NCBI GenBank assembly: GCA_964624165.1 | Contig: CAZUWG010000001.1 | Location: 41,296 to 96,052 of the forward strand | Source: an uncultured Candidatus Saccharibacteria bacterium | GTDB lineage: Bacteria > Patescibacteriota > Minisyncoccia > Phycocordibacterales > UBA918 | DNA length: 54,757 nt | Direction of reading: 5' to 3' | Shown: positions 1-54,757 of the stretch, one piece after another | Position numbering within the stretch: position 1 is the first letter of the stretch | Layout: every line of letters starts with the position of its first letter | Made by a program: the position numbers and the translations under genes | Notes under the pieces: generated by a model | What the model saw: the letters and a program-made list of their open reading frames with translations, nothing else | Databases searched by the model: none | What the model was told of the DNA's origin: nothing

Positions 1-21
1 GGCGCGGCCACAGGCCGCGCC
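1..21. terminator. GC-rich hairpin at window edge (GGCGCGGCC-aca-GGCCGCGCC)
   Basis: 9-bp perfect stem with 3-nt loop, followed by T-rich gcttcacttttc. Probably the terminator of an off-window gene. Confidence 0.35.
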
Positions 22-63
22 GCTTCACTTTTCATTCAACTCACGTTACAGTGATACTACGTT

Positions 64-1047
64 ATGGAACACAATGAAGAAAAATTACAGGTATTTAAGG
101 AACATCAGAAAACACAGTTTTTGATGACGCAGTATGAACTGACTCTCGCCAAGCTCCAAGAAGCTCGCGTGCTCGCTGAGAGTGATCCAGAAATGGCTGA
201 ACTTGCCAAAGAAGAAATCGAGACTCTTGAAGAGAGTCTAGTATCTCAGTTTGAAGAGATGGATCGTATTATTGAGTCGAGCAAAGAAGAGGATGCGAAG
301 CCGTATGGTGTAGTGCTCGAAGTCCGAGCTGGCGCCGGGGGCGATGAAGCGGCACTTTTTGCTGAGGAGCTAGCGCATATGTATTTAAAATTTGCTGAAA
401 AAAACTCCTGGCCAGCTGCAAAAATGTCAGACTCACTAGCCACCGGTGGAGGTTATAAAGAGGCGACATTTGATATTATCGGAGCAGATGTTTATGACGC
501 GTTACGTTTTGAGACGGGAGTACATCGTGTCCAGCGAGTACCAGTGACTGAAAAGCAGGGGAGAATTCATACCTCGACTGCCTCTGTCGCAGTGCTTCCT
601 ATGCGGAAAAAGCCGAGTATTGAAATTAACGAGTCTGATATCGATATGGAGTTTTCTCGCTCAGGTGGTGCTGGTGGACAGAATGTGAATAAAGTAGAGA
701 CAGCTGTGCGTCTCGTGCACCGTCCGACTGGTATCGACGTGCGCTCTCAAAGTGAACGTTCACAGCTTAAAAATCGTGAAAAAGCGATGTCGCTTTTAAT
801 CGCCAAACTTGAAACTTTGCATCAAGAGGAAGAAGCAAAAAAACACGCCGAGACACGCAAGAAACAGATTGGCACCGGTGACCGTAGCGAAAAGATTCGT
901 ACGTACAACTTTCCTCAAAACCGCATTACTGATCACCGGATTAAAGAATCATGGCACACGATTGAGCAGACACTCGGGAATGGTGATTTGTTTGAGATTG
1001 TCGCAGCGATGCAGGCAGCCGAGAAAGCGCTCGATAGTGAAGAGTAG
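64..1047 (+). CDS. prfA: peptide chain release factor 1
   Basis: GGQ motif ([18 protein letters not shown]). RF1-type PxT tripeptide (RVPVTE) in HRVQRVP context. 327 aa. Confidence 0.95.
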
Positions 1048-1062
1048 GAATTTGATATTCTA

Positions 1063-1091
1063 TTGCAACAGCACTTTCTTCGTGGTAGTAT
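1063..1091 (+). promoter_or_regulatory. sigma70-like promoter for rpsB-tsf (TTGCAA-N17-TAGTAT, TGg upstream of -10)
   Basis: Hexamers read directly. Leaves a ~145-nt leader containing hairpin GGGAAC...GTTCCC before the rpsB ATG. Confidence 0.4.
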
Positions 1092-1241
1092 GCCGGCACT
1101 GTGCGTAGGGAACAATGGTTATTTACCGTTCCCGCGCAGGTCGCTTTGTACTGTAGGTGCTCGTGTGTTGCCAATTAGATGCAGCCCCTCGATGTCACAT
1201 ATTTTAACTACTAACCCAGTCACTGCGAATAAATAGAATCT

Positions 1242-1997
1242 ATGTCAACAACAGAAAAAAATACTGCTCTTGTCGATACACTTTTCAAGGCCGGAGCACA
1301 CTTTGGTTTTTCAAAGAGTCGTCGTCACCCATCAGTAAAGGAGTTTATCTTTACCAACAAAGACGGTAACGATATTTTTGATCTTGAAAAGACAATCGCG
1401 TCAATTCAAAAAGCGACTGAAGTATTAGAAGAAGCTGGGCGAAATGGCAAGCAAGTCGTCTTTGTCTCAACCAAAGAAGAAACAAAAAAAATCGTTCTAA
1501 AAGAAGCAGAACGTGCCGAAGCACCTTTTGTAGTCAACCGATGGATCGGTGGTATGATGACCAACTACGCAGAAATCCGTAAGCGCATCGCCCGCCTCAA
1601 GCAATTGACTGAAGAAGGGGAAAGTGGAGAGCTCGAACGGAAATATACTAAGCGCGAGCGCGTGGTAATTGGACGTGAAGTAGAGAAGCTTATGTTTAAC
1701 TTCGGCGGTATCAAAATGCTCGACAAAAATCCAGATATGATGGTGGTTGTTGACCCACGTCATGAGGTGATTGCGGTTGAGGAGGCTCGCCAAACTGGTG
1801 TACCGGTGATTGCAATTGCGGGATCTGATACTAATATTGCAGATCTTGAATATCCGATTGTGGTTAATGATGCATTGCAATCAAGCGTCACTTTGATACT
1901 AGCAATCCTAACTGACGCATACATGAAAGGTAAGGCAGAGTATGTACCAAAAAAGCCAGTACGTACTATGAATCGTCGAGTAAACCGCACAGCGTAG
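1242..1997 (+). CDS. rpsB: 30S ribosomal protein S2
   Basis: 251-aa ORF with typical S2 sequence (GAHFGFSKSRRHP, NRWIGGMMTN, VVVDPRHE..AV.EA). Followed by tsf as in most bacteria. Confidence 0.95.
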   Translation: MSTTEKNTALVDTLFKAGAHFGFSKSRRHPSVKEFIFTNKDGNDIFDLEKTIASIQKATEVLEEAGRNGKQVVFVSTKEETKKIVLKEAERAEAPFVVNRWIGGMMTNYAEIRKRIARLKQLTEEGESGELERKYTKRERVVIGREVEKLMFNFGGIKMLDKNPDMMVVVDPRHEVIAVEEARQTGVPVIAIAGSDTNIADLEYPIVVNDALQSSVTLILAILTDAYMKGKAEYVPKKPVRTMNRRVNRTA

Positions 1998-2033
1998 CGA
2001 AGTATTTTAACTAGATAACTTGTACATTGAACT

Positions 2034-2618
2034 ATGGAAATTACATCAGAACACATCAAAGCATTGCGAGACGAAACTGGTATTTCAGTGATGCAGTGTA
2101 AAAAAGCACTTGAAGAAGCTGACGGCGATATGGAGAAGGCTCGCATCATACTCAAGAAGAAGCGTAAAGAAGCAGCTGACAAAAAATCTGACCGTGAGAT
2201 TGGCGCGGGAGCAATCGGCTCATACGTACACAATACAAAAGAAGTGGCGGCAATCGTGAAGCTTGGTTGCGAAACGGACTTTGTAGCAAAAAATGAAGAA
2301 TTTCTGGCACTTGCCAATGATATCGCTATGCATGTGGCGGCTTTAAACCCTGCGTTTCTTACACGGGAAGATGTAGATGAGGCTAAGACTACTGCGGCAA
2401 AAGCTGTATTTCAAGAAGAGGTGGCAGACAAGCCAGCAGAAATGCAAGAAAAAATTCTCGAAGGTAAGCTTGCGGCATATTTTAAAGAACAAATTCTTCT
2501 TGAGCAGCCGTTTATCAAAAATCCAGATATTACCATCGGTGATATGGTGAGCGGAGCTGTACAGAAATTTGGTGAAAATATCACTATCGCGAGTATAAGT
2601 CGTTTGGCAATTAAATAA
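2034..2618 (+). CDS. tsf: elongation factor Ts (short form, 194 aa)
   Basis: N-terminal UBA-like motif (IKALRDETGISVMQCKKALEEADGDMEKA). Conserved rpsB-tsf synteny. Confidence 0.92.
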   Translation: MEITSEHIKALRDETGISVMQCKKALEEADGDMEKARIILKKKRKEAADKKSDREIGAGAIGSYVHNTKEVAAIVKLGCETDFVAKNEEFLALANDIAMHVAALNPAFLTREDVDEAKTTAAKAVFQEEVADKPAEMQEKILEGKLAAYFKEQILLEQPFIKNPDITIGDMVSGAVQKFGENITIASISRLAIK

Positions 2619-2621
2619 TCC

Positions 2622-3038
2622 ATGACGACGGCGATCATTATCGCAGTAATAAGTGGTGGCGTTTTAGCGGCGCTCACGCATCTGTTCAGGCTTGAACAGA
2701 AGCGTGAGCGCCGCTTTCTTATGCCGGTGCGCGCTGTACTCGATCTGGTGGCAGAAAAAATGGCCAGCGCATATAGTACGATGGCGCACTTTTGTGGCAG
2801 TGGGAGACTTTGGCGTTATGGACGCTTCGTAGTACTTTTGTTTGTCGAGGGAGTGTTGTTATTATTGCACCGGCTTGAACAATTTCTCCTTCGGGTGCAT
2901 CGTCGACAAAACAAAACACTGCACACCACAACCGCATTTCGTAATGATGGCCATCTCGGTGAGGTCAGTGCTCATAAACGTGACACTGCACTCTCGCAAG
3001 AAGAGAAGGAGCGTTTGCGTGAAGAAATGTTGGAATAA
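2622..3038 (+). CDS. hypothetical membrane protein (138 aa)
   Basis: Starts 4 nt after the tsf stop. N-terminal TM (AIIIAVISGGVLAAL), second hydrophobic segment, charged C-terminus. No recognisable family. Confidence 0.5.
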   Translation: MTTAIIIAVISGGVLAALTHLFRLEQKRERRFLMPVRAVLDLVAEKMASAYSTMAHFCGSGRLWRYGRFVVLLFVEGVLLLLHRLEQFLLRVHRRQNKTLHTTTAFRNDGHLGEVSAHKRDTALSQEEKERLREEMLE

Positions 3039-3042
3039 ACGC

Positions 3043-3070
3043 TTGCAATTTCGTTAAAAATTGTAATAAT
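3043..3070 (+). promoter_or_regulatory. promoter for tRNA-Thr (TTGCAA-N16-AATAAT with TGt extension)
   Basis: Hexamers read directly. Lies ~30 nt upstream of the tRNA 5' end. Confidence 0.4.
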
Positions 3071-3101
3071 GTCGTCACTCTCGTGGTCTAGAACCCTCAG
3101 A

Positions 3102-3174
3102 GCCACCTTAGCTCAGTTGGTAGAGCAACGGATTTGTAACCCGTAGGTCGTCAGTTCGACTCTGACAGGTGGCT
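3102..3174 (+). tRNA. tRNA-Thr (anticodon UGU), no encoded CCA
   Basis: Hand-folded cloverleaf: acceptor GCCACCT/AGGTGGC, D arm GCTC-AGTTGGTA-GAGC, anticodon loop TT-TGT-AA, T arm GTCAG-TTCGACT-CTGAC, discriminator T. Confidence 0.9.
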
Positions 3175-3289
3175 CTGAGGGTTTTATATACGGTCCTATA
3201 AATACCAGTAGTTGAGCATCCGGGCTACTTTTACGTTTTTGCGCCTTTTATTTCTCTTAAGATTGGCTATACTTTAACTACACGTCACT

Positions 3290-4855
3290 ATGTCTAAAGA
3301 AGCGCCCGCAACAGTAAACTTACTTCCGTACGCCCGTCGTGACGACTTTCATGTCGGCCGAGCCACCAATCTCACTGGGAGCGATCGAAGGTTTTATCGC
3401 TTTCTAGAAATTATTCCCGGAGTGGCTTCTTGGCTAACGCTCATTGGGATGGCACTTGCCTCCATCTTCGCGCCTTTTTTTGCCGCCTATTTCATTATTG
3501 GTTTTGCGGTCTATTGGGTATTGAAGACAGCATTTCTGTCTTGGCACCTTCGCTACAACTGGAAGCGATTGCGTCATCATATGAAGGTTGACTGGGCGGT
3601 AATGGTCGAGCGTTTTTCATTTGAACATATTCACCATGTGATTATTTTACCGTTCTATAAAGAGCCAGAAGAAATTATCGATGCGACCATTTCATCTCTG
3701 GCGGCGGCTCGGTACGATAAAAAATCTTTGATTGTAGTATTGGCAGCCGAAGAGCGCGCGGGTGAAGAAGCTCAGACGTTGGCAAAGCGTATGAAAGAAA
3801 AGTGGGGAGACACCTTCGGATATTTTCTTATTACGACCCACCCAGGCGATATTGCGGGTGAGGTGGCGGGCAAAGGCTCAAATGCTACCTGGGCGGCTGA
3901 GAAAGTCCGCACGAACGTACTTGATCCTCACGGCATACGCTACAACCATGTCCTGGTGTCTATTTTTGATATCGACACTGTTATTTACCCAGATTACTTC
4001 AATTGTCTCATTTGGCATTTTATGACGGCTGCACATCCTCTGAAGACTTCTTTTCAGCCAGTGCCAATTTTTAATAATAATATTTGGGACGCTCCAGCAG
4101 TGGCTCGTGTAGTAGCGATGAGTAGTACTTTTTGGGAAATGGTGCAGCAGGAGCGCCCCGAACGCATGGCGACATTTTCTTCTCACTCGGTGTCATTTCA
4201 AGCGCTCTATGAGGTAGGATATTGGCAAACCAATATGGTAAGTGAGGACTCGCGTATCTTTTGGAACCTCCTCATTGCCAACAACGGCAATTACCATGTC
4301 ATTCCTCTTTCATATCCAGTATCAATGGACGCGAACGCCGCCCCAACGCTGTGGGGAACCGTAAAAAATGTCTACAAACAACATCGCCGCTGGACGTATG
4401 GTGTTGAAAACTTTTGTTACATCATTTTTCACTTTACAAAAAACAAACAGATTCCACTGGGGCGACGGATCAAGATTGGTTTTCAGCAGGCGGAGGGATA
4501 TTGGTCTTTGGTTACCAATCCAATCATGTTGTTTATTTTGGGATGGGCGCCCATCTTCTTTGGTTCTCCCGAATTTCATCAAACCGTACTTTCGTACAAT
4601 CTGCCTATATTAGTGCGCGACCTTCTGATGTTGGCGATGTTTGGGTTGGTGATCTCTTCGATTATCTCACTTACACTGCTACCGCCTAGACCAGATCATC
4701 GTAGCCGGTTTACCTACATAGTACTTGCGTTACAATGGATATTAGTTCCATTCACTATGATCGTCTTCAGCGCGTTGCCAGGCCTTGATGCCCAGACGCG
4801 GCTGATGTTTGGAAAGTATATGGGTTTCTGGGTAACACCTAAAAATCGAACGTAA
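3290..4855 (+). CDS. membrane-embedded family-2 glycosyltransferase, processive synthase type
   Basis: Multiple TM segments at both ends. DxD-like SIFDIDT and Q(Q/R)xRW-type motif QHRRW (4379-4393), typical of cellulose/chitin/hyaluronan-synthase-like GT2 enzymes. Confidence 0.8.
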   Translation: MSKEAPATVNLLPYARRDDFHVGRATNLTGSDRRFYRFLEIIPGVASWLTLIGMALASIFAPFFAAYFIIGFAVYWVLKTAFLSWHLRYNWKRLRHHMKVDWAVMVERFSFEHIHHVIILPFYKEPEEIIDATISSLAAARYDKKSLIVVLAAEERAGEEAQTLAKRMKEKWGDTFGYFLITTHPGDIAGEVAGKGSNATWAAEKVRTNVLDPHGIRYNHVLVSIFDIDTVIYPDYFNCLIWHFMTAAHPLKTSFQPVPIFNNNIWDAPAVARVVAMSSTFWEMVQQERPERMATFSSHSVSFQALYEVGYWQTNMVSEDSRIFWNLLIANNGNYHVIPLSYPVSMDANAAPTLWGTVKNVYKQHRRWTYGVENFCYIIFHFTKNKQIPLGRRIKIGFQQAEGYWSLVTNPIMLFILGWAPIFFGSPEFHQTVLSYNLPILVRDLLMLAMFGLVISSIISLTLLPPRPDHRSRFTYIVLALQWILVPFTMIVFSALPGLDAQTRLMFGKYMGFWVTPKNRT

Positions 4856-4858
4856 TTT

Positions 4859-5983
4859 ATGCCACAAGAACCGCAAGTCCAACCACTTTCATATCAAGCA
4901 CGTTCAAGATTTTTCTTGGGGGTAGCGGCCATCTTTGTGTTGGCTGTACCATTTTTGATTTTTTATGCGATTGGATACCGTTTTGACTTCTCAGATGAGC
5001 TGACCAATATTACGAGTGTGGGTGGGATGTTTGTCAGTAGTGATCTGGATCAAGTGACGATGTATATCGATGACAGTTTGGTGACTGATATGAGATTTTT
5101 TCAGACTGCCGCCTATATCCAAAACCTGAAAGAAGGCATGCATAAAATTGTCGTTCAAGCTGACGGCACACAAGTATGGGTAAAGGAGCTTCCGGTCTTT
5201 CCTCATATTGTGACTGAAGTACATAGCTTCAATATGCCTGCAACCACCACAATCCGTATCATTCCAAGACGTCTCAGCAATGGGGCTCCAACGGTGTCTA
5301 AGGATGCCAAGGCGTTGTTTATGGAGCGTGAGGTGGTAGTGCAAAATGCCATCACTAGCACCACTACCGCCTCAGTGCTAACAGAAAATCCAGAATGGGT
5401 CTATCTCAATAAATTATTTACAGCGACATCTACTAACCCGACTGCTGAGAGCGGATTTCTTTTTGCAAGTGCAACCGAGCAAGCGACAAACACCGCTACA
5501 ACAGCTACTACAACGCTGCGATTTGATACTACTGAATTATTCGAGAAGGATAATGCAGTGTTTGCGCGGTTTTTTGGTCCGGCTGATCGAGTGCCTCATT
5601 ATTTCTGCGTTCGTCCAGAGAATGCTTCAAGCACCGAAGCTTACTATGGGACACATGTCAGAGAGGCTATTTTTTCTGAAAGCGGCACACTAAAAAAAGA
5701 TATTTTTGAACAAAATGGTCGCTATTGCCGACGAGAAATTAAGATCGATAACCTACGCCAAGAAGTGATTGCTTTTAGTTTTATGCCAGATAGTCGCGAC
5801 CATGTTTTGATGCATTTAAGTGACGGCCTCTATGTCGTGGAGATAGATGATCGAGCGTGGCAAAATACCCAGCGTATTTATACGGGCACTGACTTCAAAA
5901 TGATGGTTGACGGTCGTCAGATATTCATTATGGAAGACAAAGTATTCTTTGAACTGGCGACCACAGTAGTAGTACAAAATTAG
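4859..5983 (+). CDS. hypothetical membrane-anchored protein, PEGA-like segment
   Basis: Start 3 nt after the GT2 stop. One N-terminal TM (FFLGVAAIFVLAVPFLIFYAIGY). LKEGMHKIVVQADG resembles a PEGA motif. The rest is unrecognised. Confidence 0.6.
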   Translation: MPQEPQVQPLSYQARSRFFLGVAAIFVLAVPFLIFYAIGYRFDFSDELTNITSVGGMFVSSDLDQVTMYIDDSLVTDMRFFQTAAYIQNLKEGMHKIVVQADGTQVWVKELPVFPHIVTEVHSFNMPATTTIRIIPRRLSNGAPTVSKDAKALFMEREVVVQNAITSTTTASVLTENPEWVYLNKLFTATSTNPTAESGFLFASATEQATNTATTATTTLRFDTTELFEKDNAVFARFFGPADRVPHYFCVRPENASSTEAYYGTHVREAIFSESGTLKKDIFEQNGRYCRREIKIDNLRQEVIAFSFMPDSRDHVLMHLSDGLYVVEIDDRAWQNTQRIYTGTDFKMMVDGRQIFIMEDKVFFELATTVVVQN

Positions 5984-6007
5984 AAGACAAGAGTATTTTC
6001 TGTTAGT

Positions 6008-6733
6008 ATGCAAGGTATGCAAGAAGGACATCAACACCCGCTGACCCAAATGATCGCTGAAATAAATGGTATTTTTTCTGAGCTCGGCTTTGTCTTTGCG
6101 GAAGGGCCAGAAGCCGAGACCGCCGCCTACAACTTCGACAAGCTCAATGTCCCTGATGATCATCCGGCACGTGATATGCAAGACACTTTCTGGTTTCGTT
6201 CTGATGATGTAAACGCGCCGACCGTGCTTCGCACCCAGACCTCTCCCGTACAGGTACGCTATCTTGAAGCACACGGCGCGCCAGCGCGCATCATTGTGCC
6301 AGGTAAAGTCTTTAGAAACGAAGCGACAGATGCCACACACGAAGCGCAGTTTTATCAGCTGGAAGGCTTGTATGTCGATAAGGGAGTGCATATGGGGCAT
6401 CTCAAAGGTACGCTCGAGTTTTTCTTTGAGAGATTTTTCGGCGGAAAAACGGAAGTGAGGTTTCGCCCAAGTTTCTTCCCATTTGTTGAGCCTGGAGTTG
6501 AAGTAGATATGAAACTTTTAGAAAGTGAGAGTAAGCTGGCCGGAAAGTGGATTGAGATTATGGGGGCTGGAATGGTGCATCCACAAGTGCTCAAGAATGC
6601 CGGCATTGATCCTGAAGTATATTCTGGATTTGCGTTCGGTATGGGGATCGACCGCTTGGCGATTATGAAGTATGGTATCGATGATATCCGGCACCTGTAC
6701 ACTGGTGACCTGCGGTTTGTCAATCAATTTTAG
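6008..6733 (+). CDS. pheS: phenylalanine--tRNA ligase alpha subunit, catalytic core only (241 aa)
   Basis: Class II motifs (HPARDMQDTFW, FRPSFFPFVEPGVEVD, GAGMVHPQVL, GFAFGMGIDRLAM). No room upstream for the usual N-terminal coiled coil, since the previous CDS ends at 5983. Confidence 0.9.
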   Translation: MQGMQEGHQHPLTQMIAEINGIFSELGFVFAEGPEAETAAYNFDKLNVPDDHPARDMQDTFWFRSDDVNAPTVLRTQTSPVQVRYLEAHGAPARIIVPGKVFRNEATDATHEAQFYQLEGLYVDKGVHMGHLKGTLEFFFERFFGGKTEVRFRPSFFPFVEPGVEVDMKLLESESKLAGKWIEIMGAGMVHPQVLKNAGIDPEVYSGFAFGMGIDRLAIMKYGIDDIRHLYTGDLRFVNQF

Positions 6734-6738
6734 TCTGT

Positions 6739-8676
6739 ATGATCGTTTCTTATAATTGGTTAAAAGAATATGTAGGGAGTGATTTACCGAGCCCGCAGGC
6801 GGTTGCGGATCTTTTGACGTTTCATAGTTTTGAAATTGAATCAGTGGAAGAAAAAGATACCGACACCTTGATTGACGTCGATGTGTTGCCAAATCGGGCT
6901 TCCGACTGCCTCTGTCAACGCGGGATCGCTCGCGAGCTGGCTACACTTTTAGATAAAGAATTGGTCAATGATCCACTGACAGTGGAAGTCATGCAGAAAA
7001 AAACCGACGCTATCTCGGTCACTATTGAAGATAAGGAAGCTTGTCCTCGCTTCACGCTTTCACTGATTGAAGGAGTTACGGTCGGGCCCTCCCCACAATG
7101 GCTCGTTGAACGACTCTCGTCACTAGGGGTGCGGAGTATCAACAATCTGGTCGATGCGACGAATTACGTTATGTACGCGATTGGTCAGCCGACACATGTC
7201 TATGACGCGGATGCCTTTCCCAAAACAAAAGATAAAAAGTACGGCGTCGCCATTCGATCGGCTCGCGAAGGGGAAGAAGTGGCACTTTTGGCGGAAAGCA
7301 ACAAAGAAGGTGAACGCACCCTTGTCCTTAAGGGAGGGGAACTGCTTGTGGTCAATGAAGCGACCGATGTGGCTGTTGGTCTGGCTGGTGTCAAAGGTGG
7401 CACGTATGCGGAGGTGACTGCAGACACAAAAAATATTCTCGTCGAAGCGGCGCATTTTAATCCATCATTGACTCGACGTACGGCGCGCGGTCTAGGGATC
7501 GTGATTGACGCGAGCAAACGTTTTGAAAATGAGCCAGCCCGCGCCTTACCTGGTTATGCGCAAGCGGAACTCTGTGAGCTCATTGTGTCTATTGCGGGCG
7601 GTAAGTACATGGGTACTGTCGATGAATTTCCTTTTCCGTCTGTACCAAAAGAAGTAGTGGTACGACCAGAAAAAGCTCAGGCCCTTTTGGGAGTAGACCT
7701 TACTTTAGAAGACATGACAGCGCTTCTCTTGCGTACGGGAAGTAGTGTCAAAGAGAAAGATGGTACGCTGGTTTGCACTTCGCCGTTTGAGCGGACGGAT
7801 CTTTTGATAGAGGAAGATTTTATTGAAGAAATTGGACGCATTTATGGTTATGATAAGGTAACGAGCGTTGTACCAAAGCAAGTGCCGCTGCAGGCAATCA
7901 ATCAGCGTCATTACTACAGTGAGCGAGTGCGGCAGCTGCTCATAAAAGAGGGATTTTCTGAAGTCATTACATCCTCATTTCGTAAGAAGGATATGTTGCG
8001 GCTTCAAAACGCACTGGCTTCAGATAAAGGTTGTTTGCGCTCATCCTTGACCAAAAATCTGACCGAAGTGCTAGACAAAAACGCTGGCTTTGTAGATCTG
8101 TTAGGTGCTCATGACACGCGTGTGTTTGAGATTGGTACGGTCTTTGCTCCTGGAGATGGGGTAATAGTGGAGCATACAGCGCTCGCTCTTGGCGTGCGTC
8201 TCAATCAGGCAGGGTATTCTGGTAAGGAAGATAAGGTCCTTAAGGCGGTACTTAGTTTGCTTGAGGAAGCACTGGGTGCAACTCCCGTGTGGTCTATTGA
8301 GAAGGGGGTGGCTGAGATCAACTTCGATGCCCTTATTTTTGAGCTCCCTATAATGACACAGTATGAAGTGGTGGAAGTGGGCGAGGCGGTGAAATACGAG
8401 CCATTTTCTGTGTATCAAGCGATGACGCGTGATATTGCAATGTGGGTGCCAGAGCATACAAAAAAGGACGCGATTGAAACGGTGCTTAAAAAACACGCCG
8501 GTACACTTTGTGTGCGTATCACGCATGTCGATGAATTTAAAAAAGACGGGCGAGTGAGCCAGGCTTTTCGACTAGTCTTTCAGGCACCCGATCGAACGCT
8601 CACCGATGAAGAGGTGAATGCAGTGATGGAGGCGGTGTACGCTGCAGTCGCGAAAGAGGGTTGGGAAGTGCGGTAG
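6739..8676 (+). CDS. pheT: phenylalanine--tRNA ligase beta subunit (645 aa)
   Basis: N-terminus MIVSYNWLKEYV, B3/4 and B5 regions, C-terminal FDX-ACB-like domain. pheS-pheT synteny. The OB-fold tRNA-binding insert appears absent. Confidence 0.92.
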   Translation: MIVSYNWLKEYVGSDLPSPQAVADLLTFHSFEIESVEEKDTDTLIDVDVLPNRASDCLCQRGIARELATLLDKELVNDPLTVEVMQKKTDAISVTIEDKEACPRFTLSLIEGVTVGPSPQWLVERLSSLGVRSINNLVDATNYVMYAIGQPTHVYDADAFPKTKDKKYGVAIRSAREGEEVALLAESNKEGERTLVLKGGELLVVNEATDVAVGLAGVKGGTYAEVTADTKNILVEAAHFNPSLTRRTARGLGIVIDASKRFENEPARALPGYAQAELCELIVSIAGGKYMGTVDEFPFPSVPKEVVVRPEKAQALLGVDLTLEDMTALLLRTGSSVKEKDGTLVCTSPFERTDLLIEEDFIEEIGRIYGYDKVTSVVPKQVPLQAINQRHYYSERVRQLLIKEGFSEVITSSFRKKDMLRLQNALASDKGCLRSSLTKNLTEVLDKNAGFVDLLGAHDTRVFEIGTVFAPGDGVIVEHTALALGVRLNQAGYSGKEDKVLKAVLSLLEEALGATPVWSIEKGVAEINFDALIFELPIMTQYEVVEVGEAVKYEPFSVYQAMTRDIAMWVPEHTKKDAIETVLKKHAGTLCVRITHVDEFKKDGRVSQAFRLVFQAPDRTLTDEEVNAVMEAVYAAVAKEGWEVR

Positions 8677-8701
8677 CTAGTGTTGGCGTTGGGTAAAATA
8701 G

Positions 8702-8745
8702 AGGCCGGTGGCAAGCATGCGTGCACGCATGCTTGCCACCGGCCT
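8702..8745 (+). terminator. 44-nt perfect palindrome (20-bp stem, loop tgca) after pheT
   Basis: AGGCCGGTGGCAAGCATGCG-tgca-CGCATGCTTGCCACCGGCCT followed by ttgc. Confidence 0.6.
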
Positions 8746-8833
8746 TTGCTAATATCGCACGAAATGCCGTACGGCGTCTGCTAAATACCGACTAATCATT
8801 TTTTCAAGTTGAGGCGACGACATAAGTAAAAAA

Positions 8834-8842
8834 TGCTATACT
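8834..8842 (+). promoter_or_regulatory. extended -10 element (TGcTATACT) upstream of gyrB
   Basis: Read directly. Lies 38 nt upstream of the ATG. No good -35. Confidence 0.35.
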
Positions 8843-8880
8843 AGGACATATTTTAGTCATAACGAGCAAGAAGGAATTAC

Positions 8881-10959
8881 ATGCCAGCCAAGAAAAACGA
8901 ACCTAAGAAGGGGAATTACGACGCTTCATCCATCTCAGTCCTTGAAGGTCTCGAGCCAGTTCGTAAGCGCCCGGGGATGTATATCGGGACGACTGGTCCT
9001 GACGGACTTCATCACCTTATTTGGGAAGTCTTTGATAACTCACGCGACGAAGCTATGGGTGGGTATGCTGATAGGGTAGAAGTCGCACTCTTGCCTGATG
9101 GCTACATTCGTGTGGTTGATAACGGTCGTGGGATTCCTGTTGACAAACATAAGCAAACGGGCGTTTCGGCTCTTGAAACTATTCTTACAGTACTACACGC
9201 CGGAGGTAAGTTTGGTGGGGATGATTCTGGCTATAAAGTCTCTGGTGGTCTTCATGGGGTGGGTGTATCGGTGGTCAATGCACTTTCGGTACACTTGATT
9301 GCAGAAGTGCACACCGGCGGCGGGTACTATATGCAAGAGTATAGTATCGGCAAGCCAAAGTATAAGGTAAAGAAAATCGGCTCGACCAAGCATCAAGGCA
9401 CTATTATTACCTTTAAGGCTGACGACACTATCTTTAAAGGTGGTATTGAGTATGACTACAAGCGCATCGTCAACCACCTTCGACAGCAAGCGTATTTGGT
9501 AAAGGGAATGCATATTACCGTTATTGACGCACGTGAAGTGGGTATGGAAGATGTGGCTAAGCTCGATCTACAAGGTAAACAATACCTGGCGGATGAGCAT
9601 CTAGAAGCGCCTGCCATGACATTTTACTTTGAAGGAGGTCTTCGTTCGTTGGTGGCGTTTAATAACCATTATCAAAAGCCTGTCCACAAAAATATCTTTT
9701 ATGTTGAAAAAGGCAGTGTGGAGGAGGCTTACGATAGTGCAGTGCAAACGGTTGAGATTGCGCTTCAGTATGTGGATGATATCTCGGCGCGTATTTCTGC
9801 ATTTGCGAACAATATCTACAACGCCGAACACGGGACACATATTACGGGTTTCAAGACTGCGTTAACGCGTACTCTCAATAATTACGCAAAGAAAAATAAC
9901 CTTATCAAAGAAAAAGACGGCACCTTCAGCGGTGATGATGTTCTTGAGGGGATTACGGCCGTCGTTTCAGTCAAGATGCCGGAGATTCAGTTTGAAGGAC
10001 AAACCAAAGGCAAGCTTGGATCAGTCGAAGCGAGAAGCGCAGTAGAGAGTGTATTTGCTGAGGCATTTTCTACCTTCCTCGAAGAAAATCCCGATGATGC
10101 AAAAGCGATTATCAACAAAGTGATTATTGCGGTAAAGGCTCGTAAAGCGGCGAAGGCTGCTAAGGATAGTGTGCTGCGAAAGGGTGCGCTGGAAGGCATG
10201 TCCCTCCCAGGGAAGCTGGCTGATTGTCAGAGTAAGCGGGCAGAAGATAGCGAGCTCTTTATTGTGGAGGGAGACTCGGCCGGCGGTAGCGCCAAGATGG
10301 GGCGTGATCGAAGAACGCAGGCTATTTTGCCATTGCGCGGAAAGATTCTCAATGTAGAAAGAGCCAGGATCGATAAAATGCTCGCGAGTGAACAGATTAA
10401 AAATCTCGTCATTGCACTTGGTACCGCGATCGGAGATGTGTTTGATGTGACAAAATTGCGTTATCATAAGATCATCATTGCTACCGACGCGGACGTAGAT
10501 GGAGCGCATATCCGCACGCTTTTACTGACACTCTTTTTCCGTTATTTCAGGCCACTGATTGATGGAGGATTTATCTATATTGCACAGCCGCCGCTTTACA
10601 AGATTCAGCGCGGTAAGGAGACATGGTATGCATACACGGACGCGGAGAAGGTGGCGATTGTCGGCGAAGACATGGATGATGAGGTGGTGATAGAAGGCGA
10701 GGAAGATGAGGAAGGGGAAGAAGTGAGTAAGAAAGCGGCTGGTAAATTTCGTATCCAACGTTACAAGGGACTTGGTGAAATGAACGCTGAAGAGCTCTCT
10801 GAGACAACAATGAAAAAAGAAAATCGCATTTTAAAGCAGGTGACGATCGATGACGCACAGCTAGCTGATAAAGTGTTTGATATCCTGATGGGAACAGATG
10901 TGGCAGCAAGGAAGAGTTTTATCCAGAGTAATGCACAAAACGCGACTTTGGATATTTAG
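8881..10959 (+). CDS. gyrB: DNA gyrase subunit B
   Basis: GHKL ATPase motifs (GLHHLIWEVFDNSRDEA, GGLHGVG), Toprim (ELFIVEGDSAGGSA, IATDADVDGAHI), C-terminal QRYKGLGEMN. Acidic insert before the tail. Confidence 0.97.
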   Translation: MPAKKNEPKKGNYDASSISVLEGLEPVRKRPGMYIGTTGPDGLHHLIWEVFDNSRDEAMGGYADRVEVALLPDGYIRVVDNGRGIPVDKHKQTGVSALETILTVLHAGGKFGGDDSGYKVSGGLHGVGVSVVNALSVHLIAEVHTGGGYYMQEYSIGKPKYKVKKIGSTKHQGTIITFKADDTIFKGGIEYDYKRIVNHLRQQAYLVKGMHITVIDAREVGMEDVAKLDLQGKQYLADEHLEAPAMTFYFEGGLRSLVAFNNHYQKPVHKNIFYVEKGSVEEAYDSAVQTVEIALQYVDDISARISAFANNIYNAEHGTHITGFKTALTRTLNNYAKKNNLIKEKDGTFSGDDVLEGITAVVSVKMPEIQFEGQTKGKLGSVEARSAVESVFAEAFSTFLEENPDDAKAIINKVIIAVKARKAAKAAKDSVLRKGALEGMSLPGKLADCQSKRAEDSELFIVEGDSAGGSAKMGRDRRTQAILPLRGKILNVERARIDKMLASEQIKNLVIALGTAIGDVFDVTKLRYHKIIIATDADVDGAHIRTLLLTLFFRYFRPLIDGGFIYIAQPPLYKIQRGKETWYAYTDAEKVAIVGEDMDDEVVIEGEEDEEGEEVSKKAAGKFRIQRYKGLGEMNAEELSETTMKKENRILKQVTIDDAQLADKVFDILMGTDVAARKSFIQSNAQNATLDI

Positions 10960-10973
10960 GTAGGTGGGGAGGC

Positions 10974-11008
10974 AAAAAAGCGGCGGGCCTTCGGCCCGCC
11001 GCTTTTTT
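10974..11008. terminator. bidirectional terminator AAAAAAGCGGCGGGCC-ttc-GGCCCGCCGCTTTTTT
   Basis: Perfect stem flanked by A-run and T-run, between convergent gyrB (+) and 11021..12079 (-). Confidence 0.75.
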
Positions 11009-11020
11009 GTAGATACGTTG

Positions 11021-12079
11021 TTAGTCAGTGATCACAACACTGCTTTCAAAGGCGTTGTTGTGTAGATTTGAATCGTTGTCGATCGCCAGTACAACACCAA
11101 ATCGTACGAGACCGGTATCTTCAAAATTCGTGAATCCAAGCGTCAAGAGTGAGTGTTCGTTTGGCTTGAGGCCGTTTTGACGGTTTGAGTTGAAGCGTTG
11201 GCCGTTTGGAAGTGCGGCCGAAAAGGTAAAGTCTTGTGAGGTCTTAGTACCCAAGTTGGTGATTTTAAACTGGATTGCTCCCTTGCTATCGCTATCTATA
11301 GTGCTTCCTTTTACAAACTGATTTTGAGCAGTCATGTATCCGACGCCAATGAGTTCAATCTTTAAGTCGCTAAAACCATCGGGATTTGATTTGGGAATTT
11401 CGTAGATAGGCACTTCTACGTACACAGGTGGTTGTGGTGTAGGGCGAGGGGTGGCGATTGGTGTATCGTCAACTTCCTCCTCTTCCTCAATGACTGGAGT
11501 TTCTTCTTCTGGAGTTGTAGTGTCTTCTCCCGCCACCTCTCCGTCATTATTGAAGTCTTGGCTGGTTGGAATGTCTGGGTTTAGTACGGTAAAGCGAGCG
11601 TCTTTGGTAAACATATCGTCAGCGATATCAATAAAGACAAGGCTATAGTGTACCTCAGTAAAACGCTTTTGTGAGGAAGTAACCAAGATATCGAGCTTTG
11701 TGCTGTTGCCGAGGTCAATCTCTTCGTCACATGCCAGCGTACGGATCGTATCGCTTGGATACTTAATCTGCATAGTGACGCCGTCGGTACATTCGTACGA
11801 GAAATAGTAATTACCAGCGAGACCAAGATCATTCCAAGTCAAAGTATGATCTTGGTTGTGGTCGATGATCGCGTTGTTGTTACTGACAATGATTTCAATA
11901 TCACCTTTATCCTGCTGATAAAGACTATTGGCGAGAGAGGCGAGGGACGTGAACGCGTTTGGTACCAAGCCTACTGCTTGCACAGCGAGCCACACCAAAA
12001 ATACAATCACGACAATAAAGATGCCAATAGTAATGGCACGATGTCCTGCGTTTTCTGGAGTTGTTGTTTCTTTGTTCAT
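11021..12079 (-). CDS. hypothetical membrane-anchored extracellular protein (352 aa)
   Basis: N-terminal TM (ITIGIFIVVIVFLVWLAVQAV). Two beta-rich halves separated by an acidic/Pro-rich linker (TTTPEEETPVIEEEEEVDDTPIATPRPTPQPP). No C-terminal sorting signal. Confidence 0.6.
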   Translation of the reverse strand: MNKETTTPENAGHRAITIGIFIVVIVFLVWLAVQAVGLVPNAFTSLASLANSLYQQDKGDIEIIVSNNNAIIDHNQDHTLTWNDLGLAGNYYFSYECTDGVTMQIKYPSDTIRTLACDEEIDLGNSTKLDILVTSSQKRFTEVHYSLVFIDIADDMFTKDARFTVLNPDIPTSQDFNNDGEVAGEDTTTPEEETPVIEEEEEVDDTPIATPRPTPQPPVYVEVPIYEIPKSNPDGFSDLKIELIGVGYMTAQNQFVKGSTIDSDSKGAIQFKITNLGTKTSQDFTFSAALPNGQRFNSNRQNGLKPNEHSLLTLGFTNFEDTGLVRFGVVLAIDNDSNLHNNAFESSVVITD

Positions 12080-12200
12080 AATAAATATATAACACGCTTA
12101 ATAACACCACTCCCTTGGTACAGTAATTACGCTCGGTATACGAGCGGGAGAACACTGCAGCTAAGAGAACCATCTCGAACACTCGAGTTGCTTAAAGGGT

Positions 12201-12228
12201 ACTTTAGCATATTTTATAGAAAAGTCAA
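12201..12228 (-). promoter_or_regulatory. promoter for 11021..12079 (TTGACT-N16-TAAAGT with TGc extension)
   Basis: Read on the minus strand. Leaves a ~115-nt structured leader (hairpins CTCGA..TCGAG, CGCTCG..CGAGCG). Confidence 0.4.
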
Positions 12229-12271
12229 GGAATTTACATCGATTTTAGACTGAGCCAATTACCACTAAGTA

Positions 12272-12300
12272 TTGACAAATGTCTAAAAACATGTATTATA
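12272..12300 (+). promoter_or_regulatory. promoter for sortase gene (TTGACA-N16/17-TATTAT/ATTATA)
   Basis: Consensus -35 and TG-preceded -10, read directly. Divergent from the 12201..12228 promoter. Confidence 0.5.
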
Positions 12301-12327
12301 GTATTTGTCAAATTATATCTATTCTAT

Positions 12328-13008
12328 ATGCCACAAATTTCAAAAGACATTATTTTCTACATTCGTGAAAACCCCCTTCAATTTTTTGGTGTCTTCTTTG
12401 TGGTAGTCTTTTTCTCATACCTGTTTCTTTATATAGTCGATTTTTATCCAGAACCAAAAGAACAGACCGCTGTAGAAGAAAGCGAACTCGATGAAATCAC
12501 ACCTGACCGAGACATTCTTTCAGGAGTGGAGGTAACCTCGGATACAAGCAAGGAAGTGAATACTCAGTCTGGTGAATTGCCGATCAAGATCACTTTTGAG
12601 AGCCTTTCGCGTACTGTGACAGTACTCAACTCAGCCTCGGCAGATCTGGCAACACTTGAGGCAGACCTTCAAAAAGGTGTGATTCGCCACCCTGACTCAG
12701 TAAAGCTCGGTGAAAAAGGAAATGTGGTGATCTTGGGTCACTCAAGCTACCTACCAAATGTAATGAACAAAAATTACCAGGCATTTAATGGTATTCAAGA
12801 CTTGATGTGGGGAGACACTATCAGGGTCGCTTCTCTTGATAAGGTATATGTTTATCGTGTGGAGCGCGTGTATAAAGCCACTACAGACGAAGTCGTGCCG
12901 GTAGAGGGTAATGAAAAGACATTGACACTTGTCACTTGCAACGTGTTTGGGGCTAAAGAAGACCGATATATCCTTGAAGCGACGCTGCAGGAGGTAAAAG
13001 ACGCCTAA
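12328..13008 (+). CDS. sortase-family transpeptidase (226 aa)
   Basis: N-terminal TM anchor. Conserved His (VVILGHSSY), TLxTC catalytic Cys (TLVTCN, Cys codon 12936-12938), downstream Arg (RYILEATL). Confidence 0.85.
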   Translation: MPQISKDIIFYIRENPLQFFGVFFVVVFFSYLFLYIVDFYPEPKEQTAVEESELDEITPDRDILSGVEVTSDTSKEVNTQSGELPIKITFESLSRTVTVLNSASADLATLEADLQKGVIRHPDSVKLGEKGNVVILGHSSYLPNVMNKNYQAFNGIQDLMWGDTIRVASLDKVYVYRVERVYKATTDEVVPVEGNEKTLTLVTCNVFGAKEDRYILEATLQEVKDA

Positions 13009-13013
13009 ATATA

Positions 13014-13041
13014 TTGACAAAAATATAAATCGTGCTATACT
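13014..13041 (+). promoter_or_regulatory. near-consensus promoter TTGACA-N16-(TGc)TATACT immediately after the sortase stop
   Basis: Read directly. Predicted TSS ~13048. Confidence 0.5.
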
Positions 13042-13135
13042 TTCTTTAATCTTTAAAAGTGGTGTACAGTACACCATAAGGCGCGTTCTCTCAACTACAT
13101 ATCAGTTCCTCTCTGCTTAAGCTTGGTCGCTTGAG

Positions 13136-13179
13136 GCGGGTGGATTTTTTATAACGTGCGTTATAAAAAATCCACCCGC
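13136..13179 (+). repeat. perfect 20-bp inverted repeat (GCGGGTGGATTTTTTATAAC-gtgc-GTTATAAAAAATCCACCCGC)
   Basis: Read directly. The ORF-track GTG start at 13156 lies in its loop. Confidence 0.8.
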
Positions 13180-13196
13180 ATGGTGTGGGTAGCTCG

Positions 13197-13240
13197 CTTG
13201 GGCGTCGAATGTTTTCGCATGAAAACATTCGACGCCCAAG
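13197..13240 (+). repeat. second perfect 20-bp inverted repeat (CTTGGGCGTCGAATGTTTTC-gcat-GAAAACATTCGACGCCCAAG)
   Basis: Read directly. Lies 17 nt after the first hairpin and 41 nt before the SD-preceded ATG at 13282. Confidence 0.8.
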
Positions 13241-13281
13241 AAGGGGCATGTGAAAATCACAATTCAAAGAAGGAGGACATT

Positions 13282-13899
13282 ATGTCCAACAGCTTCATTA
13301 GTTGCGTCATGGCGGTCGCTTTCGCTGGGGTCGGCTTCGTCGCCGACCCAGCCGCGCTCTTCGAGCGTGGCGCGCTGACGGTCTCGACCGCCGTGGCCTG
13401 TGATAGCGCCTGCCAAGTCGCCGCTTGGCAGGCAACGCGTGATCCCTACAAGGATCGGACTGCGCCGAGGCAGGTAGATACCTGTGTGCGCATCTTGGCG
13501 TCCGACAGGTATGCCATGATGTCAGAAGTCGTTCTGGTGGCTGGGGCGGATCCGCAGAATGGCCGAGAAATTACCTCGCTTGGGCGTGGTAATGGGTTCG
13601 CATATCGCGAGCCCAATCAGCCGGCCGGTACGGCGGACGTTTACGTCCGTGAATTCTGCTTCAATGGCCGTTTGATTGACGGTCTCGACACCATCACGTT
13701 CTGCAACGGGATGAACCCTGGTGACGGAAATCACCACACTCTGTCGTTGCATGATGACAGCGGGGCATTGCTCCGCCGTTTGAAAGAGACAGGCCAGGCG
13801 GGTGATTATCTCTCGTTGCTGGGGAGCAAGCGCTCCTACACTGCGCCGGTCGCAACTTTCTTCACAGCGACGAGGTATCAAAGCCGTTTTGGCAGGTAG
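13282..13899 (+). CDS. hypothetical secreted protein, compositionally foreign (205 aa)
   Basis: Strong SD (AAGGAGG, 5 nt before the ATG). Signal-peptide-like N-terminus (SFISCVMAVAFAGVGFVADPAA). GC3-rich codons. Hand count of 326/540 G+C over 13321-13860. No family recognised. Confidence 0.6.
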   Translation: MSNSFISCVMAVAFAGVGFVADPAALFERGALTVSTAVACDSACQVAAWQATRDPYKDRTAPRQVDTCVRILASDRYAMMSEVVLVAGADPQNGREITSLGRGNGFAYREPNQPAGTADVYVREFCFNGRLIDGLDTITFCNGMNPGDGNHHTLSLHDDSGALLRRLKETGQAGDYLSLLGSKRSYTAPVATFFTATRYQSRFGR

Positions 13900-13906
13900 A
13901 GAAATT

Positions 13907-13930
13907 GGGAAATGCGTTCGCGCGTTTCCC
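13907..13930 (+). terminator. hairpin GGGAAATGCG-ttcg-CGCGTTTCCC after the high-GC ORF
   Basis: 10-bp stem with one G-U pair. Downstream is only weakly T-rich. Confidence 0.4.
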
Positions 13931-14093
13931 ACCCTTATTATTCTTGCGTACTAGGTGAAAAAGTCTGAAAGACTTTTGCAAGACTTTGCCAAATAATTCT
14001 TTAGAATTATCGGCAAAGTGTACAGCACCTGTAAGGTGTAGGTAAGAATATCGGGGTTTATTAAAAAATTATCAATTTTTATTCAATATATTT

Positions 14094-16277
14094 ATGATGA
14101 CAACAACATTCAATAAAGTGGCCTTTAGTCTCGTACTCGTCGCATTTGCATTTGGTATTTTTACCTATGTGAGTCAACAAACCAACTTACTTAATGAAGC
14201 ACTTGCTGTTGGTTCGGGAGCAGGTGATGGCGGCTGTTGCGGCGGCGGTTCTGACAATGGCGGCGGTCACGGAAACAACGGTGACCGCGGAGACAACTAT
14301 AATGACTACAACTACCCTAAGGCAGTTTGTGTTATTACCGCGTCTGCGACGTCAGTAGCAGCAGGTGATACCTACACAATCCGATGGAACGGTTCGTATG
14401 GTGCTTTTAAGTACAACGGCGTAAACGTCGGTGATACAGGTTCACGCACTATCACTATGAGGGCAAATGAAACGTCTCGCACTTTTACGTTGACCGGACA
14501 AGGCTTTGACAGCTCGTGTTCAGCAAAAGTAACGGTAAAAAAGAAAGCGGAACCTGCGCCAGTTTGTGAGTCATTTACGATTGCACCAAAGCAGCTTCCA
14601 GCAACTGGAGGCAAGGTAAAGCTTACCTGGGCTACTAAGAACGCGACTAAAGTAACAATCAACAACGGTATCGGCGAAGTAGGTCACGTCACAAATCTTT
14701 CAGGGCGTGGTGAAGATATTGCAGCAAATAATACTACTTCACCAAAAAAGCACACTTACGTACTTACAGCTCACAATGCTGAAGGAAAAAAAGTAAGCTG
14801 TTCTGCTTCTGTAACCGTAAAGGGTAAGGAAGTTGTCGTGCCGAAAGTAATACCAAAGTGTGACTCTTTCTCTATAGATAAAGCGAAAGTATATCCGGGA
14901 GGCAAGGTGACACTGACTTGGAAAACAACAAACGCGACTAAAGTAACGATCAACAACGGTATTGGTCAGGTAGGTCATGAGACAAATCTCTCTGGCCGTC
15001 CACACACCATGCCAAACAGTATCGGCACCTACACCTTTATTCTTACTGCTGAAAGCAAAGATGGCGTCAAGCGATCTTGTCAGGATGTAGTTGAAGTGAT
15101 TAAAAAGCCAGTGACTGAAATCACAGGCTGTACAGATAAAGATGCAACCAACTACAACCCGAAAGCTACTAAGGACGATGGTAGCTGTCACTACGCAAAG
15201 GTCGTACCAAAGTGTGACATGTTTACAGTGAACAAGACACAGGTATACCCTGGTAAAGATGTAGTGTTTACTTGGGAAACAACCAATGCTAGCAAGGTAT
15301 CAATCAATAATGGTATCGGGAACGTAGCTGTCGACAACACTCAAGGACGCACTTACACCATGCCAAACAGCATCGGTACCTACACCTTCGTCTTGACTGC
15401 AGTCAGTAAAGATCAGATTATCCGCACTTGTGAAAAGGTAGTGTATGTCAAAAAGCAGCCAGATCACAAAGTACCCGGCTGTACTGATGTAGATGCAACC
15501 AACTACAACCCGAAAGCTACTGAAGATGATGGAAGTTGTAAGTATAAAGAAGTGGAATACCCAAAGTGTGACTTCCTTCGTGTCAATGATGACGAAGTAC
15601 GCAAGGGAACTGAAGTAACATTGACGTGGGGAACTACGAATGCAGATCGTGTAGAAATCAACAACGGCATTGGTCGTGTTGATGAAGATGGTAACTACGA
15701 TGTAGTAATCAATAATGATACCGATTTCGTTCTGACTGCCTACGGAGATGATGGAAAGAAAGACACGTGTTCAGTTGATGTCAATGTTGAATCAGGCGGC
15801 GGCGGTGGTGGTTCACCACTTCCACGTTGTGAATTGAAGGCCTCTGATCGCAAGATCAAAGCTGGAGAACGAGTCACTCTTGAATGGGAAACTCGATTCG
15901 GACGTGAGCTTACTATCTACGAAGGTGATAAAGATGACGGAGACGACATCTATGACACTGACGATGAAGACGATGTAGAAGAAGGAGAGATTACTGTCCG
16001 TCCCACTCGTGATACAACCTATACATTGGTAGTAGAACGAGGTTCACGAGATCGTGAATGTGATGTTGAGATTGAAGTAGAAGATGATGAGGTGACCGTG
16101 ATCGATGACCGAGACCAAACACCGCGCGTGGCTGGTATCACACTGACACAGGTGCCGTACACTGGCTTTGAAGCTGGTCCAGCACTCACACTCTTGTTTT
16201 ACGCACTCTTGGCACTATGGGGATTGTTTGTGGCATATCACTTTGTCATTCGAAAAAAAGAACAGAAGCTCTACTAG
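14094..16277 (+). CDS. modular cell-surface protein with C-terminal sorting-signal-like tail (727 aa)
   Basis: N-terminal signal/anchor (VAFSLVLVAFAFGIFTYV), Gly/Asn-rich spacer, six Cys-bracketed ~70-80-aa repeats. Tail is an acidic stalk, then QVPYTG + hydrophobic helix + IRKKEQKLY. Confidence 0.85.
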   Translation: MMTTTFNKVAFSLVLVAFAFGIFTYVSQQTNLLNEALAVGSGAGDGGCCGGGSDNGGGHGNNGDRGDNYNDYNYPKAVCVITASATSVAAGDTYTIRWNGSYGAFKYNGVNVGDTGSRTITMRANETSRTFTLTGQGFDSSCSAKVTVKKKAEPAPVCESFTIAPKQLPATGGKVKLTWATKNATKVTINNGIGEVGHVTNLSGRGEDIAANNTTSPKKHTYVLTAHNAEGKKVSCSASVTVKGKEVVVPKVIPKCDSFSIDKAKVYPGGKVTLTWKTTNATKVTINNGIGQVGHETNLSGRPHTMPNSIGTYTFILTAESKDGVKRSCQDVVEVIKKPVTEITGCTDKDATNYNPKATKDDGSCHYAKVVPKCDMFTVNKTQVYPGKDVVFTWETTNASKVSINNGIGNVAVDNTQGRTYTMPNSIGTYTFVLTAVSKDQIIRTCEKVVYVKKQPDHKVPGCTDVDATNYNPKATEDDGSCKYKEVEYPKCDFLRVNDDEVRKGTEVTLTWGTTNADRVEINNGIGRVDEDGNYDVVINNDTDFVLTAYGDDGKKDTCSVDVNVESGGGGGGSPLPRCELKASDRKIKAGERVTLEWETRFGRELTIYEGDKDDGDDIYDTDDEDDVEEGEITVRPTRDTTYTLVVERGSRDRECDVEIEVEDDEVTVIDDRDQTPRVAGITLTQVPYTGFEAGPALTLLFYALLALWGLFVAYHFVIRKKEQKLY
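14328..16061 (+). repeat. in-frame tandem coding repeats (six Ig-like modules plus two CTDxDATNYNPKATxDDGSC mini-modules)
   Basis: Modules bounded by C79/C142, C158/C236, C256/C329, C374/C446, C492/C559, C579/C656. Near-identical DNA blocks, e.g. 15129-15188 vs 15480-15539 and ~14930-14960 vs ~14640-14670. Confidence 0.8.
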
Positions 16278-16283
16278 CTAGCG

Positions 16284-16310
16284 CAAAAGACGCCTCAAAG
16301 GCGTCTTTTG
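16284..16310 (+). terminator. hairpin CAAAAGACGCC-tcaaa-GGCGTCTTTTG 7 nt after the surface-protein stop
   Basis: 11-bp stem read directly. Lies inside the upstream part of ORF 16217..17053. Confidence 0.5.
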
Positions 16311-16465
16311 CAGTAGAGCAGACGGCTCCTGCGTCTCAGGCGACAGCAGTCGAGGCTAGCATCCCCGCACCAACGTACAGTAGTGATATAGCGCCAGTGA
16401 ATCTTCCGATTGAGAAAGAAGAAGCCCCACAGGTGATTGGCTATGCTGCTCGTGAGGTGGATGAA

Positions 16466-17053
16466 ATGATTGAAGAGGTGAAAGAAGTGACGACAGAAAC
16501 AAAAGCAATGCATATGCTCGAGCAGCATGCTCATGAGCACCGAGCTTTGATATCAAGTGATGCCTTGCGTGTGATTGTACGAGATTTACCAACAGAAGGA
16601 GAACGTATCACAAAACTTGATGAGCTTATCGCCGAGGCCAAAGCTGCCTATCCAAGCGAAGATGGGTGGATTGTCCTCAATCTTGAGCGACTTGAAGCAT
16701 TGCTGAAAGCAGAAACCAGTGCCGTTCTCGATGTAGACAATGCTACCGTAGGGGTAGGTTCGCTCGCTGAGGCGATTGCCCTTGGCGATCTCGAGGCAGC
16801 ATACGTACTCATTGGTCGACGACCAATGCTGGCGTTGGCAGACGCCGCCGCCGACTTTGATGCGCTCTATCGAATGCGCCAAGGCGGTGACGAGCAGGTT
16901 TCTTCATTACTTGTGTCAACACTTGGCAATCGTAGTGATGAAGAAGTGGTGGCGGTTGTAAAGACGCTCACCAGTGCGCTTGACGGCACATACACGACCG
17001 AAGTTGATGCAGTGAAGGTGGCGATTATGAAAGCAGTGCGACTTCTTTCATAG
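16466..17053 (+). CDS. hypothetical acidic helical protein (195 aa from ATG 16466; frame open from 16217)
   Basis: ATG 16466 is preceded by GAGGTG at 6-nt spacing. The same frame is open back to 16217 and overlaps the previous CDS, so it may be the C-terminal part of a frameshifted/split gene (see findings). Confidence 0.45.
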   Translation: MIEEVKEVTTETKAMHMLEQHAHEHRALISSDALRVIVRDLPTEGERITKLDELIAEAKAAYPSEDGWIVLNLERLEALLKAETSAVLDVDNATVGVGSLAEAIALGDLEAAYVLIGRRPMLALADAAADFDALYRMRQGGDEQVSSLLVSTLGNRSDEEVVAVVKTLTSALDGTYTTEVDAVKVAIMKAVRLLS

Positions 17054-17070
17054 GTCAGTGTATAGGATAC

Positions 17071-17104
17071 AAAAGGGCCGGGAGCATTTGCTCCCGGCCC
17101 TTTT
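17071..17104. terminator. bidirectional terminator AAAAGGGCCGGGAGC-attt-GCTCCCGGCCCTTTT
   Basis: 15-bp perfect stem between the convergent 16466..17053 (+) and thrS (-). Confidence 0.75.
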
Positions 17105-17119
17105 CCTGTACGTTGTTTT

Positions 17120-18865
17120 TTACAACACCTTCGTATCAATCTCGGTCAAGAGATGGTTGGCGGCGTGTGAGAGCTCCATCAGCTCCGAGGTGCCGTCTCG
17201 TTTTTCAAGTGTGACTTGCTTTGCCTCGGTCTCTTTATCACCAATCACAATAAAGTATGGAAGTTTGGCTTGCTTCGCGCCTCGTATCTTCTTGCCCATA
17301 CTTTCTTTACTGTCATCGAGTTGGACACGGATTCCGGCAGAATGTAGCGCTTTATGCACCTCGTGCGCGTACTCGTAGTGCACTTCATTGACTGGAATAA
17401 TCGCTACTTGCACCGGCGCCAGCCAGAGTGGGAAGTTGCCACCAAGGTGCTCAAAGAGTACGGCTGCAAAACGCTCGACAGAACCCATGATCGCACAGTG
17501 AATCATAACGATGCGCTCTTTCTCACCTGCTTCGTTGATGCAGGTGAGATCAAAACGCTCAGGGAGATTCATATCAAGCTGGATGGTTGCTACTTGATGT
17601 TCTCGACCAAGTGAGTCTTTGGCCATAAAATCGAGTTTTGGTCCGTACATAGCCGCCTCTCCCGGTGCTTCAAAATATTCCGCGCCACGTTCTTTTGCAA
17701 TGTCGCGCAGTGCGTTTTCGGCGTTGTTCCAGATTTCCTTAGTGCCTAAATATTTTTCCATTTCACTTGGCTCGTGGAAGGAAAGGCGAACAAGTATCTC
17801 TGAAAAGCCGAAGGTGGCGTAGAAGGTGTCGACCATATCCCAGATGCGGAAGAATTCTTCCTTGACCTGACTGTGTCGGCAAAAGACATGGCTATCGTCT
17901 TGCGTGATAGAGAGAACGCGTGTGAGACCACCCAATTCTCCAGATTGTTCGTCTCGATACACCATGGTGGTCTCAGCATAGCGTTGCGGCATATCTCGGT
18001 AGCTGTGAGGTTTGCGATCAAATATCTGTGTGTGATGGGGACAGTTCATCGGTTTTAGAGCGTACTCCTTTCCTTCTCGGGTGGTGATACGAAAGAGCTC
18101 GTCCGCAAATTTATCCCAGTGGCCAGACTTTTGGTAAAGGTCTTTTTTAGTGATGTGGGGGATGGTGACACGTTGGTAACCATTTTTTTCACGAAGTTGC
18201 CAGATGTAGGTATCTAAGAGATGACGTACCAAGCTACCGTCTGGTGTCCAGAGCGGTAAGCCAGCACCGACGAGCTCTGAGAAGGTAAAGAGATCCATTT
18301 CTTTCCCTAGTTTCCGATGGTCGCGTTTTTTGGCTTCTTCAAGCTGAGTGATATAGGCGTCCAGCTCGTCTTTCGTATCAAAAGCCAAACCATAGATACG
18401 TGTAAGCATCGGGTTTTTCTCATCACCGCGCCAATACGCGCCGGCAATTTTGTCGAGCTTAAAGGCGTCGGTATTGAGCTCGTCTTTCGGACGCTCTACG
18501 TGTCCGCCACGGCAGAGGTCGGTAAAACCGCCGGCAGTGTAGAGAGTGATTGTCTCACCTTTGGCCTGGATTTCATCAATAAGCTCAAGCTTAAATTTAT
18601 TATCTGCAAAGTGTTTGCGAGCATCTTCAGCAGATACTTCTACATGAGAAAAAACGTCCCATTTGTTGAGGAGTTTCTTCATGGTTTTTTGAAGTAGTTT
18701 CAGATCGTCTTCGCCAGGCGTCTCTCCTTTGCTAAAGTCGATATCATAATAAAATCCAGTGTCGGTCGCAGGGCCGAGGGTCAGCTTGGCTTGCGGATAA
18801 TGCTCTAAGACCGCCGCCGCTAAGAGGTGGGCCAGGGTGTGTCGCTTATGTTCGAGAGTGTTCAT
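17120..18865 (-). CDS. thrS: threonine--tRNA ligase lacking the N-terminal TGS domain (581 aa)
   Basis: Begins MNTLEHKRHTLAHLLAAAV (second additional/editing domain HxxxH). Class II core and anticodon-binding domain. The 64 upstream codons in the ORF track are a T-box leader. Confidence 0.93.
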   Translation of the reverse strand: MNTLEHKRHTLAHLLAAAVLEHYPQAKLTLGPATDTGFYYDIDFSKGETPGEDDLKLLQKTMKKLLNKWDVFSHVEVSAEDARKHFADNKFKLELIDEIQAKGETITLYTAGGFTDLCRGGHVERPKDELNTDAFKLDKIAGAYWRGDEKNPMLTRIYGLAFDTKDELDAYITQLEEAKKRDHRKLGKEMDLFTFSELVGAGLPLWTPDGSLVRHLLDTYIWQLREKNGYQRVTIPHITKKDLYQKSGHWDKFADELFRITTREGKEYALKPMNCPHHTQIFDRKPHSYRDMPQRYAETTMVYRDEQSGELGGLTRVLSITQDDSHVFCRHSQVKEEFFRIWDMVDTFYATFGFSEILVRLSFHEPSEMEKYLGTKEIWNNAENALRDIAKERGAEYFEAPGEAAMYGPKLDFMAKDSLGREHQVATIQLDMNLPERFDLTCINEAGEKERIVMIHCAIMGSVERFAAVLFEHLGGNFPLWLAPVQVAIIPVNEVHYEYAHEVHKALHSAGIRVQLDDSKESMGKKIRGAKQAKLPYFIVIGDKETEAKQVTLEKRDGTSELMELSHAANHLLTEIDTKVL

Positions 18866-19068
18866 AGTAGAGATAGTATAATTTTTAAAAATAAATAGCC
18901 CGCGCAAAATCCAAAACAACGTTTGAATTTTGCGCGGGCGATCTAGCCGCGGTTCCACCGCGCTTCCAGGATAATCCTGGCACTTGATTGTACAGATTAG
19001 AAGGTGGTTGCCTTGGGCGCGAGATTCGCTAGCGCCCTGACGGTTGGTAGCCATCACAATCTCTGCGT
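18866..19068 (-). promoter_or_regulatory. T-box riboswitch leader (threonine specifier) of thrS
   Basis: On the minus strand: Stem I with candidate specifier ACC+A (19008-19005) and Stem III CCAGGA-uua-UCCUGG (18966-18980). T-box GCGCGG-UGGAACC-GCG..CGC-CCGCGC (~18933-18963) forms a canonical antiterminator with 7-nt bulge. A competing terminator GCCCGCGCAAAAU...AUUUUGCGCGGGC (18898-18939) is followed by a U-run. Confidence 0.75.
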
Positions 19069-19074
19069 CTTTCT

Positions 19075-19102
19075 ATCCTACCGCCAGAACCAAAAATGTC
19101 AA
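19075..19102 (-). promoter_or_regulatory. promoter of the thrS T-box leader (TTGACA-N16-TAGGAT)
   Basis: Read on the minus strand. -35 at 19102-19097, -10 at 19080-19075. Confidence 0.45.
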
Positions 19103-19167
19103 AGGGTAATTATTTGAATACAAAACACTCCGTAAGGCAAGTGCAGTTATTGCGTCATAAAGAGTAT

Positions 19168-20355
19168 ATGAAACAACGCATTTTAGGAGGTCTTTTCGTG
19201 TGTGCGCTTTTAGGTGCGCCGGCGGTTACCAGCGCTTTTGAAGGTAGTGTGGCTGGTTGGGTGCCGTGGTTTAATGAATTACCTGGAGTAGTGAGTACAC
19301 TCAAAAACATCAATACGCTTGATACAGTCTATCCATTTGCATACGAAATAAATACCGCCGGGACGATTGTTGATAAAATGCCAACCAAAATGGACGGTCA
19401 GCTTTGGCCAATCTTAACAGACGTCTATCAATCGCGCGGGATTGAAGTGATTCCGACTATCTCTTGGTTTGATGGTGTGAAGACTCATGAGATTTTAAGT
19501 GATGATCGTAAACGCGATTCACATATTGAAGACATTGTGGATTTGGTTGAGGAAGGTGGTTACGACGGCATCAATATTGATTATGAACAAAAGCTCGCTA
19601 AGACCAGTCCCTACTTTTCAGAGTTTTTGGAAGCACTCAAAGATGAGCTTGGAGACGACCTTTTGCTGACCTGTGCGATTGAAGCGCGTACACCTCCTGA
19701 GTCGCGTTACCGCACCGTGCCAAAAAATATCGAATATGCAAACGACTACAAAGCCATCGGAGAGCATTGTGATCGTGTAGAGATTATGGCGTATGACCAA
19801 CAAAGAGACGATATCAAGCTAAATGAAGCCCGAAGTGGTGTCCCATACATGCCTGTAGCTGATGAAGATTGGGTGGAGAAAGTTCTCAAGCTCACACTTG
19901 AAGACATTCCCGCTGAAAAGATAATGCTTGGGGTGCCCACGTATGGCCGCGCATGGGACGTGACGGTCGCACCAAACTGGTATAAAGACTACACGCGTGT
20001 AGCAAGCCTTAATGTGCCGCGCATTCAAGAGCTCTCAATAAAGTATAAGGCTCCGATTGGACGAGCTGCTGGTGGGGAAGCGGTGATGAGTTATTTTCCT
20101 GAAGGATCGTTTTGGACCATTCTCAATCGACTGCAAACGCCAGCTGGCACACCACGTGGTTATGAAAATGCAGCTAAAGCTCTTCTAGTCGCTACCGCTC
20201 TCGGGCAAGAAGTGCCGGTGCGTTTTGTTGCTTATTCCGATGCGGTTGCAATAGAAGACAAGCTTTCTCTGGTAGAGAAGTATAAACTCAATGGCGTGGC
20301 AGTCTTCAAGATTGATGGCGAAGAAGATCAAGCATTGTGGCCGATGCTGCGATAA
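19168..20355 (+). CDS. secreted glycoside hydrolase family 18-like protein
   Basis: Signal peptide from ATG 19168 (MKQRILGGLFVCALLGAPAVTSA). GH18 catalytic block YDGINIDYE (19564-19587). The alternative ATG 19096 would overlap the thrS promoter. Confidence 0.8.
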   Translation: MKQRILGGLFVCALLGAPAVTSAFEGSVAGWVPWFNELPGVVSTLKNINTLDTVYPFAYEINTAGTIVDKMPTKMDGQLWPILTDVYQSRGIEVIPTISWFDGVKTHEILSDDRKRDSHIEDIVDLVEEGGYDGINIDYEQKLAKTSPYFSEFLEALKDELGDDLLLTCAIEARTPPESRYRTVPKNIEYANDYKAIGEHCDRVEIMAYDQQRDDIKLNEARSGVPYMPVADEDWVEKVLKLTLEDIPAEKIMLGVPTYGRAWDVTVAPNWYKDYTRVASLNVPRIQELSIKYKAPIGRAAGGEAVMSYFPEGSFWTILNRLQTPAGTPRGYENAAKALLVATALGQEVPVRFVAYSDAVAIEDKLSLVEKYKLNGVAVFKIDGEEDQALWPMLR

Positions 20356-20368
20356 TATCAAGCTAGTA

Positions 20369-20397
20369 AAAGCGGTCGACCGAAGGTCGACCGCTTT
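20369..20397. terminator. bidirectional terminator AAAGCGGTCGACC-gaa-GGTCGACCGCTTT
   Basis: 13-bp perfect stem between the convergent GH18 gene (+) and dnaE (-). Confidence 0.65.
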
Positions 20398-20401
20398 ACG
20401 T

Positions 20402-23400
20402 CTAGGTAAGTTGTGTTTTAGGTGTGTTGGCTGGTGCGGCAGTAAAGCCTTTCATTCTATCTACCAAAATGCTCGGTTCGTCGTTTCTTATATTGAGCTT
20501 GCCTTTCACAGCCACGCAGGTGCCGGGTGTAAGTAATTCTTTGCTGGCTTGGTACGTCTCAGGGAAGAGCACCATCTCGATGGCGTCGGTCTTTGACACG
20601 AGACGCACAAAGGCCATGCGGTCGCCTTTTTTGGTTAGGAGCTCACGCACACCGTCGACCATTCCAGCAGTGACGACCGGGATGCCGTTGCGGCCGTCTT
20701 CTTTGATAAGCTTTAGATCGCCACGTTTTTTTAGCTCTGCTTCAAATGCATCCAGCGGGTGTCCAGACACATATACTCCCAAAAGATCACGTTCCCACAA
20801 AAGTTTTTCGGCCATGGTCGCGTCTGGTGCAGGTGCTAATATAAGGTCGTTGACACTACTCTCTACGCCTGCGAATAATGAATCTTGCCCCATCTCAACG
20901 CCGGTCACATGTTCTTTGTTATAAGAAAGGATGTTGTCAATATTGGCGAGAAGTTGGCCTCGTTCACCGAATTCATCCAGTGCCCCTACCATAATCAACG
21001 CTTCCACTGACTTCTTATTTAAATTTCTATCGTGAATACGAGTCAGAAAATCAGTGAGACTTTTAAACGGCCCGTTTTTCTTACGGTCCGTGACAATCGT
21101 ATCGGTAATACCAGCCCCAAAGTTTTTGATAGTAGTGAGTCCGAAACGGATAGTGTCGGTCCCGGGCACTACTGAAAAGTCAGCGAATGATTCATTGATA
21201 TTGGGTGGTAAGACTTCAATCCCCATGCGGTCACACTCGTGAATAATTTCAGCAATTTTTTCGGTGTCGCCTGAGTCGGCAGTGAGGACGGCCGACATGT
21301 ATTCCACAGGATAATTTGCCTTCATATAGGCGGTCTGATAGGCAACCCGTCCGTAGCTGGCGGCGTGCGCTTTATTAAACCCATACGCCGCAAACGGCTC
21401 GATAAGCTTCCATAGCTCGTCGATTTTATTATCATCCATACCATGCTCCTTGAGCCCCTTTACTAGCTTGTCTTTTTCGGCGGCCATTACCTCTGGAATT
21501 TTTTTACCCATCGCTTTACGGAGCTTGTCGGCATCGAGCCACGAATACCCTGCGAGCTCGATTGCAACTATCATCACGTCGTCTTGGTAAGTGATCACTC
21601 CAAACGAGCGGTCAAGAATTTTCTCCATACGTGGATCAAGAAAATGAATCAGGGCTGGGTTGTGCTTACGCTCAATGTAGGTCGGGATCATCTCCATCGG
21701 CCCAGGGCGGTAGAGGGCTACCATCGCGTTGATGTCATGAATACTTGAAGGTTGGAGCTGCTTTAAAAAGGCAGTCATGCCGCCACCTGAGAGCTGGAAG
21801 ACGCCCATTGTTTCGCCACGAGCCAACATTTCAAAGGTTTTTCTATCGTCAAGTGGAATATGCTCGATATCAATAGTAATGTCACGAATTTTTTTTACAC
21901 GCTTTATGGCATCGGCGAGAATTGAGAGGTTGGTGATGCCAAGAAAGTCAAACTTCAAAAGCCCGACCCCGTCTTCGCCGACTGAGTGCATTTCATACTG
22001 AGTAATATATTTGCCGGTCTTTGAGTCGATCTGGATAGGCACGATTTCATTAAGTGGCACCGGAGAGATCACTACACCTGCCGCATGAACTCCAACGTGC
22101 CGAACGCGGCCTTCGATTTTTTGTGCGAGGTCAATAACTTCCTTGCCCTCAGAGTCTTTTTCGTAGAGTTTTTTGAGTTCTGGTTCCATCTCAAGTGCTC
22201 GTGCAATGGTCATCGCAAAGCCTTGGCTGCCCATGGGGATGAGTTTGGCAATTTTGTCGCCAACAGAGTAGGGATGACCAAGTACACGTGATACGTCGCG
22301 CACGGCCGCTCTAGCCATCATGGTACCGAAAGTGCCGATCTGGGCTACTTTATCCTCGCCGTATTTTTGTTTGGCGTACTCGATGATTTCGTCGCGTCGG
22401 TTGTCGGCGTAGTCCATATCGATATCTGGCGCTGATGGACGCTCTGGGTTTAGAAATCGCTCAAAGGGGAGTTTGTACTCAAGAGGATTTACATTGGTGA
22501 TACCAAGGACGTAGGTGGCGAGAGAGCCCGCGACCGAGCCACGGATAGTAGTGAGGATGCCTCGGTCGCGGGCTTCTCGCAACAGATCACCCACCACCAA
22601 GAAATACTTGGCGTAGCCTTTCATTTTGATTACCTCAAGCTCAAACTCAAGGCGCGCTTTTAGCTCTGGATCTTTTGGATCTAGGCCGCGCCAGGCCACT
22701 CCTTCCCAGGCGGTCAGGTGAAGCTCTTCGTCTGGCTCGCGTCCGCTCTCGATGATGTAGTCCGGAAATTTCCACGCCTCTTGCCCAAGCGTAATTTCTA
22801 CGTTACACATTTCAGCAATTTTTACAGTGTTTGTGATTGCTTCGGGGGTATCCTTAAAAAACTCTTTCATCTGCGCAGAGGTGGTAAATGAAAAATCTTC
22901 TGCAATCTCACTTGAGGTGTCGACTGTGCCGCCGCTTTGAATCTTCATCATAGCTTCGCGCGCAACCGCATCACTTTGTCGTAGATAGTAAATATCCTGC
23001 GCTGCTACTAGGGGCACAGCGTGTTCAGTCGCGAGTTGCTTGATAAGCTCTTGCGTTTCCATATGATCGAGTATCTCTGGATGGTGGGTTATTTCAAGAT
23101 AGAGATTATCGCCATAGGTTGCTTTGTACCAGGCGAGTTCTTTTGCGGCTTTATCGAGGTCACCATTTTTAAGGTGCAAGGTCGTCTCGCCAGCGAAAGA
23201 GGGAAGGATGCAGATAAGATCATTGGCGTACGCTGCCAGAAGCTCATGGTCAAGGCGCGGCCGGTAGTAGAAGCCTTCGGTATTGGAAAAGGTAACAAGC
23301 TTGATGAGGTTTTGATAGCCGGCGTTGGTTTTGGCGAGTAAAACGACACGAGCGCGTGGCTTGTCGATCGGGTCCTTATCGTGTCTTGTGCGCGGTGCCA

Positions 23401-23608
23401 AAAAGGCATCAATCCCAATGATTGGCTTAATCCCTTCATCAAGACAAGCTTTTACGTGTTGGATAGCACCGTAGAGAGCGCCGTTGTCGGTAATAGCTAG
23501 GGCAGTTTGTCCGTCGGCCTTGGCTGCTTTGGCGAGCTCTTTACTGGTCGGGATAGCGTTGAGGAGAGAAAACTGTGAGTGGACATGGAGATGGACAAAG
23601 TCAGACAT
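20402..23608 (-). CDS. dnaE: DNA polymerase III alpha subunit
   Basis: N-terminal PHP domain (FVHLHVHSQFSLL), polymerase core (PDIDMDY, GLLKFDFLG), C-terminal OB fold. 1068 aa. Confidence 0.97.
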   Translation of the reverse strand: MSDFVHLHVHSQFSLLNAIPTSKELAKAAKADGQTALAITDNGALYGAIQHVKACLDEGIKPIIGIDAFLAPRTRHDKDPIDKPRARVVLLAKTNAGYQNLIKLVTFSNTEGFYYRPRLDHELLAAYANDLICILPSFAGETTLHLKNGDLDKAAKELAWYKATYGDNLYLEITHHPEILDHMETQELIKQLATEHAVPLVAAQDIYYLRQSDAVAREAMMKIQSGGTVDTSSEIAEDFSFTTSAQMKEFFKDTPEAITNTVKIAEMCNVEITLGQEAWKFPDYIIESGREPDEELHLTAWEGVAWRGLDPKDPELKARLEFELEVIKMKGYAKYFLVVGDLLREARDRGILTTIRGSVAGSLATYVLGITNVNPLEYKLPFERFLNPERPSAPDIDMDYADNRRDEIIEYAKQKYGEDKVAQIGTFGTMMARAAVRDVSRVLGHPYSVGDKIAKLIPMGSQGFAMTIARALEMEPELKKLYEKDSEGKEVIDLAQKIEGRVRHVGVHAAGVVISPVPLNEIVPIQIDSKTGKYITQYEMHSVGEDGVGLLKFDFLGITNLSILADAIKRVKKIRDITIDIEHIPLDDRKTFEMLARGETMGVFQLSGGGMTAFLKQLQPSSIHDINAMVALYRPGPMEMIPTYIERKHNPALIHFLDPRMEKILDRSFGVITYQDDVMIVAIELAGYSWLDADKLRKAMGKKIPEVMAAEKDKLVKGLKEHGMDDNKIDELWKLIEPFAAYGFNKAHAASYGRVAYQTAYMKANYPVEYMSAVLTADSGDTEKIAEIIHECDRMGIEVLPPNINESFADFSVVPGTDTIRFGLTTIKNFGAGITDTIVTDRKKNGPFKSLTDFLTRIHDRNLNKKSVEALIMVGALDEFGERGQLLANIDNILSYNKEHVTGVEMGQDSLFAGVESSVNDLILAPAPDATMAEKLLWERDLLGVYVSGHPLDAFEAELKKRGDLKLIKEDGRNGIPVVTAGMVDGVRELLTKKGDRMAFVRLVSKTDAIEMVLFPETYQASKELLTPGTCVAVKGKLNIRNDEPSILVDRMKGFTAAPANTPKTQLT

Positions 23609-23614
23609 AAGGAC

Positions 23615-23643
23615 AGTATACCACCCGCAAGAACAGCCGACAA
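23615..23643 (-). promoter_or_regulatory. dnaE promoter TTGTCG-N17-(TGg)TATACT ending 6 nt before the ATG
   Basis: Read on the minus strand. The spacing predicts a TSS at or next to the start codon (leaderless). Confidence 0.45.
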
Positions 23644-23671
23644 AATCAGCTTTAGCTGATTTTGTCGACTG
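23634..23671. repeat. 17/18-bp inverted repeat overlapping the dnaE -35 (CAGCCGACAAAATCAGC-ttta-GCTGATTTTGTCGACTG)
   Basis: Read directly, one mismatch. Lies in the dnaE/rnhB divergent region. Confidence 0.6.
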
Positions 23672-23812
23672 TTCCCCTTCGCCTGTCTCACTGTTTTCTC
23701 AAGGGTGCATTTGGCTATTTAGGCTTTTATAGTGCAACCACCCCGGGCTGGCTCCGGTCGCGATGTTTTAAAATAACGTGTTTCCCTGATTTCTGCTACT
23801 AGCACCAAGGAG

Positions 23813-23821
23813 TGTTATACT
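23813..23821 (+). promoter_or_regulatory. extended -10 (TGtTATACT) 11 nt upstream of the rnhB ATG
   Basis: Read directly. No clear -35. Confidence 0.35.
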
Positions 23822-23832
23822 GCAGCATATAT

Positions 23833-24453
23833 ATGGCGTTACAGAAATTACAGCAGAAATATAGTCATCTCGTTGGAGTGGACGAAGCTGGGCGAGGGCC
23901 GTTGGCGGGGCCGGTCGCGGTAGGAGTGGTAAAAGTGCCGATAGATTTTGATTGGGCACTCGTGCCGGGTGTGGGTGATAGTAAACAGCTTTCTGAAAAG
24001 GCGAGAGAAGAAGTGTACGCCGCGGCGAGCGAAGCTCGCCGCGCGGGCGCTCTTAACTGGTCAGTATCACTCGTGAGCGCAGTCGTTATTGATAAAAAAG
24101 GAATTGTACTAGCTGTTACGCTGGCTATGCATCGGTGTTTTAAAAAACTCAGACTTGATGCTAAAGAGGTAGAGGTGAAGCTGGATGGCTCTCTGTCAGC
24201 TCCTTCAGAATACATTCAAGAGACCATTGTCAAAGGTGACGCAAAAGAACCGGTGATTGGCCTAGCGTCAATTGTGGCGAAGGTAACGCGTGATCGGTAT
24301 ATGCGGCGGCGAGCTTCGCTCGCCGCCTTCGCCCCCTATAACTTCGCCACCCACAAAGGCTACGGTACCAAAGATCATTGCCAAGCGATAGCGGAGTACG
24401 GGCTTTCAAGTGAGCATCGCGCCAGCTATTGCAAAAATATAAAATTGTTGTAA
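23833..24453 (+). CDS. rnhB: ribonuclease HII
   Basis: VGVDEAGRGPLAGPVAVG catalytic motif plus the C-terminal HKGYG.. block. ATG 23833 is preferred over GTG 23812. Confidence 0.9.
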   Translation: MALQKLQQKYSHLVGVDEAGRGPLAGPVAVGVVKVPIDFDWALVPGVGDSKQLSEKAREEVYAAASEARRAGALNWSVSLVSAVVIDKKGIVLAVTLAMHRCFKKLRLDAKEVEVKLDGSLSAPSEYIQETIVKGDAKEPVIGLASIVAKVTRDRYMRRRASLAAFAPYNFATHKGYGTKDHCQAIAEYGLSSEHRASYCKNIKLL

Positions 24454-24496
24454 TATCATTTGTCGGCGTCACTTTCGGCGCGTTGTAGGAGGAATC

Positions 24497-24643
24497 ATGC
24501 CAGAAGAATGGAAACAAGTGGTGCGGAGTGATCCGCAGCATAAGATGATGCTGGCGGGCATCGAAGTAGCTGCTGCATATATGACGGCAGCAGAAGCAGT
24601 GCAGAAGAACATGCGCCGCATGTTCTTTCCTTGGTTGGACTGA
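24497..24643 (+). CDS. small hypothetical protein (48 aa), below the ORF-track cutoff
   Basis: AGGAGG lies 4 nt before the ATG. Translation is MPEEWKQVVRSDPQHKMMLAGIEVAAAYMTAAEAVQKNMRRMFFPWLD. Followed by a hairpin and T-run. Confidence 0.4.
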   Translation: MPEEWKQVVRSDPQHKMMLAGIEVAAAYMTAAEAVQKNMRRMFFPWLD

Positions 24644-24669
24644 TAGAAAGGTCCCCGAGAGATATAGAC

Positions 24670-24700
24670 CCACGCCGTCCGCGGCGGGGTTTTCTTTTTT
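24670..24700 (+). terminator. intrinsic terminator (CC-a-CGCCG-tccg-CGGCG-g-GG + TTTTCTTTTTT)
   Basis: Stem with one mismatch followed by a long T-run. Confidence 0.55.
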
Positions 24701-24709
24701 GTATTACTG

Positions 24710-24718
24710 TGATATAAT
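24710..24718 (+). promoter_or_regulatory. extended -10 TGaTATAAT
   Basis: Consensus -10 with TGn, directly after the preceding terminator. Starts a ~400-nt unit ending at the 25072-25118 terminator. Confidence 0.45.
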
Positions 24719-24778
24719 GTTTATCTCTGCGAGTCACTGACACTACGATTTCAGAAACTTTTAGAACGAGGTGAACAC

Positions 24779-25003
24779 GTGAACAAACAGAGGCCAAACG
24801 CTTATCCTGTTTTTTGCACTGCATGCCCTTGGGTGGTAGATTTCGGTCCAGTGGTGAATACTGCAGTCGGTCCTGTGTCGACACAAGTAAAGCACCGTGA
24901 CGGAGAACCGCCTTGTGCTGCATGTTTTTGGCGAGACACTCGTCAAGATATGTTGCAAGCGGCTGCTGGCGAGGTAGATATCTGGAAAATGCGTATAAAG
25001 TAA
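24779..25003 (+). CDS. small hypothetical protein with two CxxC pairs (74 aa, GTG start)
   Basis: GAGGTG lies 5 nt before the GTG. FCTAC...PCAAC suggests a zinc ribbon. Coding status uncertain. Confidence 0.35.
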   Translation: MNKQRPNAYPVFCTACPWVVDFGPVVNTAVGPVSTQVKHRDGEPPCAACFWRDTRQDMLQAAAGEVDIWKMRIK

Positions 25004-25071
25004 CGCAGCGTAACATCGTTGCTGCCCACAATCTGCAGAGTGGGTACAGTTCCTTTGCTGCTTTGAGCAGT

Positions 25072-25118
25072 GCCGGCCGAGCAAGATGCGACAGCATCGA
25101 GCGAGGCCGGCTTTTTTT
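25072..25118 (+). terminator. intrinsic terminator GCCGGCC...GGCCGGC + T7
   Basis: 7-bp outer stem, symmetric GAGCAA/GAGCGA internal loop, inner stem GATGC-gaca-GCATC, then CTTTTTTT. Confidence 0.65.
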
Positions 25119-25184
25119 CTTTTGACCTTGCATTTTCCTTATCATTTGCTATAGTTTCGGCACTTCAAAAATAATCTTTTTATT

Positions 25185-25469
25185 ATGGTAGTACGAATGA
25201 GACATACAAAGGGTCATAGCGGGAACCGTCGTTCTCACCATGCACTCAAGAATCCTGCATCGGCAGTCTGTAAAAACTGTGGTGCACAACATCGTCCGCA
25301 TCACATGTGCTTGGAATGTGGTTTTTACAATGGTCGCCAAGTGATGGATTTGGCAGCGAAGAAAGAAGCGCGTGAAGCGCGCATGCAAGCCAAGCGTGAC
25401 GCTATCAAGGCAGAGGCGGTAGAAGAAAAGTCTCCAGAATCAGCGACCGAAACAGAAGACAAGAAATAA
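25185..25469 (+). CDS. rpmF: 50S ribosomal protein L32 with C-terminal extension
   Basis: MVVRMRHTKGHSGNRRSHHAL plus a CKNC..CLEC zinc motif. K/E/A-rich tail. Confidence 0.93.
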   Translation: MVVRMRHTKGHSGNRRSHHALKNPASAVCKNCGAQHRPHHMCLECGFYNGRQVMDLAAKKEAREARMQAKRDAIKAEAVEEKSPESATETEDKK

Positions 25470-25474
25470 TCCAC

Positions 25475-25509
25475 AAAACGCCAGCCACTGCTGGCGTTTT
25501 GTCTTTTTT
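25475..25509 (+). terminator. intrinsic terminator AAAACGCCAGC-cact-GCTGGCGTTTT + T-run
   Basis: Perfect stem followed by gtctttttt. Confidence 0.7.
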
Positions 25510-25557
25510 GAAGCTGTGGTACTATAACTATTAGTTACTACTAGCGCTCAGCACATT

Positions 25558-26454
25558 ATGGCCAATCGACATCTTTCTCGTTCATTAGTTCTTCAAACTC
25601 TTTTTGAGTGGGATATTAATGGTGTAGAACGAAAAGCAATTAAAGAGACATTAGTGCGCAACGTCGAAGAGTTTGCTCCCAATAGCTCGGACCTGCCTTT
25701 TATGGAGAAGCTCCTTGATGGTATTATTGGAAAGCAAAGCGAGCTTGATCTTGTGATTGAGAAGGCGGCGCCTGAGTGGCCGATCGATCGCATTGCGCCG
25801 GTTGATAGAAACATCCTTCGACTTGGTTTGTTTGAACTTTTATTTTCAGATCGAAAAGAAGTGCCGGCCAAAGTGGCAATCAATGAAGCGATTGAGCTCG
25901 CAAAACAATTTGGCAGTGAAAATAGTAGCCGCTTCGTGAACGGCGTCTTAGGTGCAGTGTATAAAGAGATTGGTGAGCCGGGCAAAGATGAACAAGGCAA
26001 AAAACCAAAAAAAAATATTCCGTACGAGCAGATGCCGATTAAGCGCCTGGCGGGTGCGGTGGTGTATGCTGAGCACGAAGGTGAAATATTCTTTGCGCTC
26101 GTCCATGATATTTTTGGCCACTGGACGCTCCCTAAAGGGGGAGTAGAGGAAGGAGTAGCGATGGAAGAGGGTGCAAAATTAAAAATCAAAGAGGAGATTG
26201 GTATCGATATTACCATTGAAAAAGAATTGGGTAACAATGAGTATATCGCCAATAAGCCTGATATTGGTAAGCATCGCAAACAAGTGATGTACTTCCTGGG
26301 GCGGGCAGACTTTGTGGAGTTGGAGCTTGAAAAGAAAGGCGGGCTTGATGATGCGCAGTGGTTTAAGATTTCTGATATTCTCGAGTTAAATTTTTATGAA
26401 GATATTCTGCCGATTGTCACGAAAGCAGTGACTATCGTAGTGTCAAAAAAATAG
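25558..26454 (+). CDS. nusB: NusB antitermination factor fused to a C-terminal Nudix-fold domain (298 aa)
   Basis: aa 1-135 are NusB-like (DRIAPVDRNILRLGLFELLF, VAINEAIELAKQFG..SSRFVNGVLGAV). A K-rich linker follows. aa ~165-298 are Nudix-fold (GHWTLPKGGVEEGVAMEEGAKLKIKEEIGI). Confidence 0.85.
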   Translation: MANRHLSRSLVLQTLFEWDINGVERKAIKETLVRNVEEFAPNSSDLPFMEKLLDGIIGKQSELDLVIEKAAPEWPIDRIAPVDRNILRLGLFELLFSDRKEVPAKVAINEAIELAKQFGSENSSRFVNGVLGAVYKEIGEPGKDEQGKKPKKNIPYEQMPIKRLAGAVVYAEHEGEIFFALVHDIFGHWTLPKGGVEEGVAMEEGAKLKIKEEIGIDITIEKELGNNEYIANKPDIGKHRKQVMYFLGRADFVELELEKKGGLDDAQWFKISDILELNFYEDILPIVTKAVTIVVSKK

Positions 26455-26456
26455 TT

Positions 26457-27164
26457 ATGGAAGCTAAGGAATTAAGCGGTGTACTTAAAAAAGTCGAAGG
26501 ACTTTTGGGAGTGACTTTTACAGACAAAACAATTCTCACGTCAGCGATTACACATCGCTCGTATTTAAATGAACATCGCGAGGCAGATTGGGATCATAAT
26601 GAGCGGTTGGAGTTTTTGGGAGACGCGGTCTTGGAGCTGGTGGTGACCGATTGGCTTTTTAATAAGTATCCGGAAAAACCAGAAGGTGAATTGACTGCGA
26701 TCCGGGCAGCCTTAGTGAACACCATTTCCCTTGCTGATGCTAGTGAAAAGCTTGGAATCAACGAGTATCTTTTAATGTCAAAAGGTGAAGCTAAAGATAC
26801 AGGGCGAGCGCGGCAGTACATTCTCGCCAACGCCTTTGAGGCGTGTATTGGGGCTCTTTATCGAGATAAGGACTACGAAGCGGCAAAAGACTTTATCGCC
26901 AACCACCTGTTTGCTAAAACCGATGAAATTGTCACCAAGCGGCTGTGGCAAGACCCGAAAAGTCGTTTTCAAGAATTATCGCAAGAGAAGGTATCTATTA
27001 CGCCCACTTACACCCTTCTATCACAAGATGGCCCAGATCACGATCGGCTGTTTACTATTGGCGTGTTTCTAAAAAAAGAAAAGATAGCACAAGGCAGTGG
27101 GCGTTCAAAGCAGGAAGCGGAACGGGCAGCCGCTGAGGCAGCTTTACTCCAAAAGGGGTGGTAG
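26457..27164 (+). CDS. rnc: ribonuclease III
   Basis: NERLEFLGDAVLELVV signature and C-terminal dsRBD (GSGRSKQEAERAAAEAAL). Confidence 0.93.
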   Translation: MEAKELSGVLKKVEGLLGVTFTDKTILTSAITHRSYLNEHREADWDHNERLEFLGDAVLELVVTDWLFNKYPEKPEGELTAIRAALVNTISLADASEKLGINEYLLMSKGEAKDTGRARQYILANAFEACIGALYRDKDYEAAKDFIANHLFAKTDEIVTKRLWQDPKSRFQELSQEKVSITPTYTLLSQDGPDHDRLFTIGVFLKKEKIAQGSGRSKQEAERAAAEAALLQKGW

Positions 27165-27172
27165 TGCGGTAG

Positions 27173-27215
27173 ACACCAAGCGGGGCGTACCCAAAGGGTA
27201 CGCCCCGCTTGGTGT
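27173..27215 (+). terminator. 20-bp perfect hairpin ACACCAAGCGGGGCGTACCC-aaa-GGGTACGCCCCGCTTGGTGT
   Basis: Read directly after the rnc stop. Confidence 0.6.
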
Positions 27216-27266
27216 ACTCAACAGCCGCCTTGCTCCACTTTAGACTTTGAGTGCTACAATAAAGAG

Positions 27267-27851
27267 ATGAGATCAATGTATAAAAAAGGATTTACCGTCC
27301 CAGAAATGATGATTGTGATTGGGATTATCTCTATTTTTGCAGCTATTGTATTTACTGGATATTCAAAATATCGCGAGCGTGCGAGAGATGCTGTGCGCGA
27401 AGTTGATATAGAACGCTTGGCCGTCACTATGCGCCTTTATATAGAGCAGTATGGCTCTGATATGGATTGTGAAGGCGGACTAAAGATAGACGGCAATATG
27501 ACAGTAGTATCGTACGGTGGAGGTCCGCAGGATTGTGATGACGGAGCACAGATTTTGCAATTTATTGCAAATGAACACAACGGCATACCTCATGACCCAC
27601 TTGGACCGGGTAATTTAGATTATTATTATTACTTTGATAACTGGCATCAGTGCGCTGCTGGAGGAGCGAGTAACGCAGCAGCGATGCTATTTGCCGTGAA
27701 TCTTGAAAGCCAAGATACAAATGCTGTGACCGTGTGCGGTTCGCACGAGGGAGCACAAGGTGGGTATTTGCGTACCACAGATTATGGCGGCACTCTTACT
27801 GCAAGTCAGCCTTACGTACGACTTGTCACTCGTTCACGAGAAACTTGGTGA
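27267..27851 (+). CDS. type IV pilin / pseudopilin-like protein
   Basis: Prepilin leader and N-methylation motif KKGFTVPEMMIVIGIISIFAAIVF. Start could be ATG 27276. Confidence 0.8.
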   Translation: MRSMYKKGFTVPEMMIVIGIISIFAAIVFTGYSKYRERARDAVREVDIERLAVTMRLYIEQYGSDMDCEGGLKIDGNMTVVSYGGGPQDCDDGAQILQFIANEHNGIPHDPLGPGNLDYYYYFDNWHQCAAGGASNAAAMLFAVNLESQDTNAVTVCGSHEGAQGGYLRTTDYGGTLTASQPYVRLVTRSRETW

Positions 27852-30049
27852 TGCAGCTTAAACAACTTTCAATTAACGGATTTAAATCATTCGCCAAAAA
27901 AGGTGAGCTTGAGTTCGTGTCGCCAGTTACGGCGATTGTAGGGCCAAATGGTTCGGGTAAGAGTAATGTCGCCGAAGCCTTCCGTTTTGTGCTTGGTGAG
28001 CAAAGCAATAAGGGTATGCGCGCCAAAAGCGGCGCTGACCTTATCTTTAATGGTTCAGAAAAGGTGGCACGTTCTAGTCGGGCCTCTGTTGAAGTGCTTT
28101 TAGATAATAGTGCGCGGGTGTTTCCGCTCGATTTTGACGAAGTCAAAATCGAGCGGATCGTCCATCGTGATGGCCAAAACGAGTACCTCCTAAACGATTC
28201 TAAGGTGCGTTTGAAAGACGTGCAGGAGGTATTAGCAGCTGCCAATATCGGTCCTTCCGGACATCATATCATCTCTCAAGGTGAAGCTGATCGGGTACTG
28301 ACGGCCTCGCCAAAAGAGCGTCGAGAAATGATCGAAGATGCGCTTGGGTTAAAGGTCTACCAATATAAAAAACAGGAGGCAGAAAAAAAGCTTCAAAAGA
28401 CAGTTGAAAATATTGAAAAAGTAGAATCACTGCGGAGGGAGGTGGCACCTCATTTAAAGTTTCTTGAACGGCAAGTAGAGAAAATGGCGCGGTCGATAGC
28501 GTTGCGACAAGAGTTGGTCGGTACCTATCATGAGTATTTAAAGCGTGAGGAACGCTACCTAGAGCAGACTAGGGTGCGTCTAGAGCGGGAACAAAAAGAA
28601 CCAGAGGAGCAGTTGCTTTTGCTGAAGACCACCCTCAAAGCAGTCGAAGAAAAGCTCTCCTTAGCACCAAAGCGAGCAGTAGATCCGCGCCTTGCGGAAG
28701 TGGAAGAAAAACTACATCAAAACGCATCTCAGTTGTCATCGCTTTTGCGAGAAAGTGGCAAGCTCGAAGGACAAATTTCCTATATTAGAGAAAAACAGAG
28801 TGCAAGCAAAGTAAGTGGTGAAGAAGAAAAATTAGTGCCATTTTTGAAAGTGAAGGCACTCACTGAGGAGCTTGATAAAGGTTTGGAAGATGCTCGAACA
28901 CAAGCTGATGTTTTGGGTGTGCTTAAAGTGCTTGATCGTATGTCGGCTGCCTGGCGGGCGTTGGTGACAGAAGTGTCAGATAGCGAGCGAGTAGTGGGAG
29001 AAAAGGATAGAGAAGAGGAGCTGGGGGTTCTTCAGGCGTCTCTACAGGAATGTACTCAGCATATAGAAACAGTGCGCAAAAATGAGTCCGTGCTGCAAGA
29101 TCAATTGCATTCATTAAAAAATGAAGCAGAGGCCGCGCGCGCTGCTGACCGCGAGTGTGAACACGAGCGGTTTCGTCTTAGTACCGAGATCGCAGCGGTG
29201 GAGCGAACGCTCACTGAGCTCACCATGAAGCGGCAAGTCCTGGAGCGAGATCGTGAGGCTTGGAAAGAAGAGCTTCAGGAAGCAGTCGCTCTTTTAGGAA
29301 GGGATGCTTCAGGCTACCGAGACTTCATAATCGAAGGTCTGGCAGATGAGGACCGCTCAGTACAGTATGATCGCAGACGTCAGCTTGAAAAACTGAAGAT
29401 TCGCTTAGAAGAGGTGGGCGGAGTCGATCCTGAAGTCGAACGAGAATACAAAGAAACTAAAGAGCGCGATGCGTTTTTGGTTGGTGAAATTAATGATCTC
29501 AATACGTCGGTCGCGACTCTTAGTCAGCTGATTGCTGATTTGACCGGACAACTCAACGAGCGTTTTGTAGTAGGTATCGAAAAGATTGATACTGAGTTTC
29601 GTAAATTTTTCACTTTAATGTTTGGTGGCGGGGAAGCAAAACTATTGCGCGTGTTGTTAAAGCAAAAAGAAGGAGATGAAGAGAGTGAGCCGGTTGAGGG
29701 GCTTGAAGTGGATGTAAAGCTTCCTAATAAGCGCGTACGGGGGCTCGAGATGCTCTCAGGCGGTGAACGGGCCCTTACCTCAATTGCGCTTATTTTTGCG
29801 ATGAGTCAAGTCAATCCGCCACTCTTTATTATTCTCGATGAAACTGATGCGGCACTTGATGAAGCTAACAGTCGTCGCTATGGCGATATGATTGAAGCCT
29901 TGGCCAAGAAATCGCAGCTTATTTTGATTACACATAATCGTGAGACAATGTCGCGTGCTAGTGTGCTCTATGGAGTGACAATGGCGGGAGATGGTGTGTC
30001 TAAGCTTTTGTCGGTAAAGCTAAATGAGGCAGTGGCGCATGCGAAGTAG
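27851..30049 (+). CDS. smc: SMC-family chromosome-partition ATPase, short form (732 aa)
   Basis: N-terminus LSINGFKSFA...IVGPNGSGKSNVAEAFRFVLGEQS. C-terminal LSGGERALTSIAL + FIILDETDAALD. Heptad-rich middle. The ATG overlaps the pilin TGA by 1 nt, so the ORF-track N-terminal 39 aa were discarded. Confidence 0.85.
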   Translation: MQLKQLSINGFKSFAKKGELEFVSPVTAIVGPNGSGKSNVAEAFRFVLGEQSNKGMRAKSGADLIFNGSEKVARSSRASVEVLLDNSARVFPLDFDEVKIERIVHRDGQNEYLLNDSKVRLKDVQEVLAAANIGPSGHHIISQGEADRVLTASPKERREMIEDALGLKVYQYKKQEAEKKLQKTVENIEKVESLRREVAPHLKFLERQVEKMARSIALRQELVGTYHEYLKREERYLEQTRVRLEREQKEPEEQLLLLKTTLKAVEEKLSLAPKRAVDPRLAEVEEKLHQNASQLSSLLRESGKLEGQISYIREKQSASKVSGEEEKLVPFLKVKALTEELDKGLEDARTQADVLGVLKVLDRMSAAWRALVTEVSDSERVVGEKDREEELGVLQASLQECTQHIETVRKNESVLQDQLHSLKNEAEAARAADRECEHERFRLSTEIAAVERTLTELTMKRQVLERDREAWKEELQEAVALLGRDASGYRDFIIEGLADEDRSVQYDRRRQLEKLKIRLEEVGGVDPEVEREYKETKERDAFLVGEINDLNTSVATLSQLIADLTGQLNERFVVGIEKIDTEFRKFFTLMFGGGEAKLLRVLLKQKEGDEESEPVEGLEVDVKLPNKRVRGLEMLSGGERALTSIALIFAMSQVNPPLFIILDETDAALDEANSRRYGDMIEALAKKSQLILITHNRETMSRASVLYGVTMAGDGVSKLLSVKLNEAVAHAK

Positions 30050-30068
30050 GTTGTCTTAAATAAAAAGT

Positions 30069-30103
30069 GCGACTCCCCAAAGGGGAGTCGCCCATTTTAT
30101 TTT
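30069..30103 (+). terminator. intrinsic terminator GCGACTCCCC-aaa-GGGGAGTCGC + T-rich tail
   Basis: 10-bp perfect stem followed by ccattttatttt. Confidence 0.65.
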
Positions 30104-30270
30104 ATCACCAAAAAGACGTACCAAGTAAAAAAATGTCGAACGCTGTCGGCCCTGACTCCGCACTCGCACATACGCAAGGTGCGGGCGTGTAAGCTGCGCA
30201 ATTTTCTGTAGTAGCTGTTGCATATAGGTGAAGACGTAAGAAAGGGAGCTTTCTTACTACTTGATTTTTA

Positions 30271-30305
30271 TATACAAAGCGCGGCCGAAGGCCGCGCTTT
30301 GTATA
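30271..30305 (-). terminator. palindrome TATACAAAGCGCGGCC-gaa-GGCCGCGCTTTGTATA after rnr
   Basis: 16-bp perfect stem 26 nt downstream of the rnr stop. Confidence 0.5.
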
Positions 30306-30331
30306 AGAGACACTAATCTAAATAGTCCTAC

Positions 30332-32284
30332 TTACTTCACCAATTCCCAGTCGATTTTGCGTTCTTCGAGGTCGGCACCGATAAGCTTCATTTTTACCTC
30401 TTGACCAAGTGTAAAGGTCTCACCTGTCCGCTCACCTTTGATACGGTATTTACCTGCTTCATTACTGAAAAAGTCTTTACCAAGCTTTGAGATATGAATC
30501 AATCCTTCGGCTTTACTCTCTTTTTCTTCTACATAAACGCCCCAGTCGGCAATGCCTGTAATCATGCCGGAAAATGTCTGGCCGATTTTACCGAGCATAA
30601 ATTCCACCTGCTTGTATTTGATACTATCGCGCTCACTACGTACAGCAAACTGTTCGCGCTCTGAAGAGTGCTTTGCGATACCTTCAATCTTTGATTGCTC
30701 CTTTTTACCAACTGGTACTTTGTCGAGATATTTACGTAGTAAACGATGAGCAATGAGGTCGGGATAGCGACGAATCGGCGAGGTAAAGTGTGAATAGTAT
30801 TCAAACGCAAGTCCAAAGTGTCCGATGTTTTGTGTAGAATAGACTGCCTTGGCCATGCTTCTTATGGTGACGGTTTTGATGAGGGCTTCGTTTGGGCTGC
30901 CTTCAATTTCGGCAAGCATATTGTTGATATCTCGTGCTTTCACTGCGCCATGCTCATGCTTTAATTCAAATCCAAGGGCGTGTAAGAACGTAGCCAGCTC
31001 AATAATACGGTCCGGATCGGGAACGTCGTGAATACGGTAAATATACACGGGGTCGTGACCGCGCTTTTTACACAAGTCATTGACGTACTTTGAGACACGT
31101 TGGTTGGCAAGGAGCATAAAATCTTCAATCATCATCATAGTTTCAGTACGCACTTTGGTATAGACCGCAATCGGATAACCATGCTCATCTAGCTCAAATT
31201 TTACTTCGGGTTGTTCAAACGCGATGGCGCCATTTTGGTAGCGCTTCTTACGGAGCAAGCGACCAAGATCCATCAAAGTTTTGAGATCATTAGCGTGACT
31301 ACCCTCATTTTTATCAAGGATTTCTTGTGCATCTTCGTAGCTAAAACGCTGATCGGAATGGATGATAGTCTGATCGTACCATTCGCTGACCACTTCGGCG
31401 CGCGGTGTCATTTCAAAGACAGCTGAAAAAGCCAGACGATCTTCGTTGGGTCGAAGGGAACAAAGGTCGTTACTTAATACCTCGGGGAGCATAGGGATGA
31501 CGCGGTCAACAAGATATATAGAAGTAGCGCGGTCGGCGGCCTCTGTATCTAAAAGCCCGCCTTCTTCTACATAATGTGAGACGTCAGCGATATGAATACC
31601 GATTTCGTAGTTGCCGTTTTCAAGCTTGCTGATCGAGAGGGCGTCGTCGAAGTCTTTGGCATCATGTGGGTCGATGGTGAATGTCAGTCGATCGCGCAAA
31701 TCACGTCGCGTGCCACCGTCTTTCTTCGTTTCAGCAACGGCAGCCGTAAAAATGTCCGTCTGATTTTTGTAGAGTGCATCAGCGGCCGCGGCTATTTCCG
31801 GCGGGAATTTCTGGCTGTGACCACCAGCACGGATTATCGCCTGCATTTCAGTTTCGTGATCGCCAGCGCGACCTAAGACCTCCGCAATCACTCCTTGAGG
31901 ATCTTCCATGGGATCACTCCAGGCCGCGAGCTTCATTACTACCTTCATGCCCTCATCGGCGGCCGTAGCGTCTTTAAGGATTGGTCGCACGTAAATGCGG
32001 CTATCATCGGGATGGAGGTAAAATTCGCCTTGTTCACTTTTTTTAACAATACCAATATACTCTGCTCGTTTGCGTTCCGTGATACTCGTTACTCGACCTT
32101 GTCGTCTCTCACCGGCTTTGGGTGGCAAAAGCTCAAGGGTGACTGTATCGCCATCAAGCGCTGTACCAAGATCTTCGCGTACTACTAAAATATCCTCCGC
32201 GTCTTTTGCTTGTTCGGGGAGAGTAAAAAAACCAATCCCTTTCCCACGCACCGCGATGCTTCCTTCAAATGTTTCTGTAGACAT
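30332..32284 (-). CDS. rnr: ribonuclease R
   Basis: RNB catalytic domain (DPHDAKDFDDALS, HYVEEG, RATSIYLVDRVIPMLP), C-terminal S1 domain. ATG 32284 (MSTETFEG..) is preferred over the ORF-track start at 32398. Confidence 0.9.
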   Translation of the reverse strand: MSTETFEGSIAVRGKGIGFFTLPEQAKDAEDILVVREDLGTALDGDTVTLELLPPKAGERRQGRVTSITERKRAEYIGIVKKSEQGEFYLHPDDSRIYVRPILKDATAADEGMKVVMKLAAWSDPMEDPQGVIAEVLGRAGDHETEMQAIIRAGGHSQKFPPEIAAAADALYKNQTDIFTAAVAETKKDGGTRRDLRDRLTFTIDPHDAKDFDDALSISKLENGNYEIGIHIADVSHYVEEGGLLDTEAADRATSIYLVDRVIPMLPEVLSNDLCSLRPNEDRLAFSAVFEMTPRAEVVSEWYDQTIIHSDQRFSYEDAQEILDKNEGSHANDLKTLMDLGRLLRKKRYQNGAIAFEQPEVKFELDEHGYPIAVYTKVRTETMMMIEDFMLLANQRVSKYVNDLCKKRGHDPVYIYRIHDVPDPDRIIELATFLHALGFELKHEHGAVKARDINNMLAEIEGSPNEALIKTVTIRSMAKAVYSTQNIGHFGLAFEYYSHFTSPIRRYPDLIAHRLLRKYLDKVPVGKKEQSKIEGIAKHSSEREQFAVRSERDSIKYKQVEFMLGKIGQTFSGMITGIADWGVYVEEKESKAEGLIHISKLGKDFFSNEAGKYRIKGERTGETFTLGQEVKMKLIGADLEERKIDWELVK

Positions 32285-32421
32285 AGTTGAGCGAAGTGTA
32301 GCATTGACGGCTACTATTGGCCATAGTATCTTCTGAAAAAGAGTAATAATCCTTTGCGAGGGTAATACGCTTGCAGTATCACCTTGCGTCTTTCTCATAA
32401 ATATAGTATTGTACCGCCGTT

Positions 32422-32925
32422 ATGTTAATGATGAGATTACAACGAGTCGGCCGCAAAAACGATCCTACGTATCGTATTGTAGTCGTCGATAAGCGCACCG
32501 GGCCAAAGAGCAACAAGAACATTGCAATTTTGGGTTCATACAATCCAAAACTTAATCACGTTCAAGTTGATAAAGATGCGGCTAAGGAGTGGCTATCAAA
32601 GGGTGTGCAGCCTTCAGATACCGTGCACAATATTCTCGTCGGACAGAAAGTACTAGAAGCAAGAAAGATTAATGTGCTTCCAAAGAAATCTCCGATTGTA
32701 GATGAGGAAGCCCTCAAGAAGGCGGAAGAAGAACGTATTGCAGCAGAAGAAAAAGCAAAGGCTGACGCTGAAGCAGCTAAGGCTGCCGAGGAAGCTTCGG
32801 CAACAGAAGCAGCTCCCGAAGCGGAAACTCCAAAAGAAGAGGCTCCGGTAGAGGAGTCGACTGAAGAAGTTTCAGCACCAGAAGAAAAGGAGGCAGAAGA
32901 AGCCCCGGAAACGAAAAAAGACTAG
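32422..32925 (+). CDS. rpsP: 30S ribosomal protein S16 with long E/A/K-rich C-terminal tail
   Basis: MRLQRVGRKNDPTYRIVVVD...GSYNP core, then a ~75-aa low-complexity extension. Confidence 0.93.
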   Translation: MLMMRLQRVGRKNDPTYRIVVVDKRTGPKSNKNIAILGSYNPKLNHVQVDKDAAKEWLSKGVQPSDTVHNILVGQKVLEARKINVLPKKSPIVDEEALKKAEEERIAAEEKAKADAEAAKAAEEASATEAAPEAETPKEEAPVEESTEEVSAPEEKEAEEAPETKKD

Positions 32926-32936
32926 CTTCTTGACAA

Positions 32937-32972
32937 AACAGCCGGGCTGGCATTTATGCCAGCCCGGCTGTT
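32937..32972 (+). terminator. 16-bp hairpin AACAGCCGGGCTGGCA-ttta-TGCCAGCCCGGCTGTT
   Basis: Read directly between rpsP and the KH gene. Confidence 0.55.
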
Positions 32973-33053
32973 GACGTATGAAGGAGACTTTATACAATTT
33001 AGATAGAGACGCAGCAATGCGTACATTACATAGTAACCACAACAAATTGAGGT

Positions 33054-33401
33054 ATGCACGAAGAACAGCAATTTCTTGAGACGGTAGTTAAATCATTGGT
33101 TGACCATCCAGAAAGCGTAAAAATTGCGCGCACGGTAGATGAGATGGGTGTATTGTTGACGCTCGATGTACATGCGGAAGATATGGGAAAGATTATTGGT
33201 CGTAGTGGAAACACTGCAAAGGCAATCCGAACACTCCTTCGCGTGGTTGGCATGAAGCATGACGCCCGAGTAAATCTAAAAATTAATGAGCCAGAAGGCG
33301 GGCGTAATTTTTCAGCTGATACAACTCCTGAAGCACCAGCTATGGATACTGAAGTAGCACAGGACGATATTGATCAAGCGATTGATGATTTGAAGATCTA
33401 G
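33054..33401 (+). CDS. KH-domain RNA-binding protein (YlqC/UPF0109-like)
   Basis: GKIIGRSGNTAKAIRTLL GxxG motif. Conserved position between rpsP and trmD. Acidic C-terminal tail. Confidence 0.85.
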   Translation: MHEEQQFLETVVKSLVDHPESVKIARTVDEMGVLLTLDVHAEDMGKIIGRSGNTAKAIRTLLRVVGMKHDARVNLKINEPEGGRNFSADTTPEAPAMDTEVAQDDIDQAIDDLKI

Positions 33402-33416
33402 ACTGGAAAGAAATGA

Positions 33417-33459
33417 GCATAAAACAAGGGCGGCGCTTCGCGCCGCCCTTGTTTTATGC
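33417..33459 (+). terminator. 20-bp perfect hairpin GCATAAAACAAGGGCGGCGC-ttc-GCGCCGCCCTTGTTTTATGC
   Basis: Read directly between the KH gene and trmD. Confidence 0.55.
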
Positions 33460-33471
33460 TAGAGTTTTTTA

Positions 33472-34155
33472 ATGCATTTTCATATCATCACGTTATTTCC
33501 TGACGTTTGTCGTGCGTATACTGACGCGTCGGTTATTGGGCGCGCACAAAAGACAAAAAAAGGGAAAGGAGCAAAACATCGTGGAAAAAAAATTGCAGTC
33601 AGTTATTATGATCCGCGCGAATTTTCCGACAACAAGCACAAGAAAGTTGATGACCGCCCTTACGGCGGAGGACCGGGTATGGTGATGGCTGCAGAGCCAA
33701 TCCTTAAAGCATGGCAAAAAGCGGTAGGTCGAAAACAAAACCAAAAAAAAGTAAAAACACTTATTATGTCGCCGCGTGGGACGCAATTTACCAATGAGTG
33801 TGCAAAAAAATATGTTAAAAAATACGATCATTTAGTCTTGATTTCTGGTCGTTATGAAGGAATTGATGCACGCGTTATGAAAGCACTAAATGCCGAAGAA
33901 GTAAGTGTGGGAGACTATGTGTTGACTGGCGGTGAATTGCCGGCACTTACGATTGTCGACGCTACTGCGCGACAGATTCCTGGAGTGCTTGGCGAACAAG
34001 ATTCGCTTGAAGACGAACGTGAGACAAATGGTGAAGCTTATACACGCCCTGAAACACTAACCTTTAAAAAAAAGAAGTTCACCGTTCCTGAGGTTTTGCT
34101 TCAGGGAGATCACAAAAAAATCGCCGCTTGGAGATCGCAGCAAAATGAGTCGTAG
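33472..34155 (+). CDS. trmD: tRNA (guanine37-N1)-methyltransferase
   Basis: MHFHIITLFPD.., DDRPYGGGPGMVM, GRYEGIDARV, LTGGELPALTIVDA motifs. Lys-rich inserts. Confidence 0.93.
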   Translation: MHFHIITLFPDVCRAYTDASVIGRAQKTKKGKGAKHRGKKIAVSYYDPREFSDNKHKKVDDRPYGGGPGMVMAAEPILKAWQKAVGRKQNQKKVKTLIMSPRGTQFTNECAKKYVKKYDHLVLISGRYEGIDARVMKALNAEEVSVGDYVLTGGELPALTIVDATARQIPGVLGEQDSLEDERETNGEAYTRPETLTFKKKKFTVPEVLLQGDHKKIAAWRSQQNES

Positions 34156-34163
34156 TATAGATG

Positions 34164-34187
34164 AGGGCCGCACGCACGTGCGGCCTT
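34164..34187 (+). terminator. hairpin AGGGCCGCACG..CGTGCGGCCTT after trmD
   Basis: ~10-bp GC-rich stem. Weak T tail. Confidence 0.45.
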
Positions 34188-34274
34188 CAGGCGTACTAAA
34201 GATATAAAATACTAAAAGCAAAGGCTTGTAAAGAAAAGTGTGAAAAAGTAGGGAATTGTAAAGTGTTTTTGTGC

Positions 34275-34302
34275 TTGCAAATTTAGGAAAAGTCTATATA
34301 CT
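34275..34302 (+). promoter_or_regulatory. candidate rpoBC promoter TTGCAA-N16-TATACT
   Basis: Read directly. Gives a ~190-nt leader. Confidence 0.4.
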
Positions 34303-34434
34303 GCTGTGCATAACCAATCCTCGAATGAGTCACGGAAGACAGAAGGGTCTTGGGAATGTGAAGCGGGTGTGAGTGACGCCCTCTATAAATCACCGCAAGT
34401 GATGCAATTACCAACCGTGCAAAAATAAATATTC

Positions 34435-34461
34435 AAAAATACGCCTGCGAGGCGTGTTTTT
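34435..34461 (+). promoter_or_regulatory. terminator-like hairpin in the rpoB leader (AAAAAT-ACGCC-tgcga-GGCGT-GTTTTT)
   Basis: Stem plus T-run 35 nt upstream of the rpoB ATG. Possible attenuator. Confidence 0.35.
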
Positions 34462-34495
34462 GGTGTTTCTATTGCGCATAAATGTTTACTAACGC

Positions 34496-37400
34496 ATGCC
34501 TAAAACAGATACTCAACATTCAGGAGACGCGCTTCGTAGTGGAAAAACTGTCGGACAGCTCCCTGTGAAAGTGTTTGCGCACGTTCCAGCGCCGCGCATC
34601 GAGCTTCCAAATCTTATTGAACCACAGCTCAAGAGCTTTGAGTGGTTTATTCAAGATGGAATCAAGCAAGTGTTGAAGGAGTTTTCTCCGATCACTGACT
34701 ATTCTGAAAAGAAGTTTGAGCTTGAATTTAAAAAGTACGAAATTGGTAATCCAAAGTGTGCGCCAGAATTTGCGCGCGCAAACAAGCTTACATACGACGC
34801 ACCGCTTCGAGCGACGGTCATTCTCAAAAACAAAACGTTTGAAAGTGAAAAAGATCAAGAGATATTTTTGGCTGACATCCCTGTAATGACCGAAACTGGT
34901 ACCTTTATCATCAACGGGGTAGAGCGTATCATTGTGCCGCAGCTGGCGCGAAGTTACGGTATTTTCTACACCACTAATGACATCAAAGGCCACACTTATT
35001 TTGGTGCAAAAATCATCCCAGCTCGCGGAGCGTGGGTTGAAATAGAGTCTGAGGCAGACGGTCTTTTATATGTAAAGATTGACCGTAAGAAAAAATTCCC
35101 TGTCACGTCACTCTTGCGCGTATTTGGACTTGAGACTGAAAAAGAGATGATCAATCTTTTCAAAGGTGTTCCACGAGGCGAGGAATACATTAAGGCCACC
35201 TTTGCGAAAGATCCTGCAAAAACAACCAGCGACTCTTATGTGGAAATCTATCGCCGACTTCGCGATGGTGATTTGGCAACCGCTGATAATGCCCGCGAAT
35301 TTGTTGACTCTGTCTTCCATGAAACTCGTTATGACCTTTCAGAGATCGGTCGTCATCACTGGAATGAGCGAAATGGCATGCCTATTACTGATAAGGCAAT
35401 TAAGGAGCGCACGGTCTCACTCGACGATTTGCGTATCATTTTGACTAATATCATTGAGAAAAACCACACAGCTGGTGCGACGCCGGATGATATTGACCAC
35501 CTCGGTTTCCGTCGAGTGCGTTACTTTGGTGAAATGGCACAACAACGTGTGCGTGTTGGTTTGACTCGTATGAAGCGAAATATCCAAGATCGTATGAGTA
35601 CGATTGAAGCTGAGACTTCGCTGCCGATCCAGATATTAAACCCGCGACCACTTCAAGCTGCTATTAAGGAATTCTTTACCACCAACCAGCTGTCACAGTT
35701 TGCACTTCAGCAAAATACACTCGGTGAGCTTGAACACCTCCGCACTATGTCGGCTCTTGGTCCCGGCGGCCTCACTCGTGAGCGTGCGAGCTTTGATGTG
35801 CGTGACGTACACACTTCTCACTACGGTCGTTTGTGTCCAATCCATACGCCAGAAGGTCCAAACATCGGTCTTATCTTGCGTCTGGCTATGTACGCTAAAG
35901 TAAATCGTTTTGGGATTATCGAAGCGCCATACGCGAAAGTGGAAAAAGGCGTAGTCACCGATGAGATTGTGTATTTCAATGCTCACGAAGAAGAGAAATA
36001 CACCATTGCGCACGCCGGTACCATGGTAGATGAAAAGGGGAAGATCAAGCAAGATCTTGTCTCAGCGCGCGTGGGTGGTGAACCACGGGTGGTGCCAAAG
36101 AAAGAAGTGGAATATATCGACGTGGCAGCGAATGAGCCTTTCTCAATTGCGACTTCAATGATTCCATTCCTCAATCATGACGACGCCAACCGAACCTTGA
36201 TGGGAAGTAACATGCAAAAGCAGGCAACACCACTCGTGTTGCCCGAGGCGCCGCTTGTTGCTACTGGTATTGAAAAAATGGCCGCCCTAGACACTGGCCG
36301 CGTACTCGTCGCTAAAAATGCTGGAGAAATTATTGAGTGTGACGCTCGTCATATTGTCATCAAGACAAAAGATGGAAAAGATGAGTACACACTTTCTACT
36401 ATCCAAAAGACCAATGACTTCTCAGCGTTTTATCATCGTCCGCAAGTGACGGTGGGTGATAAAGTGAAGCGTGGAGATTTACTGGCCGACACTACATCAA
36501 CCGACCACGGACAGATCGCGGTAGGACAGAATGCTTTAGTTGCCTTTATGAGCTGGAGTGGAGCCAACTACGAAGACGCGATCGTTATTTCTGAACGTCT
36601 GGTAAAAGACAGTAAGTTTACATCAATTCATATTGAGGAGTTTGATGTGGCGGTGCGTGACACAAAGCTCGGTGCGGAAGTAACGACGCCAGATATTCCA
36701 AACGTGTCTGAAATGAAACTTCGCAACCTCGACGAAAACGGCATCATCCGCGTCGGTGCGGAAGTGAGAGCGGGCGATATCTTGGTAGGAAAAGTGACTC
36801 CTAAAGGAGAAACGCAGCTTTCACCAGAAGAACGACTTCTGCGCTCTATTTTCGGTGAGAAAGCAAAGGATGTAAAAGATTCTTCACTCCGTCTTGAAAT
36901 CGGAAAGCGTGGCCGCGTGATCGGCGTCAAAGTATTTACGCGAGAAAATGGTGACAACCTTGAAAGCGGTGTCATTAAGCGTATCCACGTCACGGTCGCG
37001 CAGATGCGTAGCGTGTCTGTAGGCGACAAACTAGCTGGACGACACGGAAACAAGGGAGTTATCTCACGCATCTTGCCTGAAGAAGATATGCCGTATATGG
37101 ACGATGGACGTCCGGTCGACGTCCTCCTGACACCACTTGGTGTACCATCTCGTATGAACCTAGGCCAGATTCTCGAGCTTCACCTTGGAATGGCTGCCAA
37201 TTCGCTTGGCTACCAAGCAGTCGTGCCTCCTTTTGCGGGTGCATCTGACGAAGATGTGCGAAAAGAGCTCATTGCGGCAGGACTTCCAGACAACGGAAAG
37301 GTGCAGCTTCGCGACGGACGCACCGGAGAAGAGTTTGCTAAAAAGACTGCCGTTGGATACATGTATATCTTGAAGCTTCACCACATGGTAGAAGATAAGA

Positions 37401-37720
37401 TCCACATGCGTTCGATCGGTCCGTACTCACTGATCACTCAGCAGCCACTTGGCGGTAAAGCCCAGATCGGCGGACAGCGCTTTGGGGAGATGGAAGTTTG
37501 GGCGCTCTTGGGATATGGAGCTGCCTACACACTTCGTGAAATGCTCACTATCAAGTCTGACGATATCGTTGGACGAAGTGCGGCGTTTGATGCGATTGTG
37601 CGCGGTGAACGCATCAGTCATCCACACACCCCAGCTGCCTTCAACGTTCTTATCAATCAGCTTAAAGGTCTTGCGCTCAACGTTTCCTTGGAAAAAGAGC
37701 AACAAGAACGCACGTACTAA
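34496..37720 (+). CDS. rpoB: DNA-directed RNA polymerase beta subunit
   Basis: 1074 aa with full-length conserved beta-subunit blocks (e.g. GRHGNKGVISRILPEEDMPY, MNLGQILE, GGQRFGEMEVWAL). Confidence 0.98.
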   Translation: MPKTDTQHSGDALRSGKTVGQLPVKVFAHVPAPRIELPNLIEPQLKSFEWFIQDGIKQVLKEFSPITDYSEKKFELEFKKYEIGNPKCAPEFARANKLTYDAPLRATVILKNKTFESEKDQEIFLADIPVMTETGTFIINGVERIIVPQLARSYGIFYTTNDIKGHTYFGAKIIPARGAWVEIESEADGLLYVKIDRKKKFPVTSLLRVFGLETEKEMINLFKGVPRGEEYIKATFAKDPAKTTSDSYVEIYRRLRDGDLATADNAREFVDSVFHETRYDLSEIGRHHWNERNGMPITDKAIKERTVSLDDLRIILTNIIEKNHTAGATPDDIDHLGFRRVRYFGEMAQQRVRVGLTRMKRNIQDRMSTIEAETSLPIQILNPRPLQAAIKEFFTTNQLSQFALQQNTLGELEHLRTMSALGPGGLTRERASFDVRDVHTSHYGRLCPIHTPEGPNIGLILRLAMYAKVNRFGIIEAPYAKVEKGVVTDEIVYFNAHEEEKYTIAHAGTMVDEKGKIKQDLVSARVGGEPRVVPKKEVEYIDVAANEPFSIATSMIPFLNHDDANRTLMGSNMQKQATPLVLPEAPLVATGIEKMAALDTGRVLVAKNAGEIIECDARHIVIKTKDGKDEYTLSTIQKTNDFSAFYHRPQVTVGDKVKRGDLLADTTSTDHGQIAVGQNALVAFMSWSGANYEDAIVISERLVKDSKFTSIHIEEFDVAVRDTKLGAEVTTPDIPNVSEMKLRNLDENGIIRVGAEVRAGDILVGKVTPKGETQLSPEERLLRSIFGEKAKDVKDSSLRLEIGKRGRVIGVKVFTRENGDNLESGVIKRIHVTVAQMRSVSVGDKLAGRHGNKGVISRILPEEDMPYMDDGRPVDVLLTPLGVPSRMNLGQILELHLGMAANSLGYQAVVPPFAGASDEDVRKELIAAGLPDNGKVQLRDGRTGEEFAKKTAVGYMYILKLHHMVEDKIHMRSIGPYSLITQQPLGGKAQIGGQRFGEMEVWALLGYGAAYTLREMLTIKSDDIVGRSAAFDAIVRGERISHPHTPAAFNVLINQLKGLALNVSLEKEQQERTY

Positions 37721-37741
37721 CCTTTGGTAATAAAAGTATCT

Positions 37742-40700
37742 ATGGAAACAAACACAATCAAAACAGACACTAAGCGCACACGACCAAAGCCAGCTGACAT
37801 TACGGAAGTAGGCTTGCGTCTGGCGTCACCAGAAGAAATTCTCGAATGGTCATTTGGCGAAGTCACCAAGCCAGAAACCATAAATTATCGTACGCAACGT
37901 CCAGAAAAGCACGGCCTCTTTGATGAGCGCATCTTCGGCCCGGTTGAAGACTTTGAGTGTTCATGTAAAAAGTATCGAGGCATTCGCTACAAAGGTATTG
38001 TCTGTGAGAAATGTGGCGTTGAAGTCACTCGCGCTATTGTGCGTCGTGAACGGATGGGTCACATCGAGCTTGCAGTACCGGTGTCGCATATTTGGTTTTT
38101 GCGAGGAGTGCCAAGCCGTATCGCGTTGATCTTAGGAATTACCGCAGCTGATATCGAAAAGGTGATGTATTTCGCAGGCTATATCGTAACCAAAATACAC
38201 GAGAGCGAGCGAGCTCGTCTACTTTCTGAATTGGCGACTGAATTTAAGGTGAAGCTTAAGGAGCTAAAGAACGAAGATGCCAAAGTAGAACTCAAAAACC
38301 GCATGGATGAAATCAAGCGTGAAGTTGAGAGTATTCGCCAAGGAAAAGTGCTTGATGAAACCACATTCCATAAGTTCTCAATCAAGTATTCAAATCTCTT
38401 TGAAGCAAAAATCGGTGCGGAGAGCGTGTATGAGCTTTTCAAAAATATAAATTTGCAGGATCTCCTCACTCAGCTTGAGACTGAGAGAGAAAAAGCTGGA
38501 GCAGCAGAACGGCTCAAGCTTGATAAGCGACTGTCGCTGGTACGCGGCATGTTGCACTCGGGAGTCCGTCCTGAATGGATGTTTCTCTCACGAGTGCCGG
38601 TCATTCCACCAGCCTTGCGCCCTATGGTAGCACTTGAAGGTGGTCGTCATGCCAGCTCCGATCTTAATGATCTTTATCGACGTGTAATCAACCGCAATAA
38701 TCGACTTAAGAAGTTGATGGACATCATGGCGCCAGATGTGATCTTGAGAAACGAAAAGCGTATTTTGCAAGAAGCAGTCGATGCGTTGATTGATAATTCA
38801 ATCCGACATGGTCAAGGTGGTTTCTCAGCTATGAGTGCGGCACAACGCCGACCGCTCAAATCTCTTTCGGATTACCTCAAGAGTAAGCAAGGATACTTCC
38901 GTCAAAACCTTCTCGGTAAGCGTGTTGACTACTCGGGACGTTCGGTGATTGTTATTGGTCCGGAACTCGATCTAGATGAATGTGGACTACCTAAGCACAT
39001 GGCCCTGGAGCTTTTCCGACCGTTTGTGATTGCCGAGCTCTTAAAGCAAGAGCTTGCGTACAACATCCGCGGAGCAGGACGCCTAATTGAGGAAGGAGTG
39101 CCAGAAGTATGGGCCATCCTTGAAGGAGTAATTGAAGGCAAGCACGTGATGCTTAACCGCGCACCAACCTTGCACCGTCAGGGTATTCAGGCATTTCGTC
39201 CGGTCTTGATTGAAGGAAATGCAATCCAGGTGCACCCACTTGTCTGTCGTGCCTTCAACGCCGACTTCGACGGAGACCAAATGGCGGTTCACGTACCGCT
39301 CTCTGAAGAAGCGCAGCTAGAAGCAAAAGAGATTATCTCTGCCAACAAAAATATTTTGAAGCCAGGATCTGCAGAGCCGGTTGTTTCTGAGAAGCTTTTG
39401 GATATGGCGCTTGGTGCATATTGGATGACAAAAATGATCGAGGGTGCACATGGTGAAGGGAAGTATTTCTCTTCGCCAAACGACGCGATCAATGCCTACG
39501 ATTATGGAGTGGTAGATTTCCGAGCCAAGATTAAAGTCATGGCCACCAATACTCCTAAGTACGCACAATACCAAGAGTCACTCTTTGAGACTACAGTCGG
39601 TCGTTTGCTCTTCAACTCCGTGTTGCCGAGTGATCACGACTTTATCAATGACGAGGTGACGCAGAAGATCCTCTTCAACATCATCATCGATATTATTGAT
39701 GACCGTGGTACTGACGCCGTGCCGCCAATTGTCGACAAACTCAAGAAGTTTGGTTTTAAGTACGCGACCGTATCAGGAACGACATGGGGAATGGACGAGG
39801 TAATTGTGCCAGAAGGTAAGGATGCGATCGTCGAAGCGTCTCGTGAAAAAGAGCGTGAAGTGGTCGGATTTTACAACGATGGTTTGATTTCTCGTGAAGA
39901 ACGTAAGCGCATGATTGTAGAAATTTGGCACAAAGCAAAAAGTGATATTGAAAAGCTTTTGCCCGATACACTCGACAGTAACGGCTCAGCGTTTGAGATG
40001 TTCCGTTCGGGAGCGCGAGGTTCGCTCGGGCAGATTGCTCAGATGGCTGGTATGAAAGGGTTGATTGTAAATACTCGTGGCGAAACCATCGAGGCGCCTG
40101 TCACTTCTTCATTTAAAGAAGGACTTTCCCCACATGAGTACTTCAGTACGACGCACGGTTCACGAAAAGGACTGGCCGACACCGCCCTTCAAACAGCGAA
40201 GGCTGGGTACCTTACTCGTCGCCTCTTCGTAGTTGCGCAAGACGCAATTGTGACAGAGAAAGAATGTGGCACTAAGTCAGGCACTACCATTAATCGCATT
40301 TCAGCTTCAGGGATTGAAATCTCATTTGCTAAGGCAATCAAGGGACGTATCTTAGCGGCAGACGCGACAGATAGTAAGGGTAATGTCATCTTTAAGAAGG
40401 GGCATCTTCTGTCTCGTAAGGATGCTTTACTAGTTGAAGGTAGTACTGTAGAAAATGTTGAAGTACGTTCACCGATGACGTGTAAGACACTTCGTGGAGT
40501 ATGTCAGCATTGCTATGGTATTGACCTTACTAAAAACGAATTGGTAGATCTTGGAGAAGCGGTAGGTACCGTGGCCGCTCAAGCGATTGGTGAGCCAGGT
40601 ACTCAGCTAACGATGAACACTAAGCATGCCGGAGGGACCGCCTCAGCTGGTGGTGACGTAACCTCAGGTCTGCCACGAGTAGAAGAAGTATTTGAAAAAC

Positions 40701-41425
40701 GTCAGCCAAAGATTCCAGCAGTAATCTCTAAGTACCAGGGTGTAGTGACTGAGATTAAGCGTGAAGGTGAAGGACGAATTATCGTGGTAGCGCCAGATAT
40801 GCAAGCTCCCGGAGCACCTAAGAAGAAAGATAATGTTGAGTACGAAGTCTCTCCTCGCCGTGTGGTATTGGTAGGTAAAGGTGACACAGTAAATTCCGGG
40901 CAACTCATGACAGATGGTTCAGCACATTTGCCAGACCTCTTTAAATTTGGAGGTGAGGAAGTGACACAAGATTACATCATTTCTGAAATCAACAAGATCT
41001 ATGAGCTTCAGGGGGTAACCATCTCTCGTAAGCACATCGAGCTGATTGTGAAGCAAATGATGAGTCGAGTAAAAATTACTGCTTCAGGCGACAGCCACTT
41101 CACGGTTGGTGAAGTAGTGGAAGAGTGGATCTTGGTAGCGACAAATCGCGCCTTGAAGGAAGCAGGTAAAGAGCTAGCAAAAGCAGATAAGCTCATCACT
41201 GGAATTACTGAAAGCTCACTCTCACGCAAGAGCTTCCTCTCAGCTGCCTCATTCCAAAACACCACGCGAGTTTTGATCAATGCGGCAGTGAAGGGAAGTC
41301 AGGATAGCCTCACAGGCTTGATGGAAAATGTAATTATCGGTCGTCTTATACCAGCGGGTTCAGGCTTCAAAGGTAGCGAGAAGGCAGAGATGATTGCGGA
41401 TCTCCAGAAGCGATTGGACGGATAG
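37742..41425 (+). CDS. rpoC: DNA-directed RNA polymerase beta' subunit
   Basis: Zn motif CSCKKYRGIRYKGIVCEKCGVEV and catalytic NADFDGDQMAVH. ATG 37742 is preferred over TTG 37724. Confidence 0.97.
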   Translation: METNTIKTDTKRTRPKPADITEVGLRLASPEEILEWSFGEVTKPETINYRTQRPEKHGLFDERIFGPVEDFECSCKKYRGIRYKGIVCEKCGVEVTRAIVRRERMGHIELAVPVSHIWFLRGVPSRIALILGITAADIEKVMYFAGYIVTKIHESERARLLSELATEFKVKLKELKNEDAKVELKNRMDEIKREVESIRQGKVLDETTFHKFSIKYSNLFEAKIGAESVYELFKNINLQDLLTQLETEREKAGAAERLKLDKRLSLVRGMLHSGVRPEWMFLSRVPVIPPALRPMVALEGGRHASSDLNDLYRRVINRNNRLKKLMDIMAPDVILRNEKRILQEAVDALIDNSIRHGQGGFSAMSAAQRRPLKSLSDYLKSKQGYFRQNLLGKRVDYSGRSVIVIGPELDLDECGLPKHMALELFRPFVIAELLKQELAYNIRGAGRLIEEGVPEVWAILEGVIEGKHVMLNRAPTLHRQGIQAFRPVLIEGNAIQVHPLVCRAFNADFDGDQMAVHVPLSEEAQLEAKEIISANKNILKPGSAEPVVSEKLLDMALGAYWMTKMIEGAHGEGKYFSSPNDAINAYDYGVVDFRAKIKVMATNTPKYAQYQESLFETTVGRLLFNSVLPSDHDFINDEVTQKILFNIIIDIIDDRGTDAVPPIVDKLKKFGFKYATVSGTTWGMDEVIVPEGKDAIVEASREKEREVVGFYNDGLISREERKRMIVEIWHKAKSDIEKLLPDTLDSNGSAFEMFRSGARGSLGQIAQMAGMKGLIVNTRGETIEAPVTSSFKEGLSPHEYFSTTHGSRKGLADTALQTAKAGYLTRRLFVVAQDAIVTEKECGTKSGTTINRISASGIEISFAKAIKGRILAADATDSKGNVIFKKGHLLSRKDALLVEGSTVENVEVRSPMTCKTLRGVCQHCYGIDLTKNELVDLGEAVGTVAAQAIGEPGTQLTMNTKHAGGTASAGGDVTSGLPRVEEVFEKRQPKIPAVISKYQGVVTEIKREGEGRIIVVAPDMQAPGAPKKKDNVEYEVSPRRVVLVGKGDTVNSGQLMTDGSAHLPDLFKFGGEEVTQDYIISEINKIYELQGVTISRKHIELIVKQMMSRVKITASGDSHFTVGEVVEEWILVATNRALKEAGKELAKADKLITGITESSLSRKSFLSAASFQNTTRVLINAAVKGSQDSLTGLMENVIIGRLIPAGSGFKGSEKAEMIADLQKRLDG

Positions 41426-41446
41426 TTTAGAAGTGAAGGAAGGCGA

Positions 41447-41477
41447 AAAAGCGGCGGGCCAAAGGCCCGCCGCTTTT
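41447..41477 (+). terminator. terminator AAAAGCGGCGGGCC-aaa-GGCCCGCCGCTTTT
   Basis: 14-bp perfect stem. Same arms as the hairpins at 10974 and 44704. Confidence 0.7.
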
Positions 41478-41504
41478 GGCAGTCTGTCATAAACCGCGTA
41501 TAAT
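41476..41504 (+). promoter_or_regulatory. dnaG promoter TTGGCA-N17-TATAAT, -10 ends 8 nt before the ATG
   Basis: Read directly. The -35 overlaps the 3' arm of the rpoC terminator. Predicts a leaderless or 1-3-nt-leader mRNA. Confidence 0.5.
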
Positions 41505-41512
41505 AGGAAGAT

Positions 41513-43267
41513 ATGTCTAGCGGCGATGCAAAAGAGCAAATCAAAGAACGATTATCAATTGTTGATGTGGTATCGCCTTATGTAGAGCTTTCACCTGCCG
41601 GAAAAAGCTTAAAAGGGAAGTCTCCATTCACGACCGAAAAAACCCCCTCTTTTTTTGTCTCACCTGATCGAGGAATGTACTATTGCTTTTCAACCAGTAA
41701 AGGTGGAGATATTTTTACATTTATTGAAGAAATGGAAGGGGTAGATTTTAAGGGTGCGCTTAAGATACTCGCCGAAAAAGCAGGTGTAGAACTTGTCCCA
41801 GAAGATCCTAGAAAAAAGAGCGAACGCGAACAGTTGTTTGCGGTCCTTGAAGCGGCGGCTGCGTGGTTTGAAGAGCAGCGTAAAGGTCAGAAAGTTGTGA
41901 ACGAGTATCTTGAAAAAAGAGGAGTAAGCGAAAAGTCGATGACTCTCTGGCGACTTGGCTATGCTCCCAATGAATGGCGCGCACTCAGAGAAGCTCTGCA
42001 GCTTCTAGGGTTTACCGACGAAGTGATGAAGAAGGCTGGGTTGATTAAAGGTGAAGCAGGAAAAGAGCCGTACGATGTGTTTCGTGATCGAGTCATGTTT
42101 CCTATTTTTGATGCTTCGAGTCGAGTGATTGCTTTTTCCGGGCGACTGCTTTCAAAAGATACCGAGGCACCAAAGTACGTAAATTCACCAGAGACAGAAC
42201 TCTTCAATAAGTCAGAAGCACTCTATGGCTATAATCTCGCGAAGGAAGGAATGAGGAAGCTTGATTTTGCTTTGATTGTAGAAGGACAATTTGATGTGGT
42301 GCTTTCGCACCAAGCTGGGTATAAAAATACTGTCGCTGTTTCAGGAACCGCCTTGACGCCTTATCATGTTGCTCTCCTGCAGAGGCTTACGCAAAGAGTT
42401 GTGCTGTCACTTGATGCTGATAAAGCTGGAATTGCGGCCGTGAAGCGCGCAGCGAGCGTGATGCTGCCCCGTGGAATTGATTTGAAGGTTGTTTCTTTGC
42501 CGCTTGGTAAAGACCCTGCCGACATGGTCTTAGAAGATATTGCAGGGTTTAAACGAGCAATTGCCAAGGCCAGTCATGTGGTACCATTTTTGCTTGAGGT
42601 AGTAAGAGAAAACACAAAAGACGAGCGTGCGTTCAAACTCCAAGCGCAAGAGGAAGTGTTGCCTATGTTGCCACTGATCAGCAATGCGATTGATAGAGAA
42701 CATTTCGAAGGCGTTATCGCAGATGTGCTTAAGACACGCAAGGAAGCGGTACACGAAGAGTTGGTGCGCCTGAAAGCAAAAGAAAGACCTCAGACAAAGC
42801 CGCAGCGTACTGCTGTCGTGGCTATACAGTCATCAGCTGCGGTAACACATAAAAAAACCACCGCCAAAGAACTTGACCTTACCTTGCGCGCAATTTTCAC
42901 ATTGCTCGACGTCGCCCACAAAGAAGTCGCTCGCTCTGTATATAAGAGCTTTGGACTGGGAGAGATTGATCGCGAACTGGACGCAACAGAAACAGCGCTT
43001 TTAAATAAGTATACGTTTCAGCTAGAGCCAATTTGGAATAAATTTCCTAAGCGCCAATTGCAAGAAGAGATTGTGAGTATGCTTGAGCAGGTGCGGGTAG
43101 CCTTCTTAAAAGAAGAAATGAGTATAGCTCAAACGAGCGTGCGTGAAGCTGAGTTGCGCGGCGACGAAGTCGCCGCGCAAGAAGCGCTCTCAAGTAGCGC
43201 AGCGCTTCATAAGAAGCTTTTGAATGAGGTGGTCACCACGGAGGTCTTTGCCGAGCAGACTGACTAG
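41513..43267 (+). CDS. dnaG: DNA primase
   Basis: EKTPSFFV zinc-finger-region remnant. Toprim (EGQFDVV, LSLDADKAGIAA). dnaG-rpoD synteny. Confidence 0.93.
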   Translation: MSSGDAKEQIKERLSIVDVVSPYVELSPAGKSLKGKSPFTTEKTPSFFVSPDRGMYYCFSTSKGGDIFTFIEEMEGVDFKGALKILAEKAGVELVPEDPRKKSEREQLFAVLEAAAAWFEEQRKGQKVVNEYLEKRGVSEKSMTLWRLGYAPNEWRALREALQLLGFTDEVMKKAGLIKGEAGKEPYDVFRDRVMFPIFDASSRVIAFSGRLLSKDTEAPKYVNSPETELFNKSEALYGYNLAKEGMRKLDFALIVEGQFDVVLSHQAGYKNTVAVSGTALTPYHVALLQRLTQRVVLSLDADKAGIAAVKRAASVMLPRGIDLKVVSLPLGKDPADMVLEDIAGFKRAIAKASHVVPFLLEVVRENTKDERAFKLQAQEEVLPMLPLISNAIDREHFEGVIADVLKTRKEAVHEELVRLKAKERPQTKPQRTAVVAIQSSAAVTHKKTTAKELDLTLRAIFTLLDVAHKEVARSVYKSFGLGEIDRELDATETALLNKYTFQLEPIWNKFPKRQLQEEIVSMLEQVRVAFLKEEMSIAQTSVREAELRGDEVAAQEALSSSAALHKKLLNEVVTTEVFAEQTD

Positions 43268-43367
43268 ACTTTTTCTCAAAGTAGCGTACAATGCCAAAAT
43301 AAATGTTAAGGAAACCACGGTCATAATACCGTGGTCATCTGTTGTATAACATTTTTTTCATATCGAA

Positions 43368-44690
43368 ATGCCGACCAAAAAGACAACAACTAAATCAAAG
43401 AAGGCACCAGCTAAAAAAGCTGTAAAAAAGGCAACAAAAAAAGTGGTGAGCAAAACGCCACCTAAAAAAACATCTGCCAAAACAAACAAAAAGACCGTAG
43501 CCAAAAAGACTCCGGCAAAAAAGGTGGTAAAGAAAGTAACGAAAAAAGCGGTAAAAAAGGTAGTAAAGAAAGTAGCGCCTGCTAAAAAAGTAAACGGAAT
43601 AAAAAAGCTTAGCAAAGCTGAGCGTGAAAAAGTAGCTAAATCCGGAGAACTCCTCACACTCGGACGTAACCGTGGTTATGTGACGTATGATGAAATCATG
43701 CGCTTTTTTCCATTGATCGAGCGTGATATTGAATTTTTGGATGATCTCTATGAACGCTTCCGGATCGCTGGCGTTGATGTGCTTAAAAGCGGAGGTATGT
43801 TGGGCGATGATCGTACTGAAGAACTATTGGCACAAAAGAATAGCTACCGGCGAAGTGAAAGTAGTCACGATTCAATTCAAATGTATTTACGTGAGATTGG
43901 GCAATACCCACTCCTCACTGCCCAAGAAGAAAAAGATCTCGCTAGACGCATTGAGGCTGGAGATGAAGAGGCGCGCAATCTCCTTGCCCGCGCCAACCTT
44001 CGTTTGGTGGTATCTATTGCCAAAAAGTACGTTGGTCGCAGCCCTGACCTGACGCTTCTCGATTTGATTCAGGAGGGTAACCTCGGTCTATTTAAAGCAG
44101 TTGATAAATTCGATTTTACAAAAGGCTTTAAGTTTTCTACTTATGCTACTTGGTGGATTCGTCAGGCGATTACGCGCGCCTTGGCAGATCAGTCACGAAC
44201 CATTCGTATCCCTGTGCACATGGTGGAAACTATGGCGAAGTATAAGCAAGTTTCTCGCCGCTTAGCACAAGACTTAGGAAGAGATCCGATGCCGGAAGAG
44301 ATTGCCGCTGAGATGGATATTGAAGTAGAGAAGGTGTACCAGATTGAAAAAATTTCTCAGGACACCATTTCACTTGAGTTGCCGGTTGGTGATGATGATG
44401 ATCGTTCACGTTTATCGGACTTTGTGTCTGATGATAAAATGGTTTCACCAGACCAGGAAGTCTCCCACAGCATTTTGGCAGATCAGATTATCGAGATCCT
44501 CGATACGCTTTCAGAAAAAGAGCGAAAAATTCTTGAAATGCGACACGGGTTGATTGATGGTACCTACCACACTCTTGAGGAAGTAGGAAAAGAATTTGGT
44601 GTGACGCGCGAACGTATTCGCCAGATTGAAGCAAAAGCCCTTGAAAAGATTCGCCAACATGAAAGTGCGCGGCGTCTAAAGTCATACTAG
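43368..44690 (+). CDS. rpoD: primary sigma-70 factor with lysine-rich N-terminal tail
   Basis: Regions 1.2-4 are recognisable ([42 protein letters not shown]). The first ~85 aa are AKK/VKK repeats. Confidence 0.95.
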
Positions 44691-44703
44691 AGAATAGGTA
44701 GAA

Positions 44704-44744
44704 TATAAAAAAGCGGCGGGCCAAAGGCCCGCCGCTTTTTTATA
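44704..44744. terminator. bidirectional terminator TATAAAAAAGCGGCGGGCC-aaa-GGCCCGCCGCTTTTTTATA
   Basis: Perfect palindrome between the convergent rpoD (+) and the transporter gene (-). Confidence 0.75.
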
Positions 44745-44749
44745 ACTAC

Positions 44750-46111
44750 TTAATGAGCGTCTACTGCTGACAAAGGTCCGAGCACAGTGCCTTCTTCCAA
44801 GGAGACACCTTCATGCGTCATAAAGTGTTCCGTAAAGAGGGTAAGAGCGGCTGTGGCAATAAGGAGACCGAGTATCATTGTTGGCACACCTTGCTTCATC
44901 CAGTCGATAAAGGTGATTGGATTGTCGGTCTTTTCAGACTTAGCAACCACGATCACTCCAGCTGTTGAGCCGATTGGAGAACCATTGCCACCAAAACCAA
45001 CACCAAACGCGAGTGCCCACCAGAGTAGGTCTGTTGGTACCCCTTGCGTACCAAGATAGGTGATAATAGGGATCATCGCGACCGTTAGCGGAATGTTATC
45101 AACGATTGCTGACAGTACGGCACTTGCCCAGAGGATAATCAGCGCAGTCATCAATAGATTGTTTTCTGCCCCAGCGGTAATGAGGTTGGCAGCGTGTTCA
45201 AGTACGCCCGCATATTCAAGTCCGCCGACAATCACGAAAAGGGAACCAAAGAAGAGCAAGACTGAGAGTTCACACTTCTCGATAATTGATTGGGGGTCAT
45301 GTTTTGGCGCAACCAGGATGAGTGCTAAAGCCGCACCAATAAGCGCAACCATCGCCGCTTCCAAATGAAGAGCCGAGTGTAGGAAGAAAAGTACCACTAC
45401 CAACGCAAAAACAAATAAAAGTTTCTTGAGAGTCTTTGGTTCTTTGATTGCTGCTCGCTCGTCCATAAGCATCAGCTTCTCGACGTTTTGAGGCTTCTTT
45501 TGTAGATCCTTGCGGAACATTATCCTAAAAAATGCCAATGTCGCCACCCACGTGACCAAAACAACAGGCAGTGAGTGCACGAGGAAGTCGTTGAAAGAAA
45601 AGCCAGCCGCTGATCCGATCATGATGTTGGGCGGATCTCCTACCAACGTACCAGTCCCTCCTACGTTTGACAGGAGAGCTTCTGCCATCAAGATTGGAAT
45701 GGGGTTAATCTTGATGATGTCAGCAATAATGATGGTAATTGGTACGATCAGGATAATGGTGGTGACGTTATCGAGAATCATCGATAGCGCAGCAGTCATA
45801 CCAGAGAGCGCTACCATCAATAGCCAAGGATTTCCTTTGGTTTTTTTGGCAGTCCAAATCCCTAGATATTGGAAGGCGCCCGTTTTTTCGAGCATACCCA
45901 CCAAGAGCATCATACCGAACAAAAGTCCGAGTGTATTAAAGTCCACAACATGGAGAAGGTCTCCAGGGTGATAAAAGTCAAAGTATATACCAGCCAGTAC
46001 CATCGAAACCGCCCCAAGCAAGCCAATCACTGTGCGGTGAATGCGTTCAGTTAAGATAAAGAAGAAGGTAATAGAGAAAATCGCGAGTGCAATCAGTTGA
46101 ATGTCTTCCAT
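44750..46111 (-). CDS. ArsB/NhaD-superfamily anion permease (453 aa)
   Basis: About 10-12 hydrophobic helices. Sequence style of the YbiR/citrate-transporter-like family. Substrate unknown. Confidence 0.75.
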   Translation of the reverse strand: MEDIQLIALAIFSITFFFILTERIHRTVIGLLGAVSMVLAGIYFDFYHPGDLLHVVDFNTLGLLFGMMLLVGMLEKTGAFQYLGIWTAKKTKGNPWLLMVALSGMTAALSMILDNVTTIILIVPITIIIADIIKINPIPILMAEALLSNVGGTGTLVGDPPNIMIGSAAGFSFNDFLVHSLPVVLVTWVATLAFFRIMFRKDLQKKPQNVEKLMLMDERAAIKEPKTLKKLLFVFALVVVLFFLHSALHLEAAMVALIGAALALILVAPKHDPQSIIEKCELSVLLFFGSLFVIVGGLEYAGVLEHAANLITAGAENNLLMTALIILWASAVLSAIVDNIPLTVAMIPIITYLGTQGVPTDLLWWALAFGVGFGGNGSPIGSTAGVIVVAKSEKTDNPITFIDWMKQGVPTMILGLLIATAALTLFTEHFMTHEGVSLEEGTVLGPLSAVDAH

Positions 46112-46119
46112 AAGCTACG

Positions 46120-46572
46120 TTAGTCTTTAATGCTGAGTGAATGAGCAATGATGTGTTTTAGTCCACGTCGAGAAATAATACCCAGCGGACGTCCTTCATT
46201 GTCGACGACAGGGATGCGGGCTTTTTGGCCGGCAATTGCAGCTGCTGCAATTGCCATCATCCCTTCCTCTTCAGAGACAGAAACCACGTTGCTGTCCATA
46301 AAGTAACGCACTTCTTTATCGCGAGTGTCTTGAATTGCTTCTTCAAACATTTCTTCACTTGCGAAGTGAGCGGCGATACTGTCGCCATCGAGGTATTCAG
46401 GGACAATAGCATCGAGTAAATCTGTGACACTAATCTCTCCCACGAGTTTGCCATCTTCACCAACTACGAGTAATGAGTTCGTCTGTTCGTTTACCATTTT
46501 TTGAACTGCGTCAAAAAATGTATCGCTCTCACCAATAAGTGAGGCTGGTTTTATAATTTTTGTTTTATCCAT
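46120..46572 (-). CDS. CBS-domain pair protein (150 aa)
   Basis: Two CBS repeats (..SLLVVGEDGKLVGEISVTDLL.. and ..IPVVDNEGRPLGIISRRGL..). Lies 8 nt upstream of the permease gene. Confidence 0.85.
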   Translation of the reverse strand: MDKTKIIKPASLIGESDTFFDAVQKMVNEQTNSLLVVGEDGKLVGEISVTDLLDAIVPEYLDGDSIAAHFASEEMFEEAIQDTRDKEVRYFMDSNVVSVSEEEGMMAIAAAAIAGQKARIPVVDNEGRPLGIISRRGLKHIIAHSLSIKD

Positions 46573-46694
46573 ACCCCAACATAATACTCTCTCTTGCCGA
46601 TTCGTAAAGTAGCGAAGCGCAAGAAATTATTAAGGTAACGACAACCGAGGCACTATACTCCCGCTTTGGTTTCCCTGCAAGTCCTATCTGCGGT

Positions 46695-49691
46695 ATGATG
46701 GTTGATAACATGAATACCGCATTTACGACTGATTATAAGAGACTTAATAAAGAGCAAAAAGCTGCCGTCGACGCTATTGAGGGTCCGGTGCTTGTGGTGG
46801 CGGGTCCTGGGACAGGCAAGACACAAATCCTTACACTCCGTATTGCCAATATTTTATTACAGACAGATACTGCGCCCGAGCAAATCCTCGCTCTGACGTT
46901 TACCGAAAGTGGACAAAAAGCAATGCGCGAACGTCTCGCAGTCTATCTTGGAAAAGATGCATATCGAGTGCCGATCTTTACTTTTCACGGTTTTGCCGCG
47001 TCAGTGATCGCGGAGTATCCTGAGTCATTTCCCGTCATAGCTGGCGGACGTTTGGCAACTGAAATTGATAAAATATCTATTATCAAAGAGCTTCTTGAGA
47101 GTGATATTTTTCGAGCGCTCAAACCGCTTGGTAAACCCGAACTGTTCGTAAAAGATATCGTGTCTATTATCGGCAATTTAAAGCAGGAATACGTGACGCC
47201 GGAACGTTTAGTGGAGGTGGTTTCTTTGCAGGAAGAAGCCCTGCAAGAAACAGTGATGTATCACGAAAAAGGTGCCCATAAAGGAAAAGTGCGTGGCGAG
47301 TACAAAGACCGAGAGAAACAACTTAAGAAGAATAAAGAGTTGCTTGAGCTCTATAGCCGCTATGAAGCAGTGTTACGTGAACGCACGCTCTATGACTTTG
47401 ATGACATGCTGGTATTGCTCGTGACGGCACTGCGGGAAGATGAATCGCTTCGTCTCGAGCTCCAAGAACGCTATCAATACATACTTGCTGATGAACACCA
47501 AGACGTAAACGGTACCCAAAATGAACTTTTAGAGCTTTTAATGTCGTATCATGATTTCCCGAATATCTTTGCGGTGGGAGATGAAAAGCAGGCAATATTT
47601 CGTTTTCAAGGAGCTTCGCTTGAAAACTTTTTACGCTTTGAAGAAACATTCACCGGTACAAAGCGAATTGAGTTGCGAACCAATTATCGCTCTACACAAG
47701 ACATTCTTGATACGGCTCACGATTTGATAGCGGTCGAGGAAGGGCCTTTAGCAAAGCTCCGGGTGCCACTGGTTGCTCATAGCAAAGACAAAGGCAAGCT
47801 GGGACTATTAGAGTTTTCTCATGAGGCAGTCGAGGATAGTTTTTTAGTTGAAGATATAAAAGCGCAGATTGCCGCAAAAGTAGCGCCTTCTGAGATTTCG
47901 GTTATCCTTAAAACAAATCGCGATGTTGCTCATGTCTCGGCACTGCTGCAAAAGGCTGGCGTGCCAGTCTTTGCCTCTGCGGATAGAGATGTACTGGAAG
48001 CGCCACTGACACAATATATTATGTCTCTTTTGCATTTTGTACAGCATCCTCAGGATGAAGTGCGAGCGGCTGAGGTCCTGCAGTATCCATTTTGGGATAT
48101 CGCGCCTGTTGATGTTTTTACACTACTTTCCTCACGCAGTATTGAGTGCCCCTTGTCCAAACTTTTGTTTACGCCAGGCGCATTAGAAACTCTCACTCTT
48201 GAAGCGCCAGAGAAGGTGCAGGCTATCGCAAAAGTTGTAAAGCAGGTACAACAAGCCATGCTTACGAAAACTCCAACCGAAACGCTTGCGATCTTACTTG
48301 AAAAAAGCGGCCTGTTATCCTACGTACTTTCGCATGACCCCTTTGAGGGAGTACGAGTGGTGCGTCGACTATATGATGAGTTTGAAAGTTTTTCACAGAC
48401 TGATACGACACTTTCCTTATCGGGAGCCTTAGCGAAGCTTGATCTTTTAAAGGCTTACAATATCTCGCTGTCTGCACAATTTATTAATGATGACACAGAC
48501 GCGGTCAGGGTAATGACCGCGCACAAATCTAAGGGCTTAGAATTTGAAGTAGTTTACATTCCTTATCTTAAGGACGCTGCTTGGGGAGGTAGGCAACATC
48601 GTCAAACGTTCAAGATTCCTCTTCGACTGCATGTTGATGCTGTGAAGGAACATGCTCAAGATGATGAGTTGCGCCTACTCTATGTAGCGATGACGCGCGC
48701 CAAGCGCGAGCTGCGTCTTTCGTACAGTGCTTTATCTCGTGAAGGGAAAGAACTGGCACTTTCACGCCTCCTTTTAGAAATTAATGAGACGAAATTACCA
48801 ACCCTAGACGCTTTACCTTATGAAAAACATTTTACGCCTTTGTCTGTCTTGGAGCAAAAAGAAATCCCAATCACTAAAGAAGCAGTATTCCGGGCGCGGT
48901 TTGTAAAAAAGGGATTTTCCGCTACGTCATGCAATAACTATTTTGAAAGTCCGTGGCTCTACTTTTATAGAAATTTACTCCAAGTCCCTGAGCTGCCTGA
49001 AAACTCTCTTCGTTACGGGACAGCCGTGCATGCTGTGCTTGATGCGATCGAACACCGCTTTGCACTCGCTGGTACATGGCCTGAATTTTCGGTGGTAGAA
49101 AAAGAAATATCGCGTCAATTTGGTAAGCTTCCTATCACAAAAGAAACGTATGCAGCGCTCCATCAGCAAGCGCTGGAGGAGTTGGTGGTGGCGTATGAGG
49201 CGCTTAAAAAAAGGACCACTCACAATAACGTACGTTCTGAGGTGAGTGTGAATACGGTCCTAAAGACAGGGCTGGCTGAGTTACCAGAGATACCGCTCAC
49301 AGGAAAGTTGGATCGAGTCGAATACGAAGATGGAATCGCAGTAAAAGTTCTAGATTTTAAAACGGGCTCTCCCAAGAGTAAAAATGAAATTATCGGCGCA
49401 ACAAAAAATAGCAACGGAAACTATCATCGCCAGTTGGTGTTTTATGCATTGCTACTAAATACGTTTGAGGAGCGAGAAATTGATAGGGAAGGAACGTTGT
49501 TTTTTGTAAAACCAACTGGACAAGGTGAAATAAAAGAAGAGACCTTTATCATTACGCCGGCAGATGTTGATGAATTACGCCAATTACTCATCGGAGTTGC
49601 AAAGAAAGTAATCGAAGGAACAATTCTTGACGAGGTACCGCCTGCTGATTTTTCTTATCGGCATCTTTTATCGTTTTGGAAGGAAGAGTAG
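46695..49691 (+). CDS. UvrD/PcrA-type SF1 helicase fused to a C-terminal PD-(D/E)XK (RecB-like) nuclease
   Basis: AGPGTGKTQ, LADEHQDVN, TAHKSKGLEFEVVYIP, LLYVAMTRAKREL. C-terminus has GKLDRVEY..VKVLDFKTG..YHRQLVFYALLL. Alternative start ATG 46710. Confidence 0.88.
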   Translation: MMVDNMNTAFTTDYKRLNKEQKAAVDAIEGPVLVVAGPGTGKTQILTLRIANILLQTDTAPEQILALTFTESGQKAMRERLAVYLGKDAYRVPIFTFHGFAASVIAEYPESFPVIAGGRLATEIDKISIIKELLESDIFRALKPLGKPELFVKDIVSIIGNLKQEYVTPERLVEVVSLQEEALQETVMYHEKGAHKGKVRGEYKDREKQLKKNKELLELYSRYEAVLRERTLYDFDDMLVLLVTALREDESLRLELQERYQYILADEHQDVNGTQNELLELLMSYHDFPNIFAVGDEKQAIFRFQGASLENFLRFEETFTGTKRIELRTNYRSTQDILDTAHDLIAVEEGPLAKLRVPLVAHSKDKGKLGLLEFSHEAVEDSFLVEDIKAQIAAKVAPSEISVILKTNRDVAHVSALLQKAGVPVFASADRDVLEAPLTQYIMSLLHFVQHPQDEVRAAEVLQYPFWDIAPVDVFTLLSSRSIECPLSKLLFTPGALETLTLEAPEKVQAIAKVVKQVQQAMLTKTPTETLAILLEKSGLLSYVLSHDPFEGVRVVRRLYDEFESFSQTDTTLSLSGALAKLDLLKAYNISLSAQFINDDTDAVRVMTAHKSKGLEFEVVYIPYLKDAAWGGRQHRQTFKIPLRLHVDAVKEHAQDDELRLLYVAMTRAKRELRLSYSALSREGKELALSRLLLEINETKLPTLDALPYEKHFTPLSVLEQKEIPITKEAVFRARFVKKGFSATSCNNYFESPWLYFYRNLLQVPELPENSLRYGTAVHAVLDAIEHRFALAGTWPEFSVVEKEISRQFGKLPITKETYAALHQQALEELVVAYEALKKRTTHNNVRSEVSVNTVLKTGLAELPEIPLTGKLDRVEYEDGIAVKVLDFKTGSPKSKNEIIGATKNSNGNYHRQLVFYALLLNTFEEREIDREGTLFFVKPTGQGEIKEETFIITPADVDELRQLLIGVAKKVIEGTILDEVPPADFSYRHLLSFWKEE

Positions 49692-49699
49692 AGACTAAA

Positions 49700-49746
49700 A
49701 ACAAAAGCAGCGAGCAGCACCGAAGGTGCTGCTCGCTGCTTTTGTT
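49700..49746. terminator. 22-bp perfect hairpin AACAAAAGCAGCGAGCAGCACC-gaa-GGTGCTGCTCGCTGCTTTTGTT
   Basis: Lies between the convergent helicase gene (+) and the DsbA-like gene (-). Confidence 0.7.
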
Positions 49747-49755
49747 GTCCTGCTA

Positions 49756-50508
49756 CTAGCTACTAGCTTCAAGTTGGTTGAGGAGGTTGTCAATGACTCC
49801 TTTTACTACCGAATATGGTTGAGCGCCGTTGATGGTGCCAAGCTGATCTCCCACCATTACAACAGTGAAAGGTGTACCGTTAGCGCCGATGGCCATAGCA
49901 TTTTGAAGATCGTCTTGCACTGCGCCAGCATGACGTCCAGAATCAAGGCAAGAGTTGAATTGTGCAGCATCTACACCGGCGGTTTTTGCAAACTCTTCTA
50001 GGCGTACGATATTGGTAGGCTCGTTTGTGTCTCGTTCTCCAAAGGCAAGATCAGAAAAAGTCCAGAATGCTTCGTTACCACCAAGCTCTGCTACACATTC
50101 AGATGCTTCGGCTACGCGGGTCGCATTCGGGTGACGAGCGGCTATAGGGAAGTGTCGATACACCCAACTCACATCACTCTCCACGCCGTATTCAGCGATG
50201 ATTTTGTTCATAGTGTCGTGGAAAGTCTTACAAAACGGACAGTCGTAGTCTGAGTATTCTATCAAGACAATTGCAGCGTTCGGATCACCAAGTACGTGAT
50301 CATCTTCAGTGAGCGGATTGATATTGCTAAGATCGCCGGCAATTTCCTGCTGTTCATTTGGCGCAGTATCACTTAAGGCTGCGGAGTTGCCTTGACTGCC
50401 ACTAAAAAAAATAGCAGCCGCAATCATGCCGAACCCGATCAAGATAGCGATTGGAATAAGGATGGTTTGCTGCCGCGGCGCTGGTGTAAACGATTGTTGT
50501 TGTTCCAT
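49756..50508 (-). CDS. membrane-anchored DsbA-like thiol:disulfide oxidoreductase
   Basis: N-terminal TM, thioredoxin-fold CxxC (YDCPFCKTFH). Confidence 0.85.
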   Translation of the reverse strand: MEQQQSFTPAPRQQTILIPIAILIGFGMIAAAIFFSGSQGNSAALSDTAPNEQQEIAGDLSNINPLTEDDHVLGDPNAAIVLIEYSDYDCPFCKTFHDTMNKIIAEYGVESDVSWVYRHFPIAARHPNATRVAEASECVAELGGNEAFWTFSDLAFGERDTNEPTNIVRLEEFAKTAGVDAAQFNSCLDSGRHAGAVQDDLQNAMAIGANGTPFTVVMVGDQLGTINGAQPYSVVKGVIDNLLNQLEASS

Positions 50509-50566
50509 AAAAATAATGCTGTATTAGTATCTCAATAGTATAGCATATGGTAGGATTGAGCTAACT

Positions 50567-51370
50567 ATGACTGTGGTTGATGCAATTATCTTAGGAATTG
50601 TCCAAGGAGCGACAGAGTTTCTTCCTGTGTCGTCGACTGGCCATTTAGTGTTGGCTCGTGAATTTTTAGGGATGACTGACGTGTATGGTCTGGCATTTGA
50701 TGCGGTCTTGCATCTTGCTACTGCGTTGACGGTGATTGTCTATTTTCGCAAAGACATTTGGCAGCTGTTGCAGACGGCATTTCGTGCTTTAGGGCGCATG
50801 CCCGTCAACCAAAAAGATATGTTATTGCTAAAGGCAATCTTGATAGGTATGTTGCCGGCTGGTGTGGTGGGTCTACTGCTAGAAGACCAGATTGCAGGAG
50901 TATTTCGCAGTCCCTTATTGATAGCAGGGGTGTTACTTTTTGGGTCATTAGTGTTTGCGATCGCCGAATATAGCGTCCTTCGCGTACCCCGCACTACCTT
51001 GACCGTAAAAAAAGGTATAGGCATAGGGATCTGGCAAGTGTTGGCACTGTTGCCAGGAATGTCACGCTCGGGTATCACCATCGCTGGTGGAATGCTTTTA
51101 GGTTTGTCTCGTTTTGAAGCAGCGCGCTTTACTTTTTTGTTGGCGTTGCCGCTTATTTTAGGTGCAGGGGGTAAAAAGCTTATTGATCTTATGGGAAGCG
51201 GCGAAGCAGTCGAATGGAAGCTTGTGGGCGTGGGAGCGGTAACTTCATTTTTAGTGGGTTTGGCGGCAGTACATTTTATGCTGTCGTTTGTGCGGCGATA
51301 TACGCTGTGGCCATTTATTTGGTATCGCGTCATTTTGGCGTTGGTAGTCTTGGGGGTATTCTCAATGTAA
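50567..51370 (+). CDS. uppP: undecaprenyl-diphosphate phosphatase
   Basis: GIVQGATEFLPVSSTGHL and PGMSRSGITIAGG signature blocks. Polytopic membrane protein. Confidence 0.93.
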   Translation: MTVVDAIILGIVQGATEFLPVSSTGHLVLAREFLGMTDVYGLAFDAVLHLATALTVIVYFRKDIWQLLQTAFRALGRMPVNQKDMLLLKAILIGMLPAGVVGLLLEDQIAGVFRSPLLIAGVLLFGSLVFAIAEYSVLRVPRTTLTVKKGIGIGIWQVLALLPGMSRSGITIAGGMLLGLSRFEAARFTFLLALPLILGAGGKKLIDLMGSGEAVEWKLVGVGAVTSFLVGLAAVHFMLSFVRRYTLWPFIWYRVILALVVLGVFSM

Positions 51371-51378
51371 CACAGAGG

Positions 51379-51419
51379 TAAAAATGCGCGCGTAGCCTTT
51401 GGCTACACGCGCATTTTTA
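51379..51419. terminator. bidirectional hairpin TAAAAATGCGCGCGTAGCC-ttt-GGCTACACGCGCATTTTTA
   Basis: 19-bp stem with one mismatch. Abuts the stop of 51420..52004. Confidence 0.65.
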
Positions 51420-52004
51420 TTAAAAAGGTAGTGAGTGGGTTAGTGCGTTATCTTCTTTTTCTGTCCAGGCACTTGTATCAATAGGGATTTCGCGCTTTCG
51501 ATACCCGTCTTTTATAAGTAGGTGTCCGTGTGCAAGAGCATATTCAAAAATTTCCTTCGTCACCTTCACATCTTGCTCGCAGTATTTGATAATGTCTTTA
51601 ATATTTCCTTCACGCCACCATCGCACGGCTTGAAGCCCGTCGGCACTTTTTTTGCTACCAAGAGTCGCTTTGGCTACAGCATCAAGACGCACTCGGCGTC
51701 CGTATGACGTTCTAATATCTTCGAGAATATCGATACTTTTAATTTGAAAAAGATCTCCAGGATAATATTTATTAAGGAGTGGCACATCGAAATGATTACT
51801 ATTGTAACCCACTAGAGCGTCGGCCTGTTCGATGATTGGCCATAGCGGCGAGAGGTCTTCGATAGTCGCCGTTGTGTACGTATCACTTTCGCTGTCGTAG
51901 AGTGTGGCAACCGAAATATCAAGATCAGTGACGTCGGTTGATTCTACTTCCTGGAAAGTATTTTGAGTTTCCAAGTCAAAAACAATATAGCGCATGTGCG
52001 CCAT
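51420..52004 (-). CDS. DEDD-family (DEDDy-like) 3'-5' exonuclease domain protein
   Basis: ExoI IVFDLETQN, ExoII GYNSNHFDVPLL, ExoIII YCEQDVKVT. Confidence 0.7.
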   Translation of the reverse strand: MAHMRYIVFDLETQNTFQEVESTDVTDLDISVATLYDSESDTYTTATIEDLSPLWPIIEQADALVGYNSNHFDVPLLNKYYPGDLFQIKSIDILEDIRTSYGRRVRLDAVAKATLGSKKSADGLQAVRWWREGNIKDIIKYCEQDVKVTKEIFEYALAHGHLLIKDGYRKREIPIDTSAWTEKEDNALTHSLPF

Positions 52005-52111
52005 TGTAACATAAGGAAACGCCTGCTCAGGTGGTGTAGAGGACGTCGATGTGAGCAGGTTGTACTCGAGATTTGGTACTGTATGTCGGATGAAGACAGT
52101 ACAGGGGCGCC

Positions 52112-53404
52112 TTACCTTTGCTCAATAATGGTATTGATGAGCGTCTCTAGTGGTCCGGTCCAAGATTCCTTACTTCCTAAATGTTTGAGAGTGTAGGTAG
52201 CTGTTTTAATTTCATCTTGGCCGACCACCAGCACGTACTCAATGAACTGGGCGTCAGCATGACTAATTTTCTTGCCGAGTTTCTTTTCACTGTAGTCGAC
52301 GGCGGTATCAATACCAGCAAGACGGCACTCTAATGCGAGTGAGTGCGCTTTCGTAATCACCTCATCATTTTGTGTCAAGATTGCTAGAGTTGGTGATTGA
52401 AAATCTGAAGTCAGCAGGTGGTGACTCTCCAGAAAATCACGCATAGTAACGTCGCCCATGCCAAAGCCGATACCGCTTAAGGGATCATTGGTAAAAAGCG
52501 CAGTGAGATTGTCGTAACGGCCGCCGCCCATCATGGCACGATTGTTGTCTTTGTGAAGATCGACGACTTCAAATACCATGCCAGTGTAATAATCAAAGCC
52601 CCTGATCACAGTAGGATTAAATCGAATCTGTACACCAAGCACCTCAAGGTTGCTGATGGTTTCAAAGAGCCGTTTGTAGGCAGGGGTGTTTTTAAGTAGA
52701 GAAGGGAGTGCGTCTAGAGTGTCTGCATCCAAAAAGGCAAGGAGGGCCGTTTCGTGTCCTTCTGCAGACTGAATGAGAGCAGATGTAAATGTTTTTTTAT
52801 CCATCTTATGCATATGGTCGGCGAGGCGAGTGATAGCCTGTCGTGCCGCTGGTGAAAGGGAAAGCTCGTCATAAAGTGCTTCAAGGAGCGCTCGGCTACT
52901 GACTTGTATCTCGTAATGAGTACCATTTTCCGCGCCGAAGTTTTTGAAGACTGTATCAGCCAATAAAAGTATTTCCATGTCAGCGGCGGCGCTATTGCTG
53001 CCAAAAATATCACAGTTGAGTTGCCAGTGTTCGCGCAAGCGACCACGCTGAGTGCGTTCGTAACGAAAGAGGTTGGGAATTGAAAACCAACGCACAGGAA
53101 AGGTGAGCTGCCGCTGCCTGGCGGCTACCATGCGAGCGACGGTCGGGGTCATTTCTGGTCTAAGGGTCACTTCCCGGTCGCCTCGATCAGTGAAAGTGTA
53201 CGTCTGTTCATTGACCATCTCTTCATTGACGGCACCCTTACTCCGATAGAGCTCGGCGGGTTCAAGAATAGATGCGTCATAACGCTCAAAACCAAACTGT
53301 TGTGCGGTGTGGCTCCAGGTATCAAAAATGTATTGCTGAATCGCCATATCTTCAGGATAGAAATCGCGAACACCTTTATACGGCTGGGTAGATAGTTTTT
53401 TCAT
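52112..53404 (-). CDS. hisS: histidine--tRNA ligase
   Basis: Class II motifs (GVRDFYPED, LRPEMTPTVARM, FRYERTQRGRLREHWQ, GGGRYDNL) and C-terminal anticodon-binding domain. Confidence 0.95.
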   Translation of the reverse strand: MKKLSTQPYKGVRDFYPEDMAIQQYIFDTWSHTAQQFGFERYDASILEPAELYRSKGAVNEEMVNEQTYTFTDRGDREVTLRPEMTPTVARMVAARQRQLTFPVRWFSIPNLFRYERTQRGRLREHWQLNCDIFGSNSAAADMEILLLADTVFKNFGAENGTHYEIQVSSRALLEALYDELSLSPAARQAITRLADHMHKMDKKTFTSALIQSAEGHETALLAFLDADTLDALPSLLKNTPAYKRLFETISNLEVLGVQIRFNPTVIRGFDYYTGMVFEVVDLHKDNNRAMMGGGRYDNLTALFTNDPLSGIGFGMGDVTMRDFLESHHLLTSDFQSPTLAILTQNDEVITKAHSLALECRLAGIDTAVDYSEKKLGKKISHADAQFIEYVLVVGQDEIKTATYTLKHLGSKESWTGPLETLINTIIEQR

Positions 53405-53410
53405 AAATTG

Positions 53411-53439
53411 ATTGTAAAGAAGCTTGAGACGCTTTGCAA
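53411..53439 (-). promoter_or_regulatory. hisS promoter TTGCAA-N17-TACAAT, -10 ends 6 nt before the ATG
   Basis: Read on the minus strand. Predicts a leaderless mRNA. Abuts the stop of the upstream gene. Confidence 0.45.
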
Positions 53440-53440
53440 G

Positions 53441-54013
53441 CTAAAGGCCTTGTTGTCTTAAATTTTTCTCGCGTGCCGGCACTTCGGTGGAGATATTGTC
53501 TGCAAAGTGGATAATCTTTGATTTAATTTCTCTGGGTCGGGGCATGTAGTTGCTGGTAAATTCTTCATTACTACCGCCGGCTGTCTGGGCCTCGATAGTA
53601 CCAAAATCGAGTAAGGTGGCAATAATACCATTAATCTCTATATTCATATCTTGCAGTCGCTCAAGCCGGAATGAGCTAATAAACCGCCGGAAAAAGCCTC
53701 GCTGATCCACTAGTATGATGCGTCGATTGGTAATCACCCATAGATCGAGATAGTAGTTTGTCCAGCTGTAAGCAAGCATCATCCAAGAGACCAGCATCCA
53801 AGTAGCAGCAAAAAAAAGTAGCAACGAGGAATACGTTTCGAGGTTGGGGAGCGTGACCACTCCCTGCGCGACTTTAAAGACGATTGAAAGGAGGAGTGGA
53901 GCTAAAAGTACGATGCCGGTTGCAAAAACGTCTTTCACTAACACAAACCAGTGCTTGCGGATGATTTCAACAATTTCCTCGTTTGGTTCGAGTTCAATTT
54001 TTTCAAAAATCAT
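53441..54013 (-). CDS. membrane protein with bacterial PH (YdbS/YdbT-like) domain
   Basis: Two TM helices followed by YYLDLWVITNRRIILVDQRGFFRR...IEAQTAGG. ATG 54013 overlaps the upstream stop (ATGA). Confidence 0.7.
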   Translation of the reverse strand: MIFEKIELEPNEEIVEIIRKHWFVLVKDVFATGIVLLAPLLLSIVFKVAQGVVTLPNLETYSSLLLFFAATWMLVSWMMLAYSWTNYYLDLWVITNRRIILVDQRGFFRRFISSFRLERLQDMNIEINGIIATLLDFGTIEAQTAGGSNEEFTSNYMPRPREIKSKIIHFADNISTEVPAREKNLRQQGL

Positions 54014-54234
54014 AAAAATGCAATGATACCCATGGTTGCTAAAAGTGGCGCGGCGCAAAGAAGATAAAGGGCAGTGGCGATCAGTGAGTGTCGAGTGTTG
54101 GTGCCGTACGATAGCCAGTGGTAAATAAGAAAGCTGCTGTAGATGGTAAAGATAATCAGAAATACGTAAAAAAAGAGCTGTAAGCCCGTGGTCATAAGGA
54201 GCTCTTGATTGAGCGAGAGAGTGCTCGTAGGCAT
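54010..54234 (-). CDS. small two-TM membrane protein (74 aa)
   Basis: Hydrophobic helices LQLFFYVFLIIFTIYSSFLIY and ATALYLLCAAPLLATMGIIAF. 4-nt overlap with the downstream PH-domain gene. Confidence 0.5.
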   Translation of the reverse strand: MPTSTLSLNQELLMTTGLQLFFYVFLIIFTIYSSFLIYHWLSYGTNTRHSLIATALYLLCAAPLLATMGIIAFL

Positions 54235-54238
54235 GTAA

Positions 54239-54757
54239 TTATTGTAGCACGAAGACAGTGTAGCGCTGAAGACCGTATTGGTCTTTTTGGGGAGTGACGA
54301 GGAAACCGTGTTGCTTAGCTTGAGTGTTTATGGCGCTGCTTTGTTCTGGTTCGTGCTCGAGCCAGAGCTGGCCCAGGGGCGCGAGCTTTGCTCGCGCCCC
54401 ACTGATAATGCTCTCAATAATTTCCATTCCGTTTTCGCCGCCATAGAGTGCGAGGTGAGGCTCGTGATTTTTTACCGAAGCTTCTGTACGATCCAAGGTC
54501 GGATCGATATAGGGAGGGTTCGTGAGAATAAAATCATATTTTATATCCGGGATATGTGTGAACAGGTCGCTTTTATATAAGTGATAGCGGTCTGGTGAAA
54601 TGTTGTTTTGACGACAGTTCTTTTCAATCGTTGGCAGGAGGCGCACGTCGATTTCTTCGAAAACGAAGTGCGCCACCTCAAAAAGCTTCGCCCACGCAAA
54701 CCCCAACACGCCCCAACCCGCCCAAAGGTCGAGTACAAACAGAGCGACCACAGCACC
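54239..54757 (-). CDS. prmC: release-factor glutamine N5-methyltransferase, 5'-partial (runs off the window)
   Basis: NPPY motif (ILTNPPYID), SAM-binding VLDL.AG.G, C-terminal HemK-like block (EPHLALYGGENG). Confidence 0.85.
   Translation of the reverse strand, partial: GAVVALFVLDLWAGWGVLGFAWAKLFEVAHFVFEEIDVRLLPTIEKNCRQNNISPDRYHLYKSDLFTHIPDIKYDFILTNPPYIDPTLDRTEASVKNHEPHLALYGGENGMEIIESIISGARAKLAPLGQLWLEHEPEQSSAINTQAKQHGFLVTPQKDQYGLQRYTVFVLQ

What the first reader, a model, noticed from the sequence alone, without database searches (positions are those of the whole stretch)
12328..16277. Sortase plus a candidate substrate carrying a non-canonical VPYTG sorting signal
The 226-aa protein at 12328-13008 has the sortase hallmarks: TM anchor, conserved His, TLVTC, Arg. 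The 727-aa protein on the same strand ends with the three-part layout of a Gram-positive cell-wall sorting signal. That layout is a pentapeptide V-P-Y-T-G (16152-16166), a ~20-residue hydrophobic helix, and a basic tail IRKKEQKLY. The pentapeptide departs from LPXTG/LAXTG at position 1 and has an aromatic X. A divergently transcribed membrane-anchored extracellular protein (11021-12079) completes a small surface-display locus. If this is a reduced-genome epibiont lineage, the adhesin module could mediate host attachment. The motif specificity of its sortase would be undescribed.
Basis: partly seen in the sequence, partly recalled or inferred. Interest (0 to 1): 0.65.

Follow-up and report, generated by a model that had tools for sequence, protein, structure and literature searches.

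The report
Sortase partner gene with conserved frameshift
The sortase and its VPYTG-bearing neighbour are a real, deeply conserved pair in Paceibacteria (CPR bacteria). The "C-terminal sorting signal", however, is normally an internal membrane junction followed by a conserved cytoplasmic domain. In this lineage that domain is reached only through a conserved -1 frameshift at an A7 run.

Summary
ORF 12328-13008 is a sortase with its His-Cys-Arg triad intact. The 727-aa ORF ends in VPYTG, a hydrophobic helix and RKKEQKLY.

- In 66 of 66 related Paceibacteria loci with enough upstream DNA, the same module recurs. It consists of a divergent membrane-anchored double beta-sandwich protein, the sortase, and the VPYTG protein.
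- The motif (ISLTQ-VPYTGFEAGP plus a sequence-conserved TM helix) is essentially invariant.
- In about 60 of 72 species it lies inside one 650-1450-aa ORF. That ORF continues into a conserved ~250-aa cytoplasmic region with no family assignment.

In the window that region is the overlapping 278-aa ORF (16217-17053), in the -1 frame. The switch point is A_AAA_AAA (16253-16259). It is followed after 8 nt by a 22-bp hairpin that is conserved in four relatives. Sister clades carry an A9 run at the same or a second site and always need -1.

I conclude that this is one gene with programmed -1 recoding. It gives a 727-aa form with a sorting-signal-like end and a 986-aa full-length form. Sortase cleavage at VPYT|G is plausible but untested. 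It is weakened by ectodomain-less 2-TM relatives that lack PxTG yet keep an intact adjacent sortase.

The parts
11021..12079 (-). Divergently transcribed type-II membrane protein (352 aa). It has an N-terminal TM helix with a conserved P-AF-SLASLA motif, beta-sandwich 1 (~60-170), a disordered acidic/Pro linker (174-227) and beta-sandwich 2 (~235-352).
   Evidence: A homologue lies on the opposite strand next to the sortase in 65 sources. 40 homologues found. AF2 pLDDT is 80, and above 90 in both sandwiches. Foldseek finds only generic tandem Ig/FnIII-like folds such as RbmA and transglutaminase barrels. No Pfam or NCBIfam hit.
12272..12299 (+). Promoter-like site TTGACA-16-TATTAT ahead of the sortase gene.
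   Evidence: 11 of 12 consensus match. This is a consensus match only.
12328..13008 (+). Membrane-anchored sortase (226 aa). Catalytic codons: His138 at 12739-12741, Cys204 at 12937-12939, Arg213 at 12964-12966.
   Evidence: Pfam Sortase 70.9 bits. Below every NCBIfam class cut-off. Closest solved structure is 4D70, E 8e-9, with H/C/R aligned. I[LV][GA]HSS, L-x-L-[AV]-TC and DR[YF] are conserved in the locus sortases.
13282..13899 (+). Lineage-specific small secreted-protein ORF sitting in a variable slot. It is not part of the conserved module.
   Evidence: No homologue in 75 related loci. GC 0.594 against 0.466 for the window. Strong SD. Flanking hairpins.
14094..16277 (+). 0-frame part of the surface-protein gene (727 aa). 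It has an N-terminal signal/anchor, a Gly-rich stretch and about six tandem ~90-aa Ig-like repeats. The C-terminal end is the juxtamembrane motif, the TM helix and the tail RKKEQKLY.
   Evidence: The membrane-proximal repeat and the motif are conserved in orthologues.
16113..16181 (+). Invariant juxtamembrane motif DQTPRVAGITLTQ-VPYTG-FEAGP. VPYTG is at 16152-16166. The putative sortase scissile bond is Thr|Gly, between 16163 and 16164.
   Evidence: P, Y, T, G, F, A, G invariant in 76 of 76 copies. 316 representative proteins match the motif plus TM at E<=1e-3. Cleavage is inferred, not shown.
16182..16250 (+). Transmembrane helix ALTLLFYALLALWGLFVAYHFVI with invariant F, Y, L, W and Y positions.
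   Evidence: Column counts. The helix also aligns with TM2 of the 2-TM subfamily.
16253..16259 (+). A7 run forming the slippery heptamer A_AAA_AAA in the 0 frame (CGA AAA AAA GAA). This is the -1 frame-switch point.
   Evidence: The same CGAAAAAAAGA is present in L076, L081, L082 and L083. Homology to single-ORF orthologues changes frame exactly here.
16268..16319 (+). 22-bp stem-loop starting 8 nt after the A7 run. It is the candidate frameshift stimulator. The 0-frame stop TAG (16275-16277) lies at the 3' edge of the outer 5' arm.
   Evidence: MFE -35.8 kcal/mol, z -5.2. Conserved in 5 of 5 A7-clade sequences, with 2 pairs showing compensatory changes. No U-tract follows the complete stem.
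16259..17053 (+). -1-frame continuation (264 codons plus stop; called mechanically as the ORF 16217-17053). It comprises a cytoplasmic linker with a PVNLP motif (16394-16408) and a conserved two-subdomain helical domain (16484-17050).
   Evidence: More than 175 homologues. Alignments A1 and A2. AF2 pLDDT above 90 for residues 90-278. No Pfam, NCBIfam or PDB sequence match. The conceptual 986-aa product is colinear with single-ORF orthologues, E 1e-105 to 1e-124.

Best explanation
The finding sits in a three-gene envelope module that is conserved across the CPR class Paceibacteria (Parcubacteria). Its parts are a divergent membrane-anchored double beta-sandwich protein, a membrane-anchored sortase, and one large bitopic surface protein.

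The surface protein has a signal peptide and a variable Ig-like ectodomain. These are followed by the invariant motif ISLTQ-VPYTG-FEAGP, a sequence-conserved TM helix, a cytoplasmic linker (PxNLP) and a conserved ~180-aa helical domain of unknown function.

Shown: the window's 727-aa and 278-aa ORFs are the two frame segments of this single gene.

Inferred, about 0.75:
- Ribosomes reading CGA-AAA-AAA pause over the 22-bp hairpin 8 nt downstream, and a fraction of them slip -1.
- Non-shifted ribosomes stop five codons later and make a 727-aa product. Its end (VPYTG, TM, RKKEQKLY) is a textbook tripartite sorting signal.
- Shifted ribosomes make the ancestral 986-aa full-length protein.
- Sister clades reach the same outcome with A9 runs, where RNA-polymerase slippage is the likelier mechanism.

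Inferred, about 0.5: the adjacent sortase cleaves VPYT|G and transfers the ectodomain to the wall or another amine acceptor. This leaves a GFEAGP-TM(-cytoplasmic domain) stub in the membrane. Recoding would then set the ratio of ectodomain to cytoplasmic domain.
For: One gene:
- Single ORFs of 650-1450 aa contain ectodomain, VPYTG, TM and C-domain in about 60 of 72 species loci and in many metagenomic proteins.
- The window's conceptual -1 product aligns without a break across the junction, at 47-51% identity and E down to 1e-124.

Module:
- The sortase lies on the same strand upstream in 66 sources, and the 352-aa protein's homologue lies on the opposite strand in 65.
- The 8 exceptions all lack upstream DNA.

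Motif: PYTGF-x-AG occurs in 76 of 76 copies. Among the 144 of 147 representative proteins that carry the motif, 130 have VPYTG.

Recoding:
- About 15 independent assemblies (JGI, ENA, Logan, NCBI) break frame at an A7 or A9 run, and all need -1.
- The run length A9 is kept although the run sits in two different codon phases.
- The A7 clade keeps a 22-bp hairpin 8 nt downstream, with 2 compensatory pairs.
- The A7 and A9 clades are each monophyletic. C-domain identity falls to 48% inside the A9 clade while the domain stays conserved.
- At a second site, both the 0-frame tail (KKVxxLAAKHSHxPWN) and the -1 frame are conserved.
- There is no conserved start codon for the -1 ORF. L018 and L048 have none before the run.
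- Identical sequence was recovered from 3 samples (L001-L003) and from 2 assemblies (L077/L078).

Sortase site:
- The xPxTG motif lies directly before a TM helix.
- The sortase triad is intact.
- There is a precedent for VPxTG (PMC5640630).
- The residues before the putative cut (VPYT) are absent from the ectodomain-less 2-TM subfamily. The residues after it (G-x-x-G-x-GP) are kept.
Against: - No protein or RNA data exist, so frameshift efficiency and products are unobserved.
- A7 runs are common here: 28 on the + strand against about 5 expected. The run alone is therefore weak evidence, with about 5% chance of one falling in the 105-nt overlap.
- Hairpin covariation is thin: 2 pairs among 5 close sequences, with some mismatches. 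The stem is also coding sequence.
- Most genes in the window lack an SD, so the absence of an SD before the -1 ORF proves little.
- Against cleavage: no known sortase substrate carries a large cytoplasmic domain after its TM helix.
- Against cleavage: the TM helix and the flanks are far more conserved than in ordinary sorting signals.
- Against cleavage: the 2-TM relatives (L030, L032, L033) lack PxTG and an ectodomain but keep a catalytically intact sortase directly upstream. The sortase/C-domain linkage therefore does not depend on VPYTG.
Confidence: 0.6

Rival explanations
1. VPYTG is not a sortase site. It is a structural juxtamembrane element of a bitopic protein whose TM helix and cytoplasmic domain work with the sortase as a partner, scaffold or regulator. 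The real sortase substrates lie elsewhere in the genome.
For: - The 2-TM, ectodomain-less relatives lack PxTG but still sit directly after an intact sortase.
- The TM helix has invariant F, Y, L, W and Y positions, and FEAGP is invariant. This is unlike generic sorting signals.
- The motif is internal in most orthologues.
Against: - No other candidate sorting signal was found in about 1.4 Mb of related loci, although whole genomes were not searched.
- The exact xPxTG spacing before the TM helix, an invariant Thr-Gly, and repeated evolution of isoforms that end just after the TM helix all fit a sorting signal.
Confidence: 0.3
2. The 727-aa protein is a complete, ordinary sortase substrate with a true C-terminal sorting signal. 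The 278-aa ORF is a separate cytoplasmic gene with its own start (ATG 16217 or later).
For: - The 0-frame product has all three parts of a sorting signal.
- An ATG exists at 16217.
- Some database proteins begin MTELENRAH, right at the conserved domain. Stand-alone C-domain proteins may therefore exist in some lineages.
Against: - The ATG, TTG or GTG at that position is a by-product of the Leu-Trp codons of the TM helix. It is absent (CTG) in L018 and L048.
- The first ~12 codons of such a product are unconserved out-of-frame TM sequence.
- Homology to single-ORF orthologues switches frame exactly at the A-run.
- The run and the hairpin are conserved.
Confidence: 0.12
3. The frame change is compensated by RNA-polymerase slippage (adding one A), or the run is a DNA-level phase-variable tract. 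It is not ribosomal -1 frameshifting.
For: - A9 runs in relatives keep their length but not their codon phase, and they have no conserved downstream hairpin. This is the signature expected of transcriptional slippage.
- A runs are enriched in this genome.
Against: - The window has only A7, short for efficient slippage (general knowledge). It has the heptamer in phase, an 8-nt spacer and a strong conserved hairpin, which is the classical ribosomal cassette.
- Against phase variation: every one of about 15 assemblies is in the same out-of-frame state.
Confidence: 0.2
4. Sequencing or assembly error, or a decaying pseudogene. The true gene is simply in frame, or it is dead.
For: - Homopolymers are error-prone.
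- One relative (L009) has a frame break with no homopolymer.
Against: - The same -1 defect appears in about 15 assemblies from four pipelines.
- Identical sequence was recovered from separate samples.
- The break has persisted through divergence to 48% identity while the C-domain remains conserved.
- The 0-frame tails are conserved at site 2.
Confidence: 0.05

Closest known systems
Sortase / LPXTG cell-wall sorting signal of Gram-positive bacteria (SrtA type)
   Same: A membrane-anchored Cys transpeptidase with a His-Cys-Arg triad. The partner protein has a signal peptide, an xPxTG pentapeptide and a TM helix followed by basic residues.
   Different: - The sortase fits none of the class A-F models.
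- The motif is embedded in a 20-residue invariant block.
- The TM helix is sequence-conserved.
- In most species a ~250-aa cytoplasmic region follows.
- There is apparently one dedicated partner gene, placed next to the enzyme.
Class C sortase pilin signals, e.g. RrgC VPDTG of S. pneumoniae (PMC5640630)
   Same: Val at position 1 with P, T and G kept, and an enzyme encoded beside its substrate.
   Different: No pilin-type gene set, and no evidence of polymerisation. The X residue is an invariant Tyr.
Dedicated single-substrate sortase systems (SrtB with NPQTN substrate; the 'class GN/marine' sortase TIGR03784 with its adjacent target). The comparison rests on my own knowledge of these systems plus the model name.
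   Same: One sortase with one neighbouring, co-inherited substrate that carries a family-specific motif.
   Different: The match to TIGR03784 is weak (20.9 bits against a cut-off of 158). The motif differs, the lineage is CPR, and there is an extra cytoplasmic domain.
dnaX tau/gamma and IS911-type programmed -1 frameshifting (A_AAA_AAG heptamer plus downstream hairpin). Transcriptional slippage at A9 in Thermus dnaX. Both from general knowledge.
   Same: A poly-A slippery heptamer in phase, an 8-nt spacer and a stable stem-loop. Two products share an N-terminus, and the short one ends a few codons after the site. A9 variants occur in sister clades.
   Different: - The gene class is different: a surface protein, not a replication or transposition gene.
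- Here the shifted product is the long, ancestral one.
- No upstream SD-like stimulator is evident.

Membership tests
Sortase superfamily (Pfam PF04203) | Domain match above the curated cut-off | tested here: met
   70.9 bits against 26.6.
Sortase superfamily (Pfam PF04203) | Catalytic His, Cys (TLxTC) and Arg | tested here: met
   His138, Cys204 and Arg213 align with 4D70. All three are conserved in the 66 locus sortases.
Sortase superfamily (Pfam PF04203) | Transpeptidase activity on a sorting motif | not testable with these tools
   Needs an enzyme assay.
Sortase classes A-F (NCBIfam class models) | Score at or above a class-specific cut-off | tested here: not met
   Class E 42.5 against 160. 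SrtD 41.4 against 140. Class D 38.1 against 165. Class C 30.1 against 160. Class F 20.7 against 166. TIGR01076 34.6 against 39.35.
LPXTG-type cell-wall sorting signal | xPxTG pentapeptide followed closely by a hydrophobic helix | tested here: met
   VPYTG at 16152-16166, then a 5-residue spacer and a 23-residue helix. Invariant in relatives.
LPXTG-type cell-wall sorting signal | Short basic tail that ends the protein | tested here: inconclusive
   True of the 0-frame product (RKKEQKLY*). In about 60 of 72 orthologues the chain continues for about 250-300 residues. In the window the continuation is in the -1 frame.
LPXTG-type cell-wall sorting signal | N-terminal secretion signal | tested here: met
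   There is a hydrophobic N-terminus, KVAFSLVLVAFAFGIFTYV. This is a sequence reading only; no predictor was run.
LPXTG-type cell-wall sorting signal | Cleavage between T and G and linkage to the wall | not testable with these tools
   Needs mass spectrometry or an in vitro assay.
Programmed -1 ribosomal frameshift cassette | X_XXY_YYZ heptamer in the 0 frame | tested here: met
   CG-A_AAA_AAA-G at 16253-16259.
Programmed -1 ribosomal frameshift cassette | Stable RNA structure 5-9 nt downstream | tested here: met
   22-bp stem-loop at 16268-16319, spacer 8 nt, z -5.2. Conserved in 5 of 5 clade members.
Programmed -1 ribosomal frameshift cassette | Signal and both reading frames conserved in relatives | tested here: met
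Programmed -1 ribosomal frameshift cassette | Trans-frame protein detected | not testable with these tools
   Needs a reporter assay or proteomics.
Transcriptional slippage site | Homopolymer of about 9 or more A/T | tested here: not met
   The window has A7. Relatives L001, L018, L048, L072, L077, L079, L080, L065, L085 and L086 have A9.

The most novel reading that the evidence does not exclude
The module is a sortase-coupled transmembrane device specific to CPR bacteria.
- The sortase cuts an internal VPYT|G. This splits one bitopic precursor into a wall-anchored (or partner-linked) ectodomain and a membrane-tethered cytoplasmic domain.
- The cytoplasmic domain has a function of its own, as the free-standing 2-TM form suggests.
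- Several lineages have independently evolved programmed recoding at poly-A tracts to set the stoichiometry between the two halves.
Probability: 0.3. Interest if true: 0.85.

Novelty: new variant of a known kind. Interest (0 to 1): 0.7.

Why it matters
CPR/Patescibacteria envelopes are poorly understood. Sortases are known to be enriched in them (PMC6744442), but I found no described substrate or motif in the library searched.

This work gives four things:
- A class-wide, testable sortase-partner pair with an exact peptide to assay.
- A new conserved cytoplasmic domain tied to it.
- What appears to be the first comparative case for programmed recoding in a CPR surface-protein gene.
- An annotation warning. 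Gene callers split or truncate this gene. The truncated call mimics a perfect sorting signal, and in several relatives the gene caller kept only the distal part of the gene (132 aa of the 369-aa ORF in L001; 181-aa C-domain fragments).

Tried and rejected
- Pfam and NCBIfam on the 727-aa, 278-aa, 352-aa and 247-aa ORFs: only the sortase hit.
- Pfam on all 120 C-domain homologues: nothing.
- PDB sequence search with the C-domain profile: nothing.
- Foldseek of the C-domain model: only weak matches (TM about 0.3, rmsd 13 A or more) to clamp-loader lid/collar helices. I do not treat these as homology.
- Foldseek of the 352-aa protein: generic beta-sandwich matches only.
- First homologue search with the C-terminal 150 aa: one hit only, because of the word index.
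- Scan of about 1.4 Mb of related loci for other C-terminal sorting signals: only noise from non-coding frames.
- Terminator reading of the hairpin: rejected. The U4 stretch is paired inside the stem, no U-tract follows the full 22-bp stem, and the scan did not call it.
- Absence of an SD as evidence against independent initiation: dropped, because most genes in the window have no SD.
- Downstream structure in the A9 loci: no structure shared among them; most fold no better than shuffles (z -1.2 to +1.3), and only L077 does (z -3.2).
- Site-2 hairpin: only a weak 9-bp consensus.
- Literature searches for VPYTG, for sortase in Patescibacteria/Parcubacteria, and for frameshifting in CPR: no prior description.

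Full report
**1. Observation**

The ORF list shows the three genes at the stated coordinates.

The 226-aa product of 12328-13008 matches Pfam Sortase at 70.9 bits against a cut-off of 26.6. It has an N-terminal hydrophobic anchor. It aligns with the class D sortase 4D70 (E 8e-9) so that ILGHSS, TLVTC and DRYI fall on the catalytic His, Cys and Arg. It reaches no class-specific NCBIfam cut-off; the best is class E, 42.5 against 160.

The 727-aa ORF 14094-16277 ends ...LTQVPYTGFEAGPALTLLFYALLALWGLFVAYHFVIRKKEQKLY*, with VPYTG at 16152-16166. A six-frame scan finds no other xPx[TS]G-plus-helix in the window.

**2. The downstream ORF changes the picture**

ORF 16217-17053 (278 aa) overlaps the end of the 727-aa ORF and lies in the -1 frame. 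An A7 run sits in the overlap, at 16253-16259.

This ORF has more than 175 homologues in Patescibacteria, with source names such as Kaiserbacteria and Nomurabacteria. In many of them a single polypeptide contains the following, in order:
- the last Ig-like repeat;
- ISLTQ-VPYTG-FEAGP;
- the TM helix;
- a K/R cluster;
- a linker with PxNLP;
- a conserved ~180-aa domain (LENxAH..LLSSDAxR, YPSEDGW, GSLAEAI, RPMxALADA, LTSALDGTYTxE..AVKxAIMKA).

**3. Species-level survey**

A scan of one genome per species returned 72 Paceibacteria loci.
- In about 60 of them the gene is a single open frame of 650-1450 aa, with the motif about 270-320 residues from the C-terminus.
- Across 76 copies, the P, Y, T, G, F, A and G of VPYTGFEAG are invariant. 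So are five TM positions (F, Y, L, W, Y). Position 1 is Val in 74 copies and Thr in 2.
- An exhaustive HMMER search with the 54-residue motif-plus-TM segment found 316 representative proteins at E<=1e-3.
- Of the best 147, 114 carry the C-domain after the helix. Eleven stop within 12 residues, and all eleven tails begin [RK]KK. Nineteen have other tails.

The other criterion, that VPYTG is not conserved, is clearly not met.

**4. The module**

tblastn against all fetched loci finds a sortase homologue on the same strand upstream in 66 sources. It finds a homologue of the 352-aa protein on the opposite strand in 65. The eight sources without a sortase hit all have less than 3.6 kb of sequence upstream of the match. 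Every informative locus therefore has the module.

The wider neighbourhood is also conserved: gyrB on one side, thrS and dnaE on the other.

The 352-aa protein is predicted with confidence as a TM helix plus two beta-sandwiches joined by a disordered acidic/proline linker. Its fold matches are generic.

The slot between the sortase and the surface-protein gene is variable. The window's ORF 13282-13899 has no counterpart elsewhere, and its GC is 0.59.

**5. The frame change is conserved, not an error**

Frame breaks were found in three groups of loci.
- *Window, L076, L081, L082, L083:* all read CGAAAAAAAGA. The 0-frame tail is RKK[ED]xKLY*, and the -1 frame continues KKRxxALLAS.KDA....
- *L001, L018, L048, L072, L077/78, L079, L080:* all carry A9 at the same place. 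The run occupies two different codon phases (xTA-AAA-AAA-AAG-G and CTC-AAA-AAA-AAA-G). The 0-frame tail is KKK[VL]S*, and the -1 frame continues (K)KK[GS]FLGF.
- *L065, L084, L085, L086:* an A9 or A7 run lies about 58 codons after VPYTG. Both the 0-frame tail (KKVxxLAAKHSHxPWN*) and the -1 frame are conserved there.

Every case needs a -1 shift, which is equivalent to one extra A.

Further support:
- The same sequence was recovered from three samples and from two assemblies.
- In an NJ tree of C-domains, the A7 and A9 groups are each monophyletic. Identity falls to 48% within the A9 group while the domain remains conserved.
- The window's conceptual product (722 + 264 = 986 aa) aligns colinearly across the junction with single-ORF orthologues, E 1e-105 to 1e-124.
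- No start codon is conserved for the -1 ORF. The ATG/TTG/GTG at 16217 and its equivalents arise from the Leu-Trp codons of the helix. L018 and L048 have none.

Caveats:
- The lack of an SD is not informative, because most genes in the window lack one.
- A7 runs are frequent in the window, 28 against about 5 expected. The argument therefore rests on conservation, not on the run itself.

**6. Mechanism of recoding**

In the window the run is the in-phase heptamer A_AAA_AAA. Eight nucleotides downstream begins a 22-bp stem-loop (16268-16319; -35.8 kcal/mol, z -5.2).

The stem is kept in all five A7-clade sequences. The outer 8 bp are essentially invariant (one G-U to A-U change), and two inner pairs change on both sides. 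The nucleotides there are much more conserved than the protein linker is in other clades.

The stem is not followed by a U-tract, so I do not read it as a terminator. This is the classical layout of a -1 ribosomal frameshift site.

The A9 loci share no conserved downstream structure; apart from L077 they fold no better than shuffled sequence. They keep run length rather than phase, which fits RNA-polymerase slippage better. Either way, the outcome is two proteins with a common N-terminal part.

**7. Is VPYTG a sortase site?**

For:
- It has the xPxTG form and sits five residues before a TM helix that is followed by K/R.
- Thr-Gly is invariant.
- The enzyme next door has its triad intact everywhere.
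- VPxTG is a known signal, as in RrgC (PMC5640630).
- Lineages have repeatedly evolved isoforms that stop right after the helix.
- In the ectodomain-less 2-TM subfamily the residues before the putative cut are lost, while G-x-x-G-x-GP and the helix are kept.

Against:
- A large cytoplasmic domain behind a sorting signal is unknown to me.
- The helix and the flanks are far too conserved for a generic signal.
- The 2-TM loci L030, L032 and L033 still have an intact sortase immediately upstream, with no ectodomain gene nearby. The sortase's link to the TM/C-domain protein therefore does not need VPYTG.

No other candidate sorting signal was found in the fetched loci, but whole genomes were not searched. 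I put cleavage at about 0.5.

**8. The cytoplasmic domain**

AF2 gives pLDDT above 90 for residues 90-278 of the 278-aa ORF. The model has a small alpha/beta subdomain and a six-helix bundle.

There is no Pfam, NCBIfam or PDB sequence match. Foldseek gives only weak similarity (TM about 0.3) to clamp-loader lid/collar domains. Its function is unknown.

It is probably what the module is built around, for two reasons. It occurs with or without the ectodomain, and it always occurs beside the sortase.

**9. Comparison and novelty**

The system works like a dedicated sortase/substrate pair combined with a dnaX-like recoding site.
- It is a member of the sortase superfamily but of no defined class.
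- It meets the sorting-signal definition only for the 0-frame isoform.
- I found no paper describing VPYTG, this module, or recoding in CPR bacteria. Méheust et al. note only that a sortase family is present in more than half of CPR genomes (PMC6744442).

I rate it a new variant of a known kind, interest 0.7. The host-attachment idea remains untested.

Noticed in passing
window 13282-13899 (+): A 205-aa secreted-looking ORF between the sortase and the surface-protein gene. Its GC is 0.594 against 0.466 for the window. It has a strong AAGGAGG SD, unlike its neighbours, and hairpins on both sides. It has no homologue in 75 related loci and no family hit. It looks like a foreign insertion in a variable slot.
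   Followed up: partly
L065 9633-9870; L084 5533-5780; L085 3821-4060; L086 2021-2250: A second recoding site in other Paceibacteria. An A9 or A7 run lies about 58 codons after VPYTG. The 0-frame tail KKVxxLAAKHSHxPWN* and the -1-frame continuation are both conserved. There is a weak 9-bp hairpin 8 nt downstream.
   Followed up: partly
L030 9671-10684; L032 9247-10266; L033 9617-10699: A 2-TM form of the C-domain protein that lacks an ectodomain and PxTG. It lies directly after a catalytically intact sortase, in otherwise identical synteny.
   Followed up: partly
window, whole; A9 at 26007-26015: Poly-A runs are enriched: 28 runs of A7 or longer on the + strand against about 5 expected. The only A9 lies in frame in the Lys-rich linker of a NusB-NUDIX fusion ORF (25558-26454).
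   Followed up: partly
L009 4439-4620: One relative (Kaiserbacteria SZUA-408) has a +1-type frame break in the linker with no homopolymer. It is probably an assembly error or gene decay.
   Followed up: no
window 27267-27851 and 27734-30049 (+): A type IV pilin-like ORF (N_methyl motif) lies next to an SMC-family ORF. The overlap between them is probably an artefact of the mechanical GTG start.
   Followed up: no
window 17120-19057 (-): The mechanical GTG start of the threonyl-tRNA synthetase ORF adds about 65 N-terminal residues that look non-coding. The real start is probably the Met before NTLEHKRHTLAHLL.
   Followed up: no
L084 3001-5778; L086 326-2248: Ectodomains of orthologues are highly variable. 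Some carry CLIPPER/DUF11-type repeats, and L001 has a long SSYYAQ low-complexity array with a single Ig-like repeat.
   Followed up: no

What the first reader, a model, noticed from the sequence alone, without database searches (positions are those of the whole stretch)
13009..14093. Compositionally foreign secreted-protein gene inserted between the sortase and its putative substrate
Hand counts give 326/540 G+C (~60%) over 13321-13860, with 44/60 in 13321-13380. Sampled 60-nt blocks of the flanking genes give 27/60, 29/60 and 32/60, and the 14041-14100 intergenic block gives 12/60. Codons are strongly GC3-biased (gtc gcc gac cca gcc gcg ctc ttc gag cgt ggc ...), unlike the aaa/gaa-rich host genes. 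The gene has a strong AAGGAGG SD, while most genes in the window have none. The product (205 aa) has a signal-peptide-like N-terminus and several Cys, and resembles nothing I recognise. An imperfect direct repeat brackets the segment: AAAGTGGTGTACAGTACACCATAAGG at 13056-13081 and AAAGTGTACAGCACCTGTAAGG at 14015-14036. They share GTGTACAG..CACC..TAAGG, about 20 matches with indels. This looks like a horizontally acquired cassette from a high-GC donor. There is no integrase or transposase.
Basis: seen in the sequence. Interest (0 to 1): 0.65.

Follow-up and report, generated by a model that had tools for sequence, protein, structure and literature searches.

The report
GC-rich accessory gene in sortase locus
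The GC-rich gene is real, but it is not a repeat-bounded foreign insert: it fills a swappable slot next to the sortase gene in a group of tiny uncultured (CPR) bacteria, and whatever gene sits in that slot is GC-rich, has a strong ribosome-binding site, and makes an unusually tightly folded mRNA.

Summary
The gene at 13282-13899 is the GC maximum of the window (0.61, z about 5; GC3 0.68 against 0.35-0.56). It is the only one of 37 genes with a full AAGGAGG ribosome-binding site.

- The "bracketing direct repeat" is not significant. Each copy lies inside a conserved functional element.
- No integrase, tRNA site or outside donor was found.
- The 205-aa product is a real secreted protein with four invariant cysteines. 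It belongs to a tiny uncharacterised family (19 clusters among 1.84 billion representatives). Every member with readable flanks lies next to a sortase, its putative substrate, or both.

The slot varies between relatives. It is empty, or holds family A, or holds unrelated secreted-protein genes. The closest relative shares the 240-nt leader and signal peptide but has a different mature domain.

Slot genes of all families share three traits:
- GC enrichment
- Shine-Dalgarno sites (23 of 30, against 0 of 25 flanking genes)
- mRNA folding well beyond synonymous-codon shuffles, stronger on the sense strand in 12 of 12

I conclude that the "foreign" composition belongs to a hypervariable, separately expressed slot. 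It most likely reflects selection on the transcript plus cassette turnover within the clade.

The parts
12328..13008 (+). Sortase gene (left conserved flank of the slot)
   Evidence: Pfam PF04203, E 1.1e-19. Syntenic in 18 species-representative genomes.
13014..13041 (+). Own sigma-70-type promoter of the slot gene: TTGACA, 16 nt, TG-TATACT
   Evidence: Matches 11 of 12 consensus positions with an extended -10. Almost invariant in L051 and L053.
13059..13077 (+). Leader hairpin H0 (GTGGTGTAC A GTACACCAT).
   Evidence: Predicted in the MFE fold. Conserved in L051 and L053, with a U.G to G-C change on both sides read by eye from the alignment.
13116..13135 (+). Short leader stem CTTAAGC...GCTTGAG
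   Evidence: Predicted fold. The stem is kept in L051 and L053 with different loops.
13136..13179 (+). Leader hairpin H1: perfect 21-bp inverted repeat with a 2-nt loop
   Evidence: Compensatory changes: GCGGG/CCCGC in the window, GTAGG/CCTAC in L051, GTGGG/CCCAC in L053.
13190..13240 (+). Leader hairpin H2: perfect 20-bp stem at 13197-13240. Its left arm and loop (13190-13220) are a copy of coding bases 13572-13603.
   Evidence: L053 has G>A in one arm compensated by C>T in the other. Similarity to the CDS scores 37 against 18.1 +/- 2.2, reached by 0 of 2000 shuffles. The match to the window's own CDS is 27/31, against 13-19/31 for other family genes.
13270..13276 (+). Shine-Dalgarno AAGGAGG, 5 nt before the ATG
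   Evidence: Read from the sequence. Unique among 37 window genes. Typical of slot genes in other loci.
13282..13899 (+). Slot gene: 205-aa secreted protein of 'family A' with four invariant Cys. Residues 1-39 are the signal-peptide region; the mature part starts around C40.
   Evidence: 23 homologues at 50-69% identity. Mean identity by codon position is 0.71/0.76/0.36. AlphaFold model has pLDDT 77.8 and pTM 0.70. The mRNA folds about 45 kcal/mol better than synonymous-codon shuffles.
13906..13931 (+). Terminator-like hairpin (11 pairs) followed by a U-rich tail
13956..14019 (+). Two further hairpins in the AT-rich spacer (13956-13980 and 13983-14019). The second is a window-specific rearrangement of the left arm of the substrate-leader hairpin.
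14020..14051 (+). Loop (GTAC...GGTGTAGG) and right arm (GTGTAGGTAAGAATA, 14036-14050) of a clade-wide conserved RNA hairpin upstream of the substrate gene. This is the right conserved border of the slot.
   Evidence: The 15-mer occurs upstream of the substrate gene in about 22 loci. Hairpin covariation: 93.7% of cells paired, 4 pairs changed on both sides, 0 of 500 shuffles reach this.
14094..16277 (+). Putative sortase substrate (right flank): signal peptide, GGCCGG motif, repeats, VPYTG, a TM helix and a basic tail
   Evidence: Translation. Syntenic homologues.

Best explanation
The region 13009-14093 is not an insertion scar. It is the resident transcription unit of a conserved accessory slot in the sortase locus of a Paceibacteria-type CPR bacterium. 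The unit has its own promoter, a leader of about 235 nt built from conserved hairpins, a strong Shine-Dalgarno site, a 205-aa ORF and a terminator hairpin.

Shown:
- The ORF encodes a real protein. It has an N-terminal signal-peptide region, a beta-rich fold and four invariant cysteines.
- It belongs to a very small uncharacterised family. The 13 distinct members with readable flanks lie next to a sortase gene, the substrate-type gene, or both.
- The slot varies between lineages. It can be empty, hold family A, or hold several unrelated secreted-protein genes.
- In the closest relative the leader and signal peptide are retained while the mature domain differs.
- Slot genes of all families share GC/GC3 enrichment, SD-led initiation in genomes that otherwise lack SD sites, and mRNA folding energy far beyond synonymous-codon shuffles. 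The folding excess is larger on the sense strand.

Inferred:
- The composition that looks foreign is maintained mainly by selection on the transcript, for a long-lived, highly structured mRNA. Such an mRNA needs an SD site to be translated.
- This selection is combined with repeated replacement of the coding cassette by recombination among related CPR genomes.
- The protein is exported, forms two disulfides and acts outside the cell together with the sortase-anchored surface protein. It could be an accessory or partner subunit, for example bound through the substrate's N-terminal Cys-Cys motif.
For: Composition.

Real protein family:
- 23 homologues and invariant C44/C68/C126/C141.
- Identity by codon position 0.71/0.76/0.36.
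- AF2 model with pLDDT 77.8.

Slot linkage: sortase, an optional small gene, then family A, then the substrate in L001, L004, L036, L039, L043 and L048. L047 has no sortase but is still followed by a substrate-type gene.

Patchiness: family A is absent from 17 of 18 syntenic species representatives. Their slots are empty (L014, L018) or hold other GC-rich genes.

Leader and signal peptide:
- Leader conserved at 84% column identity in L051 and L053, with compensatory changes in H1 and H2.
- L051 shares residues 3-40 (63% identity, E 1e-11) and is then unrelated.

GC excess recurs: target GC3 against sortase GC3 is 0.68/0.27 (L036), 0.62/0.30 (L026), 0.65/0.40 (L043) and 0.66/0.38 (L008). In L047 it is 0.80 against a host GC of 0.53.

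SD: 23 of 30 slot genes against 0 of 25 flanking genes. In the window, 1 of 37 genes.

Folding:
- The window gene has z of -5.4 and -9.1 against synonymous-codon shuffles. It is the top outlier of 37 genes; the others have mean -1.0, sd 1.6.
- Homologues score -1.7 to -6.0.
- Unrelated slot genes score -1.5 to -10.7. Sortase genes score +1.0 to -2.5.
- The sense strand exceeds the antisense strand in 12 of 12.

Host-like dinucleotide signature.

The right border is a conserved, covarying hairpin.
Against: - GC3 and excess folding are only loosely coupled. L001 has host-like GC3 (0.48) but the strongest folding excess in the family A comparison.
- The predicted structures are not conserved in position (codon-aligned RNAalifold SCI 0.08). 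Selection would have to act on 'being folded' rather than on one structure. A mutational source of inverted repeats is not excluded.
- Arg/Lys and GARP usage are shifted as in proteins of GC-rich genomes. That fits a GC-rich gene pool or biased gene conversion at least as well.
- The domain-swap evidence rests on one short contig (L051). Its tail from about 2580 looks like DNA of another organism.
- No expression, secretion or interaction data exist. The proposed role with the substrate is inference from position only.
Confidence: 0.5

Rival explanations
1. One reading: a recent horizontal acquisition of a cassette from a high-GC donor, not yet ameliorated.
For: - GC3 0.68, R/(R+K) 0.85 and the lowest tetranucleotide correlation in the window.
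- A strong SD in an SD-less genome.
- Nearest relatives by ThrRS (L011, L013, L017, L018, 71-73% identity) and by sortase (L051, 76%) lack family A.
- Family members fall into GC3-high (0.62-0.80) and host-like (0.41-0.57) groups, as if they differed in residence time.
- Some incongruence between trees: L001-L032 is 85% for the target and 68% for the sortase, while L001-L004 is 68% and 78%.
Against: - No donor was found. There are only 19 clusters at E<=1e-3 among 1.84 billion representatives. All members with readable flanks sit at the sortase/substrate slot, in DNA of 38-53% GC.
- No mobility gene, tRNA site or significant flanking repeat.
- The leader, SD region and signal peptide are shared with close relatives.
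- The dinucleotide signature is host-like.
- Target and sortase distances broadly co-vary (Mantel r 0.84).
- The same traits occur in unrelated slot genes of many lineages.
Confidence: 0.2
2. The slot is a recombination hot spot. GC-biased gene conversion, possibly with template-switch mutation, drives GC3, GARP amino acids and inverted repeats as by-products, without selection on the RNA.
For: - The slot is hypervariable and the contigs of the closest relatives break there.
- GC enrichment affects all three codon positions and unrelated families.
- Short repeats occur inside the gene in different reading frames: a perfect 13-mer at 13376 and 13677.
- There is an ectopic copy of a CDS segment in leader hairpin H2.
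- The folds are not conserved in position.
Against: - Excess folding is larger on the sense strand in 12 of 12 genes. A purely DNA-level process does not predict that.
- SD sites are not explained.
- L001 and L032 have host-like GC3 yet L001 has strong excess folding.
Confidence: 0.2
3. The GC-rich stretch is not a protein gene but a structured non-coding RNA, and the ORF is a by-product of GC richness.
For: - Very negative folding z-scores for both leader and body.
- A 136-aa ORF on the opposite strand.
- No Pfam, NCBIfam, PDB or BFVD match.
Against: - Third codon positions are far less conserved than first and second (0.36 against 0.71 and 0.76).
- 46 invariant residues, including Cys, and conserved motifs across 24 proteins.
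- A confident AlphaFold model.
- Signal peptides and an SD site.
- RNA structure is not conserved (SCI 0.08).
- No Rfam match.
Confidence: 0.03
4. Assembly chimera: a GC-rich fragment of another organism was joined into a CPR contig.
For: One relative contig (L051) does appear chimeric after about position 2580.
Against: The same order (sortase, family A gene, substrate) appears in many independent assemblies from JGI, ENA, NCBI and Logan. The junction elements are conserved on both sides.
Confidence: 0.02

Closest known systems
Variable genomic islets (hot spots between conserved flanking genes) in bacterial genomes
   Same: The flanks are conserved: sortase on the left, and the substrate gene with its leader hairpin on the right. 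The content differs between lineages or is absent. Composition is atypical.
   Different: There is no integrase, tRNA or att repeats. The occupants are single small secreted-protein genes. All share the SD site, GC excess and excess mRNA folding. Part of the unit (promoter, leader, signal peptide) is conserved while the mature domain changes.
Sortase-dependent surface-protein and pilus gene clusters of Gram-positive bacteria
   Same: A sortase gene lies next to a large secreted protein with an LPXTG-like signal (VPYTG), a TM helix and a basic tail. A small secreted protein is encoded between them.
   Different: The slot protein has no sorting signal, so it is not a pilin or a sortase substrate. 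It shows no sequence or fold similarity to known pilus accessory proteins.
Polymorphic secreted proteins with a conserved N-terminal leader and exchangeable C-terminal domains (own knowledge: bacteriocin and polymorphic-toxin loci)
   Same: The window and L051 share the leader, SD site and signal peptide (63% identity over 38 aa), followed by unrelated mature parts.
   Different: There is no recognisable toxin domain, no immunity gene and no array of orphan modules. The evidence comes from one short contig.
SD-poor bacterial genomes in which a few genes keep strong SD sites (own knowledge: Bacteroidota, e.g. Flavobacterium johnsoniae translation studies)
   Same: A genome in which nearly all genes lack an SD site, with an exceptional gene that has a perfect one.
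   Different: Here the SD-bearing genes form a positional class (the slot), are GC-rich and have highly structured mRNAs. This was not tested experimentally.

Membership tests
Integrative genomic island / mobile cassette | Integrase, recombinase or transposase gene in or next to the segment | tested here: not met
   The neighbours are pheS, pheT, gyrB, a hypothetical gene, sortase, the substrate, thrS and dnaE. No such gene is present in the relatives' slots either.
Integrative genomic island / mobile cassette | Significant direct repeats (att sites) at the indel boundaries | tested here: not met
   The alignment scores 19 against 16.6 +/- 2.4 for shuffles, and 13-18% of controls reach it. The left copy is the conserved leader hairpin H0. 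The right copy lies in the loop of the conserved substrate-leader hairpin.
Integrative genomic island / mobile cassette | Insertion next to a tRNA or tmRNA gene | tested here: not met
   The only tRNA (Thr) is at 3102-3175, about 10 kb away.
Integrative genomic island / mobile cassette | Atypical composition and presence/absence polymorphism among relatives | tested here: met
   GC z about 5. Family A is absent from 17 of 18 syntenic representatives, and the slot is empty in L014 and L018.
Integron gene cassette | Promoterless ORF followed by an attC site, with an intI gene nearby | tested here: not met
   The gene has its own conserved promoter. The downstream hairpin is terminator-like. There is no intI. 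attC core motifs were only checked by eye.
Sortase substrate / pilin | C-terminal LPXTG-like motif, then a hydrophobic helix and a basic tail | tested here: not met
   The slot protein ends ...FFTATRYQSRFGR. By contrast, the downstream protein has VPYTG, a TM helix and RKKEQKLY.
Family A (uncharacterised secreted slot protein, defined here) | Signal peptide; Cys at positions 44, 68, 126 and 141; REFCF, TFCNG and DGNHH motifs | tested here: met
   Alignments A1 and A2.
Family A (uncharacterised secreted slot protein, defined here) | Encoded between the sortase and its substrate gene | tested here: met
   Window. L001, L004, L036, L039, L043, L048 and L008. L047 keeps only the substrate-type neighbour.
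Any Rfam RNA family (leader or body) | Covariance-model match at gathering score | tested here: not met
   Only tRNA-Thr passes in the window. A permissive scan of 12900-14200 gave only sub-threshold hairpin look-alikes.
Polymorphic secreted protein with exchangeable C-terminal domain | Conserved N-terminal part and unrelated C-terminal parts in close relatives | tested here: inconclusive
   Seen in the window-L051 comparison. L051 is short and probably chimeric downstream. L053-L055 end before the ORF.
Polymorphic secreted protein with exchangeable C-terminal domain | Recognisable toxin domain and an adjacent immunity gene | tested here: not met
   No Pfam or NCBIfam domain. No extra ORF lies between the stop codon and the substrate gene.

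The most novel reading that the evidence does not exclude
The sortase-to-substrate slot of these CPR bacteria is a dedicated expression compartment. It would hold interchangeable, lineage-specific secreted effector or partner proteins, made from deliberately GC-rich, hyper-structured, SD-dependent mRNAs in genomes that otherwise do not use SD sites. The slot borders (the conserved leader on the left and the covarying hairpin upstream of the substrate gene on the right) would double as the homology arms for cassette exchange between lineages. A far more speculative extension is that these transcripts are built to persist or act outside the producer cell, at the interface with the host bacterium.
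Probability: 0.3. Interest if true: 0.75.

Novelty: new variant of a known kind. Interest (0 to 1): 0.58.

Why it matters
CPR/Patescibacteria are thought to live attached to other microbes, and how they recognise and hold their hosts is largely unknown. A hypervariable gene slot wired into the sortase and surface-protein locus is an obvious candidate for host-specific surface functions.

The three shared traits give a simple signature for finding such genes in other CPR genomes: GC excess, SD sites in SD-less genomes, and excess mRNA folding.

The result is also a caution. Atypical GC, codon usage and ribosome-binding sites are usually read as horizontal transfer. Here they recur at one position across many lineages and across unrelated genes. 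That pattern points to selection on the transcript, or to a local recombination bias.

Two conserved RNA elements absent from Rfam also emerge: the slot leader and the hairpin upstream of the substrate gene.

Tried and rejected
- **Flanking direct repeat as an att site.** Not significant, and both copies lie in conserved elements.
- **Flanking inverted repeat (13006-13027 and 14077-14098).** Marginal: 1.85% of 2000 shuffles reach its score, and it is AT-rich promoter-like sequence. Not pursued.
- **Known protein families and folds.** No match in Pfam, NCBIfam, PDB sequences, Foldseek against PDB, or BFVD. Only Ig-like noise at TM about 0.2.
- **ADP-ribosyltransferase-like R/S/E motifs.** Considered by eye and dropped, because there is no fold support.
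- **Species-representative genomes.** Searches for family A found none, with both the profile and the single protein. The exact H1 and H2 leader patterns also found none.
- **Viral contigs.** None.
- **The leader in more distant loci.** nhmmer found it only in L051-L055. Long hairpins upstream of the slot gene were seen only in L008.
- **A conserved RNA structure within the coding region.** Rejected: SCI 0.08, and only the hairpin at 13408-13433 is shared.
- **Diversity-generating retroelement.** Considered for the H2/CDS repeat and rejected. The differences are not adenine-specific and no reverse transcriptase is nearby.
- **Homology between family A and the Tat-signal 'family B' of L009, L010 and L016.** Not detectable (hhalign probability 1%).
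- **A wider gene pool for another slot occupant.** The L013 350-aa protein has only one homologue among 5.8 billion clusters.
- **Literature.** One search for CPR sortase loci found nothing on this locus.
Full report
**1. The observation**

G+C is 327/540 over 13321-13860, 44/60 over 13321-13380 and 12/60 over 14041-14100. This stretch is the GC maximum of the whole 54.7-kb window (0.611 against a mean of 0.466, sd 0.028, z about 5).

The ORF runs from 13282 to 13899 on the + strand and encodes 205 aa. An automatic gene call in the database starts at the ATG at 13180. That start lies inside leader hairpin H2 and is not supported by the homologues or by the SD site.

GC by codon position is 0.58/0.52/0.68. 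The other real genes of the window have GC3 of 0.35-0.56 and GC2 of about 0.37. AAGGAGG sits at 13270-13276, five bases before the ATG. In a scan of the 21 nt upstream of 37 genes, it is the only SD match longer than 5 nt. 31 of the other genes have no match of 4 nt or more.

**2. The flanking repeat is not real evidence of insertion**

It scores 19 against 16.6 +/- 2.4 for shuffles. 18% of shuffles and 13% of same-spaced genomic control pairs reach that score.

More important, each copy lies inside a conserved element.
- The left copy (13056-13081) is hairpin H0 of a leader that is conserved base for base in the closest relatives.
- The right copy (14015-14036) overlaps the loop of a hairpin conserved upstream of the substrate gene throughout the clade.

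So 13082 and 14014 are not indel boundaries.

**3. It is a real protein gene of a tiny family tied to this position**

A word-indexed search of 5.8 billion protein clusters found 23 homologues at 50-69% identity. None is annotated and none has a Pfam domain. An exhaustive profile search of 1.84 billion representatives found only 19 clusters at E<=1e-3.

The alignment shows a signal peptide ending A-x-A, then Cys. It has 46 invariant positions, including the REFCF, TFCNG and DGNHH motifs. In the wider family, only C44, C68, C126 and C141 are invariant. That suggests two disulfides, which is an inference.

In a codon alignment of 12 family genes, mean pairwise identity is 0.71, 0.76 and 0.36 at codon positions 1, 2 and 3. 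This is the signature of a translated gene in this frame.

AlphaFold gives a confident beta-rich model (pLDDT 77.8, pTM 0.70). It has no match in the PDB or BFVD, and no sequence match to solved structures or NCBIfam.

**4. Context**

The host is a CPR/Patescibacteria bacterium of the Paceibacteria type, judging by the titles of the syntenic MAGs.

The block gyrB, hypothetical(-), sortase, [slot], substrate, thrS(-) is conserved in 18 species-representative genomes. In most relatives the substrate gene also covers the part that is p278 in the window.

Wherever flanks could be read, a family A member sits between the sortase and the substrate-type gene. This holds for L001/L002, L004-L007, L036-L038, L039-L041, L043, L048 and, as a distant member, L008. 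Short contigs show only one neighbour. In L047 the neighbourhood is different and has no sortase, but the next gene still has the substrate-type GGCCG N-terminus.

Among the 18 representatives, only L008 has the family. The others have an empty slot (L014, L018) or other genes:
- a small lipoprotein plus a Tat-signal 'family B' protein (L009, L010), or the family B protein alone (L016);
- other proteins of 149-355 aa (L011, L012, L013, L015, L017).

None of these has a Pfam or NCBIfam family. The L013 protein has a single homologue among 5.8 billion clusters.

**5. The closest relatives**

The closest sortases are 76% identical (L051, L052) and 68% identical (L053-L055).

Downstream of the sortase stop, these relatives conserve the window's sequence 13009-13281 at 84% column identity. 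The conserved stretch includes the promoter TTGACA-16-TATACT, H0, a short stem, H1 and H2.

Both long hairpins keep perfect pairing through compensatory changes.
- H1 reads GCGGG/CCCGC in the window, GTAGG/CCTAC in L051 and GTGGG/CCCAC in L053.
- H2 has G>A in one arm matched by C>T in the other in L053.

The leader RNA folds with z = -11.4 and matches no Rfam family.

L051 then encodes a protein whose first 39 residues match the window protein (63% identity, E 1e-11). The rest is unrelated and weakly resembles family B (E 0.005). This is direct but thin evidence that the mature-domain cassette is exchanged behind a retained leader and signal peptide.

There are two caveats. From about position 2580, L051 carries an amidohydrolase gene on the minus strand. 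By eye it also carries a ubiG-like N-terminal fragment in 0.6-GC DNA. So the contig is probably chimeric there. Contigs L052-L055 all end within or just after the hairpins.

**6. The compositional anomaly belongs to the slot, not to this genome**

Family A genes exceed their hosts in many loci. Target GC3 against sortase GC3 is:
- 0.68/0.27 in L036
- 0.62/0.30 in L026
- 0.62/0.49 in L039
- 0.65/0.40 in L043
- 0.66/0.38 in L008

In L047 and L049, GC3 is 0.80 and 0.75 against host GC of 0.53 and 0.45. In L001, L004 and L048, GC3 is host-like although GC2 stays high.

Unrelated slot genes are also GC-rich, at 0.54-0.65 against 0.46-0.50 for their hosts.

Amino-acid usage is shifted as well. R/(R+K) is 0.85 for the window protein against 0.33-0.38 for the sortase, substrate and gyrB.

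Yet the dinucleotide relative-abundance signature, which is normalised for base composition, is ordinary (43rd percentile). The raw tetranucleotide correlation is the lowest in the window.

**7. Two further traits shared by slot genes**

(a) *Shine-Dalgarno sites.* 23 of 30 slot genes across all loci and families have an SD match of 5 nt or more. None of 25 flanking genes (sortase, substrate, gyrB, pheS/T) does.

(b) *Excess folding.* The window CDS folds at -292 kcal/mol. Dinucleotide shuffles give -244 to -248 (z = -7.3 and -4.8). Shuffles that keep the protein and codon usage give -246 to -249 (z = -5.4 and -9.1).
- It is the strongest outlier of 37 window genes. The others have mean z -1.0, sd 1.6 and minimum -5.2.
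- Homologues score -1.7 to -6.0.
- Unrelated slot genes score -1.5 to -10.7. Sortase genes score +1.0 to -2.5.
- The excess is larger on the sense strand than on the antisense strand in 12 of 12 genes (-41.6 against -28.9 kcal/mol on average). That points to the transcript rather than to the DNA.
- The folds are not conserved in position (SCI 0.08). Only the hairpin at 13408-13433 is shared.

**8. Synthesis**

The best reading is a conserved, separately promoted accessory slot whose coding cassette turns over within the clade. Its transcripts are selected to be GC-rich and heavily folded. An SD site would then be needed for initiation in a genome that otherwise initiates without one. That last step is inference.

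The function of the protein is inferred only from its position and features. It is exported and disulfide-bonded, and it lacks a sorting signal. It probably works with the sortase-anchored protein, whose mature N-terminus carries a conserved Cys-Cys motif.

It fails to explain the recurrence across lineages and families, the conserved leader, and the absence of any donor.

Biased gene conversion at a recombination hot spot is a serious rival for the GC component, also about 0.2. It does not explain the strand asymmetry or the SD sites.

**9. An unexplained detail**

The left arm and loop of H2 (13190-13220) are a near copy of coding bases 13572-13603, which encode the TSLGRGNGFAY motif. The similarity scores 37 against 18.1 +/- 2.2, and 0 of 2000 shuffles reach it.

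The window's H2 matches its own CDS at 27 of 31 positions, including positions where L051 and L053 differ. It matches other family A genes at only 13-19 of 31. This suggests ectopic copying or conversion between leader and CDS. The reason is unknown.

Noticed in passing
window 13990-14051; L001 8646-8679 and the equivalent sites in about 20 other loci (alignment A5): A conserved RNA hairpin lies 25-50 nt upstream of the sortase-substrate gene across the clade. The stem is ATATTCTTA...TAAGAATAT and the loop is GTAC..GGTGTAGG. Covariation includes G.U pairs: 93.7% of cells paired, 4 pairs changed on both sides, 0 of 500 shuffles reach this. It is not in Rfam. In the window the left arm is rearranged into a separate local hairpin.
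   Followed up: partly
window 13009-13281; L051 2066-2331; L053 3887-4168: A 240-nt conserved leader (promoter, H0, short stem, perfect hairpins H1 and H2) is shared only by the closest relatives. Folding z is -11.4 and it matches no Rfam family. Contigs of these relatives end inside or just after the hairpins.
   Followed up: partly
window 13190-13220 versus 13572-13603: The left arm and loop of leader hairpin H2 are a 27/31 copy of a coding segment of the same gene. The match is closer to this genome's CDS than to any homologue. The cause is unknown.
   Followed up: partly
window 16217-16277 (A7 run at 16252-16258): The substrate ORF (14094-16277) and the next ORF (16217-17053) overlap in different frames. 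In relatives (L001, L008, L009) they form one ORF. By my reading of the sequence, one extra A in the A7 run would fuse them. This could be a homopolymer sequencing error, a real frameshift or a phase-variable site.
   Followed up: partly
whole window (start regions of 37 genes): Almost no gene has a Shine-Dalgarno site. Several have a -10-like box (TATACT, TACAAT, TAGTAT) ending only about 5-10 nt before the start codon. That suggests widespread leaderless or SD-independent initiation.
   Followed up: partly
window 8702-8745, 17071-17104, 23631-23674, 32937-32972: Long perfect or near-perfect palindromes (16-22 bp arms, 0-2 nt loops) sit in intergenic regions after genes. They are apparently this genome's terminator or stability hairpins. 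H1 and H2 of the slot leader are of the same type.
   Followed up: no
L051 2580-3545: The tail of the closest relative's contig carries an Amidohydro_1 gene and, by eye, a ubiG-like N-terminal fragment on the minus strand, in DNA of about 0.6 GC. It is probably an assembly chimera, but a real junction is not excluded.
   Followed up: partly
L001 7683-7988, L004 7685-7990, L009 3704-3934, L010 8743-8982: A small GC-rich lipoprotein gene (lipobox LSGC or TGAC, G/S/T-rich, conserved C-terminus GETxGPxGTxD) often precedes the main slot gene. The window lacks it.
   Followed up: no
P0021-P0024; L009 4100-4615, L010 9081-9665, L016 8613-9200: Some family A members and all family B slot proteins have twin-arginine (Tat-type) signal peptides. 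Whether these CPR genomes encode a Tat system was not checked.
   Followed up: no
L036 399-3797 and L038 287-3685: In one relative lineage, gyrB carries an intein (PF14890; 1132 aa against 692 aa in the window).
   Followed up: no
window 17120-19057 (-), first 618 nt of the ORF as listed: The 5' part of the thrS ORF as mechanically called shows excess folding (z -4.1, about -31 kcal/mol). The long N-terminal extension may really be a structured leader rather than coding sequence.
   Followed up: no

What the first reader, a model, noticed from the sequence alone, without database searches (positions are those of the whole stretch)
16217..16466. A7 tract in the overlap between the surface-protein ORF and the next ORF: possible -1 frameshift, phase-variable or split-gene junction
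The 727-aa surface-protein frame stops at 16275-16277, but a second frame is open from 16217 to 17053 and overlaps it by 61 nt. The overlap contains cgA-AAA-AAA-g (A7, 16253-16259). In the zero frame this is an A_AAA_AAA heptamer, the same class as the classical dnaX A_AAA_AAG -1 slippery site. A -1 slip would read ...HFVIRKK|RTEALLASAKDASK... and continue for 264 codons, giving a ~986-aa product. The second frame stays stop-free for 83 codons upstream of its first SD-preceded ATG (16466). That is roughly a 2% event for random sequence, (61/64)^83. The stretch translates to a linker-like A/P/S/T/E-rich peptide (AVEQTAPASQATAVEASIPAPTYSS...). A terminator-like hairpin (16284-16310) follows the A-run by ~25 nt. 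Three readings are possible. (i) An ancestral single gene (repeats - VPYTG - TM - linker - helical C-domain) was split by a 1-nt homopolymer indel, through assembly error, decay or phase variation. (ii) Programmed frameshifting gives a short sortable form and a long form with a cytoplasmic domain. (iii) They are two independent genes. Caveat: A7-A8 runs are common in this genome, e.g. several in trmD.
Basis: partly seen in the sequence, partly recalled or inferred. Interest (0 to 1): 0.7.

Follow-up and report, generated by a model that had tools for sequence, protein, structure and literature searches.

The report
Programmed -1 frameshift in surface-protein gene
The two overlapping reading frames are one gene of a tiny symbiotic-type bacterium (Patescibacteria): an A7 slippery site plus a conserved RNA hairpin most likely let some ribosomes shift frame, giving a short surface protein and a long form with an added cytoplasmic domain.

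Summary
ORF1 (14094-16277) and the -1 frame (open to 17053) overlap around A7 (16253-16259), phased as A_AAA_AAA. Among 142 distinct related loci, 120 encode repeats, VPYTGFEAGP, a membrane helix, a linker and a helical C-domain as one ORF. The 986-aa trans-frame product aligns end to end with such a protein. Twenty-one loci are split. All 21 need a -1 shift and all have A7 or A9 in the frame overlap, at four different positions. None is +1, none lacks a run, and no in-frame A10 exists. Within each class synonymous sites are saturated, yet the run, the ORF layout and the C-domain are kept. This excludes assembly error and decay, and argues against phase variation. Five relatives with the window's layout share CGAAAAAAAGA, an 8-nt spacer and a 22-bp stem-loop (16268-16319, -32 kcal/mol, z -6.5). 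All 12 amino-acid-invariant codons in that stretch are nucleotide-identical, against 9 of 117 elsewhere. The ATG at 16466 is not conserved. Best reading: a dnaX-like programmed -1 ribosomal frameshift; relatives with A9 may use transcriptional slippage. No expression data exist. This is a new member of a known kind.

The parts
12328..13008 (+). Sortase gene, the likely dedicated partner of the VPYTG protein
   Evidence: PF04203 Sortase E 1e-19. A homolog lies upstream on the same strand in 59 of 70 related loci that have at least 3.5 kb of upstream flank.
14094..16277 (+). Zero-frame ORF (727 aa). It has an N-terminal signal or anchor helix, repeated extracellular modules, VPYTG, a hydrophobic helix and the tail RKKEQKLY. 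This is the short isoform, whose C-terminus looks like a cell-wall sorting signal.
   Evidence: It aligns with the N-terminal two thirds of single-ORF homologs.
16152..16181 (+). VPYTGFEAGP motif, an LPXTG-like sortase signal that is nearly invariant in the family
   Evidence: Motif found in frame in about 140 related loci.
16182..16250 (+). Transmembrane helix ALTLLFYALLALWGLFVAYHFVI
   Evidence: Read from the translation; conserved in homologs.
16253..16259 (+). Slippery heptamer A_AAA_AAA (CGA AAA AAA G in the zero frame), the proposed -1 shift site
   Evidence: CGAAAAAAAGA is identical in five class I sequences from independent samples. In the closest relative Lys codons elsewhere are only 18% AAA.
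16260..16267 (+). 8-nt spacer between the shift site and the stem-loop
16268..16319 (+). Bipartite stem-loop, the proposed frameshift stimulator. The outer stem pairs 16268-16275 with 16312-16319. The inner stem pairs 16283-16295 with 16299-16311. The zero-frame stop TAG (16275-16277) lies at the 3' end of the outer 5' arm.
   Evidence: MFE -32.2 kcal/mol, z -6.5, 0 of 200 shuffles as stable. The consensus fold is kept in 5 sequences with 2 compensatory pairs. In this stretch 12 of 12 amino-acid-invariant codons are nucleotide-identical, against 9 of 117 in the rest of ORF2, Fisher p 1e-11.
16259..17053 (+). -1 frame coding sequence (264 codons plus stop) that completes the 986-aa long isoform: linker plus helical cytoplasmic C-domain
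   Evidence: Collinear with single-ORF homologs in one HSP that crosses the junction without a gap. Linker pN/pS is 0.42 (corrected ratio 0.2), while the other two frames have 5-7 stops. C-domain ratio is about 0.1-0.2.
16394..16444 (+). Conserved linker motif P.NLP...GY (PVNLPIEKEEAPQVIGY), encoded upstream of ATG 16466 in the -1 frame
   Evidence: The motif is present in fused homologs and in the 2-TM variants. No start codon lies between the A-run and this motif in the window.
16466..17050 (+). C-terminal all-helical domain. The ATG at 16466 with GAGGTG at 16454-16459 is a possible internal start, but it is specific to this genome.
   Evidence: AF2 model pLDDT 88.8. The family has 498 clusters and the domain is always C-terminal. 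The Met is replaced by Val/Thr and other residues in the four other class I sequences.
17056..17115 (.). Strong hairpin with flanking A and T runs after the ORF2 stop. It is the likely bidirectional terminator shared with the convergent thrS gene and marks the end of the transcription unit.
   Evidence: dG -42 kcal/mol, z -9.2.

Best explanation
ORF1 and ORF2 are one gene. Standard decoding stops at TAG 16275 and gives a 727-aa protein. Its C-terminus (VPYTG, hydrophobic helix, RKKEQKLY) looks like a sortase sorting signal. A fraction of ribosomes slips -1 on A_AAA_AAA (16253-16259), paused by the stem-loop that starts 8 nt downstream (16268-16319). These ribosomes continue for 264 codons and give a 986-aa protein that carries a linker and a helical cytoplasmic domain behind the membrane helix. 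This long form matches the single-ORF protein found in most relatives. Shown: the single-gene ancestry, long-term conservation of the shift site, the ORF layout and the stem-loop, and purifying selection on the -1 frame. Inferred: that the shift is ribosomal rather than made by RNA polymerase, its efficiency, and that both products are used. In sister lineages the same gene carries an A9 run at one of three other positions. There transcriptional slippage is as likely as ribosomal slippage.
For: (1) 120 of 142 distinct related loci encode one ORF. The trans-frame product aligns over residues 2-986 with the single ORF of L007, E 4e-171, with no gap at the junction. (2) All 21 split loci need -1, and all have A7 (6) or A9 (15) inside the frame overlap, at four different positions. 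In two of them the downstream frame opens exactly at the run. There is no +1 case, no split without a run and no in-frame A10. (3) Within-class pairs have saturated synonymous sites (pS 0.59-0.86). The C-domain has pN 0.13-0.41 and the linker between the run and ATG 16466 has pN/pS 0.42, whereas the other frames contain stops. (4) Lys codons elsewhere in these genes are 44% AAA, yet every run is pure A. (5) Five class I sequences share CGAAAAAAAGA, an 8-nt spacer and the stem-loop (dG -32, z -6.5). Codons there are identical in 12 of 12 cases against 9 of 117 elsewhere, p 1e-11. (6) ATG 16466 and the ATG/TTG/CTG at 16217 are not conserved as starts. The conserved P.NLP...GY motif lies upstream of any usable start. 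(7) These features meet the comparative criterion of Baranov et al. 2005 for functional slippage: conserved overlapping ORFs plus a conserved run (PMC1088944).
Against: There is no expression evidence of any kind: no reads, RNA-seq, Ribo-seq or peptides. Covariation in the stem-loop is thin. Only 2 compensatory pairs were found in 5 sequences, 17 of 22 pairs never vary, and the shuffle control is not decisive. The support is therefore conservation rather than covariation. There is no upstream Shine-Dalgarno-like stimulator as in dnaX. The zero-frame stop lies inside the stem, so the structure could instead serve termination-reinitiation or mRNA stability. In this genome an SD-preceded ATG (16466) could give an independent C-domain. 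One class III relative with A7 (L166) has no significant downstream structure. No Rfam family matches.
Confidence: 0.6

Rival explanations
1. The recoding is programmed, but RNA polymerase does it. Slippage on the A-run adds one A to part of the transcripts, and standard translation of those transcripts gives the long form. The stem-loop has another role.
For: 15 of 21 split relatives carry A9, the classic slippage length (PMC1088944). Classes II and IV have no conserved downstream structure.
Against: The window and its four closest relatives have only A7, which is fixed, in the exact X_XXY_YYZ phase, and followed by a conserved stem-loop at PRF spacing. Known stimulators of slippage lie 5' of the run, not 3' (own knowledge of Penno et al. 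2015).
Confidence: 0.15
2. An old gene fission produced two independent genes. ORF1 is a complete sortase substrate. ORF2 is translated on its own from 16466 or by reinitiation after the ORF1 stop. The A-run is only the scar of the mutation.
For: GAGGTG-N6-ATG at 16466. Gene callers annotate ORF2-like proteins separately. The C-domain stays under selection in either scenario.
Against: The start is not conserved even in the closest relatives. The stretch 16259-16465 is under protein-level constraint and holds the family motif, with no start upstream of it. A scar would not stay a pure A-run through saturated synonymous divergence. The motif P.NLP..GY sits upstream of the break in class IV and downstream in classes I-III, which makes sense only for one polypeptide. 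All 21 cases are -1.
Confidence: 0.12
3. The locus is phase-variable. Slipped-strand mispairing at the A-run switches the cytoplasmic domain ON (A8/A10) and OFF (A7/A9) within populations.
For: Homopolymer switches in surface-protein genes are common, including sortase-dependent pilus genes of Bifidobacterium breve (PMC5009743). Consensus assemblies could hide minority variants.
Against: Tract length is fixed: A7 in 6 of 6 and A9 in 15 of 15. No in-frame A8 or A10 occurs at any of the four sites in 142 loci, and no +1-frame OFF state occurs. A junction-peptide search found no fused class I protein. A7 is a weakly mutable tract. The conserved stem-loop has no role in this model.
Confidence: 0.08
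4. The split is a sequencing or assembly error at a homopolymer, or the gene is a recent pseudogene.
For: Homopolymers are error-prone. One related contig (L167) may come from a long-read assembly.
Against: The same configuration appears in 21 loci from many studies and assemblers. Five independent class I samples agree. No A10 is seen anywhere. The downstream frame is under purifying selection. A real decayed copy (L080) looks different, with several frameshifts away from A-runs.
Confidence: 0.03

Closest known systems
E. coli dnaX tau/gamma programmed -1 ribosomal frameshift (A_AAA_AAG, 3' stem-loop, upstream SD)
   Same: All-A/Lys heptamer in phase, a stable stem-loop a few nucleotides downstream, two products from one non-mobile chromosomal gene, and a stop close to the shift site in one frame.
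   Different: Here the zero frame gives the short product and the shift gives the long one, the reverse of E. coli dnaX. There is no upstream SD-like element. The spacer is 8 nt against 6 nt. The gene family is unrelated: a surface or membrane protein of Patescibacteria.
Thermus thermophilus dnaX, Shigella mxiE and IS-element transcriptional slippage at A9/T9
   Same: Relatives of the window's gene (classes II-IV) carry a conserved A9 in the overlap of two conserved ORFs. This is the criterion used by Baranov et al. 2005 (PMC1088944). As in mxiE, slippage would extend the product.
   Different: The window itself has only A7 plus a 3' structure. Slippage has not been shown for any member.
IS3-family (IS911, IS150) orfA-orfB -1 frameshift
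   Same: A_AAA_AAG/A heptamer plus a 3' stem-loop. The fusion protein is the frameshift product and the upstream ORF product is also made.
   Different: This is not a mobile element. There is a single copy, syntenic with the sortase gene and thrS across species.
Poly(A)-interrupted genes rescued by polymerase infidelity in Buchnera and Blochmannia; interrupted sortase-dependent pilus genes of Bifidobacterium breve
   Same: A reduced-genome bacterium, a homopolymer-interrupted envelope or surface gene, and annotation as split or pseudogene (PMC5009743).
   Different: Here the interruption is conserved across saturated divergence, is always -1, recurs at four sites and, in class I, comes with a dedicated RNA structure. 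That pattern indicates selection for the configuration rather than tolerated damage.
Sortase substrates with a C-terminal cell-wall sorting signal (LPXTG, hydrophobic segment, basic tail)
   Same: The zero-frame product ends exactly like one (VPYTG, 23 hydrophobic residues, RKKEQKLY), and a sortase gene is adjacent.
   Different: In most family members, and in the frameshift product, about 260 further residues follow the 'tail', including a folded domain. Classical sorting signals are not known to have this (own knowledge).

Membership tests
Programmed -1 ribosomal frameshift cassette (dnaX / IS3 type) | X_XXY_YYZ slippery heptamer in the zero-frame phase | tested here: met
   CGA AAA AAA G: A_AAA_AAA at 16253-16259. 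The same phase is found in all 5 class I sequences.
Programmed -1 ribosomal frameshift cassette (dnaX / IS3 type) | Stable 3' RNA structure 5-9 nt downstream of the heptamer | tested here: met
   Stem-loop 16268-16319, 8-nt spacer, -32.2 kcal/mol, z -6.5. It is conserved in 5 sequences.
Programmed -1 ribosomal frameshift cassette (dnaX / IS3 type) | Suppressed synonymous variation or covariation at the signal | tested here: met
   12 of 12 against 9 of 117 identical codons, p 1e-11. Covariation alone is weak: 2 compensatory pairs.
Programmed -1 ribosomal frameshift cassette (dnaX / IS3 type) | Overlapping-ORF layout conserved in diverged homologs, and trans-frame product homologous to single-ORF proteins | tested here: met
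Programmed -1 ribosomal frameshift cassette (dnaX / IS3 type) | Upstream Shine-Dalgarno-like stimulator (present in dnaX and IS911, not obligatory) | tested here: not met
   No GGAGG-like element in the 20 nt upstream of the heptamer.
Programmed -1 ribosomal frameshift cassette (dnaX / IS3 type) | Trans-frame protein detected, with efficiency dependent on heptamer and structure | not testable with these tools
   Needs a reporter assay, proteomics or Ribo-seq.
Programmed transcriptional slippage | Homopolymer of about 9 or more A/T in the ORF overlap | tested here: not met
   The window has A7. The feature is met in 15 related loci with A9.
Programmed transcriptional slippage | Heterogeneous run length in mRNA but not in DNA | not testable with these tools
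   Needs paired metagenome and metatranscriptome reads.
Phase-variable contingency locus (slipped-strand mispairing) | Tract length differs between close relatives or within populations, with both ON and OFF lengths seen | tested here: not met
   A7 in 6 of 6 and A9 in 15 of 15, with no in-frame A8/A10 and no +1 state in 142 loci. No fused class I protein was found in the protein search. Read-level heterogeneity was not testable.
Sortase substrate (cell-wall sorting signal) | LPXTG-like motif, hydrophobic segment, short basic tail at the C-terminus | tested here: met
   Met for the zero-frame product only: VPYTG, 23 hydrophobic residues, RKKEQKLY*. The long form and the fused homologs continue for about 260 residues, so for them the 'short tail' feature is not met.
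Sortase substrate (cell-wall sorting signal) | Cognate sortase encoded nearby | tested here: met
   PF04203 at 12328-13008; present in 59 of 70 related loci.
Sortase substrate (cell-wall sorting signal) | Cleavage at T-G and attachment to the envelope | not testable with these tools
   Biochemical.

The most novel reading that the evidence does not exclude
A widespread Patescibacteria protein family places a folded cytoplasmic domain behind what looks like a sortase sorting signal. Several lineages have independently, at four positions in the same linker, evolved a -1 recoding switch (A7 plus stem-loop, or A9). The switch would set the ratio between a classical, releasable sortase substrate and a full-length trans-envelope form. 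Recoding would then tune the coupling between surface display and an intracellular function in these symbiotic-type, reduced-genome bacteria.
Probability: 0.35. Interest if true: 0.8.

Novelty: new member of a known kind. Interest (0 to 1): 0.68.

Why it matters
Conserved programmed frameshifts in non-mobile bacterial chromosomal genes are few (dnaX, copA, prfB and a handful of others). Full-text searches found no paper on one in Patescibacteria. This case has unusually clean comparative support. It shows the same outcome reached at four sites in one gene, apparently by two kinds of signal. It also corrects annotation: dozens of database 'hypothetical proteins' of 180-280 aa are the 3' parts of recoded genes, and the upstream ORFs are not truncated. 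It also points to an uncharacterised sortase-linked envelope protein family with a cytoplasmic domain. That bears on how these small-genome bacteria, many of them thought to live attached to host cells, build and regulate their surface.

Tried and rejected
Pfam and NCBIfam gave no hit for ORF1 or ORF2. Rfam gave no family for the stem-loop; only chance-level hits appeared.

The simple terminator scan did not call the hairpin. No U-tract follows the outer stem, so an intrinsic terminator is unlikely.

I looked for conserved 3' structures in the A9 classes. None was found in class II. Class IV has only variable hairpins. In class III a GCUGG...CCAGC hairpin lies 8 nt after the run in about 4 of 7 sequences but is not significant.

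I checked whether other A/T runs in the window mark frame transitions. Only 16253 does. The A7 at 26445 is an ordinary gene end, between the nusB-Nudix gene and rnc.

A search for a fused class I variant (A8) with the junction peptide found none, but that search has limited sensitivity.

Function of the C-domain remains open. The PDB sequence search gave only OSCP at E 0.05. Foldseek gave clamp-loader domains at E 1e-3 and TM 0.4 with rmsd 17 A. Both are too weak to use.

My first estimate of pN/pS for the 3' end of ORF1 (0.9) probably reflects misalignment of the repeats and was not used.

Literature searches for Patescibacteria combined with slippage or frameshift returned nothing relevant.
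Full report
**1. The observation**

The coordinates and frames are as described. ORF1 runs 14094-16277 (727 aa) and ends ...VPYTGFEAGP-ALTLLFYALLALWGLFVAYHFVI-RKKEQKLY*. A second frame, -1 relative to ORF1, has an ATG at 16217 and a stop at 17051-17053; stop-to-stop it is open from 16172. The A7 lies at 16253-16259 and reads CGA AAA AAA GAA in the zero frame, so it is an in-phase A_AAA_AAA heptamer.

A/T runs of 7 or more are common in the window: 40 in 54.7 kb against about 8 expected. The A7 alone is therefore weak evidence. Of those 40 runs, only this one lies where a long upstream frame hands over to a long downstream frame. A second candidate at 26445 is an ordinary gene end.

**2. What the relatives encode**

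ORF2 has no Pfam or NCBIfam match. It does have hundreds of homologs in Patescibacteria, annotated as Kaiserbacteria, Nomurabacteria and Paceibacteria. A profile search finds 498 clusters at 50% identity. The domain is always at the extreme C-terminus, mostly of proteins of 600-1900 aa.

Reading the sequences showed that many homologs are single proteins with this order: repeats, (V/L)PYTGFEAGP, membrane helix, R/K, linker with a P.NLP...GY motif, helical C-domain.

I fetched 80 loci from species-representative genomes, 80 from metagenomes and 9 more by exact protein look-up. Each locus was classified by the frame of the PYTG motif relative to the frame of the C-domain. Among the 142 non-duplicate loci with the motif in reach:
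- 120 are fused.
- 21, including the window, are split.
- 1 has an in-frame stop.

The window's 986-aa trans-frame product is 14094-16259 joined to 16259-17050. It aligns over residues 2-986 with the single ORF of L007 in one HSP (39% identity, E 4e-171), with no gap at the junction. The ancestral state is one gene.

**3. The split loci follow a rule**

All 21 split loci need a -1 shift. All have a poly-A run inside the overlap of the two open frames. None needs +1, and none lacks a run. The runs fall at four positions:

| Class | Position | Run and context | Loci |
|---|---|---|---|
| I | Directly after the membrane helix | A7, CGA AAA AAA G | window, L001, L163, L164, L165 |
| II | Same place | A9, zero-frame end ...KKKVS* or ...KKKRS* | L002, L013, L045, L111; five more ORF1 proteins end in KKKVS |
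| III | Mid-linker | A9 (A7 in L166), followed by a conserved zero-frame tail ...MLAAKHSHQPWN* | L043, L069, L101, L124, L166, L167, L169 |
| IV | Just before the C-domain | A9, GAA AAA AAA ACG/ATG | L052, L063, L071, L106, L168 |

In L052 and L071 the downstream frame opens exactly at the run.

Fused loci also contain in-frame runs (A7 four times, A8 three times, A9 twice). No locus has A10. A systematic A10-to-A9 under-call is therefore not credible, and neither is an unseen A10 'ON' state.

Seven of the 21 split loci were chosen because their proteins looked short. The unbiased frequency from the two scans is about 8%. Every 'C-domain-only' protein I looked up turned out to be such a split.

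By contrast, a truly decayed copy (L080) has several frameshifts away from A-runs, and L088 has a nonsense codon.

**4. The configuration is old and under selection**

Window against L001 gives pS 0.68, which is saturated. Even so, both have the same A7, the same zero-frame tail (EQKLY*) and the same layout.
- The 67 codons between the run and ATG 16466 have pN 0.29 (pN/pS 0.42; Jukes-Cantor ratio 0.2) in the ORF2 frame. The other two frames carry 5-7 stops and ratios of 1-2.
- The C-domain ratio is about 0.1.
- All other within-class pairs show pS 0.59-0.86 with C-domain pN 0.13-0.41.

In an NJ tree of the C-domain, classes I and II are each monophyletic. Class IV is interleaved with fused relatives, and class III is scattered. 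The trans-frame peptide of class IV (GYDAYVEKK|NDDEVDQSIEMTELEN) is collinear with fused neighbours (GYAAVEETDEVDESIAMTELEN).

Lys codons elsewhere in these genes are 44% AAA, and 18% in L001. Yet every run is uninterrupted. At saturated synonymous divergence, that requires selection on the homopolymer itself.

**5. The class I cassette**

The outer stem pairs 16268-16275 with 16312-16319. The inner stem pairs 16283-16295 with 16299-16311. The free energy is -32.2 kcal/mol, z -6.5, and 0 of 200 dinucleotide shuffles fold as well.

The structure starts 8 nt after the heptamer, which is the canonical spacing for -1 frameshift stimulators (own knowledge of dnaX and IS911).

Five sequences from independent samples share CGAAAAAAAGA, the spacer length and the fold. 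Two base pairs show compensatory changes (A-U, G-C and C-G at one pair; U-A and C-G at another). With five sequences, covariation statistics are not decisive.

Synonymous-site suppression is decisive. In the first 21 codons after the shift, 12 of 12 amino-acid-invariant codons are nucleotide-identical in all five sequences. In the rest of ORF2 the figure is 9 of 117 (Fisher p 1e-11). Most of that stretch (16278-16319) is not dual-coding, so the constraint is on the RNA.

There is no U-tract after the outer stem, so it is not a typical intrinsic terminator. The real terminator of the unit is the -42 kcal/mol hairpin after the ORF2 stop. Rfam has no matching family.

**6. No conserved independent start**

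The ATG at 16466, with GAGGTG 6 nt upstream, is unique to the window. The equivalent residues are V-T, V-I and others in the other class I sequences.

The ATG at 16217 is a by-product of the conserved Leu-Trp codons of the membrane helix. It is TTG or CTG in relatives and has no SD.

The conserved P.NLP...GY motif (16394-16444) lies upstream of any usable start.

In class IV the same motif lies upstream of the break, in ORF1. Only a single polypeptide reconciles the classes.

**7. Context**

A sortase gene (12328-13008, PF04203) lies upstream. A homolog is present on the same strand in 59 of 70 related loci with enough flank. VPYTG is therefore very likely its recognition motif.

The zero-frame product ends like a classical sorting signal. 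The long form, like the fused proteins of most species, carries about 260 further residues on the cytoplasmic side.

The C-domain model is confident (pLDDT 88.8) and all-helical with two lobes. Structural and sequence matches are too weak to assign a function.

**8. Mechanism**

Shown:
- The two ORFs descend from one gene.
- The frameshift configuration is ancient.
- The configuration recurs and is always -1 at an A-run.
- The downstream frame is translated as protein from the run onward.
- Class I has a conserved RNA structure at frameshift-stimulator spacing.

Inferred:
- Ribosomes slip -1 on A_AAA_AAA in the window (0.6).
- RNA polymerase slippage is the alternative recoding route (0.15) and is at least as likely for the A9 classes.
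- Both isoforms are functional.

Remaining rivals are independent genes (0.12), phase variation (0.08) and error or pseudogene (0.03).

**9. Comparison with known systems and novelty**

The cassette works like E. coli dnaX or IS3-family orfAB, with a Lys heptamer and a 3' stem-loop. The A9 relatives resemble Thermus dnaX, mxiE and IS-element slippage (PMC5009743, PMC1088944, PMC4066793). It differs in three ways: the gene family, the absence of an upstream SD, and the shift producing the long form.

Full-text searches found no paper on recoding in Patescibacteria. I class it as a new member of a known kind. Two features are unusual: the switch arose at four sites in one linker, and it sits right behind a sortase sorting signal.

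Noticed in passing
window 26007-26015 (inside ORF 25558-26454): The only A9 in the window lies in frame in the linker (GKKPKKNIP) between a NusB domain (residues 7-136) and a NUDIX domain (165-282) of one fused ORF. One extra A in the mRNA, or a -1 slip, would read PKKKYSVRADAD* and give a NusB-only product. The layout resembles Thermus dnaX.
   Followed up: partly
window 12328-13008 and 14094-17053; related loci L003-L162: The sortase gene and the VPYTGFEAGP protein gene form a conserved pair (59 of 70 loci). In most species the 'sorting signal' is followed by a linker of about 70 aa and a folded domain of about 190 aa. This is not the classical short basic tail.
   Followed up: partly
L025, L028, L031, L128 (and P0019, P0055, P0074, P0076, P0085): A variant architecture of about 320-340 aa has no extracellular repeats and no PYTG. 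It has two N-terminal membrane helices, the second resembling the post-PYTG helix, then the same linker motif and C-domain.
   Followed up: no
L043, L069, L101, L124, L166, L167, L169 (class III): The zero-frame tail after the A-run is itself conserved (K-K-V-x-M-L-A-A-K-H/Y-S-x-Q-P-W-N-stop). It overlaps a GCUGG...CCAGC hairpin 8 nt after the run in about 4 of 7 members. Whether the constraint is on the peptide, the RNA or both is open.
   Followed up: partly
L041:3815 (also L006:3826): Some fused relatives carry an in-frame A9 at the same post-helix position (VAKKKLTT). There a -1 slip would end the protein four codons later (KKKTNHN*). The same two products could thus arise with the opposite default.
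   Followed up: no
L080:3626-4076 and L088:1-239: These are examples of real damage in the family. L080 has several frameshifts inside the C-domain, away from A-runs. L088 has a TAG inside the membrane helix.
   Followed up: no
window 17056-17115: A very stable hairpin (-42 kcal/mol, z -9.2) flanked by A and T runs lies between the convergent ORF2 and thrS (17120-19057, minus strand). It is probably a bidirectional terminator.
   Followed up: partly
whole window: A/T homopolymers of 7 or more are about five times more frequent than expected from base composition (40 against about 8). A-runs on the plus strand outnumber T-runs 28 to 12. Nearly all lie in frame within ordinary genes.
   Followed up: partly
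window 16466-17050 (model m7e4426e6bf6a): The C-domain model has weak Foldseek similarity to domains II-III of clamp-loader gamma and delta subunits (E 1e-3, TM about 0.4, rmsd about 17 A) and a weak sequence hit to ATP synthase OSCP (E 0.05). Both are probably generic helical-bundle resemblance.
   Followed up: no
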